Part shown: positions 1 to 64,000 of the stretch, in pieces | Layout: the number at the start of each line of letters is the position of its first letter | Numbering within the stretch: position 1 is the first letter of the stretch | Assembly (NCBI GenBank): GCA_964016885.1 | Contig: OZ024740.1 | Location: forward strand, 413,974,001 to 414,038,000 | Source: Eledone cirrhosa | Lineage: Eukaryota | Direction: 5' to 3' | Length of the DNA: 64,000 nt | Made by a program: the position numbers and the translations under genes | Notes under the pieces: generated by a model | The model's input: the letters and a program-made list of their open reading frames with translations, nothing else | Databases searched by the model: none | What the model was told of the DNA's origin: nothing

Positions 1-24
1 CAATCTATCTTATTTCTCATTCTT

Positions 25-60
25 TCTTCTGATGAAGGATTAGCGTCCGAAACGTTAAGA
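25..60 (+). ncRNA. Minimal type I hammerhead ribozyme in PLE pseudo-LTR fragment (1-150)
   Basis: tctt-CTGATGA-a-ggat(tagc)gtcc-GAAA-cg-tt-aaga; stem I tctt/aaga, palindromic stem III acgt. Same family at 17421-17562 (+) and 7631-7695 (-). Confidence 0.75.
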
Positions 61-194
61 CCTTCTTCCTGCTATATCAAACGTTAACCTAATATATCCC
101 TTCCATATACTGTACCGATTGTGTTGTTATTTCTGTTTACCTTTTACATATATATTACATATATATTTCTGTTTACCTTTTACACACACACACA

Positions 195-249
<55 letters not shown>

Positions 250-253
<4 letters not shown>

Positions 254-1156
254 GGAAAAAATGAAACGAAATATCATTTCTCACTCTTAGTACGGCTGTT
301 ACTTAAATATAAGTATGTATACGTACATACATATATGTATACAGACGTACAGTAGTATGTATATATATATACATACAAGCACACATATATATATATGTAC
401 GTATGGGTTTATCGAACATTTATTATAATGCTCGGTTTGTTTGTAAACAAACAGCCCGGATTAAGCCGTACAGTGTTTAGCAACCATCGTTGCCCTTTTG
501 TTCAACACTGACAAAGGAACGATGTACTATTAGCTATGGTCAGCATCGTACACCTTCCTGCCAGTTGATTGAACGTCTGAAAGTATATACTTTCCTTATG
601 CATATTAACGGCTGAGCAGCCTAATTTGCATATCGAGTGAGTTAGTCGGCCGGGCGCACCGAAAGCGATGAATGTTAAAAATGAAACGTACTACTGTAGG
701 TCTGTATACATATATGTATGTACGTATACACACTTATATTTAAGTAACAGCTGTACTAAGAGTGACAAATGAAATTTCGTTTCATTTTTTCCATTTATCG
801 TTTTCGTTGCGCACGGCCGACTAACTCACTCGATATGCAAATTAGGCTGCTCAGCCGTTAATATGCATAAGGAAAGTATCAGACGTTCAATCATCTGGCA
901 GGAAGGTATACTTTGCTGACGATAGCTAATAAGCTTGAAACTAGTACATCGTTCCTTTGTCAGTGTTGAACAAATGAGCAACGATGGTTGCTAAACACTG
1001 TACGGCTTAATCCGGGATGTTTGTTTACAAACACACCGAGCATTATAATAAATGTTTGATGAACCCATACGTACATATATATATATGTGTGCATGTATGT
1101 ATATATATACATACTACTGTACGTCTGTATACATATATGTATTACGTATACATACT

Positions 1157-1160
<4 letters not shown>
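250..1160. mobile_element. Non-coding PLE pseudo-LTR element with tandem and inverted copies
   Basis: Blocks 250-360, 390-530 and 530-670 recur inverted at 688-796, 940-1075 and 797-928; flanked by (TA)n; other copies at 26716-26890 and 62030-62335. Confidence 0.7.
911..951 (+). ncRNA. Type I hammerhead ribozyme
   Basis: CTGACGA-t-agct(aata)agct-t-GAAA-ctag-ta-catcg; palindromic stem III actagt. The inverted sister copy retains the stem I 5' arm cgatg. Confidence 0.7.
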
Positions 1161-1247
<87 letters not shown>

Positions 1248-1249
<2 letters not shown>

Positions 1250-1439
1250 CAGAGGAATTGTGGTAAGGAACTAAATGGACCATAACGCACCAGAGTCCTC
1301 AATACTTAGGGTAGTAGAGTGGGAAATAGGAAAAAGTATGACCCCGACGACAGAGATCAAGCCGTTTGGACGGCTATTTCTGGTCTATCTACAGAAATAG
1401 CCGTCGAAACGGCTTGAGCTCTGCCGTCGAGGTCAACTT

Positions 1440-1440
<1 letters not shown>
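1248..1440. mobile_element. Short pseudo-LTR fragment with fold-back palindrome (1339-1435) holding the 3' half of an HHR
   Basis: gacggctatttctg..cagaaatagccgtc-GAAA-cggc(ttgagctct)gccg-tc; relatives at 62590-62776 and 62799-62992. Confidence 0.65.
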
Positions 1441-1523
<83 letters not shown>

Positions 1524-1567
1524 AAGTTAAATAAAAGTCAAATGATTAAAATTTAGCTTCGTTTATT

Positions 1568-1622
1568 ACTGCTATATATATTTCAGTGACAGCCATCTTT
1601 GGCTGTGACCTCTTCAGGCAGT
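1568..1622 (-). ncRNA. Type I hammerhead ribozyme in 3' pseudo-LTR
   Basis: Minus strand: actgc-CTGAAGA-ggtcacagcc(aaagat)ggctgtcact-GAAA-tatata-ta-gcagt; stem I actgc/gcagt. Confidence 0.8.
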
Positions 1623-2817
1623 TTGAATTAGTATGGTATAGACAAGTACATATGTTGTTTAGGTGTATGATATTGTCAATACTCTGATATGCCCAGTTCC
1701 TTGTTGGGTTGTTAATTCACTGGGGAACTGGAGTCATATGAATTCAAACAAACGAATTTTCGTGTCACAGGTCCCCTTCTCCTCTCATTGGTCAGTTATT
1801 AGAACATTCCTCATTCTAAGTGTTGTTATTGTTGGAGTTAGCTTAAAAATTGATAAAATGGTAGAAGGGACAAGGTGTTAAAGGAACAAAATAACAAAAA
1901 AAGTGTCAAACTTCCCATTGTTCAGTTCTGAGAGCATTCCTCAGTCAGAAGTCTATAGAATTCTTTCTGGGGTGAGGCTCCTTGTAGTGTTTTTGCCTGC
2001 TATTGTTCAGTACATTTGACCTCCACCATTATTTTGGTACTGTTGTTGTTGTAGTGGTCAGCTTATATCTTGCTGCTGCTAACAATTTAGAAGTATCCAG
2101 TTTGTGTTTTCTCTTCATCCCTCCCGCCACCATCGTAGTGGTGGGGGGGGGGGTTATTTCATGTATATGAAGAAATATAAGGCAATAAATGAAGAAAACA
2201 GAAAATAAATAAATAATATAATAAAATAAAATAATTAATATAATTTGTGTAATTTGAAAATAAATAAATAAATAGAGAATAAAGAATAAACAGTAAATGA
2301 GAGATTGGTGAAAAAGTAATGATAATGTATATGGAGAAGTGAGAAATAATGTAGGATAAAGTGTGTGTGTGTGTGCTATAACCAATCTCAAGGTCAGAAT
2401 ATGTTGGATAGATTGGTATGATACAAGATGTTAAGATGAGATATTCAATGTGTTTGTGTTATAATCTGTCTCAACTTAAAATAAATATAAGGTTATACAG
2501 TGAAGAGGGCAGAAAACAAATAACAAATTAATAAAGAGAAATCAAGATTTAAGATTGGAACTTGAAAGTCAGAAATCTGGTAAATTAAAAGTGTTTGTGT
2601 TATAGATGTTGGCCAAATTATTATGGCTGTGTCCGATTCTATCTCTAGGCTATCATGGTGTCTGCTCCGCCTGGGTTGTTCCCTATGGCTTGAGGGGAGT
2701 TCACAACCTAGGGTGTTGTTATTGCCCATATAGCTTGAGGGAGGTCTGGCCGAGAGGTGTTTTCATGTTCTGTAGAAGTCCCTATAGCTTGAGGGGAGTT
2801 CACATCTTCTTGTGTTG

Positions 2818-4539
2818 CTACTGTCCATATATTTTGAGAAAGGTCCCGGCTCTAAGGTGTCTGCATGTCCCGAAGAAGTCGGTTCTGAGGTTTATCAGGC
2901 CGCTTCCACCTCTTAGTATCTCGAGGGTCTCGTTCAGGCATAGTTTGCATATGCAAGATCCCCCTTTATCGGGTGGTACTTTCCTGATTATGTACCAGGC
3001 CAGAGAGTATGGGGTCCTGTCCAGCTTAAGCTTCCAGATCAGGTCGGAGAGAGCTGTGCTTTTCCTTTTGGCCTCCTTCTTGAATGAATGGCGATGGTTG
3101 TACCAGCGGTCCTTAAAGCTCGTTGATATGGCTCCTATGTAGATGTGTTCGGAGTTGGGGGTTTTAACCCTACAATCGTACACTATGTTCTTCTTGAGAC
3201 ATTCATTACCAAGGGGGCATGATTCGGGGTTTCTACAGTTGCAGAGGGTGGTCGGCCTCTGCGTGCCTAGATTAGGGTTCTCATTATGTGTTACATGTTG
3301 GTCTTCCCCCATTCTCGGTGGGGGGTCCTTGGGTCTGTTTGTGTTTCTTGGGTGGGCTCTGGGTCCCCCCTTCCCTCCTTTCACATGGTTCTGCTGAGTG
3401 TTTGTATTGTCATCATCTGGTTGTGTGTGGTTTTTAAGCCTACTTCTGTTGATGCTAGCTATGTGTTGGGCCAAATTTCTCGTGGTGGAATACGAAAGCT
3501 TCACAGTGTGTCTGTTGAAGATCCTGTGGTATCTGTGGTCCCTCGGGAAGCATTTGTCAAGTGCTCCAAAGAATAATCGGGCCAAGCTTTTCTTTAGGGC
3601 CGCTGAGTAGGGTGGGTTGTACCACGTGATTTGTCTGTGTCTCCTCCTATATGTGTGGGTTGGGGGCTTCGTGATTTGTTGGAGATTTGTTGGTTTGCTG
3701 GTGGTTTCCGCACTGTTGCTTCCCTTTTGGGCTCTATACTTTTTGTTATCTTCGCGACCCGGATTTGTGGGGTGGTTGTTGTCCGCCCCGGGAGATCCAT
3801 CGTGGGGTGGTCGCCCGTTCCCCCCCCCCCCACACACGTGTCCTGCGGTTGGGGTTGTCCGTCCTGGGGTAGTTAGCATCACGCCTGAGACTGCTACTCA
3901 TATTGTGCTCAATCTCGTGGTCAAGCGCACTAGTCCCCGCCGCTCGTGTGGTGGTGTCTGGTACATGGTGCCTATTTGATTCTGCTCTGCCTGTACTGTT
4001 AGGGTTCGCCCTCTGGCAACGCGGCTGTGGGTGTCTGTTGGGCTATCCACCTCCCGGCTTTTCGGACTATATGTTATATTTTGTCCATGTGCCGCCTTCT
4101 TTAGAGCTGCGTTGTAATATTCCGCGTGGTTGTTGAATATTTCCTTACTCGCGGACAGGCTGGAGATCCTGTCCGAGACACTCTTCACCACTGCCTTGGT
4201 TATGGATCTAGGGTGGTTTGATTTGGCGTTAACATATACTAGTTTCTCGTTGGGCTTGTGGTAGGGGTAGTATTGCTCGGTGTTCAGGTTTAGGGTGGTG
4301 TCTAGGAAGTTAACTACCTTCCTATTTGGGTCTATTTCTATGCTGAGCCCCTGGTTCTTAAAGAAATGGCGAATACGCCTCCTCATACCCTCCAACATAT
4401 TGGTGCTGTGGTCATGTACTGTGAATAGAGCATCGTCACGATATAATCCGCCTCCCAGGCAGGGGATTTCATCTTTTATCTGCTTCAGCAGGTAGAGCCC
4501 AACCAGGTTCGTTACCTGCGCTGAGTCGCTGGAGCCCAT
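2818..4539 (-). pseudogene. PLE RT-GIY-YIG polyprotein, 5'-truncated and interrupted (ORFs 3898-4539 and 2818-3882)
   Basis: RT YRDD motif and thumb (SNHPRSI), WYNPPYS, CNCRNPESCPL, YIGAISTSFKDRW, CKLC, CRH. Confidence 0.85.
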
Positions 4540-4609
4540 ATATTTTCAAATTACACAAATTATATTAATTATTTTATTTTATTATATTATTTATTTATTT
4601 TCTGTTTTC

Positions 4610-5826
<1,217 letters not shown>

Positions 5827-5892
5827 TGTATGTGAAACGATCAACTGTTTCATTCCTATTCAACACCTATTTCTATTTTAGCAGCTATTTGA

Positions 5893-6070
5893 GGCGAGGG
5901 TTAGCAACGTCATTAAAGTCATACATGGCAATAATTGTTTTGTTTCTTTACCTTCTGAGTTCAAATCCCGCCGAGGTCAAATTTACCATTAACTCTGATG
6001 AGTTCTATAAAGTAAAGTACCACTCACATACTGGGGTCGATGTAATCGACTTTCCTCTCCCCATAAATGT
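5893..6070 (+). mobile_element. Diverged tRNA-derived SINE
   Basis: B-box gagttcaaatcccgccgaggtcaa shared with the SINE copies at 10050, 10540 and 29963. Confidence 0.6.
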
Positions 6071-7487
6071 TAGAAGTCATTATCTTCTGCTAAACAATAT
6101 CATTGTTGCTGTAAGATGCACTTGTACGTATGTACAAGCTGTCATTTTTTTTATTGCGTCAGTGTGTGTGTTGTTATTTTTATTGTTTTAACCCTAGACA
6201 ATACGTAGGTGGGCGGACTTACTTTCGAAGACGTTCCATCCGTCACCATCCAGCCTTTGTGCATGTTACGTCGACTAGATTTGCCAATGTATCCGTCCGT
6301 TTTCGCACAATAAGAAGTAGTTGCTATTTCTAGCAGATCGAGAGATAACGTAGAGATTCCTTCGATTACTAACTTTTTATTCATCTGATTGCTGTTCTTT
6401 TTCAATACATTCGGGCTATTTTGAGAAAGCTAAAGATTTTAAACTTAAATAAAATTATCCTTTTCCAATGCAGCAAAATAGCAACAATGTTATCAATGGT
6501 ATCCGTATTAAACCAATGTTAGCACGTAGTCGCTCATCCTGCTATAAATATCCGCCAACTACTCTCCTAATAACACTCAAACAATCTTCAAGAAGGAACA
6601 TGTATAATATACTCTCAATTACACTGTCTAAAAGACATGCAGGATGATCCGACTAGAATGCTTTATAATAAGCTTTCTGATATCAATAGGTCTACAGAGC
6701 AGGTGATACTAATGATGTAATAGTTAATTTTACGTACTCAATGAACTTTCGTTGAAATTAAAATGTTTATTTTGATTGCTATTGTTGAAGTTATAGAAAA
6801 CCCATCAGGCTTTTTATTATCCCCTTCTGCAGCGTCCAGTTTCCTTTCCACTCTCGTTGGGTGTAATCCATTCAGAATAAATTTACTGCTGGTAAATTCA
6901 TTGTCCGGTAACTTAATATGAAGTACGATAAACTGAACCAATATCGTTATTATTTTTAATCTGCAGAGTAAACATTTATTCGCAATGAAACAGAAGATAG
7001 AATAAAAGTTTTATCCAAGAAATACATGAGAAATAATCAAAGTTACTTTTTACAATAGAATCTTTAAAAATACATTAAACAATATTACTATTTTAAATGG
7101 GAAAGCTATAGCATTGTTTAAAAAAACAAATATCGATAAATCTCTTAAATAATCCAGTATTTCAAGACTTTGATATTCACTGTCAATAGGTTGAATTCCT
7201 GTTGTGCTATTTATATATGTTTGGGGCGAAGTGCAATTTCTTCAATAGCAATAAGCTATTCAATTTTTTTAAAGACAGAATATATGATAGAATATTTTCT
7301 TTTTGAAATTCTGTTTCCTTGTTCATGAAATCCGATATATATATATATATATATATATTCTGCAAATAAAAGCTTAAAACGATGTTTAACTATGTTTACT
7401 CGGTTGATAAAAAGTATATGGATGAATTTATTCCAGTGATGTTATATAGTTATTTTGCGCTGAAATTATCAGCCAATGATTTTTCAT

Positions 7488-7636
<149 letters not shown>

Positions 7637-7729
7637 GGTAGACAGAAATAACAACACAATCGATACAGTATATGGAAGGGATATATTAGGTTAATGATAT
7701 ATATATATATATATATATATAACACGATC

Positions 7730-9470
7730 TAATCACTCCAACTGATTTACCGAACACCTTTCAGAACAAATAAATTAGGAAGGGTGGGTCCAAATCATAC
7801 AGCTGTACATACCCAGCTACTACTCTTCAATCTCACCTTTCTTGCTTAATAAGGCTCTTATAATCGCACTAAATTATAGGGACATTACTGTGAAAGAATT
7901 GATATAAAACTCACAGCTAGGAAACGTATTATGAAATTTAATGATGAATGTTTGGACACGAAGGCCAGACCCAATAAATGTTGACATCTCCATGGGCTCT
8001 ATGGCCTCCACCTAGGTAACAGGCATTCCTGGATTATACATTCTCCACCTAGTTAAACGTAGGATATTGGAACTGGGCTGAGGTTTGTACCGAGAGGACG
8101 CACTTTTCACCTTGTTTAACCACGATAACAGTGCTCTGAATAGGAAGAAGAAAACGAAAATGATCACCAAATGTTTTAGAAACTATGGTCTTAAACTTGA
8201 ATTAGGAATTAATTAAAAAATAGTCAACTTGCTAGAAATAACCCTAAATCTTAATTCTGGCGTTTATTACTAAAATCATAAATCAGTTGTTAGCTACAAC
8301 TCCAAACAGTAACGTTGTAACTAATATTATTGTTAATAGAGTGGCTCAGAGAATTTGTATACTTTCTGTGAATGGGGAAGTTTTCAAATGGCAAGGCCAG
8401 TTACTTCAATAACACATGCCTAGGCCTTGGATACAAGAAGAAAATAGACTACATAGGTAGTGATAGTCGACAACACATCTATACACAAACATAAATGAAC
8501 TCATTGAGCAAACACTAGCATAGATACACACTACATGAAAATACAACCCAGTATAACTCACATAAACATAGTATATATATAGGACCAACTAAGCAAACTC
8601 TAGCTGAAGACAACAACCATTAGCTGATATAGACAGAACATCTCCTAGACACAATAACCCCACTACTACTAGTCACAACGTGAAATCAAACGCTCCCTCC
8701 ACATCCTCTAGCACATCTTCACACCTTAAGAACGCCCTTCCCCACTAAATATATAGCACATAATGAAACAAAGCCACGTCAGTACAAGATGCGCTTGCGT
8801 TCTGTCCAATGATATAACCCACCTCACTCCTCAGGGCTTAAAGCTAGCATCACCTGACTTTATTCAATGCACTAGATAAATGTGCCCTAAAATCGCCTAG
8901 AAACCGCAGTATATTCAATAGACATACAGTTAAGTTATCATATTCAACAAAGCAAAGATTAACAAAAACAACTGAAAGATTAAACATAGTCCAAAAGCGA
9001 GTTCAACTGCACTTGTGCCCGCATATTACGTAAATACCTCTGGGAAATATAATATGGGACCTAACAGACACAATTCCATTCACCCACACCAGGTAGTCAA
9101 CCACTCCTACAGATATAATCACAACACAACACACAATAACAACATTAACTGTAACTGTCAAATTCTAGCTAACTGCTCTCTACAGAATAAATGACTCCGT
9201 AGAAATGTAGTATATGAGTGTAAGATTACCACTAGTGAGACATCATACAAATACATTGGCACCACAGCGCCGAGTTTTAAGTATAGGTGGTACAATTATC
9301 GCCAATCCTTTAACCATTTTGACAGGCGATGGAGCACGACACTATCCGATCTTCTATTGAGGCTTAAGCAGGTTTGAGTACAATATTGCTCGTCGTGGTC
9401 AACGTTCGCAACTGCTCCGCTGAACGTGATTGGATCTTTTTCACCTGGTTGCTATCTTTGCATTATCGAG
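7730..9470 (+). pseudogene. Degenerate Hydra-like PLE RT-endonuclease
   Basis: Manual translation: MGS..GLYREDALF near 7990-8110 and CNCQILANCSL..VVYECK..YIGTT..FKYRWYN near 9150-9310; many stops and frameshifts. Confidence 0.7.
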
Positions 9471-10049
9471 TATTTTGTCTCTCTCATTTGATTAAATCAT
9501 CCACGAACAATGACATTGACGATTGAAGGAACTAAATCTTGCATATAACATGCAAGGTTAATAGATGAGAAGTGTGAGTAGTCAATGGGTGTGGTTGATT
9601 AAGTCTGATCTTTTGTTCTCTAATTCTGGGTGTCTAATACAAGTTACAAATAATATCAAACTATGAACAAAATGTGGAGAGTGCCAGAAAAAGGAAATTG
9701 AAATTCATAATTAATAGAGAGAGAATGAGAGAGATAGAAAGCAATAGAAAATGGGAAACAGGCGCTAAAAAAGAGATTGAGCTGCAAGTGGATGTAAGAG
9801 ATGATAATAGTATGATACATGGGGTGGCACTAAAACACGTTAAAATGATTGATAACATGCTCTAAAGCTAAGCGGAAATAGCAATGCTGAAGAGGACGCT
9901 CTTTCTATGGCATTATTCATATCTGCTGCTCCTTCTGTGTTTCATAAATAATTACTAGCCAAATGTCAGCGATTTATCCTTCCCGAACCAATAAAATAAT
10001 TTAAGATATGATGCCTATGTAAGACACAATTGATTCATTGTTAACAAAA

Positions 10050-10243
10050 TGGCAGTGGATTGGCAGTATCAGTATAGCGTCAGACACCATGCTTTACAGC
10101 ATAGAGTTATGGCCCTTTATTTCTGAGTTCAAATCCCGCCGAGGTTAACTTTGCTTTTCATCCTTACGGGGTCGATAAAATAAAGTACCAGTAATGTTGT
10201 GGGTAATTGCTGCCCTTGTGTCAAATGTAGAAGCAATTATTAA
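10050..10243 (+). mobile_element. tRNA-derived SINE
   Basis: tggcagtatc..gagttcaaatcccgccgaggttaactttgc(c/t)tttcatccttacggggtcgataaaataaagtacc..gtagaa; about 9 copies in the window. Confidence 0.8.
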
Positions 10244-10539
10244 CAAAAGCGAAATTTTAATTCAAAGAGAAATTTAAGGAATGTGATTTTAAATAGAAAT
10301 AAATTTTCAATGTAAAAGGAGAATAGAAATATTTTATGAATGCGAAAACTGTGAGATATAGAGATGTAAACAGACTATAGAGAGGAACAGATAAGGTAAT
10401 CTGAAGAGTAGCAGGTGAGAGTAATAAGAAAACAGAGGATGAAAGAGAGTTAATGTAAGGCTAGTGAATTGATATAGTGATATCATTACAGAGATAGTGA
10501 CTGTGAGTGGTTGGGAAATAAAACGCATGGACTTATCAT

Positions 10540-10724
10540 AATGGCAGTATCGGTAGAGGGTCGGACGCCATCCTTTGACGCATTGAGTTACGGCCCTTGC
10601 CATTCTCAGTTCAAATCCCGCCGAGATTAACTTTGCCTTTCATCCTTACGGGTTTGATAAAATAAAGTACCAGTAATGCACTGGGTAATTTGCTAGCCTT
10701 GTGCTAAAATTAGAAACAATTATT
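10540..10724 (+). mobile_element. tRNA-derived SINE
   Basis: Same family as 10050-10243. Confidence 0.8.
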
Positions 10725-11850
10725 TAACTAATCTTTCAATTTCCAGCAAATACATAAATTTGACGTCTGTATGTGTACCTTTATCACCATTCCATTGCTC
10801 TGTTGTATGCTGAGGATCAGCAACTTTAACGGGGTTGATGCATTTTCCGGCTTTGAAGAGAATGAATAGACTTTTTTCGATGTTGTCTTAACAATATAGG
10901 ATACGGATCTATCATGAAAAATCTTCAGTGAGTCTATAAATAAGTGTTAAAGGTATACAGTATAACATTAGAGTACAAATTTTACTCGCCTTTCTCAGCT
11001 TATACTGCTGATCACGAAATTGATTATATTATAATTAAGACACCATATAGATCATGGCATAATAAATAAGTCCTTTGTAATATCATATAAAATATATACA
11101 TAGACAAAATATATATAGAAAAAATTGATATAGAAAGTAATGATTTTTGAGAATTCATTATAACGCTAATATTGGTAACTTTAATATCAGAGATGAATTA
11201 CCAAATATACACTATCAGAATTTGCAATTATGTTTATTCTCTATTCTGTTCATACACTTGATTGCCGACATGATGACATTCCATAAGTGTAAAATGGCGA
11301 CTTGTAAACCTTTTAGATTAATAGAGCCTAAAATACATTTACTTATTTTTACCTAACTTACTCTGCCGTATTAACAAGTCTGCATATGTAATTGGCTTAA
11401 ATTTTATCATTGGACCGTTTGGCTAGATATTCACTTCTATCCTCTATCTACAGCTCGTGCGAAAGGGCGTGCTTCCATATTGTATTGTTTTATGTGGTAG
11501 AAATTGTTTTCGTTATATTATTGGAAAGAATTAAATTATAAGTGGTTAAATGGAGTTGTCAGTTTTGTATAGTTTATTTCCTTTTGTCTGTACGTATATG
11601 TATGTGTTTGGAATTTTTAAATGCTTTCAGGTATTTTTTAGAAGGTTTGAAAATTGTCAGAATATTTATTTTTATCTTAACATTTAGAAAATAAGGAAAA
11701 GATCAGTGTCAAACTTTTCTAAAATGTTCTTCTGTTCTGGACATTCATGTATTCGAAAACCTGACGCACATACATATTATAGGTAGATAGATTGATAGAC
11801 AAACAGAAAAGCTACATATGGGCATATATATGTATATATATATACATATG

Positions 11851-11893
<43 letters not shown>

Positions 11894-11895
<2 letters not shown>

Positions 11896-12562
11896 AAGGC
11901 GGGTAAAATTCCCGAGATCCATGGACGAGTTCTCTCCAGCGGTCTCTGTCCCTCATTATCGCTGCCATGTTCTGCGTCTCCAACAGACCAGTGTCTGTCT
12001 TTAGGGCATCAACAAACGTTAACCTTGAGTGCTACACGAGAATGTTGTTGTTCTTCTATTTTCTGTCCAATATTTCGGGCCCTAAAAGTCCCTTCTTCAG
12101 GGTTTAAGGAACTTTCAGTGGATCATCTTCCAATTTCCTCTCTTTGAGATTAAATATTGATTTAAATTTTTCTAAGTCGTTTTCAAGCGTTTTTTTATGG
12201 TTATTTCGCTTTTCACGAGAATGGCGTCTATTGCTAATATATTTCGCGATATCAATTTTCATTTTTGTATGAGATGTTTAGTTTGTGTGCATGTGGGTGT
12301 GTATTTTTATGTGAAGTATTGTGTGCTGAGTTCTAATCTATTATTTATTTGCGGGTTGAGTCTACCTATGAGCATGGCTTCCTTAATTCTTAAGTTGCCC
12401 ACATTTCTATCCCTGGCTTTAATGCTAACGTTAATATGTTGATATCTCTACATTAGTCAATGTGTTTTTTAATAAGGATGCGTGTGTGTTTAGGTGTTCT
12501 CTAATGCGAGTGTGGAGTGCTCGAGTCGTGCTACCAATGTAGAACTCCTTACATCTGTTGCA
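11894..12562 (-). mobile_element. 3' fragment of a PLE (GIY-YIG remnant plus pseudo-LTR with HHR at 12067-12102)
   Basis: Minus translation CNRCKEFYIGSTTRALHTRIREHLN..KLRIKEAMLI; HHR cc-CTGAAGA-a-ggg..ccc-GAAA-tat-t-gg. Confidence 0.75.
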
Positions 12563-13230
12563 TTCAATCCGGTATAGCACATGTGTCCACTAGCGGATAG
12601 TTAGTCAGCGAACATTGATTATTGTTGTCTGTGTATTGCTTTTTCCATAGGTATCTACGCACTTCATAGATGTACTGAAGTCGATCGGATACCCAACATC
12701 CACAGTGAATCGACCTAAGAATCGAAGCTACCGCAGGCATAATACCTCCTCTAATACCTGATTCATGAAATTTCCACATTTCCGCGAAAGCATAACCACA
12801 GCTATCTGCAGAGCTGTCCGCAAAGAAGGATTGGACATACAATTAGCACACTCCAGCGCTTCACTGTGAGGATGCTTGTCTAAAAAGCAGTCCTGAAATA
12901 TTGGACAGAAAAAAGAACAGGAACAACACAAAACAAAACAAAGATTACCAGGTAACTTACATTTCGTCACCTCATCTTACAGTCCATTTTGCATTGCATT
13001 GTTGCATAATATATGCAGACAGAGGGTGCAGTGCACCCTACTGCTGCATTAAGTGCGGCCGAAACTCGATTCGAGGAACTATTATAGGCACCCGTTTAAC
13101 GTGTGTTGTATTGAAGTGAATAACTATGTGTATACTCTGGGAATGTATCCTACATTACTTATTGAGTACGCTGAGATACAACTGGTCCTGGCATTGATAA
13201 ATATGCTGGATCCGTCAACTCCTTATTATA

Positions 13231-13342
<112 letters not shown>

Positions 13343-13444
13343 CACATATGAGGACGTACTGATGAAACAGCTCAGTACCTCTGAAATATATATAATAAAA
13401 TATATTTGATCTCATGAATGTCTATATTTATTAATATTTTGAAG

Positions 13445-13511
<67 letters not shown>

Positions 13512-13598
13512 GAAAAATTGAACGGGAACAAAACAGAGAGGCAGTACAAACAAATGTTTATTAATTTCACGCTCTTGAGAGTGGGGTGGTGGTGGGGA

Positions 13599-13630
13599 AC
13601 GACGTTTCGGGCATAAGCCCTTCTTCAGGT
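13599..13630 (-). ncRNA. Minimal type I hammerhead ribozyme
   Basis: ac-CTGAAGA-a-gggc(ttat)gccc-GAAA-cg-tc-gt; GUC cleavage triplet. Confidence 0.8.
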
Positions 13631-15079
13631 GAAAAGTGTGTGGGAAGAGAGTTCAAAGGGTGTGTTGGGGAGTGGTGGAGAGACATATAGCAAAAAGGGG
13701 GTGAGGGAAACGGTGCAAATGAAATTAAAAATAAAGGCAAGATCAAAATAAAATTAAAATGGGGTAAAACAGGTGGTGGAAGAGTGTGGGGCGTGTAGGG
13801 GTGGTGGCGGGTGGAGTGGGGAGAGGGAGACGGCGTGTCCGAGCGGGGAGGGCTGAAGGTGGTGTGTGTGTGTAGGTGTACGTGTGTGTGTGTGTGTGTG
13901 TATGTGAAAGCAAGGGTTGGGGGAAGAACGGGGTTGCATGTTCAGGAAGAGGTATGTGTCGGGTGGGGTGTAGGTCGGAGTGTGTGTGCGTGTGTGGATA
14001 GAGGGGTGTGGGGAGAGGATTCCGGAGGCTGAATGTATAAATATGTGGTGGTACGCACGTGTGTGTGTGGCGTTTATGCGTGTTGTGGGTGTAGGTGGCG
14101 TGTGGGAAAAAAAATTGTTGGGTGTGTTTGTGGGTGAGTCATAAAGGTAATAACGTAAAAAGATGTGGTGGAATGCTTAGTAAAATCCTGGGATGTGGTG
14201 GATTCCGGGATCAAGGTTCACATACGTTTAATCCGTGAAGAGATTGGTCGGAAGAGGGGAGATGTGGGGTGCGCGCGCAACAGGAAGTAGTCAGAGGGTC
14301 AAGGCAGGAGGAGTGTTGTGTGTCTGTGTGTGCGGGGAGGTGGTCAGAGGGCATAGCAGCAGTAGGGTAGAATGGTAAGTGAATGTGTGTCAGTGTGTGC
14401 GGTGGACAGGGGAGAGGATGGGTAGGTGTGAAAGTTGGAGTGTGGAGGGGGGGGGGGTATTAGTAGAGGTGTTAGTGGGATGAGTGAGTGTTTGAGAAAG
14501 GGTGTGGGTGGAGCAGGGAGAGAAGGGTGTGGGGGACGATGGAGGGAGTGTAGTGTACTTGTGTGTGTGTTTGGTGAAGGGGGTGTTAGTGGGTGTTAGT
14601 ATACAGAAGGTGGAGAAAGGGTTGAATGCTGGTGTGAGTGGGGGTCAGTGGTGGTAGGGTGTGTAGAGTGGGTGGTGTAAGAGGGTGTGTGTATACGTGT
14701 GCGTAGGGTTGGGGTGTTAGTGATGTTAGTTGCGTGTAGGGTGGGTGGTGTAAGTGGGTGTGTGTGTTCGTGTACTTGGGGTCAGGGTGTGTTAGTGATG
14801 TTAGTTGCGGGTGGTGGGTGGATGTGTGGGGGTGAGGGTTAGTGGTGATAGTAGGGTGTGTGTTTAGTGTGAGCGCGTGTATATATGTGCCGGTGGGTGT
14901 GCGCGTGTGATAAGGAGGGGGAGGAGAAGAATGGAGGGATGTTAGTATGTTAGTTGGGGAAGGGTGGTCGGATGTGGGGTGGAGGTGTTAGTATTGTTAG
15001 TTGTGGGGTGGGCGGTGAAAAGGAGGGGTGTGTTAGTGGTGTTAGTGGGCGATATGTGGGGGGAGGGGGGACGGTCGAA

Positions 15080-16985
15080 GGCTGAAGGAATAAAAGTGGG
15101 GAGTTCAGGCCGGGGGGAGTGTGGGTCTGTAAGATGAAGATGGTTCGTTGTTCAACTCTTAGGAGATTGGCGGGTGTTCCGTGGCATTGGAGTAGGCCAC
15201 AGACTGTGAGATGGTGTGCGGAATGTCCAGGGGCACCAAAGTGGCGGGCGATGGGGGAACTACCACCGAGACGAATATCCCGGAGGTGCTCAGTAAATCT
15301 GTCCGCCAGGCGACGTCCAGTCTGTCCGATGTAAGTCGCGATGCACTCCGTGCAGCGAAGTCCATAGACTAGGTTGGAGGAGGTGCAGCGAAAGGCATGC
15401 CGGACAGAGCGAGAGTGGCCGTTGGGACCCTGGAAGGTGGTGGTGTTGGTGATGTGGGGACAGGTGTTGCAGCGGGGCCTAGAACAGGGAAAGAAACCGG
15501 GGGGGGAGCGTGGGTTGGGGGTAGGGAGCTGTGGACGAGGAGGGTGCGGAGATTGCGTGCGCGTTTGAAGGAGGGGAGTGGTGGGGCTGGGAAGATGTGG
15601 GAGGTGGAGGGGTCGGACTGGAGGCGTCGGAAGAGGCGGAGGATGGTGCGGTGGAGGGGTATGGTGGAGGGGTGGTAGGTGATGGGGACGGGGAGATGGT
15701 GGGTGGGTGTGTGGTGGCGTGTGGTGAGGGTGGTGGAGCGGTGGACAGCACGGGCGCGAGTGAGAGCGGTGCGGACGAGAGGGGGGGGGGGGGGGTAACC
15801 TCTGCGGATGAAATGGCTGACTAGGGAAAGGGCCTGGGACTCAAAGTCGGCATCTTGGCTACAGAGGCAGCGGATCCGGAGGAGTTGGGAGTAGGGAATA
15901 GAGTGTTTAGTGTGTGTGGGGTGGGAAGAGGTGAAGTCGAGGTAAGAATGGGAGTCGGTGGGTTTGAAGAAGGCGGAGGTGACGAGGGAGTGGTGGGAGG
16001 GGTCGATGGCGACGGAGATGTCTAAGAAGTGGACGTGGGTGGTGGAGATAGAGGTGGTGAAGTGGAGGGAGGGGTGGAAGGAGTAGAAGAAGGAGAGAAA
16101 GGAGTCGAGCTGTTCTCGGGTGAGGGTCGTGGCTCCGATACAGTCGTCGATGTAACGACCGTACAGTTCGGGCGTGGGGCCGGTGTACTGGGCAAAGATT
16201 TGAGCCTCAACATAGCCAACAAAAAGGTTGGCATAGTTTGGGCCCATTCTTGTACCCATGGCTACCCCCGTGACCTGTTGGTAAAACTCACCCGAGAAGG
16301 AGAAACAGTTGAGGGTGAGGACCAGCTCGGCGAGGCGAAGAGGGTGGAGGTGGAGGGAATGGGGGAGGGGCGAAGGTCGAGGTAGTGTTTGAGGGCGCGT
16401 AGGCCGTCGGCGTGGGGGATGACGGTATAGAGGGACTTGATGTCTAGGGTGAAGAGGAAGGGCTGTGGGCCGGGTGGGTAGGTGAAGGAGTCGAAAAGGC
16501 GCAGGGCGTGGTTGGTGTCGGAGATGTGGGCGGGGAGGGTGGTGACAAGGGGGGCGAGGATGGAGTCGAGAAAGGCGGAGATGAGTTCGGTGAGGCAGTT
16601 CCAAGCGGAGATGATGGGGCGGCCGGGGTTGTCGGGTTTGTGGAGTTTGGGGTGGAAGTAGATGGTGGGGGTGCGGGGGGTGCGGACGATGAGGTGGGAA
16701 GCGGTGGGGGAGGAGGGAGGAGGAGACAAGGTGTTGGATGATGGAGGAAACTTGTTGTTGGTAGAGGGGTGTGGGATCGGAGAGTAGAGGGCGGTAAAAG
16801 AGGGGGTTACGGAGCTGCCTGAGGGCTTCGGCCGTGTAGAGGTCCGCGCGCCACACCATCACGGCGCCTCCCTTGTCCGCCGGTTTGATGATGATGTCAT
16901 CTCGGCTACGGAGGGAGCGGAGAGCGAGGAGTTCACCCCGTGAGATGTTATTCCGTTTGGAACGGTGGCGGAAGTCGAAACGATT
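15080..16985 (-). pseudogene. PLE RT-GIY-YIG ORF with several frameshifts
   Basis: RT motifs are split between ORFs 15369-16862 and 16262-16729; the endonuclease continues to about 15080 (EQRTIFILQTHTPPGLN). Confidence 0.85.
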
Positions 16986-16986
16986 T

Positions 16987-17032
<46 letters not shown>

Positions 17033-17420
17033 CAGAAAAGCCAAAGATGAAAAATTAACATACTTTCTTCTTCTGACACATGTTTCTATGAAAATAAGCA
17101 AGAATACAACAAGAAACGTGTCAATTCTTCATGTTTTCAATTTCTGAATTATTATTTATGTGCTTTGTATCACCGCTTTCATACTGCAAGTTAGATTTAC
17201 TTACATGAAGATTGGTTCTTGAATACTTTTAAGAATTATTCCAGTGGTGAGAAAATTTGTCTTTCTTAATGATTGAGAATTATACTGGGAATCAGATATT
17301 ATTGGCATATGTCTTTATTTACCTGAATATTTACCCTTGCATTATAGAGATGTCAACATGAATGGACCAGTTATTTTTATCTAAAGACATTGTTTCCAAT
17401 TCCATCCCGCCCGTCCCCTC

Positions 17421-17562
17421 AATCTATTTTATTTCTCATTCTTCTGATGAAGGACTAGCGTTCGAAATGTTAAGACCCTCTTCCTGCTATATCAAGCGTT
17501 AACCTAATATATACCTTCCATATACTGTACCGATTGTGTTGTTATTTCTGTTTACCTTTTAC
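17421..17562 (+). mobile_element. Pseudo-LTR fragment with HHR (17440-17475)
   Basis: Near-identical to 1-150; CTGATGA..GAAA; ends in (TA)n. Confidence 0.7.
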
Positions 17563-17567
17563 ATACA

Positions 17568-17671
<104 letters not shown>

Positions 17672-19239
17672 TAGAGAAGTGACACAGGAGTTGATATATA
17701 TAAAAGATAGTAAAAATGAAAAAACAGTAGAAAATGCTAAAGAGATTTATTTACAAAATAGGAATTTCCCCATTATTTGTACCGGTTTCACCTTGTAGGC
17801 TTCTTCATATGATGGAAATGTATAATACAATGAAATTGCATATTAATAAGAACAATAAGAATATGGGGAAAAAAATTATTTTTACATGCATATATATAGA
17901 GAAAAGTTCACACTTTTGTCTGCAGTTTTCTTTCTTTCTCTCTTACTGTTGACCTTAGCCGTGTCACCACCAACTGTTAGCGGGGACAATGACAGTGGTA
18001 GTCGCCATAGTAGTGGCGGCGCTTGAAATGGTAGTGAGGGTGGTGGTGCTAATGTGGTGTTTCATGTTATTTATTTATTGTTTTCTTTGTTTTTTGTTGT
18101 TTTTTTGTGTGTGTTTCTTTTTTAATTTTTAAAACAGGTAAATGAGTACAGAACGTAGAAGACGGTTTAATTATGATTTAAACCTCATTACAGTAAGAGT
18201 TGTTATGTTTTTTATTGTTGTTGTTGTTGTTGTTGTTCAGAAGGAAAGCTGTATATCACAGACGTTTTGGGAAGTTGGGTAGACGCCATGTTGACTGCGA
18301 CGACTGTACTTGTAGTGGAGGTGGGAGGGGTGAAAGAGGTGATAATCACGGATGTGATGAAGTCTTCAAGAAGGTGCTAGGATGATTTGATTGTAATATT
18401 CATAAAGATGGTAGTGATTGTGTTTGTAGTGTTTATAATGGTTGTGTTAGTGATGTTGGTGTAGATAATGATGACTGCCGTTCTGGTTGTGGTGTTGTTG
18501 AAGACGATGTCTGTGACGATGCTCCTCGTTCTGATGATGGTTGTGATAGTGATGATTCTGGTAATACTGAAGGTGTTGCTTGTATTTCTCGTTCTCATGG
18601 ATTAAATTATATTAAATAAATAAGATGAATACAGAAAACAAGTAAACGAAGAAATAAATGAGTAATTATTGACTTAGGCTTAATAAGTTTAAAAGCTGAT
18701 TAGTATATGATACGAACTCTTTACCTTAATTTTCACTGTGTAAGTGAAAAAGACGAACTAATAAATAAATGGTAGTAGGCAACAAATAATTGTATTGTTC
18801 TCGAACATCATAGTTACTCATAAAGAAGACAGTAAATTGTTGTTGTGATTGTAGATAAAGTCCTTTTTTTCTTCTTGTATGTTTGCCTTATGTCAGACAT
18901 TGTGTCACCGGATAGACCTGCGGTACCGTTGGCTGGGCTCAAAACTAACAAAATCCATCTCAACGACCATGGAGTTCTGTGTCCGTCGTTTGTATTTTTA
19001 TTTTAAAAAAATAATTTTATAAGGTTTCCCCTTAAAAAAATGTTTTTCGTTTTGTTTTGTTTCCATTCGTTGTCTTGTCCTCTCTTTGTTAATTGTCTTA
19101 AGAAGTTTATATATATATATACATATATATATATAAACTTCTTATATATGTGTTTGCGTGTGTGTGTGTCTGAGTATGTGTGTGTGCGGGTGTGTGTGCG
19201 TGTGTGCGTAAATTCTTTAAAAAAGCATGATTTACAGAA

Positions 19240-19550
19240 GTAATGAAGGTGTGTTCATCATTTGAATAAGAAAAGCCGGTTTACCTTAATGGTGGCAAAT
19301 ATGTTTAGTACTCCTCAATCCTAAGATTTGACAATCAATACAATATCTTGCATCAACGAATTAGAGTACACAAGCAACAAATACCGAACTCAGGCCTGAG
19401 GAAAACCCCACTCAGTGAACATTTAGGTATTTGCGGGAACAACACACAGTAGATATTCCTTTTGTTTAAATGTTCAAGGGAGGATCAAATGTACTGGCTA
19501 GAAACGGAAAATTGTTTTATACAGAATTTCGCTCCAATACTATCTATAAC
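19240..19550 (+). pseudogene. Degenerate Neptune-like GIY-YIG fragment
   Basis: QRIRVHKQQIPNSGLRKTPLSEHLGICG resembles DRVRVHKQQIKDPTVRNTTCSAHFASCG of the 34877-36211 ORF. Confidence 0.65.
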
Positions 19551-19759
19551 ATCTCTCCGTAAACAGGTGCAAAAATGCAATAGCGAACTTCCCGTTTGAC
19601 AACACTTTTATTAACAACTAATTTTAAATATTGATAAGAATTAGATTCACATTACATACAAAGTGTTTTTAATATATTTGTATCTCAGTAATAAACAAAG
19701 TAACAAAATATTATGTTATTTCAAACACACACACGGATACACACGTACACACGAGCAAC

Positions 19760-19836
<77 letters not shown>

Positions 19837-19970
19837 GAGAGTGAGGGTTTTTTTACAAAATTAAAAATAACCGAGGTGTCCTACACGAGTGAAAGTATAA
19901 CGAAAAAAAGATGAAATCGAAAATGCAACTGGAGTCTTTTTTTTTTTAAATATATATATTTATTTGGTTC

Positions 19971-20006
19971 CTTTACCGGTTTCGCTGTTCTTCTGCTTTT
20001 CAAAAG
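19971..20006 (-). ncRNA. Type I hammerhead ribozyme, U3-A8 core variant
   Basis: ctt-TTGAAAA-gcag(aagaa)cagc-GAAA-ccgg-ta-aag; palindromic stem III accggt. Confidence 0.6.
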
Positions 20007-20889
20007 TAGAGTTGAGATGGAGGGTCTGTGGTTTTTCTCACATCTGGTTGGTCTCTGAATGTTACTTGTCTTATATGGAAAAAAGTGGCTCGAAATGCCA
20101 GGTTTTTAGAGAAGTAGTTTGATTGCTTGGTCAATAATTATAATAAATTTCGCGCCAGTTCGCGTTACAAAGTTCTTCAAACAAGGGGGGGGGGGCACAG
20201 GTTGTTTTTTCATATATGAGTGTTTGAATTTCTTTTTACTCAAAAAAAGGGGGCTCACAAAGGCTTTTTTTTAAATAAACGTAATTTGATTGGTTATAAA
20301 TGAAATTATAGCTGTCACGTGAACAAGTTTTCATTAAATTTTCGCGCCCTTATTTGGAAATCTATTCTGTAGCCTTTTTAGAGAATTTTATGACAAGCAA
20401 AAGAGAAATTGGTCAAGAGAAATTGGATGGGAGAATTGTTCTGGTTCAGTGAATATGGTTAGTTCGCTGGGGTGTCAGAATTCAGATTTTCTATTGAATA
20501 AAGAAAGTAAAGATATGTATGTTTATTTGTGTGCTTGTGTGTGTGTGTGTGTGTGTTTGTGTATTTGAATTTCTTTTTACTTAAAAAAAGGGGCTCACGA
20601 AGGCTTTTTTTGATAAACGTAATTTGATTGGTTATGAATGAAATTTGATTGGTTATGAATGAAATTATGGCTGTCACGTGAACAAGTTTTCATTAAATTT
20701 TCGCGCCCTTATTTGGAAATCTATTCTGTAGCCTTTTTAGAGAATTTATGACAAGCAAAAGATAATGGTCAAGAGAAATTGGATGTTAGAATTGTTCTGG
20801 TTCAGTGATATGGTTAGTTCGCTGGGGTGTCAGAATTCAGATTTTCTATTGAATAAAGAAAGTAAAGATGTGTATGTTTATTTGTATGC

Positions 20890-20947
<58 letters not shown>

Positions 20948-21339
20948 TGGAAGATGATTTTATTAGTAGAAATGGGGGAGGGAGTTGTGTGTGTGTGTAT
21001 ATGGGTGTTATGTGTGTGTGTGTGTGTGGGAGTATGTTAAGATGGAGAGAATATATATATATTTTGTGTGTGTATATATGTGTGTGTAGGAAAATGATTC
21101 TATTAGTAGAAATGGGGGAGGGAGTTGTGTGTGTGGGGGTGGGGGTTGTTATGTGTGTGTATGGGTGTTATGTGTGTGGGAGTATGGTTAGCATGTTAAG
21201 ATGAAGAGAATATATATATATATATTGTGCGTGTGTGTAGGAAAATGATTCCTTTAGTAGGAATATTTTTGAATGAACATATTTTCCTTACTTATTCGTA
21301 TTTGTTCTGTTGTATTGTCAGCGCAAACGTATGTTAAGG

Positions 21340-23732
21340 TTTATTTAGTTCGGGTTTTTATTTTCTAAAGTAGCAGGTGTTATGTGTGTGTGTATGTGTC
21401 TGTTTGGATGGTTAGCATGTTATGGTGTTGACATAATGTATATTAAACCATATTTAATGCTGGTCTATATTTTTGAATAAACATATTTTTCTTATTTATT
21501 CGTATTTGTTCTGTTGTATTGTTAGCGCAAAGGTAAAATGGGAAGACTTGGAATTTGGGTGTCTTATTACTTGCGCATATGTCTAGATGTACGCTTAGTG
21601 GTATCTGTCTCGTGGTTGGATCTCGTAATTGTTGTCATTCTGTTTCTGAGTGTGAGTTTAGTTTGTCCTATATAATCTTCATTGCATCCTTTACATTTAA
21701 TGGCATGAATTAGATTTTTTGATGAGCAAGTGAAGTGATTTTTTACAGCAAAATTTTGTCCTGATTTAAATGTATACGTGTTGCCTTCAATGAGGTGAGT
21801 GCAGGTTCCACAATTAGCGCGACCACATTTTTTTACAGTTGGTTGTGGGTTTGTGGTAGGTAATTTGGCATTGGTGAGTAATGTTTTCAGTGATTTCGGT
21901 TGTCTTTTGCTTTTGATTATTTTGTGTGTTTCAAGGGCTTTTTTCATTCTTGGGTTTTGTTTTAGTAGTGGGATGTTCTTGTGAATAGTGTTGTAAGCTT
22001 CCGCATTTCTTGGGTTGTGTGTTGAGATATATGATAGAATATTGGACGTACCTTGAATTTGTTTGTTTTCGTAATTCATCAATGCCTATTGTTTTAGTCA
22101 ATTTCTATTCCATTATTTATTAATAATGGTGGGTACTCTCTTTCGAGTAGAATTTCCTTTAATTCTTGAAGTCTTTTACTTCGCGTCTCATAATTGGAGA
22201 CAATTGTGCAAATTCTTCTTGCTAGGTTAAAAGGAATGTTCGTCTTCCTGTGCTTTGGATGGTTGGAGGTGAATAGCAGGTATTGTTTGGAATCTGTTAT
22301 TTTGTAGTGTATGTCAGTTTCAATATTTGTGTCTTTTTTTAAGATTAAGATGTCCAGAAATGGGAGTTGATCTTGGCTGTATTCCATTGTGAATTGGATG
22401 TGGTTATTGAGTTTTTGAAATCCTTCAGTTGGTCGAGTGTGTGGGACCAAAGAATGAGACAATCATCCAAGTAGCGTTTCCAATTCTCTGATAAATATTT
22501 GTGGAAGTTCAATCCGTATTTTGATTTGGACTGTTCATATATCTGATCTTCTAAGTATGCCATGACTAAGTTGGCATAAGTTGGAGCGGCTTTTGTACCC
22601 ATCGCAGTCCCCGATATTTGCTTGTAAGTACTGCCATCGAAATCAAAAAAGTTGTTCTGTAAGATGAATTTTAATCCCTCGGTGATGAAACTTGTTTCTA
22701 TTCTGCCAGGTATCTCATTGGGATATCTCTCTAGCCAGAATCCTATTGCTTCTAGTCCGTATTGGTGTGGATCGTTGTGTAGAGATTCACTACATCGAAA
22801 GACGCAATAATAGTGTCGTTGTTGACATGTTTGGGGAGGTGGTTTCAGAGGTCCAGATCGTCTCTTACAAGGCTTGGTATGTGTTTGAGAATTGGTTTTA
22901 GTAGTATGTCTATAAAGTTACTCAGTCTGTGTGTTTCACATTGTGGGCCCGCTACAATTGATCTTAATTTAAGGTCTGTGGGGTATTGTGTGTTCACGCA
23001 GGCTAAGGTGGATTGTTTACAGGCATCGTTAATTATTTTACACTTGTGGCTCTTCGGAAGTCCGTAAAGGTTGCTGGTTTTGTATTCAAAATGTGTTAAA
23101 TAATCGCGTTCGTTTTTAGTTAGGTCTTCCTGGTATCGATAAATCAGTGTGTTTAATCTGGTCATCGTTTCTGATTGCTGGTAGTTTTTTACTCTTCCAT
23201 AGTAATTAGTATTTTGTAAGAGAGAGAACATAGAATTTTTATATTTTTCAGCCTCCATAATGATAACAGTACTTCCCTTGTCCGCTTCCTTAATTATAAT
23301 GTCCGTATTGTTTTTTAGTTCATGGATAATCTCCCATTCCCTTTGACTCGTGTTGGGTTTGGGTTTAGGTTGCGGTAGTTCATGGTATGGGAAAGTAGCT
23401 ATGTGGTCACAAAATTTGTCCAGAATTCTGTTTCTACCTTTTGGTGGGCTGTAGCTGCTTTTATTCCGTACAATTGATTCGTCGTTATTCTCCTTGTCAA
23501 AGAATTGCTCTGTCAGACGTAATTTTCTACAGAAGTGTGAGATATCGTCATTTATCTCATTGGGGTTAGAGTATTGTGGTGTTGGTGTGAATTTCAGTCC
23601 TTTGGAGAGAAGTTTTACTTGTTGGGCTGAGAGGTTTGTATTTGAGAGGTTTGTATTTAAAAGGTTGATTATTTTCGGTTTTTCAAAATCGGTTTGTGCC
23701 ACCGGGTGTCGTAGGTCCTGTAGCCTTGCTCT
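21340..23732 (-). pseudogene. RT-GIY-YIG (ORF2) of element 1, frameshifted
   Basis: LSKGLKFTPTP, IKEADKG, YGLPK, MGTKAAPTYANL, WKRYLDD, LPFLD, CGRANCGTC, CKGC..YIGQT across ORFs 22845-23702, 22345-22602, 22094-22462 and 21567-22082. Confidence 0.9.
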
Positions 23733-24520
23733 AAAAAAATGATTTTTTTCTGGAATGTTTTTAGAATGGTATTATTATATCTAATGGTATTTCTCCTGTT
23801 GTTGTGTGGTCTTGTATAGAAGTTTCGGACGCATTGAGGTTCGGTTTGTTGATATTCCGGGTTGTAGATTTTGTTCCTTTGTGTGGGTTGGGATCTACGG
23901 TTTTGGAACAGGCTCTGTGTGGGCAGGGGTCTACGGTTTTGGAATAGGTTTTGTGTGGGTTGTAATCTGCGGATCGGGTCCTGCATTGTGTTCGGGGATC
24001 TTCGGTTTTTGTTAGTAGGGTTATAGTTTTGTCTATGGTTTCTGGGATTATCGTTATAGTTTTGCTGGGGTTATGTTGGACGTTTTGTTACTTTTTTTGT
24101 TATTTGTTGTGCATGTTTTGTTACTTTTTTGTTATTTGTTGTGCATGTGGTGTGTGAGTTTTAGTTTGTTGTAAAAATGGGTTACCTGTATGTTGTTCAT
24201 TTTTGAAGTCCATTTCGTAGTTGTTGAGCCAGGTGGCGTTTTTTTCCCATCGCTGGAGAGATGTTAGTTCTTCATCCTCACAGTTTTCTTTCCAAAGTTT
24301 TGAGTTTTTTTCGTAGAGTAGGCCTTCAGAGTGCTTTGAGATTTCTGTGTCCATCTGTTGGTCGAGTGACTTGAATTTTTCTTCATTGGAGTTGGCTCTT
24401 AATCGCAACAGTTCTATTTCTATTTTAAATTTTTCTAACGCCATCTTCTCCCTAAGTCTTTGTTGGTTTTCTGGTTCATTCGGGATGGGTTTTATTTGGG
24501 GTTTTGGGGGGAGGATGATA
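23669..24520 (-). pseudogene. ORF1 of element 1 (helical domain plus basic low-complexity tail), truncated and disrupted
   Basis: ORF 24121-24534 aligns by eye with ORF 37140-38318 (ILP.K..IK.IP.E, EI.LLRLR, EKF, LW, EEL.S, WL..YE); ORF 23669-23986 is the C-terminal part. Confidence 0.75.
23732..23738 (-). promoter_or_regulatory. Candidate -1 ribosomal frameshift slippery site U_UUU_UUA
   Basis: ORF1 reads atT TTT TTA gag; the -1 frame reads FFRARLQDLRHPVAQTDFEKPKIINL into the RT ORF. Confidence 0.6.
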
Positions 24521-24584
24521 TACCCCCACCCCAACCCACCCCATACATATATATATATGGGGAGGGCGGGTATATATATATATC

Positions 24585-28991
<4,407 letters not shown>

Positions 28992-29962
28992 CAGGAATGA
29001 CACAGTGAATTCTCCGTTAACAAAGAGATTTGCCACAATCCAAATAATGTCCATTAAAAGACAAATAAAGGAACGAAACATAAGGAACAAAGACGTCTAA
29101 AAATTATGAGTATGTTTGGTTGTATGCAATGGTTAATAAATCAGTTGAATAAAATCAAAGATATAAACTCGCGAGGCGGCAGAAAATGGACAAATCACCT
29201 GCATGAATTGAATCATGCCTCTACACTATGCTAAAACTCATTGCTACCACTATATCAATTGTAGCCGTTGCAACAATTTTAAAGAACATGAGTGATATGC
29301 TACAAATGCTACCATTCTAATTCTGAAGGAAGGGCAGTGCATATCTCAAAACTATAAAGAATATAAATATAGAATGAAATTATAGAAATATATAGAAAAA
29401 TTACAAAATTTGCATATTCTTATCTTGTTTATCTTACATCATTCATGACTTTCCCAGTTGATATGTAATCTGATTTCGCGTTTGTTTTTCAGATTCCTAA
29501 TATAAGTGGATGTCTTGGCGGCATTCTTCAATTCTATGTTTCTGATGGAAGACGTGTAATTGAAATAGTGTAATTTGGATCAACTTCCCACAATTCTTCT
29601 ATATCTAGTTTCACGGAAATTACATCAGCTTAGTTTCTGAGGGAGTAATTTACTTCTAATTGTTTGGCTGCATTTCTTGTAATAATATTTTTTCAGTTAT
29701 TGTAGAAATATAACTTGTTTTAAACTTATTTCATTTAAATTATTTCCTGTAAAGGGGATTGATCGGGAACTAGTTGATTGATTAAGCCTAAGGAGTATGT
29801 AGATATGCAGAATTTAATGTTTAACAAGAAACTGAGATTGAACCAAATAAATTTTCGGCATTTTCCCTTGTTGGAGAGAGGCAGTGAATTAGAGTTATAG
29901 TTAATGTCATTTGTATTTCTGATTGCTCTTAGTGTGTTATTATATTAGGAGGCATTATTAGG

Positions 29963-30460
29963 GCCGTGAATCGGCGGTATCGGTAGAGGGTTGGACGCCA
30001 TGCTTTCTAGCATAGTTACGTCCCTTTACAGTCTGAGTTCAAATCCCGCCGAGGTTAACTTTGCCTTTCATCCAACGGGGTCGATAAAATAAAGTACTAG
30101 TAATGTACTGGGTAATTGCTGGCCTTGTGCCTAAAGTAGAAACAATTATTATATTAGGGTGGTGAATTGGCGGTATCGGTAGAGGGTCGGACGCCATGCT
30201 TTGCAGCATAGAGTTAATTGCTGGCCTTGTGCCTATTGTAGAAACAATTATATTAGGAGGCACTAGAGTGGTGGATTGGCAGTATCAGTAGAGGGTCGGA
30301 CACCAGGTTTTGCAGCAAATCCCGCCGAGGTTAACTTTGCCTTTCATCCTTACGGGGTCGATAAAATAAAGTATGAGTCACGCACTGGGGACGATTTAAT
30401 CGGCATCCCCCTCCTCCAAAATATGCTGGCCTTGTGCCTATATAAGAAACCATTATATTA
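29963..30460 (+). mobile_element. Three tandem tRNA-derived SINE copies (two internally deleted)
   Basis: Repeated ggc(g/a)gtatc(g/a)gtagaggg heads and ..gaaac(a/c)attatattag tails at about 29963, 30158 and 30268. Confidence 0.8.
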
Positions 30461-31065
30461 GTAGGTACTATTTCGAAAATATAATCTTTTCACGAAAGGT
30501 TATAGAATCTTCTACTAGGAAAATTCCTCATGTGTAACCGGACTATTTGTTCCTACATGAGACTTTTGCTAGATTTTCTGTACATATATGAATGCATATT
30601 GTTATTTAAAACCAGTTTTAAGAAATTAGTTTAATCTTCCATATATATATGCAAATTGGTGCGACTATTTCAGAATGATACTAAGAACAAATTAGCATAT
30701 ACACTCATCAAATACATGTTTCCTTGTGGTTGAGTGGATGATATACAGGTCCTCTGCTGAGGATCCAGTTAGATCCGAAAATCGATTAAAGAAGTTTCGC
30801 ATCTTTTTCAATTTACAGGGAAATTCGTGTGTGCGTGTATATATATATATATATTAGAAACGGGAAGTAAGATTCTATACAAAACAGTAGTTATAGAGAA
30901 AAGCTGAAGTTGGAAATTGCACGGAAAATATATATTTTCTTTATTTCCTTTTTTTTTCTTTTCTTTGATTCGTCAAAGTGATATTATTGAACAAATGAAA
31001 GGGACAATTCTTTTAAAAAAGAGTTTTATAATGTATATAAAGTATATAAAATATTACCGGTTTCA

Positions 31066-31254
31066 ATGGATTGGCAGTATAGGTAAAGGGTCTGACGCCA
31101 TGCTTTGCAACAAAACGTTACGGCTGTTTATGGTCAGAATTCAAATTCCGCCGAGATTAACTTTGCCTTTCATCCTTACGGGGTCGATAGACTAAAGCAC
31201 CAGTAATACACTGGGGTAATTGCTGGTCGTGTGCTAAAAGTAGAAACAATTATT
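31066..31254 (+). mobile_element. tRNA-derived SINE
   Basis: Same family as 10050-10243. Confidence 0.75.
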
Positions 31255-31479
31255 AAAATTCATTTTATCAAATGTTAAGTATTACAATTAAAAAGAATTA
31301 ATAAGAATTAAAAACTAAAAATTAAAGATTTAAAATTAAGAGGTAAGTTTCTTTTCATCTCCCTTGTTGACATATATTTATATATATATATATATACTTG
31401 TGTATAATGGTAGCTATGGTGCTTCCATAGGCGGTATGCCAAAATTAGCACTCAATATTCAGCAGAGTAGATAGTATAA

Positions 31480-31760
31480 AGAAAACGAAATATCAGTGAT
31501 GCATCTGGACTCAATTTATTGCGTGTTAGAATTGTTTCGCCGGCAGGTAGCTCGAGACATGGTCCCTGTGTGGATCTGGCTGATTCTACGGCTGCAGGTT
31601 CCTTCAGACACGGGTAGTTCGTTCGGAGCAAATTTTATCACTGGGGTGTTATCATCAAAAACCACCCTCAAAAAACCTCTTCCACTGCTATCATGCCATT
31701 GGCTGTTTTTACTCCACGTCATCTTAAGTTCTGGTCAGTATTTACTTCTACACGAGTCAT
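31480..31760 (-). mobile_element. Pseudo-LTR with degenerate long-stem-II HHR (31523-31611)
   Basis: Homologous to 45350-45580 (aaaacgaa..atcagtgatgcatc..caatttatt..); core CTGA(A/G)G..GAAA..caatt. Confidence 0.5.
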
Positions 31761-32197
31761 CAGCCATTTTCCGTCCGACACACTTCAATGGAGTCATGTT
31801 AAGTTCAGTTTCTCACACGTCTGTTCACGCTCAAGAGCAAGCACCCACACATACGAATACACACACACATACACACACACAGGCAGACACAGACACATGC
31901 GTGCATACACACATGTACGAAAACATGCGTAGACACACATACTCCCACACATATACATATATGTATATATACACACACACGCTCTCCCTCACTTCCACGG
32001 ACCCAGGCACACCCACTTCTAGATGCATACCGCCACAAGCCTTTTAACGGCTGCTTAAGTCGCGCCATATATCCGGTCCGACAGGCACGGTCCACGCAAA
32101 CATACACATATACACACACACATACGCGCGCACACATACCTACGCACAACCTTATATACATTTATATATATACACTCATATACACACATATATACAT

Positions 32198-32230
<33 letters not shown>

Positions 32231-32568
32231 AATACATGCACACACATACATACAAAATACACATACGTACACAAAATTACATACACACATATATATATAT
32301 ATACAAAACAACCCTACATGCATACGCACACCCACATATATACATACATATACACATGCAGACATATATACATATACATATACATACGGACTGCCACATG
32401 CAGACACATGCACATATGCATATTTGCTTACACACACATGTATCCACATATACATATATAAACAAAACCGTAAATTAAAAATACATTATATAATAAAAAA
32501 ACACAATATACCAGAAAATAACGGTAAAATAACATAACATAAAATATCAATATAGTATACAATATAAA

Positions 32569-32600
<32 letters not shown>

Positions 32601-32888
32601 GTACACACATTCATACATACATATACGGATATATACAATGGATATATGATAAAATAATTAAAATAATAGTAATAAAATGTATATATACTCCATATATAAT
32701 CATCTGTACACATTCCTGTGAGATGTACATAAACATATACATGTATACACAAATACACATACACATATAGAGGCCCACACAGCATACACCCGCACCCACA
32801 CACATATATATATATACACACACACATACGCACCTACATACACACACATACTCATACGTAGCTATACGTACATACACACATATATATA

Positions 32889-32931
<43 letters not shown>

Positions 32932-33549
32932 AAATGTGTGTAATCCTTGGTACAGTTAGGTATATTAAGACAGGGGGAAGAAAAAGTGGCTTCACTTGTG
33001 CTTTCAACAAATTTATTTTCTTCGCAAAATCCAAAAAGAATTGTTTTCCCGGATTAGAAAAAAAAATTTTTTCTTAAAAAAAATTATTTTATAAATTAAG
33101 TTAGGTCTTACTTCTTGGTTAACGTAGGAGGTATTGTTTCGTTTTTAGAACGACCTTTCACGCTGAGGTGCGCTTGTCAAACTGATGTGTATGTGGTGTC
33201 TTGTTCTATATATAGGGATTTAACATGTCTGTGGTGTGGTGGGGGGGGGGGTTCTCCCCCTTTTAATAAGTGTATGGGTGTAGGTGTGTTGAAAAAGTGT
33301 TAATAGCAGTAATGAGTTGAGACGGTGAGTAGGGTTGGGTGGGGAGAAATGTAGCAAGTGCGGCCTGCCCCGGTCATTCTCGAAAATTCCTTTATTCAGG
33401 GGATTCCTTTGTATTGAGAATGGTCACAAGCAAATCGCACCTGCCAAGTTTGTAAACAATTATTTTTTTCTGAAGAATTTTTCTACGTCCATCCCAAAAT
33501 TAGTCCTTTGTTCAACACACACATATGTGCGTATATACGTACATACACA

Positions 33550-33820
33550 CACGGGTATATGTAGGAATATATAGGCACACACCATCAATCACACACCCAT
33601 GTACATATACATCCACATACATACACAAAAACATATAGAGACACATATAAAAACACATATACACATACGTACACACACGAATATGTATTCATACCTCCAC
33701 ATGGGTATATATATATATACATACATACATATACATACATATACACACATAAAGATACATAACTAAATATACATATATACCCATACACGCACACATACAC
33801 ACACACACACACTCACGTGT

Positions 33821-33853
<33 letters not shown>

Positions 33854-33960
33854 TATGTCCGTATATATACCTCCGTTCACACATACATGCATACATGCAT
33901 ACACACACACACACACATACACACATACATATATATACATATATATATAGAGAGAGAGGC

Positions 33961-34032
<72 letters not shown>

Positions 34033-34202
34033 GTACACACAAACACATACAGACACATACATACATAAACACATATACATATATCTATATATATATACAC
34101 ATATATACATATATATATATATATATATACGTACATACACATACACATACACATACAAGTACATACATACACACATACACACATACATATATACACATAC
34201 AT

Positions 34203-34277
<75 letters not shown>

Positions 34278-34310
34278 CATATATATACACATATATACAC
34301 ACACATACAT

Positions 34311-34354
<44 letters not shown>

Positions 34355-34563
34355 ACACACAAGCACATAAAGACACATATATACATACATACATATATAT
34401 ATACATATATATACATACATCTACATACATACCTACATATACACATACAGAAACATACTCATATGTACACACATATATACATATATGCACATACATACAC
34501 ACACACACATATATATAAATACATACATATACATACACACACATATAAACATATATCTATACA

Positions 34564-34597
<34 letters not shown>

Positions 34598-34790
34598 CAC
34601 AAACATACACATACATACATATATATATATATACATATATATACACACACACACACATATATATATATACACACACATACAAACATACTCACATCCATAC
34701 ATATATATACACACACACATACACGCACCCACATACATATATACCCACACGTACATACATCCATACATACCTACACACATATATGTGTGT
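33550..34790. repeat. Compound (TA)/(CA) microsatellite tract between the stop codon and 3' pLTR of element 2
   Basis: About 1.2 kb of mixed ta/ca/taca repeats. Confidence 0.9.
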
Positions 34791-34876
34791 GTCTCACCGT
34801 TCACTCAGATATTCATGTGTACACATAAGAAGAGGGGGGGGGGTAGTGAAATGGAATTTTACCTCCGAGTGTTAAT

Positions 34877-37200
34877 TCATTTTTTCGTGTTCAGTAGAGG
34901 TTTAAATTTTTCAATGAAGAATTCTTCTTTATATCTGCGGAAATGTTCGTTATCCGACCATATCTTGAAGAAAGGGAAGATTGTGAATTTTCCCTTCCCG
35001 CATGATGCAAAGTGTGCGCTACATGTGGTATTTCTGACTGTGGGGTCTTTAATTTGTTGTTTATGTACCCGGACTCTATCATGTAATCCCGTTCCGGTTT
35101 CCCCAATGTAATACTCTTTACACTGTGGACATGTTGCGCAATATATTAGGTTTTTCGTTTTGCAGTTCATGTTTGCATTGACCTTGAAATTATCATGGTT
35201 TTTGAAGGACAACTGTTTGCCCTCTTCGATGAGTTCACAGGTTCCACATCTAGGGTCCCCGCATTTGGTCACTTGCATTGATTCCATCTTGGTCGTAAAT
35301 TTTGCCTTGGTAATTAGTTTTTTAAGGTTGGGTGCTTGGCGTCTGCTATAAATTATCTGTGTGTTTTTTAAGAGTGCATTCATTTTGGTAGATTGTTTTA
35401 GAATCGGGAGATACTGCTTAGCAGTTTTCACAATGTTGATGTTCCCTGGGCTGTGAGTGATGACAAAAGAGATAGCAGGGTTTTCTTTTTTATGTTGTGG
35501 GTTTGGTTTTCTCGGTGTTGTTATTGGGATGTTCTTAGCCTTGGAGATGGCTGCGTTGATGAGTTCCATCGGGTATTCTTGTTTTTTAAGGAATTTTTTC
35601 AGGTCACATAATCTTTTTTCTTGTAGTACGGGGTGTGTTGCTATAGTGCAGATGCGCCTTGCCATGTTGAAGGGAATGTTCCTTTTCGTATGTGAGGGGT
35701 GTGCTGACCGGAAATTTAAGTATTGGTGTGTGTCAGTGGGTTTGCAAAATAGGTCCGTTATAATATTTTCCCCTTCTTTAATGATGAGGATATCTAGAAA
35801 GGGCAGTTCCTTTTCGTTACATTCCATAGTGAATTGTATAGCTTCATGAAGCCTGTTTAAGATCGAATAAAATTTTTGTAGGTCTGTTTGGCTTCTGTTC
35901 CAGAAGATGAAGCAGTCATCTAGGTAACGTTTCCAGTTTTTATTAATGTAGAAGGCGAAGTCGTGACTGAATGTTATCTGTAGTTGGGAATATAATTTTG
36001 CCTCTAAGTGACCCATAACGAGCGTTTCATATGTAGGGGCCACTTTGGTACCCATGGCTGTTCCTTTTATTTGTAGATAAAGTTCGTTGTCAAAGAGGAA
36101 GTGGTTGTTTTCCAATACTAATTTAAGTCCTTCCAAGATGAATTCTTTGGGGAATCTTTCTGAAATGTGACTTGAGTGTTTTGTAATCCAGAAGTCCACA
36201 GCTTCAATCACTAGGTCGTGTGGGATGTTAGTGTACAGGCTTATTACATCAAAACTGACTAGGATTGTATCCTGGTGTACTTTTTGGGGGATATAGTTAA
36301 GGAATTACATATCATCTCTGATGTAGCTTGGAACTTTTTTACATAGGGGTTTGAGTATGATGTCTAATAGGTTGCTAAGATGTTGTGTGCTTGAGGTTGG
36401 GCCAGCAATAATGGGGCGTAATTTTAAGTCTGTCGGTTTTGGTGCTTCGATGTATGATGTATTTTTCCCTTTTATGTTGTTTTGGATTTCTATGGATTTG
36501 TGAATTTTTGGTAATCCATAGAAATTGCTGGTTTTCATTTCGAAGTTGGTTAGGTAATCTACTTCTTTTGGTGTTAGGTTGTTTTGGTACTTTGTTGTTA
36601 GTTTGCCTATTTGGTTCCTCGATTTCCTTTCTTCGTTTTTAGTGATTTTCCTGTAGAAGTTTTCGTCATTCAAGTGTGCTAGAACCATATCTTTGTAGTG
36701 GTTTGTGTCCATGATGACGATTGCTCCACCTTTTCCGCTTCTTTTATTATTATTGAGGAATCCCTTTGTAGCTTGTTCAATGCTAGTAGTTGGTCTGTAG
36801 AGATGTTGCGTTTGTGTTTCGTCTCGGCCGTATTTGTACGTGCTGATCGGCGAAGGCAGGTTATGTATTCCTCCAGGTATTTATCTCTATTTAGCGGGGG
36901 TGTGAAGTTCTTTTTGTTTTTCACCAGTGATTCTTCCTCGTATTGTACACCCTGGAAGAATTCTCCTAAGCGTAATTTTCGACAGTATTCTTCTGTGTCT
37001 TTTATAACATCGGCTGTATCTGCTTTTGGAGTGGGAGTGAACTTCAGTCCATTTTCTAACAGTTGTATTTCTGGTTGTGTTAATTTCTTGGCTGATATAT
37101 TGATTATTTTTGGTTCGATTGGTTCTTTCTCGTCAGGTGTCACTTGAAAGGTGGTGCTTTTTTCTTTTTTTCTTTCATTTGGTGCGAGGCCCCTAGTCCT
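34877..37200 (-). pseudogene. RT-GIY-YIG (ORF2) of element 2 with two visible lesions (frameshift near 36730 in the DKG motif, TAA at 36305-36307)
   Basis: LENGLKFTPTP, YGLPKIHK, LRPIIAG, SFDV, GTAMGTKVAP, WKRYLDD, LPFLD, CGDPRCGTC, NLIY..CPQC..YIGET..R..H. Confidence 0.92.
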
Positions 37201-38318
37201 AAAAAATGGGTGCCATTTGGGATAGGGGTGTTTCTGTTGTGGTGAAACCTTTGGCCCGCCGGAACTTCATGCCAGTAACTGGTTGGGCGATAGACTCTTG
37301 CGTGGTCGTTGCTGTATTGGGGTCTGGTTCTTCTGTTGTTTCGTTCAGTATTCATGTGTCTTTGATTTTGTCTCCGGTAATTGTTCTTGGTGTTATGGCA
37401 GTGGTTGTATCTGGTTCTGGTGTTGAGTATTGGGTCTGTATGTAGTTGTGTGTTTGGGGTTACCCAATATCTGGTTGTTGTTGGTTTATTGTGTGTGGGT
37501 GCTTCATTTCTTGTGTTGTTGTATTTTCCTGAGTTCTGGGGTTTCCTATGGGTTTGTTTTCTGGGTTTTATTTGGTCTTTCCCATAGTTATCTTCATATT
37601 CTTGAAGCCATTGAGTTCTTGACTCCAAGATTTTCTTTGATTTTAACTCCTCTCTAGTTGTATCTGTCTGCCATAGGTTAAGGAGTTTTTCACGTACATT
37701 GCTGCTGCTTCTTTTGTTTATTTCCTCTTGGATGGTGGTGTCGCGTTTTTCAAATTTCTCTTTGAATTTTGGCACTCTTAGGCGGAGTAGGGTGATTTCG
37801 GTCTCAAGTGTTTGGAGTGCTAGATTTAGTCTTGTTGCAGTTTCTTCCTTTGATTCCGATGGTATTTCTTTAATTCGGAATTTTCTCGGGAGGATAACTG
37901 GTTCCTTGCTACGACATATTTCGTATGTGTCTGCTAGGTTTTCACTCCTCAAGGCTTTCCAGTATGCCTGTTTCCTTTGATTTAATAGTTGGTTCCAAAT
38001 GTTTTTCATTTGGTTTCTTTTTCTGTAGGCTTCTTTTTCTAGATTCAGTTCATTCCATTCTTTGAATGCATTATTGGTGATGGAGTTCTGTTCATGTGTA
38101 GCTATTTCAGAAGAAAAGGTTTGTTCTTGTTTTTGTCGGTCTGTAATTAGTGAATCAAGTTTTTCCCTATAGCTGCGTGTTTGTTGTTCCATTTCTTGTA
38201 CGGCATTCGTAAGGGAATCATATTTATCTATTATTATGGTGAGTTTTTCTGATATTTCCTGTAGTAGTGTATCCGATTTCAGGGATTCAGTAGAGGATTT
38301 TGAACGTGTGTTAGCCAT
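37140..38318 (-). CDS. ORF1 of element 2: 392-aa coiled-coil/helical protein with basic N/R/T-rich C-terminus
   Basis: Intact ORF; ATG 25 nt after the 5' pLTR; heptad-like N-terminus; homologue at 24121-24520. Confidence 0.8.
   Translation of the reverse strand: MANTRSKSSTESLKSDTLLQEISEKLTIIIDKYDSLTNAVQEMEQQTRSYREKLDSLITDRQKQEQTFSSEIATHEQNSITNNAFKEWNELNLEKEAYRKRNQMKNIWNQLLNQRKQAYWKALRSENLADTYEICRSKEPVILPRKFRIKEIPSESKEETATRLNLALQTLETEITLLRLRVPKFKEKFEKRDTTIQEEINKRSSSNVREKLLNLWQTDTTREELKSKKILESRTQWLQEYEDNYGKDQIKPRKQTHRKPQNSGKYNNTRNEAPTHNKPTTTRYWVTPNTQLHTDPILNTRTRYNHCHNTKNNYRRQNQRHMNTERNNRRTRPQYSNDHARVYRPTSYWHEVPAGQRFHHNRNTPIPNGTHFLGLGASHQMKEKKKKAPPFK
37200..37206 (-). promoter_or_regulatory. 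Candidate -1 ribosomal frameshift slippery site U_UUU_UUA
   Basis: ORF1 reads caT TTT TTA gga; the -1 frame reads FFRTRGLAPNERKKEKSTTFQVTPDEKEPIEPKIINIS into the RT ORF; that frame is closed upstream by TGA near 37268. Confidence 0.62.
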
Positions 38319-39217
38319 TCTGTCTTGTACAAGGGGATAGAATATTGGAAAATGTGTGTAATCCTTGGTACAGTTAGGTATATTAAGACAGGGGGGAAGA
38401 AAAATGGCTTCACTTGTGCTTTCAACAAATTTATTTTCTTCACAAAATCCAAAAAGAATTTTTTTCCCGGATTATAAAAAAAAAATTTTTCTTAAAAAAA
38501 ATTATTTTATAAACTAAGTTAGGTCTTAGGAGTTCTTGGTTAACGTAGGAGGTATTGTTTCGTTTTTAGAACGACCTTTCACGCTGAAGTGCGCTTGTCA
38601 AACTGATGTGTATGTGGTGTGTTGTTCTATATATAGGGATTTAACATGTCTGTGGTGTGGTGGGGGGTTTTTTCTCCCCCTTTTAATAAGTGTATGGGTG
38701 TAGGTGTGTTGAAAAAGTGTTAATAGCAGTAATGAGTTGAGACGGTGAGTAGGGTTTGGTGGGGAGAAATGTAGCAAGTGCGGCCTGCCCCGGTCATTCT
38801 CGAAAAATTCCTTTATTCAGGGGATTCCTTTGTGTTGAGAATGGTCACAGGCATGTGTATGTACGTATATACGCACATATGTGTGTTGAACAAAGGACTA
38901 ATTTTGGGATGGACGTAGAAAAATTCTTCAGAAAAAAATAATTGTTTACAAACTTGGCAGGTGCGATTTGCCTGTGACCATTCTCAACACAAAGGAATCC
39001 CCTGAATAAAGGAATTTTTCGAGAATGACCGGGGCAGGCCGCACTTGCTACATTTCTCCCCACCCAACCCTACTCACCGTCTCAACTCATTACTGCTATT
39101 AACACTTTTTCAACACACCTACACCCATACACTTATTAAAAGGGGGAGAAAAAACCCCCCACCACACCACAGACATGTTAAATCCCTATATATAGAACAA
39201 CACACCACATACACATC

Positions 39218-39252
39218 AGTTTGACAAGCGCACCTCAGCGTGAAAGCTCGTT
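39218..39252 (+). ncRNA. Candidate hammerhead (U3-A8 variant) in pLTR of element 2
   Basis: TTGACAA-gcgc(acctca)gcgt-GAAA-gct-c; sister copies at 33149-33183 and about 38570-38605 (-) have a stem III mismatch; stem I is weak. Confidence 0.45.
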
Positions 39253-39780
39253 CTAAAAACGAAACAATACCTCCTACGTTAACCAAGAACTAAGACCTAA
39301 CTTAATTTATAAAATAATTTTTTTTAAGAAACAAATTTTTTTTCTAATCCGGGAAAAAAAATTCTTTTGGGATTTTGTGATGAAAATAAATTTGTTGAAA
39401 GCACAAGTGAAGCCATTTTTTCTTCCCCCCCTGTCTTAATATATATATATATATATATAGTAATAATAATAAAATTGAAGACTAAAATCTAAAGAGGGCT
39501 CGATAAGGAAAATATATATCAAATATATAAGAACCGTAGAGCAAATATTTATTAAAATAACATATTAAAGTTTAAGCAAAGAATCGCTGCTTTCACCCTT
39601 AACGGGATCTTCTGAAACTAACAAAGTCAATCTGTAAACGCAGAACTGGATATTTCAAAAAACGTTGCAACCGGAGGAAGACAGGAAGACGATACTTTGG
39701 TTCGTGGTAACGTTCGCTGGCAAAGAACGGGAAAAAACGAATAATACGTCATTAATAGGAGCGGTGAAAAAAATGATATC

Positions 39781-41676
39781 TTGGAACTCATTCGGAATAT
39801 CAAATTTCGGAATAGGCGCAATTCCTTCCAGCAAGACCTGAAGAATAGAATTCATTCTATTAAGGATTCTAACGCCGTGCACGTCCATTCCGACAAAACT
39901 GGCAACCTATATCAAGTGGAGCGCAGTACTTACCATCAACTACTACATAATGCTGTAACTAAGGATTACCGTAAAACTAATCGGTGCGTCATCAATGAAA
40001 TCAACGATGCTGGGTTTAAAATCACATCTGATCTCAACATCCTGGACCGGACTGAACTTCTGGACCCTATCTCTCCCCACTTTACCCTGAAGGATCACAA
40101 ATCCAATTTTCCGAACAACCCCTCTATTCGGCTTATTAACCCTACGAAGTCCGATTTAGGTAGACTTAGTAAAACGATTCTTGATAGAATTATACCTGAA
40201 ATTAGAAGTTTGGCCCCTCTTGCACTGTGGAACAATTCTTTCGCGGTGATTGATTGGTTCAACGGCATATGTAACAAGGAACATTGCCGTTTTATCCAAT
40301 TCGACATCAACAATTACTACTCCTCCGTCACTTTACCACTTCTCCTTAGAGCTATCAATTTCGCTAAAACACTCACAGTGGTTAAGGATTTTGAAGTTGA
40401 TGTCATCCTTAATGCCCGAAAGTCGGTGATTAATTTCGACGACTCTATTTGGATTAAAAAATCCAATAGTACCCCATTCGACGTGAGTATGGGCGCCAGT
40501 GACTCTGCGGAGGTTACTGATCTTATTGGCCTTTTCCTTCTTTTCTCTATCAAGGACGAATTCCCCAACGCGGGCGGTGGTTTGTACCGTGACGATGGTC
40601 TTTTGACCATGACTAAGTGCGGACCTCGTGCTTGCGATAGGTTCAGAAAAGAACTCACAGCCTTCTTTAAAGGCTTCAACCTCTCTATACAGGTTGAGGC
40701 CAATCACTCGGTCGTTAATTACCTCGACGTTACCCTCAATTTATTGAATGGGTTGTATTACCCGTATAGAAAGCCTAATGATACGCTTAATTACATAAGT
40801 AAGCATTCCAACCATCCTGCCAGCATAACCAAGAACCTGGTAAGAAACGTTTCGTTGAGGCTTTCCCGTCTTTCCACCAACGAGCACATTTTCAACGACC
40901 ATTCCACTTATTACAATGAAGCTCTTGCTCGAAGTGGATTTGTCGATAAGGTAACATATACAGAGTATGAAAATAGACCTAGAAGAAATAGATCCCGTCG
41001 CATTTGTTGGTTTAACCCACCATATAATATGGAGGTGGCCACACCATTAGCTAAGATCTTTCTTTCCCTTATTACGAAGCATTTTCCCCTACACATAAAT
41101 ATAGTAAAATTTTTAATAGAAATACTATTAAATTTCTTACTCTACGACCCCTAACCTTGCACATAACATCACAGCTTCAAATTTAGCTAAACTACCTAGC
41201 CGTAGGAACACGTGCAACCCTGTAGTTAGTACTAACTGTAATTGTAGGAATCGGGCTGATTGCCCCCCATCCGGGAAATGCCTCTCTAGTAACATTGTCT
41301 ACAAATGTAAGGTTGTAACACCCACGTCCCGTAGGGCCTATATAGGGTTAACCGCCAATAGTTTCAAGCAGCGTCTTTACATGCATACCCATTCTTTTCG
41401 TTACCCTCTAAGAAGGAATTTACGTCACTTTCAGCTTATATCTGGAGTCTAAAAGACAACCACACCCAATATAAGTTACACTGGGAGATCCTAGCTAGGG
41501 CTAGATCGTATAACGGAAATAAAAGACCATGTGACCTCTGCGCCGCTGAGGCCCTGGAAATACTCTACGCCACGGACCACATCTTAAACAAAAAATCTGA
41601 GGCAAGTTCGGCTTGTAAACATAAATTGCACAAAACCTTCCTGTATTACAGCCCCACGTTATACCCTAACGGATAG
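39781..41676 (+). pseudogene. PLE RT-GIY-YIG, 5'-truncated, frameshifts near 41090-41140
   Basis: SDKTGN, LKDHK, FDINNYY, MGASDSAEV, GLYRDDG, YLD, WFNPPY, then CNCRNRADCP..IVYKC..YIGLTANSFKQR. Confidence 0.9.
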
Positions 41677-42603
41677 CACGATCTATACGTGGATATTTTA
41701 CGTCTTGATGTGGGAGCTAAGTATATGTTTTGTTTATTCCTTTACTTATTTGCATAGGTAAGTATATATTACCTATATGTTTTGTGAAGGTATGTATACC
41801 TTCTCGTACGTATATTTGACTTTTATGGCGTATCATTTTTACTTATTCTGGTATTTAGGGTTTGGCTATGTGTATACGGGAGTTCTGCGTCCGAGTGAGT
41901 ATGCTGGTTCGTACGTATGGTGGGTGTGTGTATATGTGTACTTCTTGTTTTAGTTGACTTACGTCTCCGAACATTCGTGTATTTATATGTAGGTATGTGT
42001 GTGCGCTTGTTATATACGTATTTATTTACTTATATACGTTTATATAATTATTTATTTATTTGTACACAAGCATACACACACACACATATTTATATGTTGT
42101 GGTTCTGTATACCTATGGTAAGGTTTTGCGTATGCTTGTGTATGTACGTATCTGTTTGCGTGTATGTATTTATTTGTTTCTATTACTTCTGTATTGTATT
42201 TATTTACTTTGTTCTTAACTCTGTAGCGGAGATTCATTTGGTCTCCTAGTTAGAATTTTAGTCTACGACTTCTGCTATACCATTTACGTGGTTTTGTCTT
42301 TGCGTGCTTTTGTTCTCCACGCTCCACATATGACTTATTATCTTCGTTTTTTCGTTCATTGCCAGAGAACGTCTCTATGCACCACCTAAGAGAACATTAG
42401 TCTACGACCTCTTTTATACCATAAACGTGGTTTTGTCTTTGCGCGTAATTGTTTTTCACCGCTCCTATTAATGACGTATTATTCGTTTTTTCCCGTTCTT
42501 TGCCAGCGAACGTTACCATGAACCAAAGTATCGTCTTCCTGTCTTCCTCCGGTTGCAACGTTTTTTGAAATATCCAGTTCTGCGTTTACAGATTGACTTT
42601 GTT

Positions 42604-42654
42604 AGTTTCAGAAGATCCCGTTAACGGTGAAAGCAGCGATTCTTTGCTTAAACT
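42604..42654 (+). ncRNA. Hammerhead-like motif with CAGAAGA core
   Basis: agttt-CAGAAGA-t-ccc..(g/c)gg-t-GAAA-gca..tgc-tt-aaact; copies at 39569-39619 (-) and 62514-62564 (+), partial at about 55480-55530 (-). Confidence 0.55.
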
Positions 42655-43115
42655 TTAATCTGTTATTTTAATAAATATATATATATATATATACACACAC
42701 TCTGCCACATACTTACATACATGTACATGCCTGCACACACACGTGCTCATAAGCTCATGCATATACGTACACATGCCCATATACACACCGCCATACACAC
42801 CCACGTATATATATATATATATCTACATACACACACACATACACCTACGCACAGATCCACACATAAAAACACCCAAATATAAACACAATAGGATAATAAA
42901 ATAAAATAAAATAAATAAATTTACAATAGTTTAGGATACATTAATATCTGTAACTTCACAAATAGATACATAAAAAAGGGGTAAATAAAAAACGGCGGGG
43001 GGGTGTACAGGAGAAGGTGCGTGTATCCATGTGATATACTACACACAGGTAGTATGAGGTGCAAACTTGGGTCCGTATATAGAACAAGTAACAGTAACAG
43101 AACAATAATAGAACA

Positions 43116-43305
43116 ATAATTGTTTCTACTTTAGGCACAAGGCCAGCAATAACCCAGTGCATTACTGGTACTTTATTTTATCGACCCCGTAAGGATGAAA
43201 GGCAAAGTCAACCTCGGCGGGATTTGAACTCAGATCGTAAATGGACGTAACTATGCTGGAAAGCATGGCATCCGACCCTCTACCGACACTGCCAATCCAC
43301 CGCCA
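43116..43305 (-). mobile_element. tRNA-derived SINE
   Basis: Reverse complement of the 10050 family. Confidence 0.8.
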
Positions 43306-43594
43306 TATAGAACAATAATGACAGTAATAATCATTGTTCCAAAGTGGAACATGTGGAGAGTATATCGTCACGACTGACGGGGTACACATTCAAGGGGACA
43401 CTCGGCCCGGGCACCATAGGGCATGCCACCGTGGCTGGGGTGTGCTGTTCTATATGTTTGGGGTATTGGACCGGGCGGTGTTAGCCGGTCCCGGCCCAGG
43501 CGATGTATCTTCCAATGTTGTGTGCTCGGTCAGGTGCGCCCCTAATTTACATATGTTTGCCTCACGGGTCGCACACTGTCATCGGGGCATGGCG

Positions 43595-44330
43595 TCAGGT
43601 CCCTAAATCATGTTGGGCCGTTCGGGTCTGTGCGTACCCGTTCCCACGCTCCCGTCCTGCGCCACCCGGAGGATTCCATGCTGCAAATGTGCATCTTCTC
43701 TGGTGTCTGCAGGTCATGATAATTTCAGAATTCAGGTTGACCGCGTCATCTTTCAGTCTGACTATCTCCATGGCCTCGTGTAGACATAATCGGCCTTTTC
43801 TACTTCCGGTCGAATATGCCCTCGCGTGGCGAACGATACTCCATTCCAGGGCGTACGGAGTGTCTTGGTCTTTCAGGTCCCACACCAGGTCCGCTAACCT
43901 AGTGGAGTGCATTTTGCTACGGTCTCTGAAGGAATTCGTGTGATTATACATCCGTGATTTAAAGGTCGTGGATGTTGCGCCGATGTAGGTGCGATGCGCG
44001 TTTTGGGTTGTAACCACACACTTGTATATTAGGTCCTTCATCGGGCATTTTCCCTGTAGGGGCACCGGGTGCCCGCTCTGCAGTTACAAGTTCTTTTGTC
44101 AGTTCTTATGCATCCGATGTCCGGGCCTCGATCTGTTATGGCCCTCTCAAGGTTCTCAGGGTGTTGTACCGCTGACACTGTTGTCTCCCCCATGCCACTA
44201 TTTCCCTCTCGGCGTTGGACCACATCACCCTGCGCGGGCGCTCTGGTCGCCTCTGGGGCCGGGTTGTCATTTGAGGCCAGGTCCCTAGGTGGTTCTCCGC
44301 GCTCCGTAAGACGGTCACTCTGTCGCCGCG
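43595..44330 (-). pseudogene. Hydra-like PLE endonuclease fragment
   Basis: TCNCRAGTRCP/LQGKC..LIYKC..YIGATSTTFKSRMYNH..LADLVWDLK..CRH. Confidence 0.85.
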
Positions 44331-44809
44331 GCTCAGAAATATATCTTTCTTAGAACTATTTTATTGTAAGAGACTATTTTTAGTTCCTAACTCAATATAT
44401 ACCTTTGATATATTCGGCTCCGTTAATTTGTTGAGATATTTCAAATGTCGTGTAAACCTGGCTGCTATGTTAATGGTGTGGGTTTGTGAGACACGCTAGG
44501 ATGCCATGTGCGCTATTTTATATATTTTATATATAGCATACTTAGATGTGTCAAGGATACTAATTCATCACCCACTGATGAGCTTAGATTGGTATTTTTA
44601 TTCACAATTAACTTTTCGGAACAACAAGTTGTCTTGGTGATTGGTAGTTACCACAATTCCGGTTTGTATTTTTTTTTTTTAAATTGAGACAAGCGAACCC
44701 AATTGTCTATAGTTAGTATTCTTTTCACCTTAGTGAATCAGGTCCCTTACGATTTGAACATATATATGTATATGTCTGTGTTCGTTTTTTTCTTTTATAT
44801 TCTATTATA

Positions 44810-44867
<58 letters not shown>

Positions 44868-44868
<1 letters not shown>

Positions 44869-45335
44869 TGAAAGAGTGAAGAATGACAAGGTAGGCTGTA
44901 CAAAAAGGGTTTTATTTATAGTATTAACAATTGTTTCATTGATCAGGTAAGTCTAAAGGCCGCTAAACACTCGAAGTTGCGTCGTTCGACCTTAAATACA
45001 GTGTGTGTCTCTGATCAATTCATCGGAATACACACACTGTATTTAAGGTCGAGTGACGCAACTTCGAGTGATTAGTGGCCTTTAGACTTACCTGATGAAT
45101 GAAACAATTGTTAATACTATAAATAAAACCCTTTTTGTACAGCCGACCATGTTATTCTTCACTCTTTCACTACTATTACACCCAAGAATAACCTGCATGG
45201 GAATTCTCACGAACTCGCTACCTAACTATGGAGACCTCTTGTTGTGTAAAACAACGCCGTAAGTTAAAACTATCCACAATACAGAGTGCTCACAACCTTT
45301 TACTGGATTACCTAAAACGATGACTTGTTATCCCA
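44868..45335. mobile_element. Fold-back pseudo-LTR (palindrome 44868-45170) with long-stem-II HHR at 44921-45031 (-)
   Basis: Minus strand: gtatt-CCGATGA-attgatcag..ctgatcaat-GAAA-caattg-tt-aatac; tail homologous to 47111-47310. Confidence 0.65.
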
Positions 45336-45899
45336 TATATATATAATATGGAAAACGAAGAATCAGTGATGCATCGGAACACAATTTATTACGTATTACA
45401 ATTTTTTCTCCGGCGAATAGCTCGAGGTGTGATCTGTTTGTGGATCGAACCTGACTCTGGATTCACAATTTCCTCAGAAACCTCTAGTGATTTTGATGCA
45501 AAGTCTCTTTCTGCTGGAATCCGACCCTTCTAATTTCTATCATCTGCCATCATGCTGTTTGGGCGGCACTTTGATTGGTTGATAGTTCGCGTATGTATAT
45601 ATATAAGAGAGTATTGAAGTCTGCTTGAAGCATTGTGGAACAATAAGGTATATTTCTTTAGGTCGTTTTGGAAGCCTCAACAATGCAGATGGGTAAATCT
45701 CCGGGTAATAAGATCCGGTGGTGGAGAGAGAGATGTAAGTGAATATAGGTTGAGATGTGTAGCGTCTAGAAGAATGTGGGAAAGAGCGTAAAGGATAAAA
45801 ATAATAACACGAGATAGAGTTACCTTGGGAGAGATTTAATTGTTCCTATATATTTCGGATTCACATCCATCAACTGGGGGGGGGGTCCTGGGTTCCGGG

Positions 45900-46660
45900 T
45901 CTAAAGTTCTGGAAGACACTCTATGATTAACAGGAACCTCTTAAATAAAACGACTCTCGCCAATAAAATCTGGCAACTCAAGGATGCAAACATGGAATAT
46001 AAAATCAGCTGGACGAAGCTATCAAAGGCAACGGCCTGTCAAATTGGTATGTCCCACTGCGGTCTCTGTAATATGGAACTTTTCCAAATTTTAAATTACA
46101 ACAAAATGCTTCTTAACAGTAGAATTGAAAGAACTATATTCTGTCGACATAAAACGGCGACCAAATTACAGAACTTTAGACCAGCTTAATTTCATCTTAT
46201 CTATTCCATAACCCAAATTGTACCACGTAGATCTATTATAATATCACATTATCATCATCATCATCATTATTATTATAATTGTCATCATCTATCAATGAAC
46301 AACATCAATACCTCTAACATTTACATTCTTATTTTATATATCTCTATCTTTCAATCTCTATCTCTATATTTCTCTCCCTAAATTTATTTCATCTCTGGCA
46401 TTTTATTCTACCATATAATATAACTTACAACTAATTATTTAATTTATTTATTGAAATAACCAATACACACATAAATATATTTAACATTACCATATTTACA
46501 CCTTCGTATCTCTATATTTTAGCCACTCTCAAAAACCACTTTCAATAATCTTAATATGTTTAAATTTTCTTCACACATTTTTACATTTTTACTTATTTAT
46601 TTTTATATTTTCATTTTTCATTTCTCACATGTTATACCATTTTGTATCATATTAGATGTA

Positions 46661-46691
<31 letters not shown>

Positions 46692-47310
46692 TTTACATTT
46701 ATTCATGTATTAACGTTTATTAATTTATTGTTGATATTATTTTCCCTCTATTGTTATATCTCTCCTACGTTATTTCTCCTTATGCATGTCTCTCCTCTTT
46801 CTATCATCACTTATCCATATATTCTCTTCTCTCCATATTTTCTCTGTATTCTTTTTCTTTCTTTTTTCTTTTTCTTTCTTTCTTTCCTTTATCTATCTCC
46901 CTTTCTTTCTTTTTTTTCTCTCTCTATCTTTATTATTCATATTATTATTGATGATGTAATTTGAATTTGTAAATTTGCCGGTTATATATATTTTTTGTAA
47001 CAGTTTCTGATGATCTGATTCAGCTAACATCGTATTTGAAATTGAGTGGCACTGCTTATAGTGTTCAGCAATTTTTAGACAACTTAATCAGAGAAACAAT
47101 TGTTAGACTGTAAATAAATCCTCTTGTTTTGTACTGTTGACCATGTTATACTTCACTTTTTCAATGTTATTACTCCTAGATAAACTTACATAGGAATACA
47201 AGTGAAATCATAAACTCACCATCTACGTAAACCTCTTGTTGAGTCAAACAACGCCGTAAGCTAAAACTATCCGTAATAAGAAATATTCACAACCTCTAAC
47301 TGGATTACCT
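45900..47310 (+). mobile_element. 3' fragment of a Hydra-like PLE (endonuclease C-terminus 45923-46189, pLTR with HHR)
   Basis: TTLANKIWQLK..CGLC..E..LLNSR.E..CRHK; HHR at 47001-47110. Confidence 0.8.
47001..47110 (+). ncRNA. Type I hammerhead ribozyme with 79-nt stem II domain
   Basis: cagttt-CTGATGA-tctgatt..aatcaga-GAAA-caattg-tt-agactg. Confidence 0.75.
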
Positions 47311-47595
47311 ATATATATATATTAGAAAGTGAGGTTTTTATATATATATATATATAAACAGGTAAATTGCACTACGGCGAGGGTTGAACGCCGAACGTAA
47401 AGAGCTGGGACAATTACTACATTATATTTATTCGTAAATATCTGTACGTCCTTTCCAACAATGCAAAGGTTCAGCAGTACTCCCTACCAGAACATACACT
47501 GATTGACGTTTAACATGGGATAATACTAAACTACCAATGACTGATAGAAGTTGTGACTGATAGAAGTTGTGTTCGATTTTCCTGGCATAAAATAT

Positions 47596-47785
47596 GTGGA
47601 TTGCCAGTATCGGTAGAGGGTCGGACGCCATGCTTTGCAGCAAAGAGTTACGGCCCTTCATGATCTGAGTTCAACTCCCGCCGAGGTTAACTTTGCCTTT
47701 CATCCTTACGGGGTCGATGAAATAAAGTAACAGTAATGCACTGAAATAATTGTTGGCCTTGTGCCAAAAGTAGAAACAATTATTT
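47596..47785 (+). mobile_element. tRNA-derived SINE
   Basis: Same family as 10050-10243. Confidence 0.8.
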
Positions 47786-48669
47786 GACTGTTTATTGTTG
47801 CTTTTCTCGCAAATTATTACCTTTAATTGCTTACCAAAAGCTCATGCTTATGTTGTAATGTCTAACAGGCATCATTCTAACTAACTGCTTTTTTCCTAAC
47901 CCTGTTTATTCTATAGTAATTCTACACAATCGCAACCTTCTGCCCCAGGGGTTGCTTGGTAACAGTTATAAATCCATGTCCTTCATCGTCTATTTTCCTT
48001 TTCCTTTCTTTCGGTGCAAAATAATTTAGTTATTTATGTGTGTCTATGTATGAATGTAAAATATTGTGTGTTTATATATGTATGGATGCATATGTACATA
48101 TATATATATGTTTGTGTGTGTGATGTGTGTGTGTGCGTGTGTGTGTGATGTGTGTATGTGTTATGTGTGATGTGTGATGTGTTTGTGTGTGCGTGTATGT
48201 GATGAGAGTATGTGTGTGCGTTTGTGTGCGTGTGTGATGTGTGTGCGTGTGTGTGATGTGTGTGAGCGTGGGTTTGTGTGTGTGTGTGTATGTTTGTGTT
48301 TGAGTGTTAACATAGTTTAGAATTCAATTAAAAAATGTTTATGTAGTTTTAATCTGAGACATTTACAGTCTGAAATTTATTAATATGTAAATATAAGTAC
48401 ATTCGTTAACTAGGAACCCAATCCTCATGAATAGTTCCCTACATTCTTTGACATATTTTTATATTTTTAATAATAAATTGACATTTCTAAGGAGAATCTA
48501 CCATACGTAGTCAGCTGCTCCTCTCTATGGGGATGTAATAATATCAATATTTATGAAATATATTTACTACGTTCTTTAATAGTTGAGATTTCCACTTGCT
48601 GTTCTGATTCAGCCACCAGCTGCTAACTTTAGTGTCATTTATATTATAAGCGCTGCCTTCATTTATTCA

Positions 48670-48781
<112 letters not shown>

Positions 48782-49477
48782 CTAACACACACACACACAC
48801 ACTATTACTCTCTTCTTCTGTTGCTTTTGAAAAAGGAAAATCTCTTATGAAGGTAACTGTCACTTTTTCACTTCTCGTCTCATCATCATTAAAATCACCA
48901 TCCTTCTCCTCCTATCATCATCATCATCATCATCTTCATAACCATCCTAATGCTCATCATTATCAACACTATCATCACTATCATCATTATCGTCATTATC
49001 ATCATGACTGCCATTATATGTTTCCATATGTTTGTATGAATAGATTCGTATGCCTAGACTTAGTTTTGTATGTGTAGGCTTGTGTATGTGTAGGTTCTTC
49101 TTTGATCACTATTACGTTAATCATCAAATAATTCTTTAAAGCAACTAAAGATTTTCGCGAAGGCTTCTACTGCCCTTGAGGATAAACCAAGAGCAGTAGA
49201 AATAGAAACATGAAAACAGAAAGAACAGAAAATATTATAGAGACGAGAGAAAGTGTGTGAGAGAGAGAAAGGGGTGGAGAAACTGTTGGATGATGAAACA
49301 GATTAAATCGGATCATTGACATTGATTTTGTTCCTGACAAAGATACTTCATTTTCACTACTCTGTCTACTTATCTATAAATAGAATCTAAATTACAGCAA
49401 GTTTACTGATTGTTATTTCTTTTATTGTTACACCTGAATCGGCCGGAATAGAACAGAACCAATATCTAAAGGCGGGC

Positions 49478-49691
49478 AAGTCGTAACCATCCTGTCTCTA
49501 TATTTTATGTGTTGCTTTTTTACGGAAATAGGGTATCTTGGGTGACGTTATCCAATATGGCTTCTTTTAAGATGACAGAGGTATAATTTGAGGGAGTTCT
49601 GGAAGAAGCCATATTGGATAATGTCACCCAAGATACACTATTTCCGTAAAAAAACAACACATAAAATATAGAGACAGGGCGGTTACGACTT
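49478..49691. repeat. Fold-back inverted repeat (arms about 90 bp)
   Basis: aagtcgtaacc..tatccaatatggcttctt / aagaagccatattggata..ggttacgactt. Confidence 0.8.
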
Positions 49692-50029
49692 AAACGCCTT
49701 TGATTTGTCATTTACCCTTTGTAAACAGTAGGGATATCAATATTCGATCTGATATTATTATTTAATATGAGGAATAAAGCATCATTTCATTATGCGTACT
49801 GGACAACTAGTGTGACACGCAAATTTCCGAGGCTATCCATTTATTTTAAACCGGTAACCAGGCAGGGGTCCTAAAGCATCTGAAAGTCTTGTGAAATTTT
49901 ATTTGGTGCAATAGAAAGTCAGACGAGATATCCTGCCTTAAGAACTCTGGCATTTTACCCTTTCTGTTCGTTTTTTTGCATTTTCCACAAAAAAGAAACT
50001 TGCTCAGACATACACTTTGGAGAAACCTT

Positions 50030-50290
50030 CCATGTATGGACATGTGATGCGCATGGAGGATGACCGCTGGGTAAAGAAGTGCCAAGAAATGCCAGTTGAA
50101 GGAAGACGCAGTAGAGGAAGACCACGAAAAAGATGGCCGGAGGTGGTGAGAGCAGACGTAAGATCGATGAAGCTCACGGAGGAGATGACGAAGAACCGTG
50201 ACAAGTGGAGAGATGCTGTGCTGGATAGGACCCGTCCCACCCTTGAAAGCAGGGAAAAGCGGACGTAAAATGATGATGATGAGGAGGAGG
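50030..50290 (+). mobile_element. 3' end of an RTE-clade LINE
   Basis: YGHVMRM..EGRRSRGRPRKRW..D..A/TKNRDKWR is a typical RTE ORF C-terminus; followed by a (TGA)n tail. Confidence 0.8.
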
Positions 50291-51091
50291 AAGATGATAT
50301 ATATATCCATGACCTAGTAAGACATATAGAGACACCGGAACATATTTGATGATGTGAGGCAAGAAACAGATTAATTCAAATTATGCACTAGTGTCTCTCT
50401 TTTCAGGAATACATTGTACAGTGTAATCATCTCTTTCTAAGATATTGATGCTATTTCTTGCAGGTGGTGCGTTGGTTTGTTGTGGTAGAAGAAGGAAAAA
50501 ATATCTAGAAGCGTAATCTTTGAATTTGTATGCAAATAATTTAGAAAACCATAAAAATTATACGTAATAGAAGGAAGACATTAAACACGCAGAGAAGGAG
50601 AAGGAATAGCAGAGGAGAAGGAATAGGAAGATCATAATGTACGCCTTCCAAGACTGATTAGTATAATGAGATCAATTTTCAGATAGAACATATGAGATTG
50701 ATATATGTAACGATAAACATAGACAGTGAAATTCCAAGCAAATTGCAGTATTGCGGGATTTGTTAATTGAGACGCAACTGGAATGCTTAAAATACTTGGG
50801 CAGATGCATCAGGTAGACTATGGTGGAATCATATGCATCTAGCTCGTTTATTGCAGTAAAATGTGTTGCAGTAACTGTAGACAATGCAAAATGAAGAACA
50901 GTATGTCTGTGAGTTTCTGATTGACATCTGAAATATTTCAGTTAATCAAATTACGAAAAGATATATGTTAATTAACTGATAGAACGCCTTTGTGTTGATG
51001 AGAGATAAAGTCACGAATCGAAAATCCTTTTTATGAAATACGCGTTCTCAAGTATGGTTTGGAAATAAACATACATGTGTGCATGTATGCA

Positions 51092-51152
<61 letters not shown>

Positions 51153-51832
51153 GTTATTCCGGGTTGAATCGGAGGTAACCACAGTAAGTAAGGTACTCAA
51201 TACATTGCAGAGTATAAAAGTTTTAATATAGATGAGATTCTACAGGACTAGAACTCTTTCATTCTTTAGAAATCATCAGGAATCTGGATATCAAAAAATA
51301 AGTATGGTATTTATAGGTCTCTACAAGTGGTAGGAGAGGGTGGGGAGTGGGATGGGTGTAGGTCATTGGTTGATAGAAAAGGGAATTCATTAAAAGCTAA
51401 TTCTACAAAGCTATAGTTTATTTTTATTTATTTTTGTTTTTAGAGTAACAAAGGCAGACAGAATTCTATAAACAGGTTCAGGATGGCATGCCACTCCTTG
51501 TTATTAAGTTTCTCTTAAGCTAACAGGTGTCTATAAGATCAGTGGGGGGTCAGTCATGGTAGATAGATTTAAAGGAAAGGGAGATTCTTTAAAAGCCAAA
51601 TTCATTAAGGTTCTACTAAGTGACAAAGGTTTAGAGAATTCTGTAGACAAATTCAAAATATTGAGTGCATGTCTTACAATTATCTTCAAATTTCTCTTAA
51701 ACTATTCAACTATATGCCAAAAATCAACAGACACATTCACAAAACACACTCACTCACACACTCGCGCGCAACCATAAACACACATACACATACACATATA
51801 CACACATAAAAACACACACACACATATAAATA

Positions 51833-51898
<66 letters not shown>

Positions 51899-51950
51899 AC
51901 ACTATTCATACATATATTCATATATATATATATAAATATATATATATATT

Positions 51951-54089
51951 TTATTCCAAATTGAAGGATAAGTGTTTCAAACTTTATTTTATCATGAGTT
52001 AAAGGTCTATAGATTTTTCCCCGGATTTCACTAAATTCTGTGGATGAATTTATATCCTGATTCTCTTTTGAGATGAGTTTGAGTTATTTTTCCTAAATCT
52101 TTCGTTAACTACTTTTCCCATCTTGACGTTATAGTCGCATATATGTTATAGAATGCCGTTAGCTTCTTGCTAAAACAATCTCTATACCTCTCATTTATAT
52201 TTATACTCGGATTCTTTTCCTAGAGTGCTTAAACTATCTGTGACTAATCCCGGTTTTTTTCATAAAAACTGTGATAATTATTGCTATTTTGCTGAACTCC
52301 TTTTGTAGAGTTTTTTTTCAGAATATATTTGACTTCTATTTCTTGTAAATAAACATTCACTTCCATCCTGACGTCACTAGCCCCGTGTTTTCCTCATGTG
52401 CTTTTTCATAATTACACATGAAGGCGAACTAGCCAGTTTTAGAATTCCCTTTTCGGATTATATTACTGTGAGAGCCCTGGTTTTCTGTTGAGCTCTGCTG
52501 ATGAATGAAATCCAACCGTGACCATCTCCACTGAAAGTTTTCATGAAATAGTCTTTTAAGACTATACAGAGCTTTTGATGTTATTCCAAATTGAAGGATA
52601 AGTGTTTCAAACTTTATTTTATCATGAGTTAAAGGTCTATAGATTTTTCCCCGGATTTCACTAAATTCTGTGGATGAATTTATATCCTGATTCTCTTTTG
52701 AGATGAGTTTGAGTTATTTTTCCTAAATCTTTCGTTAACTACTTTTCCCATCTTGACGTTATAGTCGCATATATGTTATAGAATGCCGTTAGCTTCTTGC
52801 TAAAACAATCTCTATACCTCTCATTTATATTTATACTCGGATTCTTTTCCTAGAGTGCTTAAACTATCTGTGACTAATCCCGGTTTTTTTCATAAAAACT
52901 GTGATAATTATTGCTATTTTGCTGAACTCCTTTTGTAGAGTTTTTTTTCAGAATGTATTTGACTTCTATTTCTTGTAAATAAACATTCACTTCCATCCTG
53001 ACGTCACTAGCCCCGTGTTTTCCTCATGTGCTTTTTCATAATTACACATGAAGGCGAACTAGCCAGTTTTAGAATTCCCTTTTCGGATTATATTACTGTG
53101 AGAGCCCTGGTTTTCTGTTGAGCTCTGCTGATGAATGAAATCCAACCATGACCATCTCCACTGAAAGTTTTCATGAAATAGTCTTTTAAGACTATACAGA
53201 GCTTTTGATGTTATTCCAAATTGAAGGATAAGTGTTTCAAACTTTATTTTATCATGAGTTAAAGGTCTATAGATTTTTCCCCGGATTTCACTAAATTCTG
53301 TGGATGAATTTATATCCTGATTCTCTTTTGAGATGAGTTTGAGTTATTTTTCCTAAATCTTTCGTTAACTACTTTTCCCATCTTGACGTTATAGTCGCAT
53401 ATATGTTATAGAATGCCGTTAGCTTCTTGTTAAAACAATCTCTATACCTCTCATTTATATTTATACTCGGATTCTTTTCCTAGAGTGCTTAAACTATCTG
53501 TGACTAATCCCGGTTTTTTTCATAAAAACTGTGATAATTATTGCTATTTTGCTGAACTCCTTTTGTAGAGTTTTTTTTCAGAATGTATTTGACTGCTATT
53601 TCTTGTAAATAAACATTCACTTCCATCCTGACGTCACTAGCCCCGTTTTTTCCTCATGTGCTTTTTTCATAATTACACATGAAGGCGAACTAGCCAGTTT
53701 TAGAATTCCCTTTTTCGGATTATATTACTGTGAGAGCCCTGGTTTTCTGTTGAGCTCTGCTGATGAATGAAATCCAACCGTGACCATCTCCACTGAAAGT
53801 TTTCATGAAATAGTCTTTTAAGACTATACAGAGCATTTGATGTTATTCCAAATTGAAGGATAAGTGTTTCAAACTTTATTTTATCATGAGTTAAAGGTCT
53901 ATAGATTTTTCCCCGGATTTCACTAAATTCTGTGGATGAATTTATATCCTGATTCTCTTTTGAGATGAGTTTGAGTTATTTTTCCTAAATCTTTCGTTAA
54001 CTACTTTTCCCATCTTGACGTTATAGTCGCATATATGTTATATTATAGAATGCCGTTAGCTTCTTGCTAAAACAATCTCTATACCTCTC

Positions 54090-54097
<8 letters not shown>
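51951..54097 (+). repeat. Tandem array of a 630-bp unit (3.4 copies), each full unit with an HHR; retrozyme-like
   Basis: Unit start ttattccaaattgaagg at 51951, 52581, 53211 and 53843; very few differences between units; no long ORF. Confidence 0.9.
52492..52572 (+). ncRNA. Type I hammerhead ribozyme with complete stems (repeated at 53122-53202 and 53754-53834)
   Basis: gctctg-CTGATGA-atgaaa..tttcat-GAAA-tagtct(ttta)agacta-ta-cagagc. Confidence 0.85.
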
Positions 54098-54130
<33 letters not shown>

Positions 54131-54135
<5 letters not shown>

Positions 54136-54437
54136 AAGTGAGTCCTTCATCAGTGACCCTCCAACCGTCCTCGGCATTTCATCGCTTTAAGGGCCATATG
54201 CCTCAGGTTGGTGCGAACAACGGCTAAAAAAAGTCGTTGGGACACGTAAATAAAGGGGGACGCTAGAGTAACAACAAAAAGGTTTAAGCAACGGAAAGTG
54301 AGTAGAAATAGACAAGTCCCAGATCTCTATGAATATAAACTCTGTGTTGTTCGCACCAACCTGAGGCATATGGCCCTTAAAGCGATGAAATGCCGAGGAC
54401 GGTTCGAGGGTCACTGATGAAGGACTCACTTTTTCAT
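54131..54437. repeat. Fold-back element with about 90-bp inverted arms in (TA)n
   Basis: tgaaaaagtgagtccttc..ggtgcgaacaac / gttgttcgcacc..gaaggactcactttttca. Confidence 0.8.
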
Positions 54438-54483
54438 ATGTATCCCATTTGCAACGCCGCAGCTCCATTATTATCATCATATT

Positions 54484-54547
<64 letters not shown>

Positions 54548-54783
54548 TATATGTATGAATAGTGTATCTCTATATATATATATATATAAATATATGTATG
54601 TATGGTGTATATGTGTGTGTGTGTGTGTGTATATATATGTATATATATATGTGTATGTATGTGTATGTATGTATATGTATATATATATTTATATATATAT
54701 ATATATATGTGTATATATATATATATACACATGTATATATTTGTGTATGTATGTGTGTGTGTGTGTATATGTATATATGTATA

Positions 54784-54823
<40 letters not shown>

Positions 54824-55370
54824 TATTTATATGTGTGTGTGTGTTTTTATGTGTGTATATGTGTATGTGTATGTGCGTTTTTGGTTGCGCGCGAGTGTGT
54901 GAGTGAGTGTGTTTTGTGAATGTGTCTGTTGATGTTTGGCATATAGTTGAATAGTCTAAGAGAAATTTGAAGATAATTGTAAGATATGCACTCAATATTT
55001 TGAATTTGTCTACAGAATTCTCTAAACCTTTGTCACTTAGTAGAACCTTAATGAATTTAGCTTTTAAAGAATCTCCCTTTCCTTTAAATCTATCTAACAT
55101 GACTGACCCACCACTGATCTTATAGACACCTGTTAGCTTAAGAGAAACTTAATAACAAGGAGTGGCATGCCATCCTGAACCTGTTTATAGAATTCTGTCT
55201 GCCTTTGTTACTCTAAAAACAAAAATAAATAAAAATAAACTATAGCTTTGTAGAATTAGCTTTTAATGAATTCCCTTTTCTATCAACCAATGACCTACAC
55301 CCATCCCACTCCCCACCCTCTCCTACCACTTGTAGAGACCTATAAATACCATACTTATTTTTTTATACCC

Positions 55371-55421
55371 AGATTCCTGATGATTTCTAAAGAATGAAAC
55401 AGTTCTAGTCCTGTAGAATCT
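55371..55421 (+). ncRNA. Type I hammerhead ribozyme
   Basis: agattc-CTGATGA-tttc(taaa)gaat-GAAA-cag(ttctagtc)ctg-ta-gaatct. Confidence 0.8.
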
Positions 55422-55435
55422 CATCTATATTAAAA

Positions 55436-55471
<36 letters not shown>

Positions 55472-55628
55472 TAACAGATTAAAGTTTAAGCAAAGAATCG
55501 CTTCTTTCACCCTTAACGGGATCTTCTGTTATTTAAATAGATATTTGCTCTAGGGTTCTTATATATTTTATATATATTTATTCTTATCGAGTCCTCTTTT
55601 AGATTTTATTCTTCGCATCTATTATTAT

Positions 55629-55753
<125 letters not shown>

Positions 55754-55820
55754 AAAATAACAGATTAAAGTTTAAGCAAAGAATCGCTGCTTTCACCCTT
55801 AACGGGATATTATATATATA

Positions 55821-55892
<72 letters not shown>

Positions 55893-55913
55893 CGTGCCTG
55901 CGTGCGTGCGCGC

Positions 55914-55944
<31 letters not shown>

Positions 55945-55946
<2 letters not shown>

Positions 55947-57050
55947 CAGAGAAAGCCTTAAGCGATACTCTGACCAACTTCATTTCACTCAACAAACATT
56001 AGTATATACCTAAGTATTCTCCCAATTTAGTGTTTGGGGTGCTAACTAATCAGTATTTCGTGGATAGCTGGTTGTATTATTTTATATGACACATAATTAA
56101 ATAAATATCTCTTTCCTTCCAGGCGATCGTTTTGTTATAAGATCTCTACAATTTGGGATAAATAATGTCCAGGTTTTGTAGAAACTTGTATATTATCGGT
56201 ACACAAGCGGGCACTTATAAACTCATCAGTGGATGCCCAAATAATATCGATATAAAAATTACATCGACATTAATACATTAGTGATCGTCTCCTTCAGGGC
56301 TAAAGAGAGACTGGTAGATTCGAAAGGCCAGCAATCCTTATAAAGATAAGATACACGCTGCCCCCAAGAGGATAAGGGGAGGTCATCTTAAAATATAAAA
56401 CAATATACACGCTGGTCATTTAAACCTTTTAGGTATTATAACCACGTGTTTAAGAACTCAATTGGATATTATATGTATACACAATCAATGCACACATAGA
56501 GATATTAAAACATAATAAATGCATGTATGAACCACCCATATACACACATAGTTATTCTCTAAGGCTAAATCAGACATGGGATATAAGGAAAATCAATCAG
56601 TATTTCATATAAAAAATAATAATAATAAAGAAAGTCATACCTTATATATGGAAATCATATCTGGCCACCAAGAGTATATATTTAATACATTAACAGAGAA
56701 AGCCTTAAGTGATACTCTGACCAACTCCATCTCACTCAACAAACATTAGGATATACCTAAGTATTCTCCCAATTTAGTGTTTGGAGTTCTAACTAATTAG
56801 TATTTCGTGGATAGCTGGTTGTATTATTTTATATGACACATAATTAAATAAATGTCTCTTTCCTTCCAGACGGCCGTTTCGTTATAAGATTTCTACAATT
56901 TGGGATAAATAATGTCCAGGTTATGTAGAAACTTGTATATAATCCATAGTCTTATACACAAGCGGGCACTTATAAACTCATCAGTGGATGCCCAAATAAT
57001 CTCGATATAAAAATTACATCGACATTAATAAATTAGTGATGGTCTCCTTC
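55945..57050 (-). mobile_element. Tandem pseudo-LTR-like direct repeats (55945-56295 and 56693-57050) with long-stem-II HHR
   Basis: HHR 56865-56988: tcca-CTGATGA-gtttataag..cttataac-GAAA-cggccg-tc-tgga; degenerate copy at 56118-56233. Confidence 0.7.
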
Positions 57051-57141
57051 ATCTCTTTTAATATAGAAGAGCTTCTACAGGACTGGAACTGTTTCATTCG
57101 TGAGAAATCAGATGATTTCTTACGAATGAAACAGTTCAAGT

Positions 57142-57208
<67 letters not shown>

Positions 57209-57310
57209 CTCTCGTATCTTCATATCCATAGAGCGCTTGTCTACACAATACAGAAGTTGCGTTTCGCTAATTTCTACCCGCCGAAATGCGATTCTCGGTA
57301 AATTTATATT

Positions 57311-57417
<107 letters not shown>

Positions 57418-58051
57418 ATGTGTGTGTGTTTGCATGTGTTGTATATATTATGCCAATATATGTGTGTATATATAATGTATATCTTATGTCTGGGTGTATA
57501 TCGTTATAGTGGAGGTATATACATTTTAATTATTTTATTCATTCGTATTTACCGTTCCATCTGTAGATTATATCTGCTTTACCATGGTAGAATTTAATCC
57601 CTATTAACTGACAATTTATTATGTGCCTTCTCTCATTGCTATTATTTATAAAGAGCTTGGTCTCTCTTCCTTGAGGTCCCTTGCTCATGGAGGATTTATT
57701 GTGAATTTCTAACTCTATATTATAATTTGACTATATATATATATATATATATGCATACATGCACGCATATGTATTTTTATTTCCAGACCATTCTTGAAAA
57801 CGCGTATTTCACATAAAAAGGATTTTCAATTCGTGAATTTATCTCTCATCAACACATAGGCGCTCTATCAGTTAATTAACATATATCTTTTCGTAATTTG
57901 ACATACTGTTCTTCATTCTGCATTTTCTACAGTTACTGCAACAAATTTTACTGCAATAAACGAGCTGGATGCAGCATAGATTCCAGCATAGTCTACCTAA
58001 TGCAGCTGCCCAAGTATTTTCAGCATTCTAGTTACAATTAACAAATCCCCG

Positions 58052-58117
<66 letters not shown>

Positions 58118-58123
<6 letters not shown>

Positions 58124-59075
58124 GTTTGTATATGTATAATAAAGTCAAAACAATGCAGGTATGGACATAGAATAAAGAATGCAAATGCAAAAGATATTGT
58201 TGACAATTAGTCTTTTGCCTTAGATTTATTTAAATGTCCTTAATTTTCGAGATAATATCTCTTCTTCGGAGGGAAGTAAAGCGGTTAAACCAGTGTTCTA
58301 AATAGCTTGCCAAGTCATGCTGACAGGAAATTATATAGAGTATCTGTTCTATCTCTAATGTCAAAGAGTTAAGGTTAGGTGGATAAAGAGTAGTCTCCCT
58401 TTAAAAGGAAAGAAACATCGGCAATCTTAGAATTAAGGAAGCACTAATTATAGACAAAACAACCACCAATCAATAATAGACTAGAACTCAACACCCAATT
58501 TATAACTTGATAGAGCTTCTAGCCTCATATTTACATACACCCCACACACACACACGCACACACACACGCACACACACGCACACACACACACGACACGCTT
58601 ACACCTCCACTTATCCTCTCTCACACACACACATACACACACAAAGACCAGTTATAACACGAGATAACATCTATCCCCCACATTTACTTATAGAAATATC
58701 TTCTCACACTCACACACACACACTCACATACTTACATCTTCATGCATTCTCCCACACACTTAAACAGGCATGTACAAAAAAAAAACTTTTAACGGGAGAC
58801 TACTCTTTATCCACCTAACCTTAACTATTTGACATTAGAGATACAATAGATACTCTATACCATTTCCTGTCAGCATAACTTGGCAAGCTATTTAGAACAA
58901 TGGTTTAACCGCTTTACTTCCCTCCGAAGAAGAGATATTATCTCGAAAATTAAGGACATTTAAATAAATCTAAGGTAAAAGATTAATTGTCAACAATATC
59001 TTTTGCATTTGCATTCTTTATTCTATGTCCATACCTACATTGTTTTGGTTTATTATACATATACAAACGTTTATA
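58118..59075. mobile_element. Pseudo-LTR element with inverted arms (58118-58400 and 58794-59075), each with an HHR-like motif
   Basis: cct-CCGAAGA-a-gagat(att)atctc-GAAA-at-ta-agg at 58921-58955 (+) and 58238-58272 (-). Confidence 0.7.
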
Positions 59076-59133
59076 CCTCATTACACAATGCTTCAAGTGA
59101 ACTATAACCTCCTCCATATATATATATAAATAT

Positions 59134-59252
59134 GAAGGCGTGTGGCTGAGTGGTTAGAGAATTGGATTCACAATCTTGAGGTTGTGAGTTCGATTCCTGG
59201 ACCAGGCGATGCGTTATGTCCTTGAGCAAGACACTTTATTTCACGTTGCTCC
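59134..59252 (+). mobile_element. Second tRNA-derived SINE family, 5' part
   Basis: A box TGGCTGAGTGG and B box GTTCGATTCC, followed by non-tRNA tgtccttgagcaagacactttatttcac. Confidence 0.75.
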
Positions 59253-61981
59253 TTCTACCTGGAGTTGTGACCGATAGATAGTATTAGCAATTGGAAAGAC
59301 CAACGGAAACATTGTTTCCTCGGTCCGATTTGACGAAAATCGATCGGTTCTACTATATATATATATATATATATATAAACGAAAGATATATACTTTATTT
59401 CATCTCTATTTATTTCATTATATATATTTCGAAGATGTAAATTTTATGTAAAACATAAAACACAACATGTGCTCGTCAGACAAAATATATAGAAAATCTA
59501 TAATTTATTTCCTGATATGCTGGTAGACAACCGAAGTAGACAGCGACCTGTCTTCGAGATGTATTTAATGAAATAAATAGAGATGATATAAAGTATATAT
59601 CTGTCACTTATTACTTTTGTTATTATTATTATAGTACTCCGGAGAATTTTATACCGTTGAGTGCATCGCATCGGTTATATATAAGAACGAGTTGATCACA
59701 AATCAACTAACTCTTTTTTCATTAAATGATATATATATATCCAGTGGGTGTAACTAGGAGTTACTGTAGGGTCACCCGGAGAGCACTCGATGTTTAGGTT
59801 CACTTGTGTTGAGGTGTAGAGCTATACAGAGTGTAATATATTGAAAAGATAACAAGGACGATTGATTACTCCTTCATTGCATTTATTGATAAGTGACGCG
59901 CGTTTCGCCACTGATCAGCTCAAGGTTCAATCTGTATCGATCCTACCCGACCCAATAATCGGCAGCTCGACGGACCCTCTTAAAAGGCTATTAGAAAATG
60001 AAATACATGCTATGTGGTAAAGTCAGAGTTTCAAGAGTTTAACAAAATGAGTTGTTTTGATTGGTGGGAAGGATCAAGGGGATGTACTGGCCTGTAGTGT
60101 ATGCGGGGCTGGATGTGATGGTGAGATGTTGGTGACGGTCGGTGGATGAGATGGGCTGTGGTGTGGTGGTGGTGGTGGTGGTGGTGGGTTGGCCTTGGCG
60201 TGTAGAGTATGTGGGGGTGGGGGTGATGATATGATGGTGGTTATGGTCGCTTACTGGGATGGGCTGTCGTATGAGGTTAGTAGTTTGTCGGTAGACGGGT
60301 TGGCGTGTGTGTGGGGGTGTAGGGGTGGTGTTGTTGTTTATGGTAGTGGCGTTTGTGGTGGTGTGGTGGATGTGTTGGTGGTGTCAAGTCCTTACGGAGA
60401 TACATAGCTAGACGCTCTTCGTCTGACAAATACGTTGTATATATGTATACACACACACATATGTATATATGCGCACATATATTGTTGTATAAACACACAC
60501 AAAACACATACGCACACCCTTTCCCACACATATCGACACACGCTCATACACAGCCATATGTATGTATACACACATATATGTGCATGCGCGCATGCGGACA
60601 CAAATATGGAGAGTGGGAGTGTATCGGTGGGGGTGGCGAAGGACAAAGATGGAGGGAAGGTGAGAGACAATGGAGGTGTTATACATATTTACATACACAT
60701 ACATACACTCATACACACATACGGATATGGGCACATGCACGCACACGCACGTATACAAAATATACACATACACACACACGTATACACACATATATATATA
60801 CACACACATACACAGACACACAGACACACACACACACACAGACATGCACATATACGCGCTCATATACACATACACACAGATTCACCTATATACATATATA
60901 TGTAGACATACACATATATATATATATATATATGTGCACACACACACATATATATATATAAATATGCGTACACGCACGCATATTTACACGCCCGTATATG
61001 TAAAAAATACTTACACACAGACACACACACTTGCCTTGGTTCGGGAGGGGAGGTATGTGTTGGCGGTGTTGATGAAGTATGGAGTTGTGTCTTGTGGTGG
61101 TGGCGGTGGAGTTGTGAGCGACAAAAATATATACACTATCGAATAGTGCGATAGGTTACAGGTTAAAAGTGACATAGGGAACGCGGGGGAGAAAAGTTTA
61201 TGGACGTATGGCGATGTGTGTTGTGGTCATGGTTGTGGTGGTGGTGCTGGGGGTCATATGTTCGACAAAATGATTACATGATCAGAAGTTACGGTGTGAT
61301 ACAGGGTAAGGCAGACCGGGTGGGGGGATATAATACAGTCGATCTGTGAGTGAGTGATGAAATGTGTTGATGTTAATGATGTTAATGATTGTTGAAGTAT
61401 GTGGATGTATCAAGTGGTGGCGGTGGTTGTGTGCGCGCGACAGTACATTTACAGGGTCGAATTTAGCGTGGGGTTGTAGGTTAGGGTAGATAGAGGGAAC
61501 ATGGGGGATAAGGTTGCGTGTGTGTATGGTTGACATATGACGATGTGTGGTGTGGTGGTGGTGGCAATGGTGTGATATGATCGACATTGTATTTACAAGA
61601 TCCCGTGTTACTATGGATTGTAAGGTAAAACCTATCATAGAAGACCGATCGAACACAATGTTGCAAGGATGAGGGGTGTATGGCGATGTGATGTTTGGTG
61701 GGGGTGATGTATGCGGCATGATATACAAAATACGGGTTTACAGATCGTTACATGCAATACACTAAATTAAGATAAAGTGAAATTAAATTAAAATTAAAAT
61801 TAATAAATTCGTTGAGATGGGCGATGGTGATACGGGGCAGATGTGGTTATTATTATGGTGGGTCATGGTTAGTGCGTGGCCCTCCCCCGAATGTTTGTGC
61901 GGCTCATAACAAGCAGCTACACTCATTGAAAAGACCCTGCGTGTATTATAATTCTCCGCAATTTTTATAGCGAAACATAGT

Positions 61982-62029
<48 letters not shown>

Positions 62030-62030
<1 letters not shown>

Positions 62031-62353
62031 AACGGAAAAAAATGAAACAAAATTTCATTTCCCACTCTTAGTACGGCTGTTACTTAAATATAAGTATGCA
62101 CACGTACATACATATATGTATACAGACGTACAGTAGTATGTATATATATATATAGATACATGCACACATATATATATGTATGTATGGATTCTCCGAACAT
62201 TTATTATAATGCTCGGTGTGTTTATAAACAAACATCCCGTATTAAGCCATAGTGTCCAGCAACCATCGTTGCTCGTTTGCTCAACACTGACAAAGGAACG
62301 CTGTACTAGTTTCAAGCTTATTAGCTATCGTCAACAACGGGGTCTTACTGGTT

Positions 62354-62397
<44 letters not shown>

Positions 62398-62990
62398 ATT
62401 ACTTATTTTTGCATAGCGAACGTTTCCACGAACCAAAGTATCGTCTTCCTGTCTTCCTCCGGTTGCAACGTTTTTTGAAATATCCACTTCTGCGTTTACA
62501 GATTGACTTTGTTAGTTTCAGAAGATCCCGTTAAGGGTGAAAGCAGCGATTCTTTGCTTAAACTTTAATCTGTTATTTTAATATATATATATGAGACGGC
62601 TTTTTCTAGACTTTAGTCCAGAAATAGTCGTCGAAACGGCTTGAGCTCTGCCGTCGGGGTCATACTTTCTCTTATTACCCTACTATTCTAAGTATTGAGT
62701 ACTACTCTACTATTCTAAGTATTGAGTACTCTGGCGCGTTATGGTCCATCTGGTTCCTTACCACAACTCCTCCGTTATATATATATATATACATATATAT
62801 AGGAACAAGTAAGACCCCGACGGCTGAGCTCAAGCCGTTTCGACGGCTAATTCTGGACTGAATTAGCCGTCGAAACGGCTTGAGCTCAGCCGTCGGGGTC
62901 TTACTTGTTCCTATTACCCACTCTACTACCCTAAGTATTGAGTACTTTGGTGCGTTTTGGTCCACCTGGTTCCTTACCACATTTCCTTCG

Positions 62991-62992
<2 letters not shown>
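62030..62992. mobile_element. Cluster of short HHR-bearing pseudo-LTR fragments separated by (TA)n
   Basis: 62030-62335 matches the 250-1160 family; 62415-62582 matches the pLTR at 42505-42673; 62590-62776 and 62799-62992 match the 1248-1440 family. Confidence 0.8.
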
Positions 62993-63077
<85 letters not shown>

Positions 63078-64000
63078 TTGGTGCTCTGAAATAGCGATAT
63101 ATATATATGAATGTATATATAGTGTATTTTGCAATACACTGTATCCTTAATTAAAAGCATTTCGAAGATCTTGCACTATTGTTTTAGAGTAGTGACAGTG
63201 TCACTTACTTTATATTTTCAGCAAACAGGAGAGATAAAGCTGACAGAGCTCTGTTTTGTACTGATTGGTACTTATCAAAGCCAAGTACTCCACCTGTTTG
63301 CTGAAAATCATGAATGTTTGCTTCTTATAGAATTATAGTAATAATCAGGAACTGATTATTACTATTGCCGGTCATATATATATCGCTATTTCAGAGCACC
63401 AATTCTAATTTTCAATTTCTTCTTGACCGGCAAAGACCTCCCTCTGGAAGAAACAATTGTCAGCAAATAAATGTTCTAAACTAAAATTTGATCGTTTTAA
63501 CACTTTATATATATTAATAAAAGGAATTCCAACTTTGTTTGATTTACTCGTTTTATTTACAATCCTTTAAAATTATAATGATATTATAATGAAATAGTAT
63601 GGTAGAATATTAAATGTTAAATGTTAATTGAACAGGTACTTTCATGCTTTCGCAATCTTCAGGTTCATATTCTGTGGTGACAGTCAAGTTTGCAATTTTC
63701 AACTGTAACGAGATGGCGTAAGTATGTGCCTTATATACAGTAAAAAGAGGCTACAGAATGCTAAGTTTTGCAAACTATATTTCGACCAATCGGTGTGTAG
63801 TTTCACTGGATTGCTAAAGCTGATTGGTTTAGGCATCACGGTTGGTTGAGCATGTCTAACGACTTCTATTTGACCCTATCCAAAGCATCAATTGTTTTGC
63901 TATTTTTAGAAATGTTGAAAATAGCACTTTCTATGGTTTTTATAAAAAATCTTATGTAATCATCAACATCAACATCACTTTTATTATTATTATTGTTGTT

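Follow-up and report, generated by a model that had tools for sequence, protein, structure and literature searches.

The window analysed here, a 64,000-nucleotide stretch of the Eledone cirrhosa genome, carries on its minus strand two overlapping genes of a retrotransposon. The upstream gene, ORF1 (37140..38318), extends from an ATG at 38318, in a strong start context and 24 nt downstream of the end of a terminal repeat, to a TGA at 37140, the boundaries already proposed in a sequence-only reading of the same DNA. It encodes 392 aa in this copy; the TGA is private to the window copy, and the other copies encode Trp at this position, which adds 12 codons, to 37104, and yields a protein of 404 aa. 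The second frame, pol (34877..37266, minus strand), encodes the N-terminal motifs of Penelope-like elements (PLEs; from 37119), a reverse transcriptase (RT) with the YLDD motif (RVT_1, E = 2.8e-08), a CX4CX2C linker and, at the C-terminus, a GIY-YIG nuclease (E = 1.6e-06) that has two Cys between its GIY and YIG halves; no AUG lies ahead of the first motif. The linker is of the Neptune type (CX2-5CxxC), which is also common to Nematis, so that it is not decisive. The window pol is interrupted by a stop codon at 36305-36307 and, near 36733, by a frameshift, lesions that are absent from most other copies.

The upstream pseudo-LTR (38342..38853, minus strand) is 95.7% identical to 32924-33432, which lies within the downstream pseudo-LTR (32924..33549, minus strand). 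An inverted copy (38854..39443, plus strand) adjoins the upstream one, and both the inverted and the downstream copies end at (TA)n tracts; L049 shows the tandem arrangement. A search with Rfam detected no hammerhead ribozyme but only microsatellite look-alikes; a pattern search found cores resembling a hammerhead close to the termini of L006, L049, L053, L054 and L056, and in the three repeats of the window family only a degenerate look-alike. Judging from its sequence, which combines a PLE-type RT and a GIY-YIG nuclease with direct and inverted pseudo-LTRs, the window element is an endonuclease-bearing (EN+) PLE. Remains of another such element (element 1) are found on the same strand: a 5'-truncated, broken ORF1 whose core (24139..24519; profile positions 139-265, E = 9e-43) and tail (23669..24070) are in different frames, an in-phase heptamer U_UUU_UUA (23732..23738) and a broken pol with RT, Cys linker and GIY-YIG (21443..23771).

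The three-part layout that the sequence-only reading had assigned to the ORF1 protein (ORF1p) was largely upheld. Residues 11-70 (38109..38288, minus strand, as are the following segments) were predicted to form a single helix in which family columns 19, 22, 26, 29, 33, 36, 40 and 43 are hydrophobic in 81-98% of the sequences, a putative oligomerising coiled coil. The conserved core (residues 76-245; 37584..38093) is all-helical in the model, with W108, R115, P144, K146, E155, D193 and W216 each shared by 90% or more of the family members, and the block thought to be shared with ORF 24121-24597 indeed aligns with it (41/109 identical, E = 3e-12). The N/R/T-rich tail (37143..37568) is predicted to be disordered and is basic, as had been noted (29 K/R vs 6 D/E in residues 251-392, pI 11.3); the 12-aa repeats described in the tail of element 1 are likewise present in the sequence. 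The pLDDT values exceed 90 in the helices and fall below 50 in the tail.

The impression that ORF1p contains no known domain also held. No Pfam family scored above the cut-off for the window protein or for 132 family members, and none matched more than one member. The best PDB sequence match (E = 0.0025) fell on the low-complexity tail, the remainder being coiled-coil look-alikes. The fold search of PDB and BFVD produced nothing at E ≤ 0.001, and its best match (Z 9.1, rmsd 5.5, 146 aligned residues) lies among unrelated helical bundles, for which such a score is ordinary; the N-terminal helix was barely covered in this search, and absence of matches does not amount to a new fold. The ESM Atlas gave no usable match to ORF1, scans with ORF1 retrieved no relatives from metagenome or viral contigs, a pol search of the viral contigs gave no match, and ORF1 was not found in three sets of prokaryote genomes (380, 380 and 122, the first two overlapping). 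Profile searches and the predicted monomer structure instead delineate a large, unclassified helical family of 953 clusters at E ≤ 0.001 and 107 at E ≤ 1e-30; the best 150 of the 953 were inspected, and the weak matches may reflect the coiled coil or low complexity. Eight of 2370 candidates are related to ORF1 at 36-56% identity. Among the 95 relatives of 330-560 aa that underlie the homologue counts, the tail is net positive in 93 and contains at least three RG pairs in 15.

An origin of ORF1 as a host gene unlinked to PLEs, which the sequence-only reading had considered, was rejected: a PLE pol is also present at 8/8 outside loci bearing ORF1, 7 of which were recovered via pol, so that the linkage is partly built in. 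Sites of ORF1 that vary between or within runs comprise 6 silent and 2 changing ones, those private to the window copy 1 silent and 7 changing (Fisher p 0.02), a comparison that rests on 16 ORF1 sites among 40 of the 396 variants listed.

The RT-GIY-YIG frame overlaps the end of ORF1 in the -1 frame, behind a slippery heptamer U_UUU_UUA (37200..37206, minus strand) that is in phase, such that ORF1 Phe-Leu would become Phe-Phe-Arg of pol. The sequence-only reading, which had correctly recognized a conserved, unclassified family that accompanies a Neptune-type RT-GIY-YIG and whose members have a basic tail and an N-terminus resembling a coiled coil, missed this link. Phe-Leu occurs within the final 50 residues of 85/95 homologues (shuffle mean 8.0, maximum 17), compared with 6 and 7 of 95 in the two preceding windows; the search profile included the Phe-Leu site and may slightly favour this count. 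At the DNA level, pol is in the -1 frame at 7/7 junctions where ORF1 stays in one frame up to the overlap, and the in-phase heptamer is present at 6 of these 7 and in 3/3 broken or cut copies, that is, at 9/10 ORF1-linked junctions, against a chance of 0.002-0.011 per locus. The X_XXY_YYZ phase is kept by all 11 heptamers, and the pol frame is devoid of an AUG ahead of the first motif at 9/10 ORF1-linked junctions. At L130 the -1 overlap is present, the canonical heptamer is absent and the pol frame contains an AUG. No indel at the junction is listed for the other copies in four runs, and a 746-nt contig with a depth of 306 crosses the junction with 4 substitutions and 0 gaps.

A shared stimulatory hairpin or pseudoknot was sought at 11 junctions and not found: the fold z ranged from -4.4 to +1.5 (window copy +1.0) and was below -1.9 at only 2/11, and a simple search for H-type pseudoknots beat its own 15 shuffles at 2/11 only. 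The 75 nt that follow the slip site in the window (37125..37199, minus strand) form a weak stem of -7.5 kcal/mol, or -11.8 with the other copies' base, and no excess over chance was found. In the 40 nt after the heptamer, G+C is above the element mean at 11/11 junctions. On these sequence patterns, -1 ribosomal frameshifting at the ORF1-pol junction is highly probable, and because the conserved -1 slippery site links ORF1 and pol, ORF1 probably serves also as the N-terminus of a fusion protein. It is likely that ORF1 represents the first, non-enzymatic gene of an endonuclease-bearing, Neptune-like PLE with two genes.

In the mechanism that we propose, a single mRNA would start in the upstream pseudo-LTR and be translated from the ORF1 AUG. 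The majority of ribosomes would terminate after ORF1, and a few would back up by one base at U_UUU_UUA and continue into an ORF1-RT-GIY-YIG fusion of approximately 1,120 aa, as in retroviral Gag versus Gag-Pol, so that ORF1p would be plentiful and the ORF1-RT-EN fusion scarcer. The N-terminal heptad helix would oligomerise ORF1p, its basic disordered tail would bind the element RNA, and co-assembly would recruit the scarce fused enzyme into a ribonucleoprotein in which target priming at (TA)n sites would start reverse transcription. That ORF1p binds RNA and oligomerises seems fairly probable; assembly of a closed virus-like particle is unlikely.

Even with a genuine frameshift, ORF1p might act as an adaptor, the core binding a host factor or target chromatin or counteracting silencing, and the fusion lending this activity to the RT. 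We regard this role as doubtful, although the most conserved part of the protein is the helical core with its Trp, Arg, Pro and Lys residues, which has no known RNA-binding fold, and a short [S/T]YAx[V/I] motif, as would be typical of a docking site, is present in 44/95 tails (0.7 in shuffles). In some fish and mollusc Neptunes an esterase is found instead (PMC5408684). The nearly universal positive charge of the tails and their RG pairs weigh against an adaptor. In gag-pol systems, frameshifting is established to set an excess of structural protein over enzyme, and a frameshift yielding a large excess of ORF1p would suit a stoichiometric, structural role.

It is less probable still that pol is expressed from an mRNA that is spliced or has an internal start, with ORF1 as a separate product and the U-run plus AG as a 3' splice acceptor, which we take the U6-A-G at the slip site to resemble. 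Conserved introns are reported in PLEs (PMC8557442), ORF1 is joined to pol in three Mytilus gene models (P0016, P0283 and P0284), and L130 has its pol AUG. However, 4/11 junctions read U6G or A6C and thus lack the AG while still keeping the slip phase, an acceptor would leave the codon phase of ORF1 free, contrary to the prevalence of Phe-Leu, and in P0016 the join follows Phe-Leu with loss of the first pol motif, as expected of an automatic model bridging a frameshift. Slippage of RNA polymerase on the T-run, adding an extra base, would also exploit a homopolymer of six, but runs of six are short for this process and a polymerase needs no codon phase, whereas all the heptamers keep it; this explanation is very improbable. 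Least credible, and already largely refuted, is the view that ORF1 and pol form one long ORF with a chance indel in the window copy, ORF1 being, as envisaged in the sequence-only reading, an N-terminal addition to a Neptune protein encoded by a single ORF. In its favour, the window copy is decayed elsewhere and has A-runs close to the junction, the literature describes canonical EN+ PLEs as having one ORF (PMC8557442), and 300-aa in-frame extensions exist at distant PLE loci. Against it, the -1 offset recurs at all seven unbroken junctions, the other copies contain no indel, no match of 969-2765 aa was present among 6797 candidates (weak evidence), the ORF1 domain occurs in 0/120 pol homologues, no more than 43 residues precede the first motif in the 34 of these that reach it, and at 13 distant loci the extensions show no alignment to ORF1 (probability 0.04%).

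Ribosomal frameshifting, the favoured reading, may in part of the family involve an unusual stimulator. In 27/87 homologues (expected 3.9%) exactly 10 codons separate Phe-Leu from the ORF1 stop, and in only 2/87 (expected 57%) is the stop nearer than that. The ten intervening residues are 10.5% identical, and the five DNA junctions with this spacing have no common fold; the window family does not have the 10-codon spacing. In E. coli reporters, a ribosome paused at a stop codon made the ribosome behind it shift to the -1 frame approximately twice as often when the heptamer was 8-10 codons upstream of that codon, with a peak at 9 (Smith et al. 2019, PMC6815119), and the spacing of eukaryotic disomes is ten codons (PMC8599813). 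Tentatively, these distances suggest that in much of the ORF1 family a terminating ribosome 10 codons ahead, rather than RNA structure, could trigger the -1 frameshift. The likeness to the E. coli system is in the spacing between heptamer and stop, with a mode of 10 in the ORF1 family; that system is an engineered bacterial reporter, whereas the signal described here, deduced from sequences alone, is a putative natural and conserved eukaryotic one. If real, it would constitute a natural, conserved, collision-driven eukaryotic -1 frameshift with enzyme output tied to ribosome load, and the fixed spacing makes the terminating ribosome directly testable as its stimulator.

Penelope-like elements are the closest relatives of the telomerase RT. 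ORF1 and the gag-pol-like frameshift would provide a concrete protein and signal for testing RNA packaging by PLEs, and imply that in many annotated pol proteins the front third of the actual product is missing. The protein is confidently predicted to be helical and has hundreds of family clusters but no classified relative, and the evidence is compatible with a widespread lineage of animal PLEs having, by analogy, a Gag counterpart of its own that is unrelated to any classified protein.

Among known systems, the window element resembles the Neptune clade in the RT, the CX2-5CxxC linker, the C-terminal GIY-YIG, tandem and inverted pseudo-LTRs and (TA)n flanks (PMC8557442). EN+ PLEs have been described as single-ORF elements (PMC8557442; PMC6515669; PMC13159263), whereas here a conserved ORF1 of 350-430 aa overlaps pol in the -1 frame at every unbroken junction. 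A killifish Neptune has a 140-aa ORF1 of unknown nature that does not overlap pol (PMC12602865), and the Fig. 1 legend of PMC8557442 mentions a Penelope-like clade in which a frameshift with a pseudoknot may set ORF1 apart. The EN- PLEs Athena/Terminon also have two ORFs and a coiled-coil ORF1; Athena differs in being devoid of a nuclease and inserting at telomeres, and no shared pseudoknot was found in window-type junctions. The clade of that legend is presumably Athena. LINE-1 ORF1p is likewise encoded by a first ORF, has an N-terminal coiled coil, is basic and is similar in size to ORF1. The ORF1 model differs in being all-helical after the coiled coil, with no RRM-like beta structure, and neither the RRM nor the C-terminal domain family of LINE-1 ORF1p was detected by Pfam in 132 members. 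Furthermore, the L1 ORFs do not overlap (PMC4091050) and are not known to be joined by a frameshift. Comparison of ORF1 with Gag, capsid and L1 ORF1p gave no significant sequence or fold match. The slip heptamer of HIV-1 gag-pol is U_UUU_UUA, identical to the one found here, and in retroviruses and LTR retrotransposons, too, a structural gene is followed by the enzyme. The ORF1 elements differ from these in having no capsid fold match, no CCHC zinc knuckle (0/95 homologues), no visible protease and no constant hairpin. As analogies go, gag-pol is closer than L1 ORF1p, because a conserved -1 slippery site joins ORF1 to pol.

ORF1, the first gene of the main Penelope-like element (PLE) of the window (ATG 38318 to TGA 37140, minus strand, 392 aa), appears to represent an unclassified protein family joined to the RT-GIY-YIG frame (pol, 37266-34877, minus strand) through a gag-pol-like junction, a reading that is well supported by sequence comparison. 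We consider this finding real, and it goes beyond what the sequence-only reading had observed. The features described there, namely the heptad segment and basic tail of ORF1 and the 12-aa repeats of element 1 (a second, broken PLE, ~21443-24519, minus strand), are present, and the block said to be common to the two ORF1 copies was recovered with 41/109 identical residues (E 3e-12). As also claimed, ORF1 has no recognised domain: no Pfam family was significant, and PDB sequences, solved folds, viral folds and Atlas clusters gave no significant match. The closest named relatives of both ORF1 and pol are bivalve proteins, and the linker of the window pol, judged by itself, fits either Neptune or Nematis.

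The AT-rich window, crowded with (TA)n and (CA)n tracts, holds numerous decayed PLEs and amounts to a nest of such elements within microsatellites. Further decayed RT or GIY-YIG-like frames, at 14950-17054, 2818-4545 and 43595-44349 (minus strand) and 39745-41600 (plus strand), belong to other PLE types, and none produced an ORF1 match. A 2-kb inverted repeat (24585-26641 and 26999-28991, 94.6%) adjoins the truncated front of element 1, and a loose minimal-hammerhead pattern gave 17 raw matches in the window (e.g., at 29, 916, 12100, 13628, 17444 and 30757).

A single-sequence ORF1 search picked out 8 relatives from 2370 candidates. With a 10-sequence profile the family grew to 953 clusters at E<=0.001, of which 490 passed 1e-10 and 107 passed 1e-30; the best 150 were examined as family members. 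Seven positions are conserved in at least 90% of a 132-sequence alignment. The predicted ORF1 structure (mean pLDDT 74, 190 residues at >=90) comprises putative helices at residues 11-70, 76-137, 157-203 and 206-245, followed by a tail modelled as disordered. Across 95 homologues the median net charge of the tail is +16; 93 of the tails are positively charged, and none of the proteins contains a CCHC knuckle. A short motif of the [S/T]YAx[V/I/A] type, possibly a docking site, recurs in 44 of these 95 otherwise unalignable tails (proteins P0002-P0155; shuffle mean 0.7, maximum 4) and is absent from the window copy.

The sequence-only reading had proposed asking whether homologues lie upstream of RT. 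Pol-based scans returned 128 loci, 7 of them with an ORF1 match, many of the others having too little upstream DNA or belonging to distant PLE groups; at these seven loci, and at L130, a locus recovered by an ORF1 search of 5 genomes, pol stands behind ORF1. No in-frame ORF1-pol fusion was seen, in that no match of 969-2765 aa appeared (weak evidence in itself); the ORF1 domain was detected in 0/120 pol homologues and a part of pol in 1/158 ORF1 homologues, that one being an automatic gene model. Three Mytilus models (P0016, P0283 and P0284) fuse ORF1 to part of pol, one adding a fibrinogen-like end, and are probably automatic models that bridge the frameshift. In a distant group of 13 PLE loci (L070, L071, L083, L089, L091, L093, L098, L106, L110, L111, L119, L120 and L123) the pol frame is already open ~300 codons ahead of the first motif, and a common basic motif lies near the front of this in-frame extension, with no Met before it; the extensions were considered as ORF1 and rejected, being unrelated to it. 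Forty-eight PLE-like loci (L001-L048) sit in assemblies filed as bacterial and are probably host DNA carried into bacterial bins.

Pol overlaps ORF1 in the -1 frame, and the slippery heptamer U_UUU_UUA lies at 37206-37200 (minus strand), in phase for a slip: ORF1 translates it as Phe-Leu, and the pol frame reads Phe-Phe-Arg. An identical heptamer in the same phase is present in element 1 at 23738-23732 (minus strand). HIV-1 has this heptamer at its gag-pol junction. Phe-Leu occurs within the last 50 residues in 85 of the 95 ORF1 homologues of 330-560 aa (63 of 158 having been dropped for length); the two stretches before it gave 6 and 7 such cases, and shuffles a mean of 8.0. All seven DNA junctions at which ORF1 keeps one frame up to the overlap show the -1 offset, and six contain a heptamer (three U6A, two U6G and one A6C), the sole exception being L130; U6A is also found at all three broken or cut junctions. 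At 9/10 ORF1-linked junctions, the pol frame offers no AUG ahead of the first pol motif. At L130 the -1 overlap comes with a heptamer off by one base, and the pol frame contains an AUG; this locus would have either decayed or switched to reinitiation. Folding of the junctions revealed no common hairpin or pseudoknot, a point that speaks against frameshifting. Polymerase slippage as the origin of the frame change would not have kept the codon phase, and reading the U-run as a splice acceptor is unlikely because AG is missing at 4/11 sites. In-phase heptamers where pol opens were also seen in distant PLEs lacking an ORF1 profile match (L099:331, L034:2984 and L007:2897, the last with an unrelated 363-aa frame upstream of pol), and none at L005; as far as the sequences go, the frameshift design may extend beyond the ORF1 family.

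Of the 87 ORF1 homologues that have Phe-Leu or Phe-Phe close to the C-terminus, 27 stop exactly 10 codons past the slip site and only two sooner, one of which arises from picking a later Phe-Leu. The 27 are not independent cases: in a quick tree built from 86 ORF1 cores they cluster, falling into several deep groups, so that binomial values overstate the case. From codons chosen arbitrarily in an equivalent frame relation, 57% would be expected to stop sooner and 3.9% at 10. The ten intervening residues are 10.5% identical across the 27 homologues, and the five of 11 DNA junctions with this spacing share no common fold (-1.8 to -11.4 kcal/mol). A stop-paused ribosome in E. coli reporters boosts -1 shifting of the trailing ribosome, most strongly with a 9-codon spacer (Smith et al. 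2019, PMC6815119), and eukaryotic disome spacing is ten codons (Hill et al. 2021, PMC8599813). It is conceivable, if rather doubtful, that frameshifting at the 10-codon elements is triggered by collision with a ribosome paused at the ORF1 stop, a minority reading that is testable. A fixed-size compact structure, invisible to the folding program, would also explain the 10-codon mode; alternatively, by the logic of Bhatt et al. (2021, PMC8168617), the near stop might help a pseudoknot refold. The literature search, in the text open to it, found no natural stop-stimulated -1 signal. The collision idea is not directly applicable to the window family or element 1, where the spacings are 31 codons (19 in the window copy) and 20, respectively.

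Other copies of the window family were compared over 34900-38400 in 4 of 14 listed runs. The pol stop at 36305-36307 is missing from nearly all of them (817/817 and 13916/13940 by contig depth; 50/56 raw reads), an extra base follows 36733 in 980/1505 and 2804/6090, and the ORF1 stop codon of the window copy is Trp in 306/306 and 4315/4403; no indel at the ORF1-pol junction was seen in this comparison. The window copy is therefore dead, but the family has multiple copies and was intact until recently. Within a small sample of 16 listed ORF1 variants, the eight peculiar to the window copy comprise 7 changing and 1 silent, and the eight between or within runs 2 changing and 6 silent (contrast p 0.02), which points to purifying selection on ORF1 in live lineages.

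We propose that a single mRNA would carry ORF1 and pol, the majority of ribosomes producing ORF1p and a minority slipping to produce an ORF1-RT-EN fusion. Most likely, ORF1p would oligomerise via the heptad helix, coat RNA with its tail and recruit the fusion protein by co-assembly. The sequences directly establish the gene order, the overlap, the heptamer and their conservation, and the fold is a prediction. Frameshifting, oligomer formation and RNA binding, like the function of ORF1 as a whole, are what we infer.

Second ORFs have been reported in Athena, fungal Coprina (coil and disorder) and Chara Chlamys (knuckle). Arkhipova and colleagues are said to have assigned, in 2017, the ORF1 with frameshift and pseudoknot to Athena. 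PMC8557442, PMC6515669 and PMC13159263 label PLEs with the GIY-YIG endonuclease (EN+) as single-ORF, and second ORFs are mentioned for esterase-bearing Neptunes (PMC5408684) and a killifish Neptune (PMC12602865). The legend of Fig. 1 in PMC8557442 has ORF1 set off by a frameshift with pseudoknot, the clade being unnamed in the accessible text, and may cover Neptune too. Neither this ORF1 family nor a slip site in EN+ PLEs is described in the openly readable literature text that was searched, which includes parts of PMC6431247, PMC3846280, PMC5537684, PMC5718144 and PMC5009743 (first 300,000 of 449,034 characters).

Read depth at 38293-38400 is ~110x and ~20x that of the neighbouring ORF1 bin in two runs, and many loose read ends run into (TA)n at 38342; short terminal-repeat copies thus far outnumber full elements. 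The 510-nt terminal repeat ends 24 nt ahead of the ORF1 start and has a second copy 5.4 kb downstream (95.7% identity); an inverted copy adjoins its upstream side, and the outer ends abut (TA)n. This arrangement is the same pseudo-LTR pattern as that described for EN+ PLEs by Craig et al. (2021, PMC8557442).
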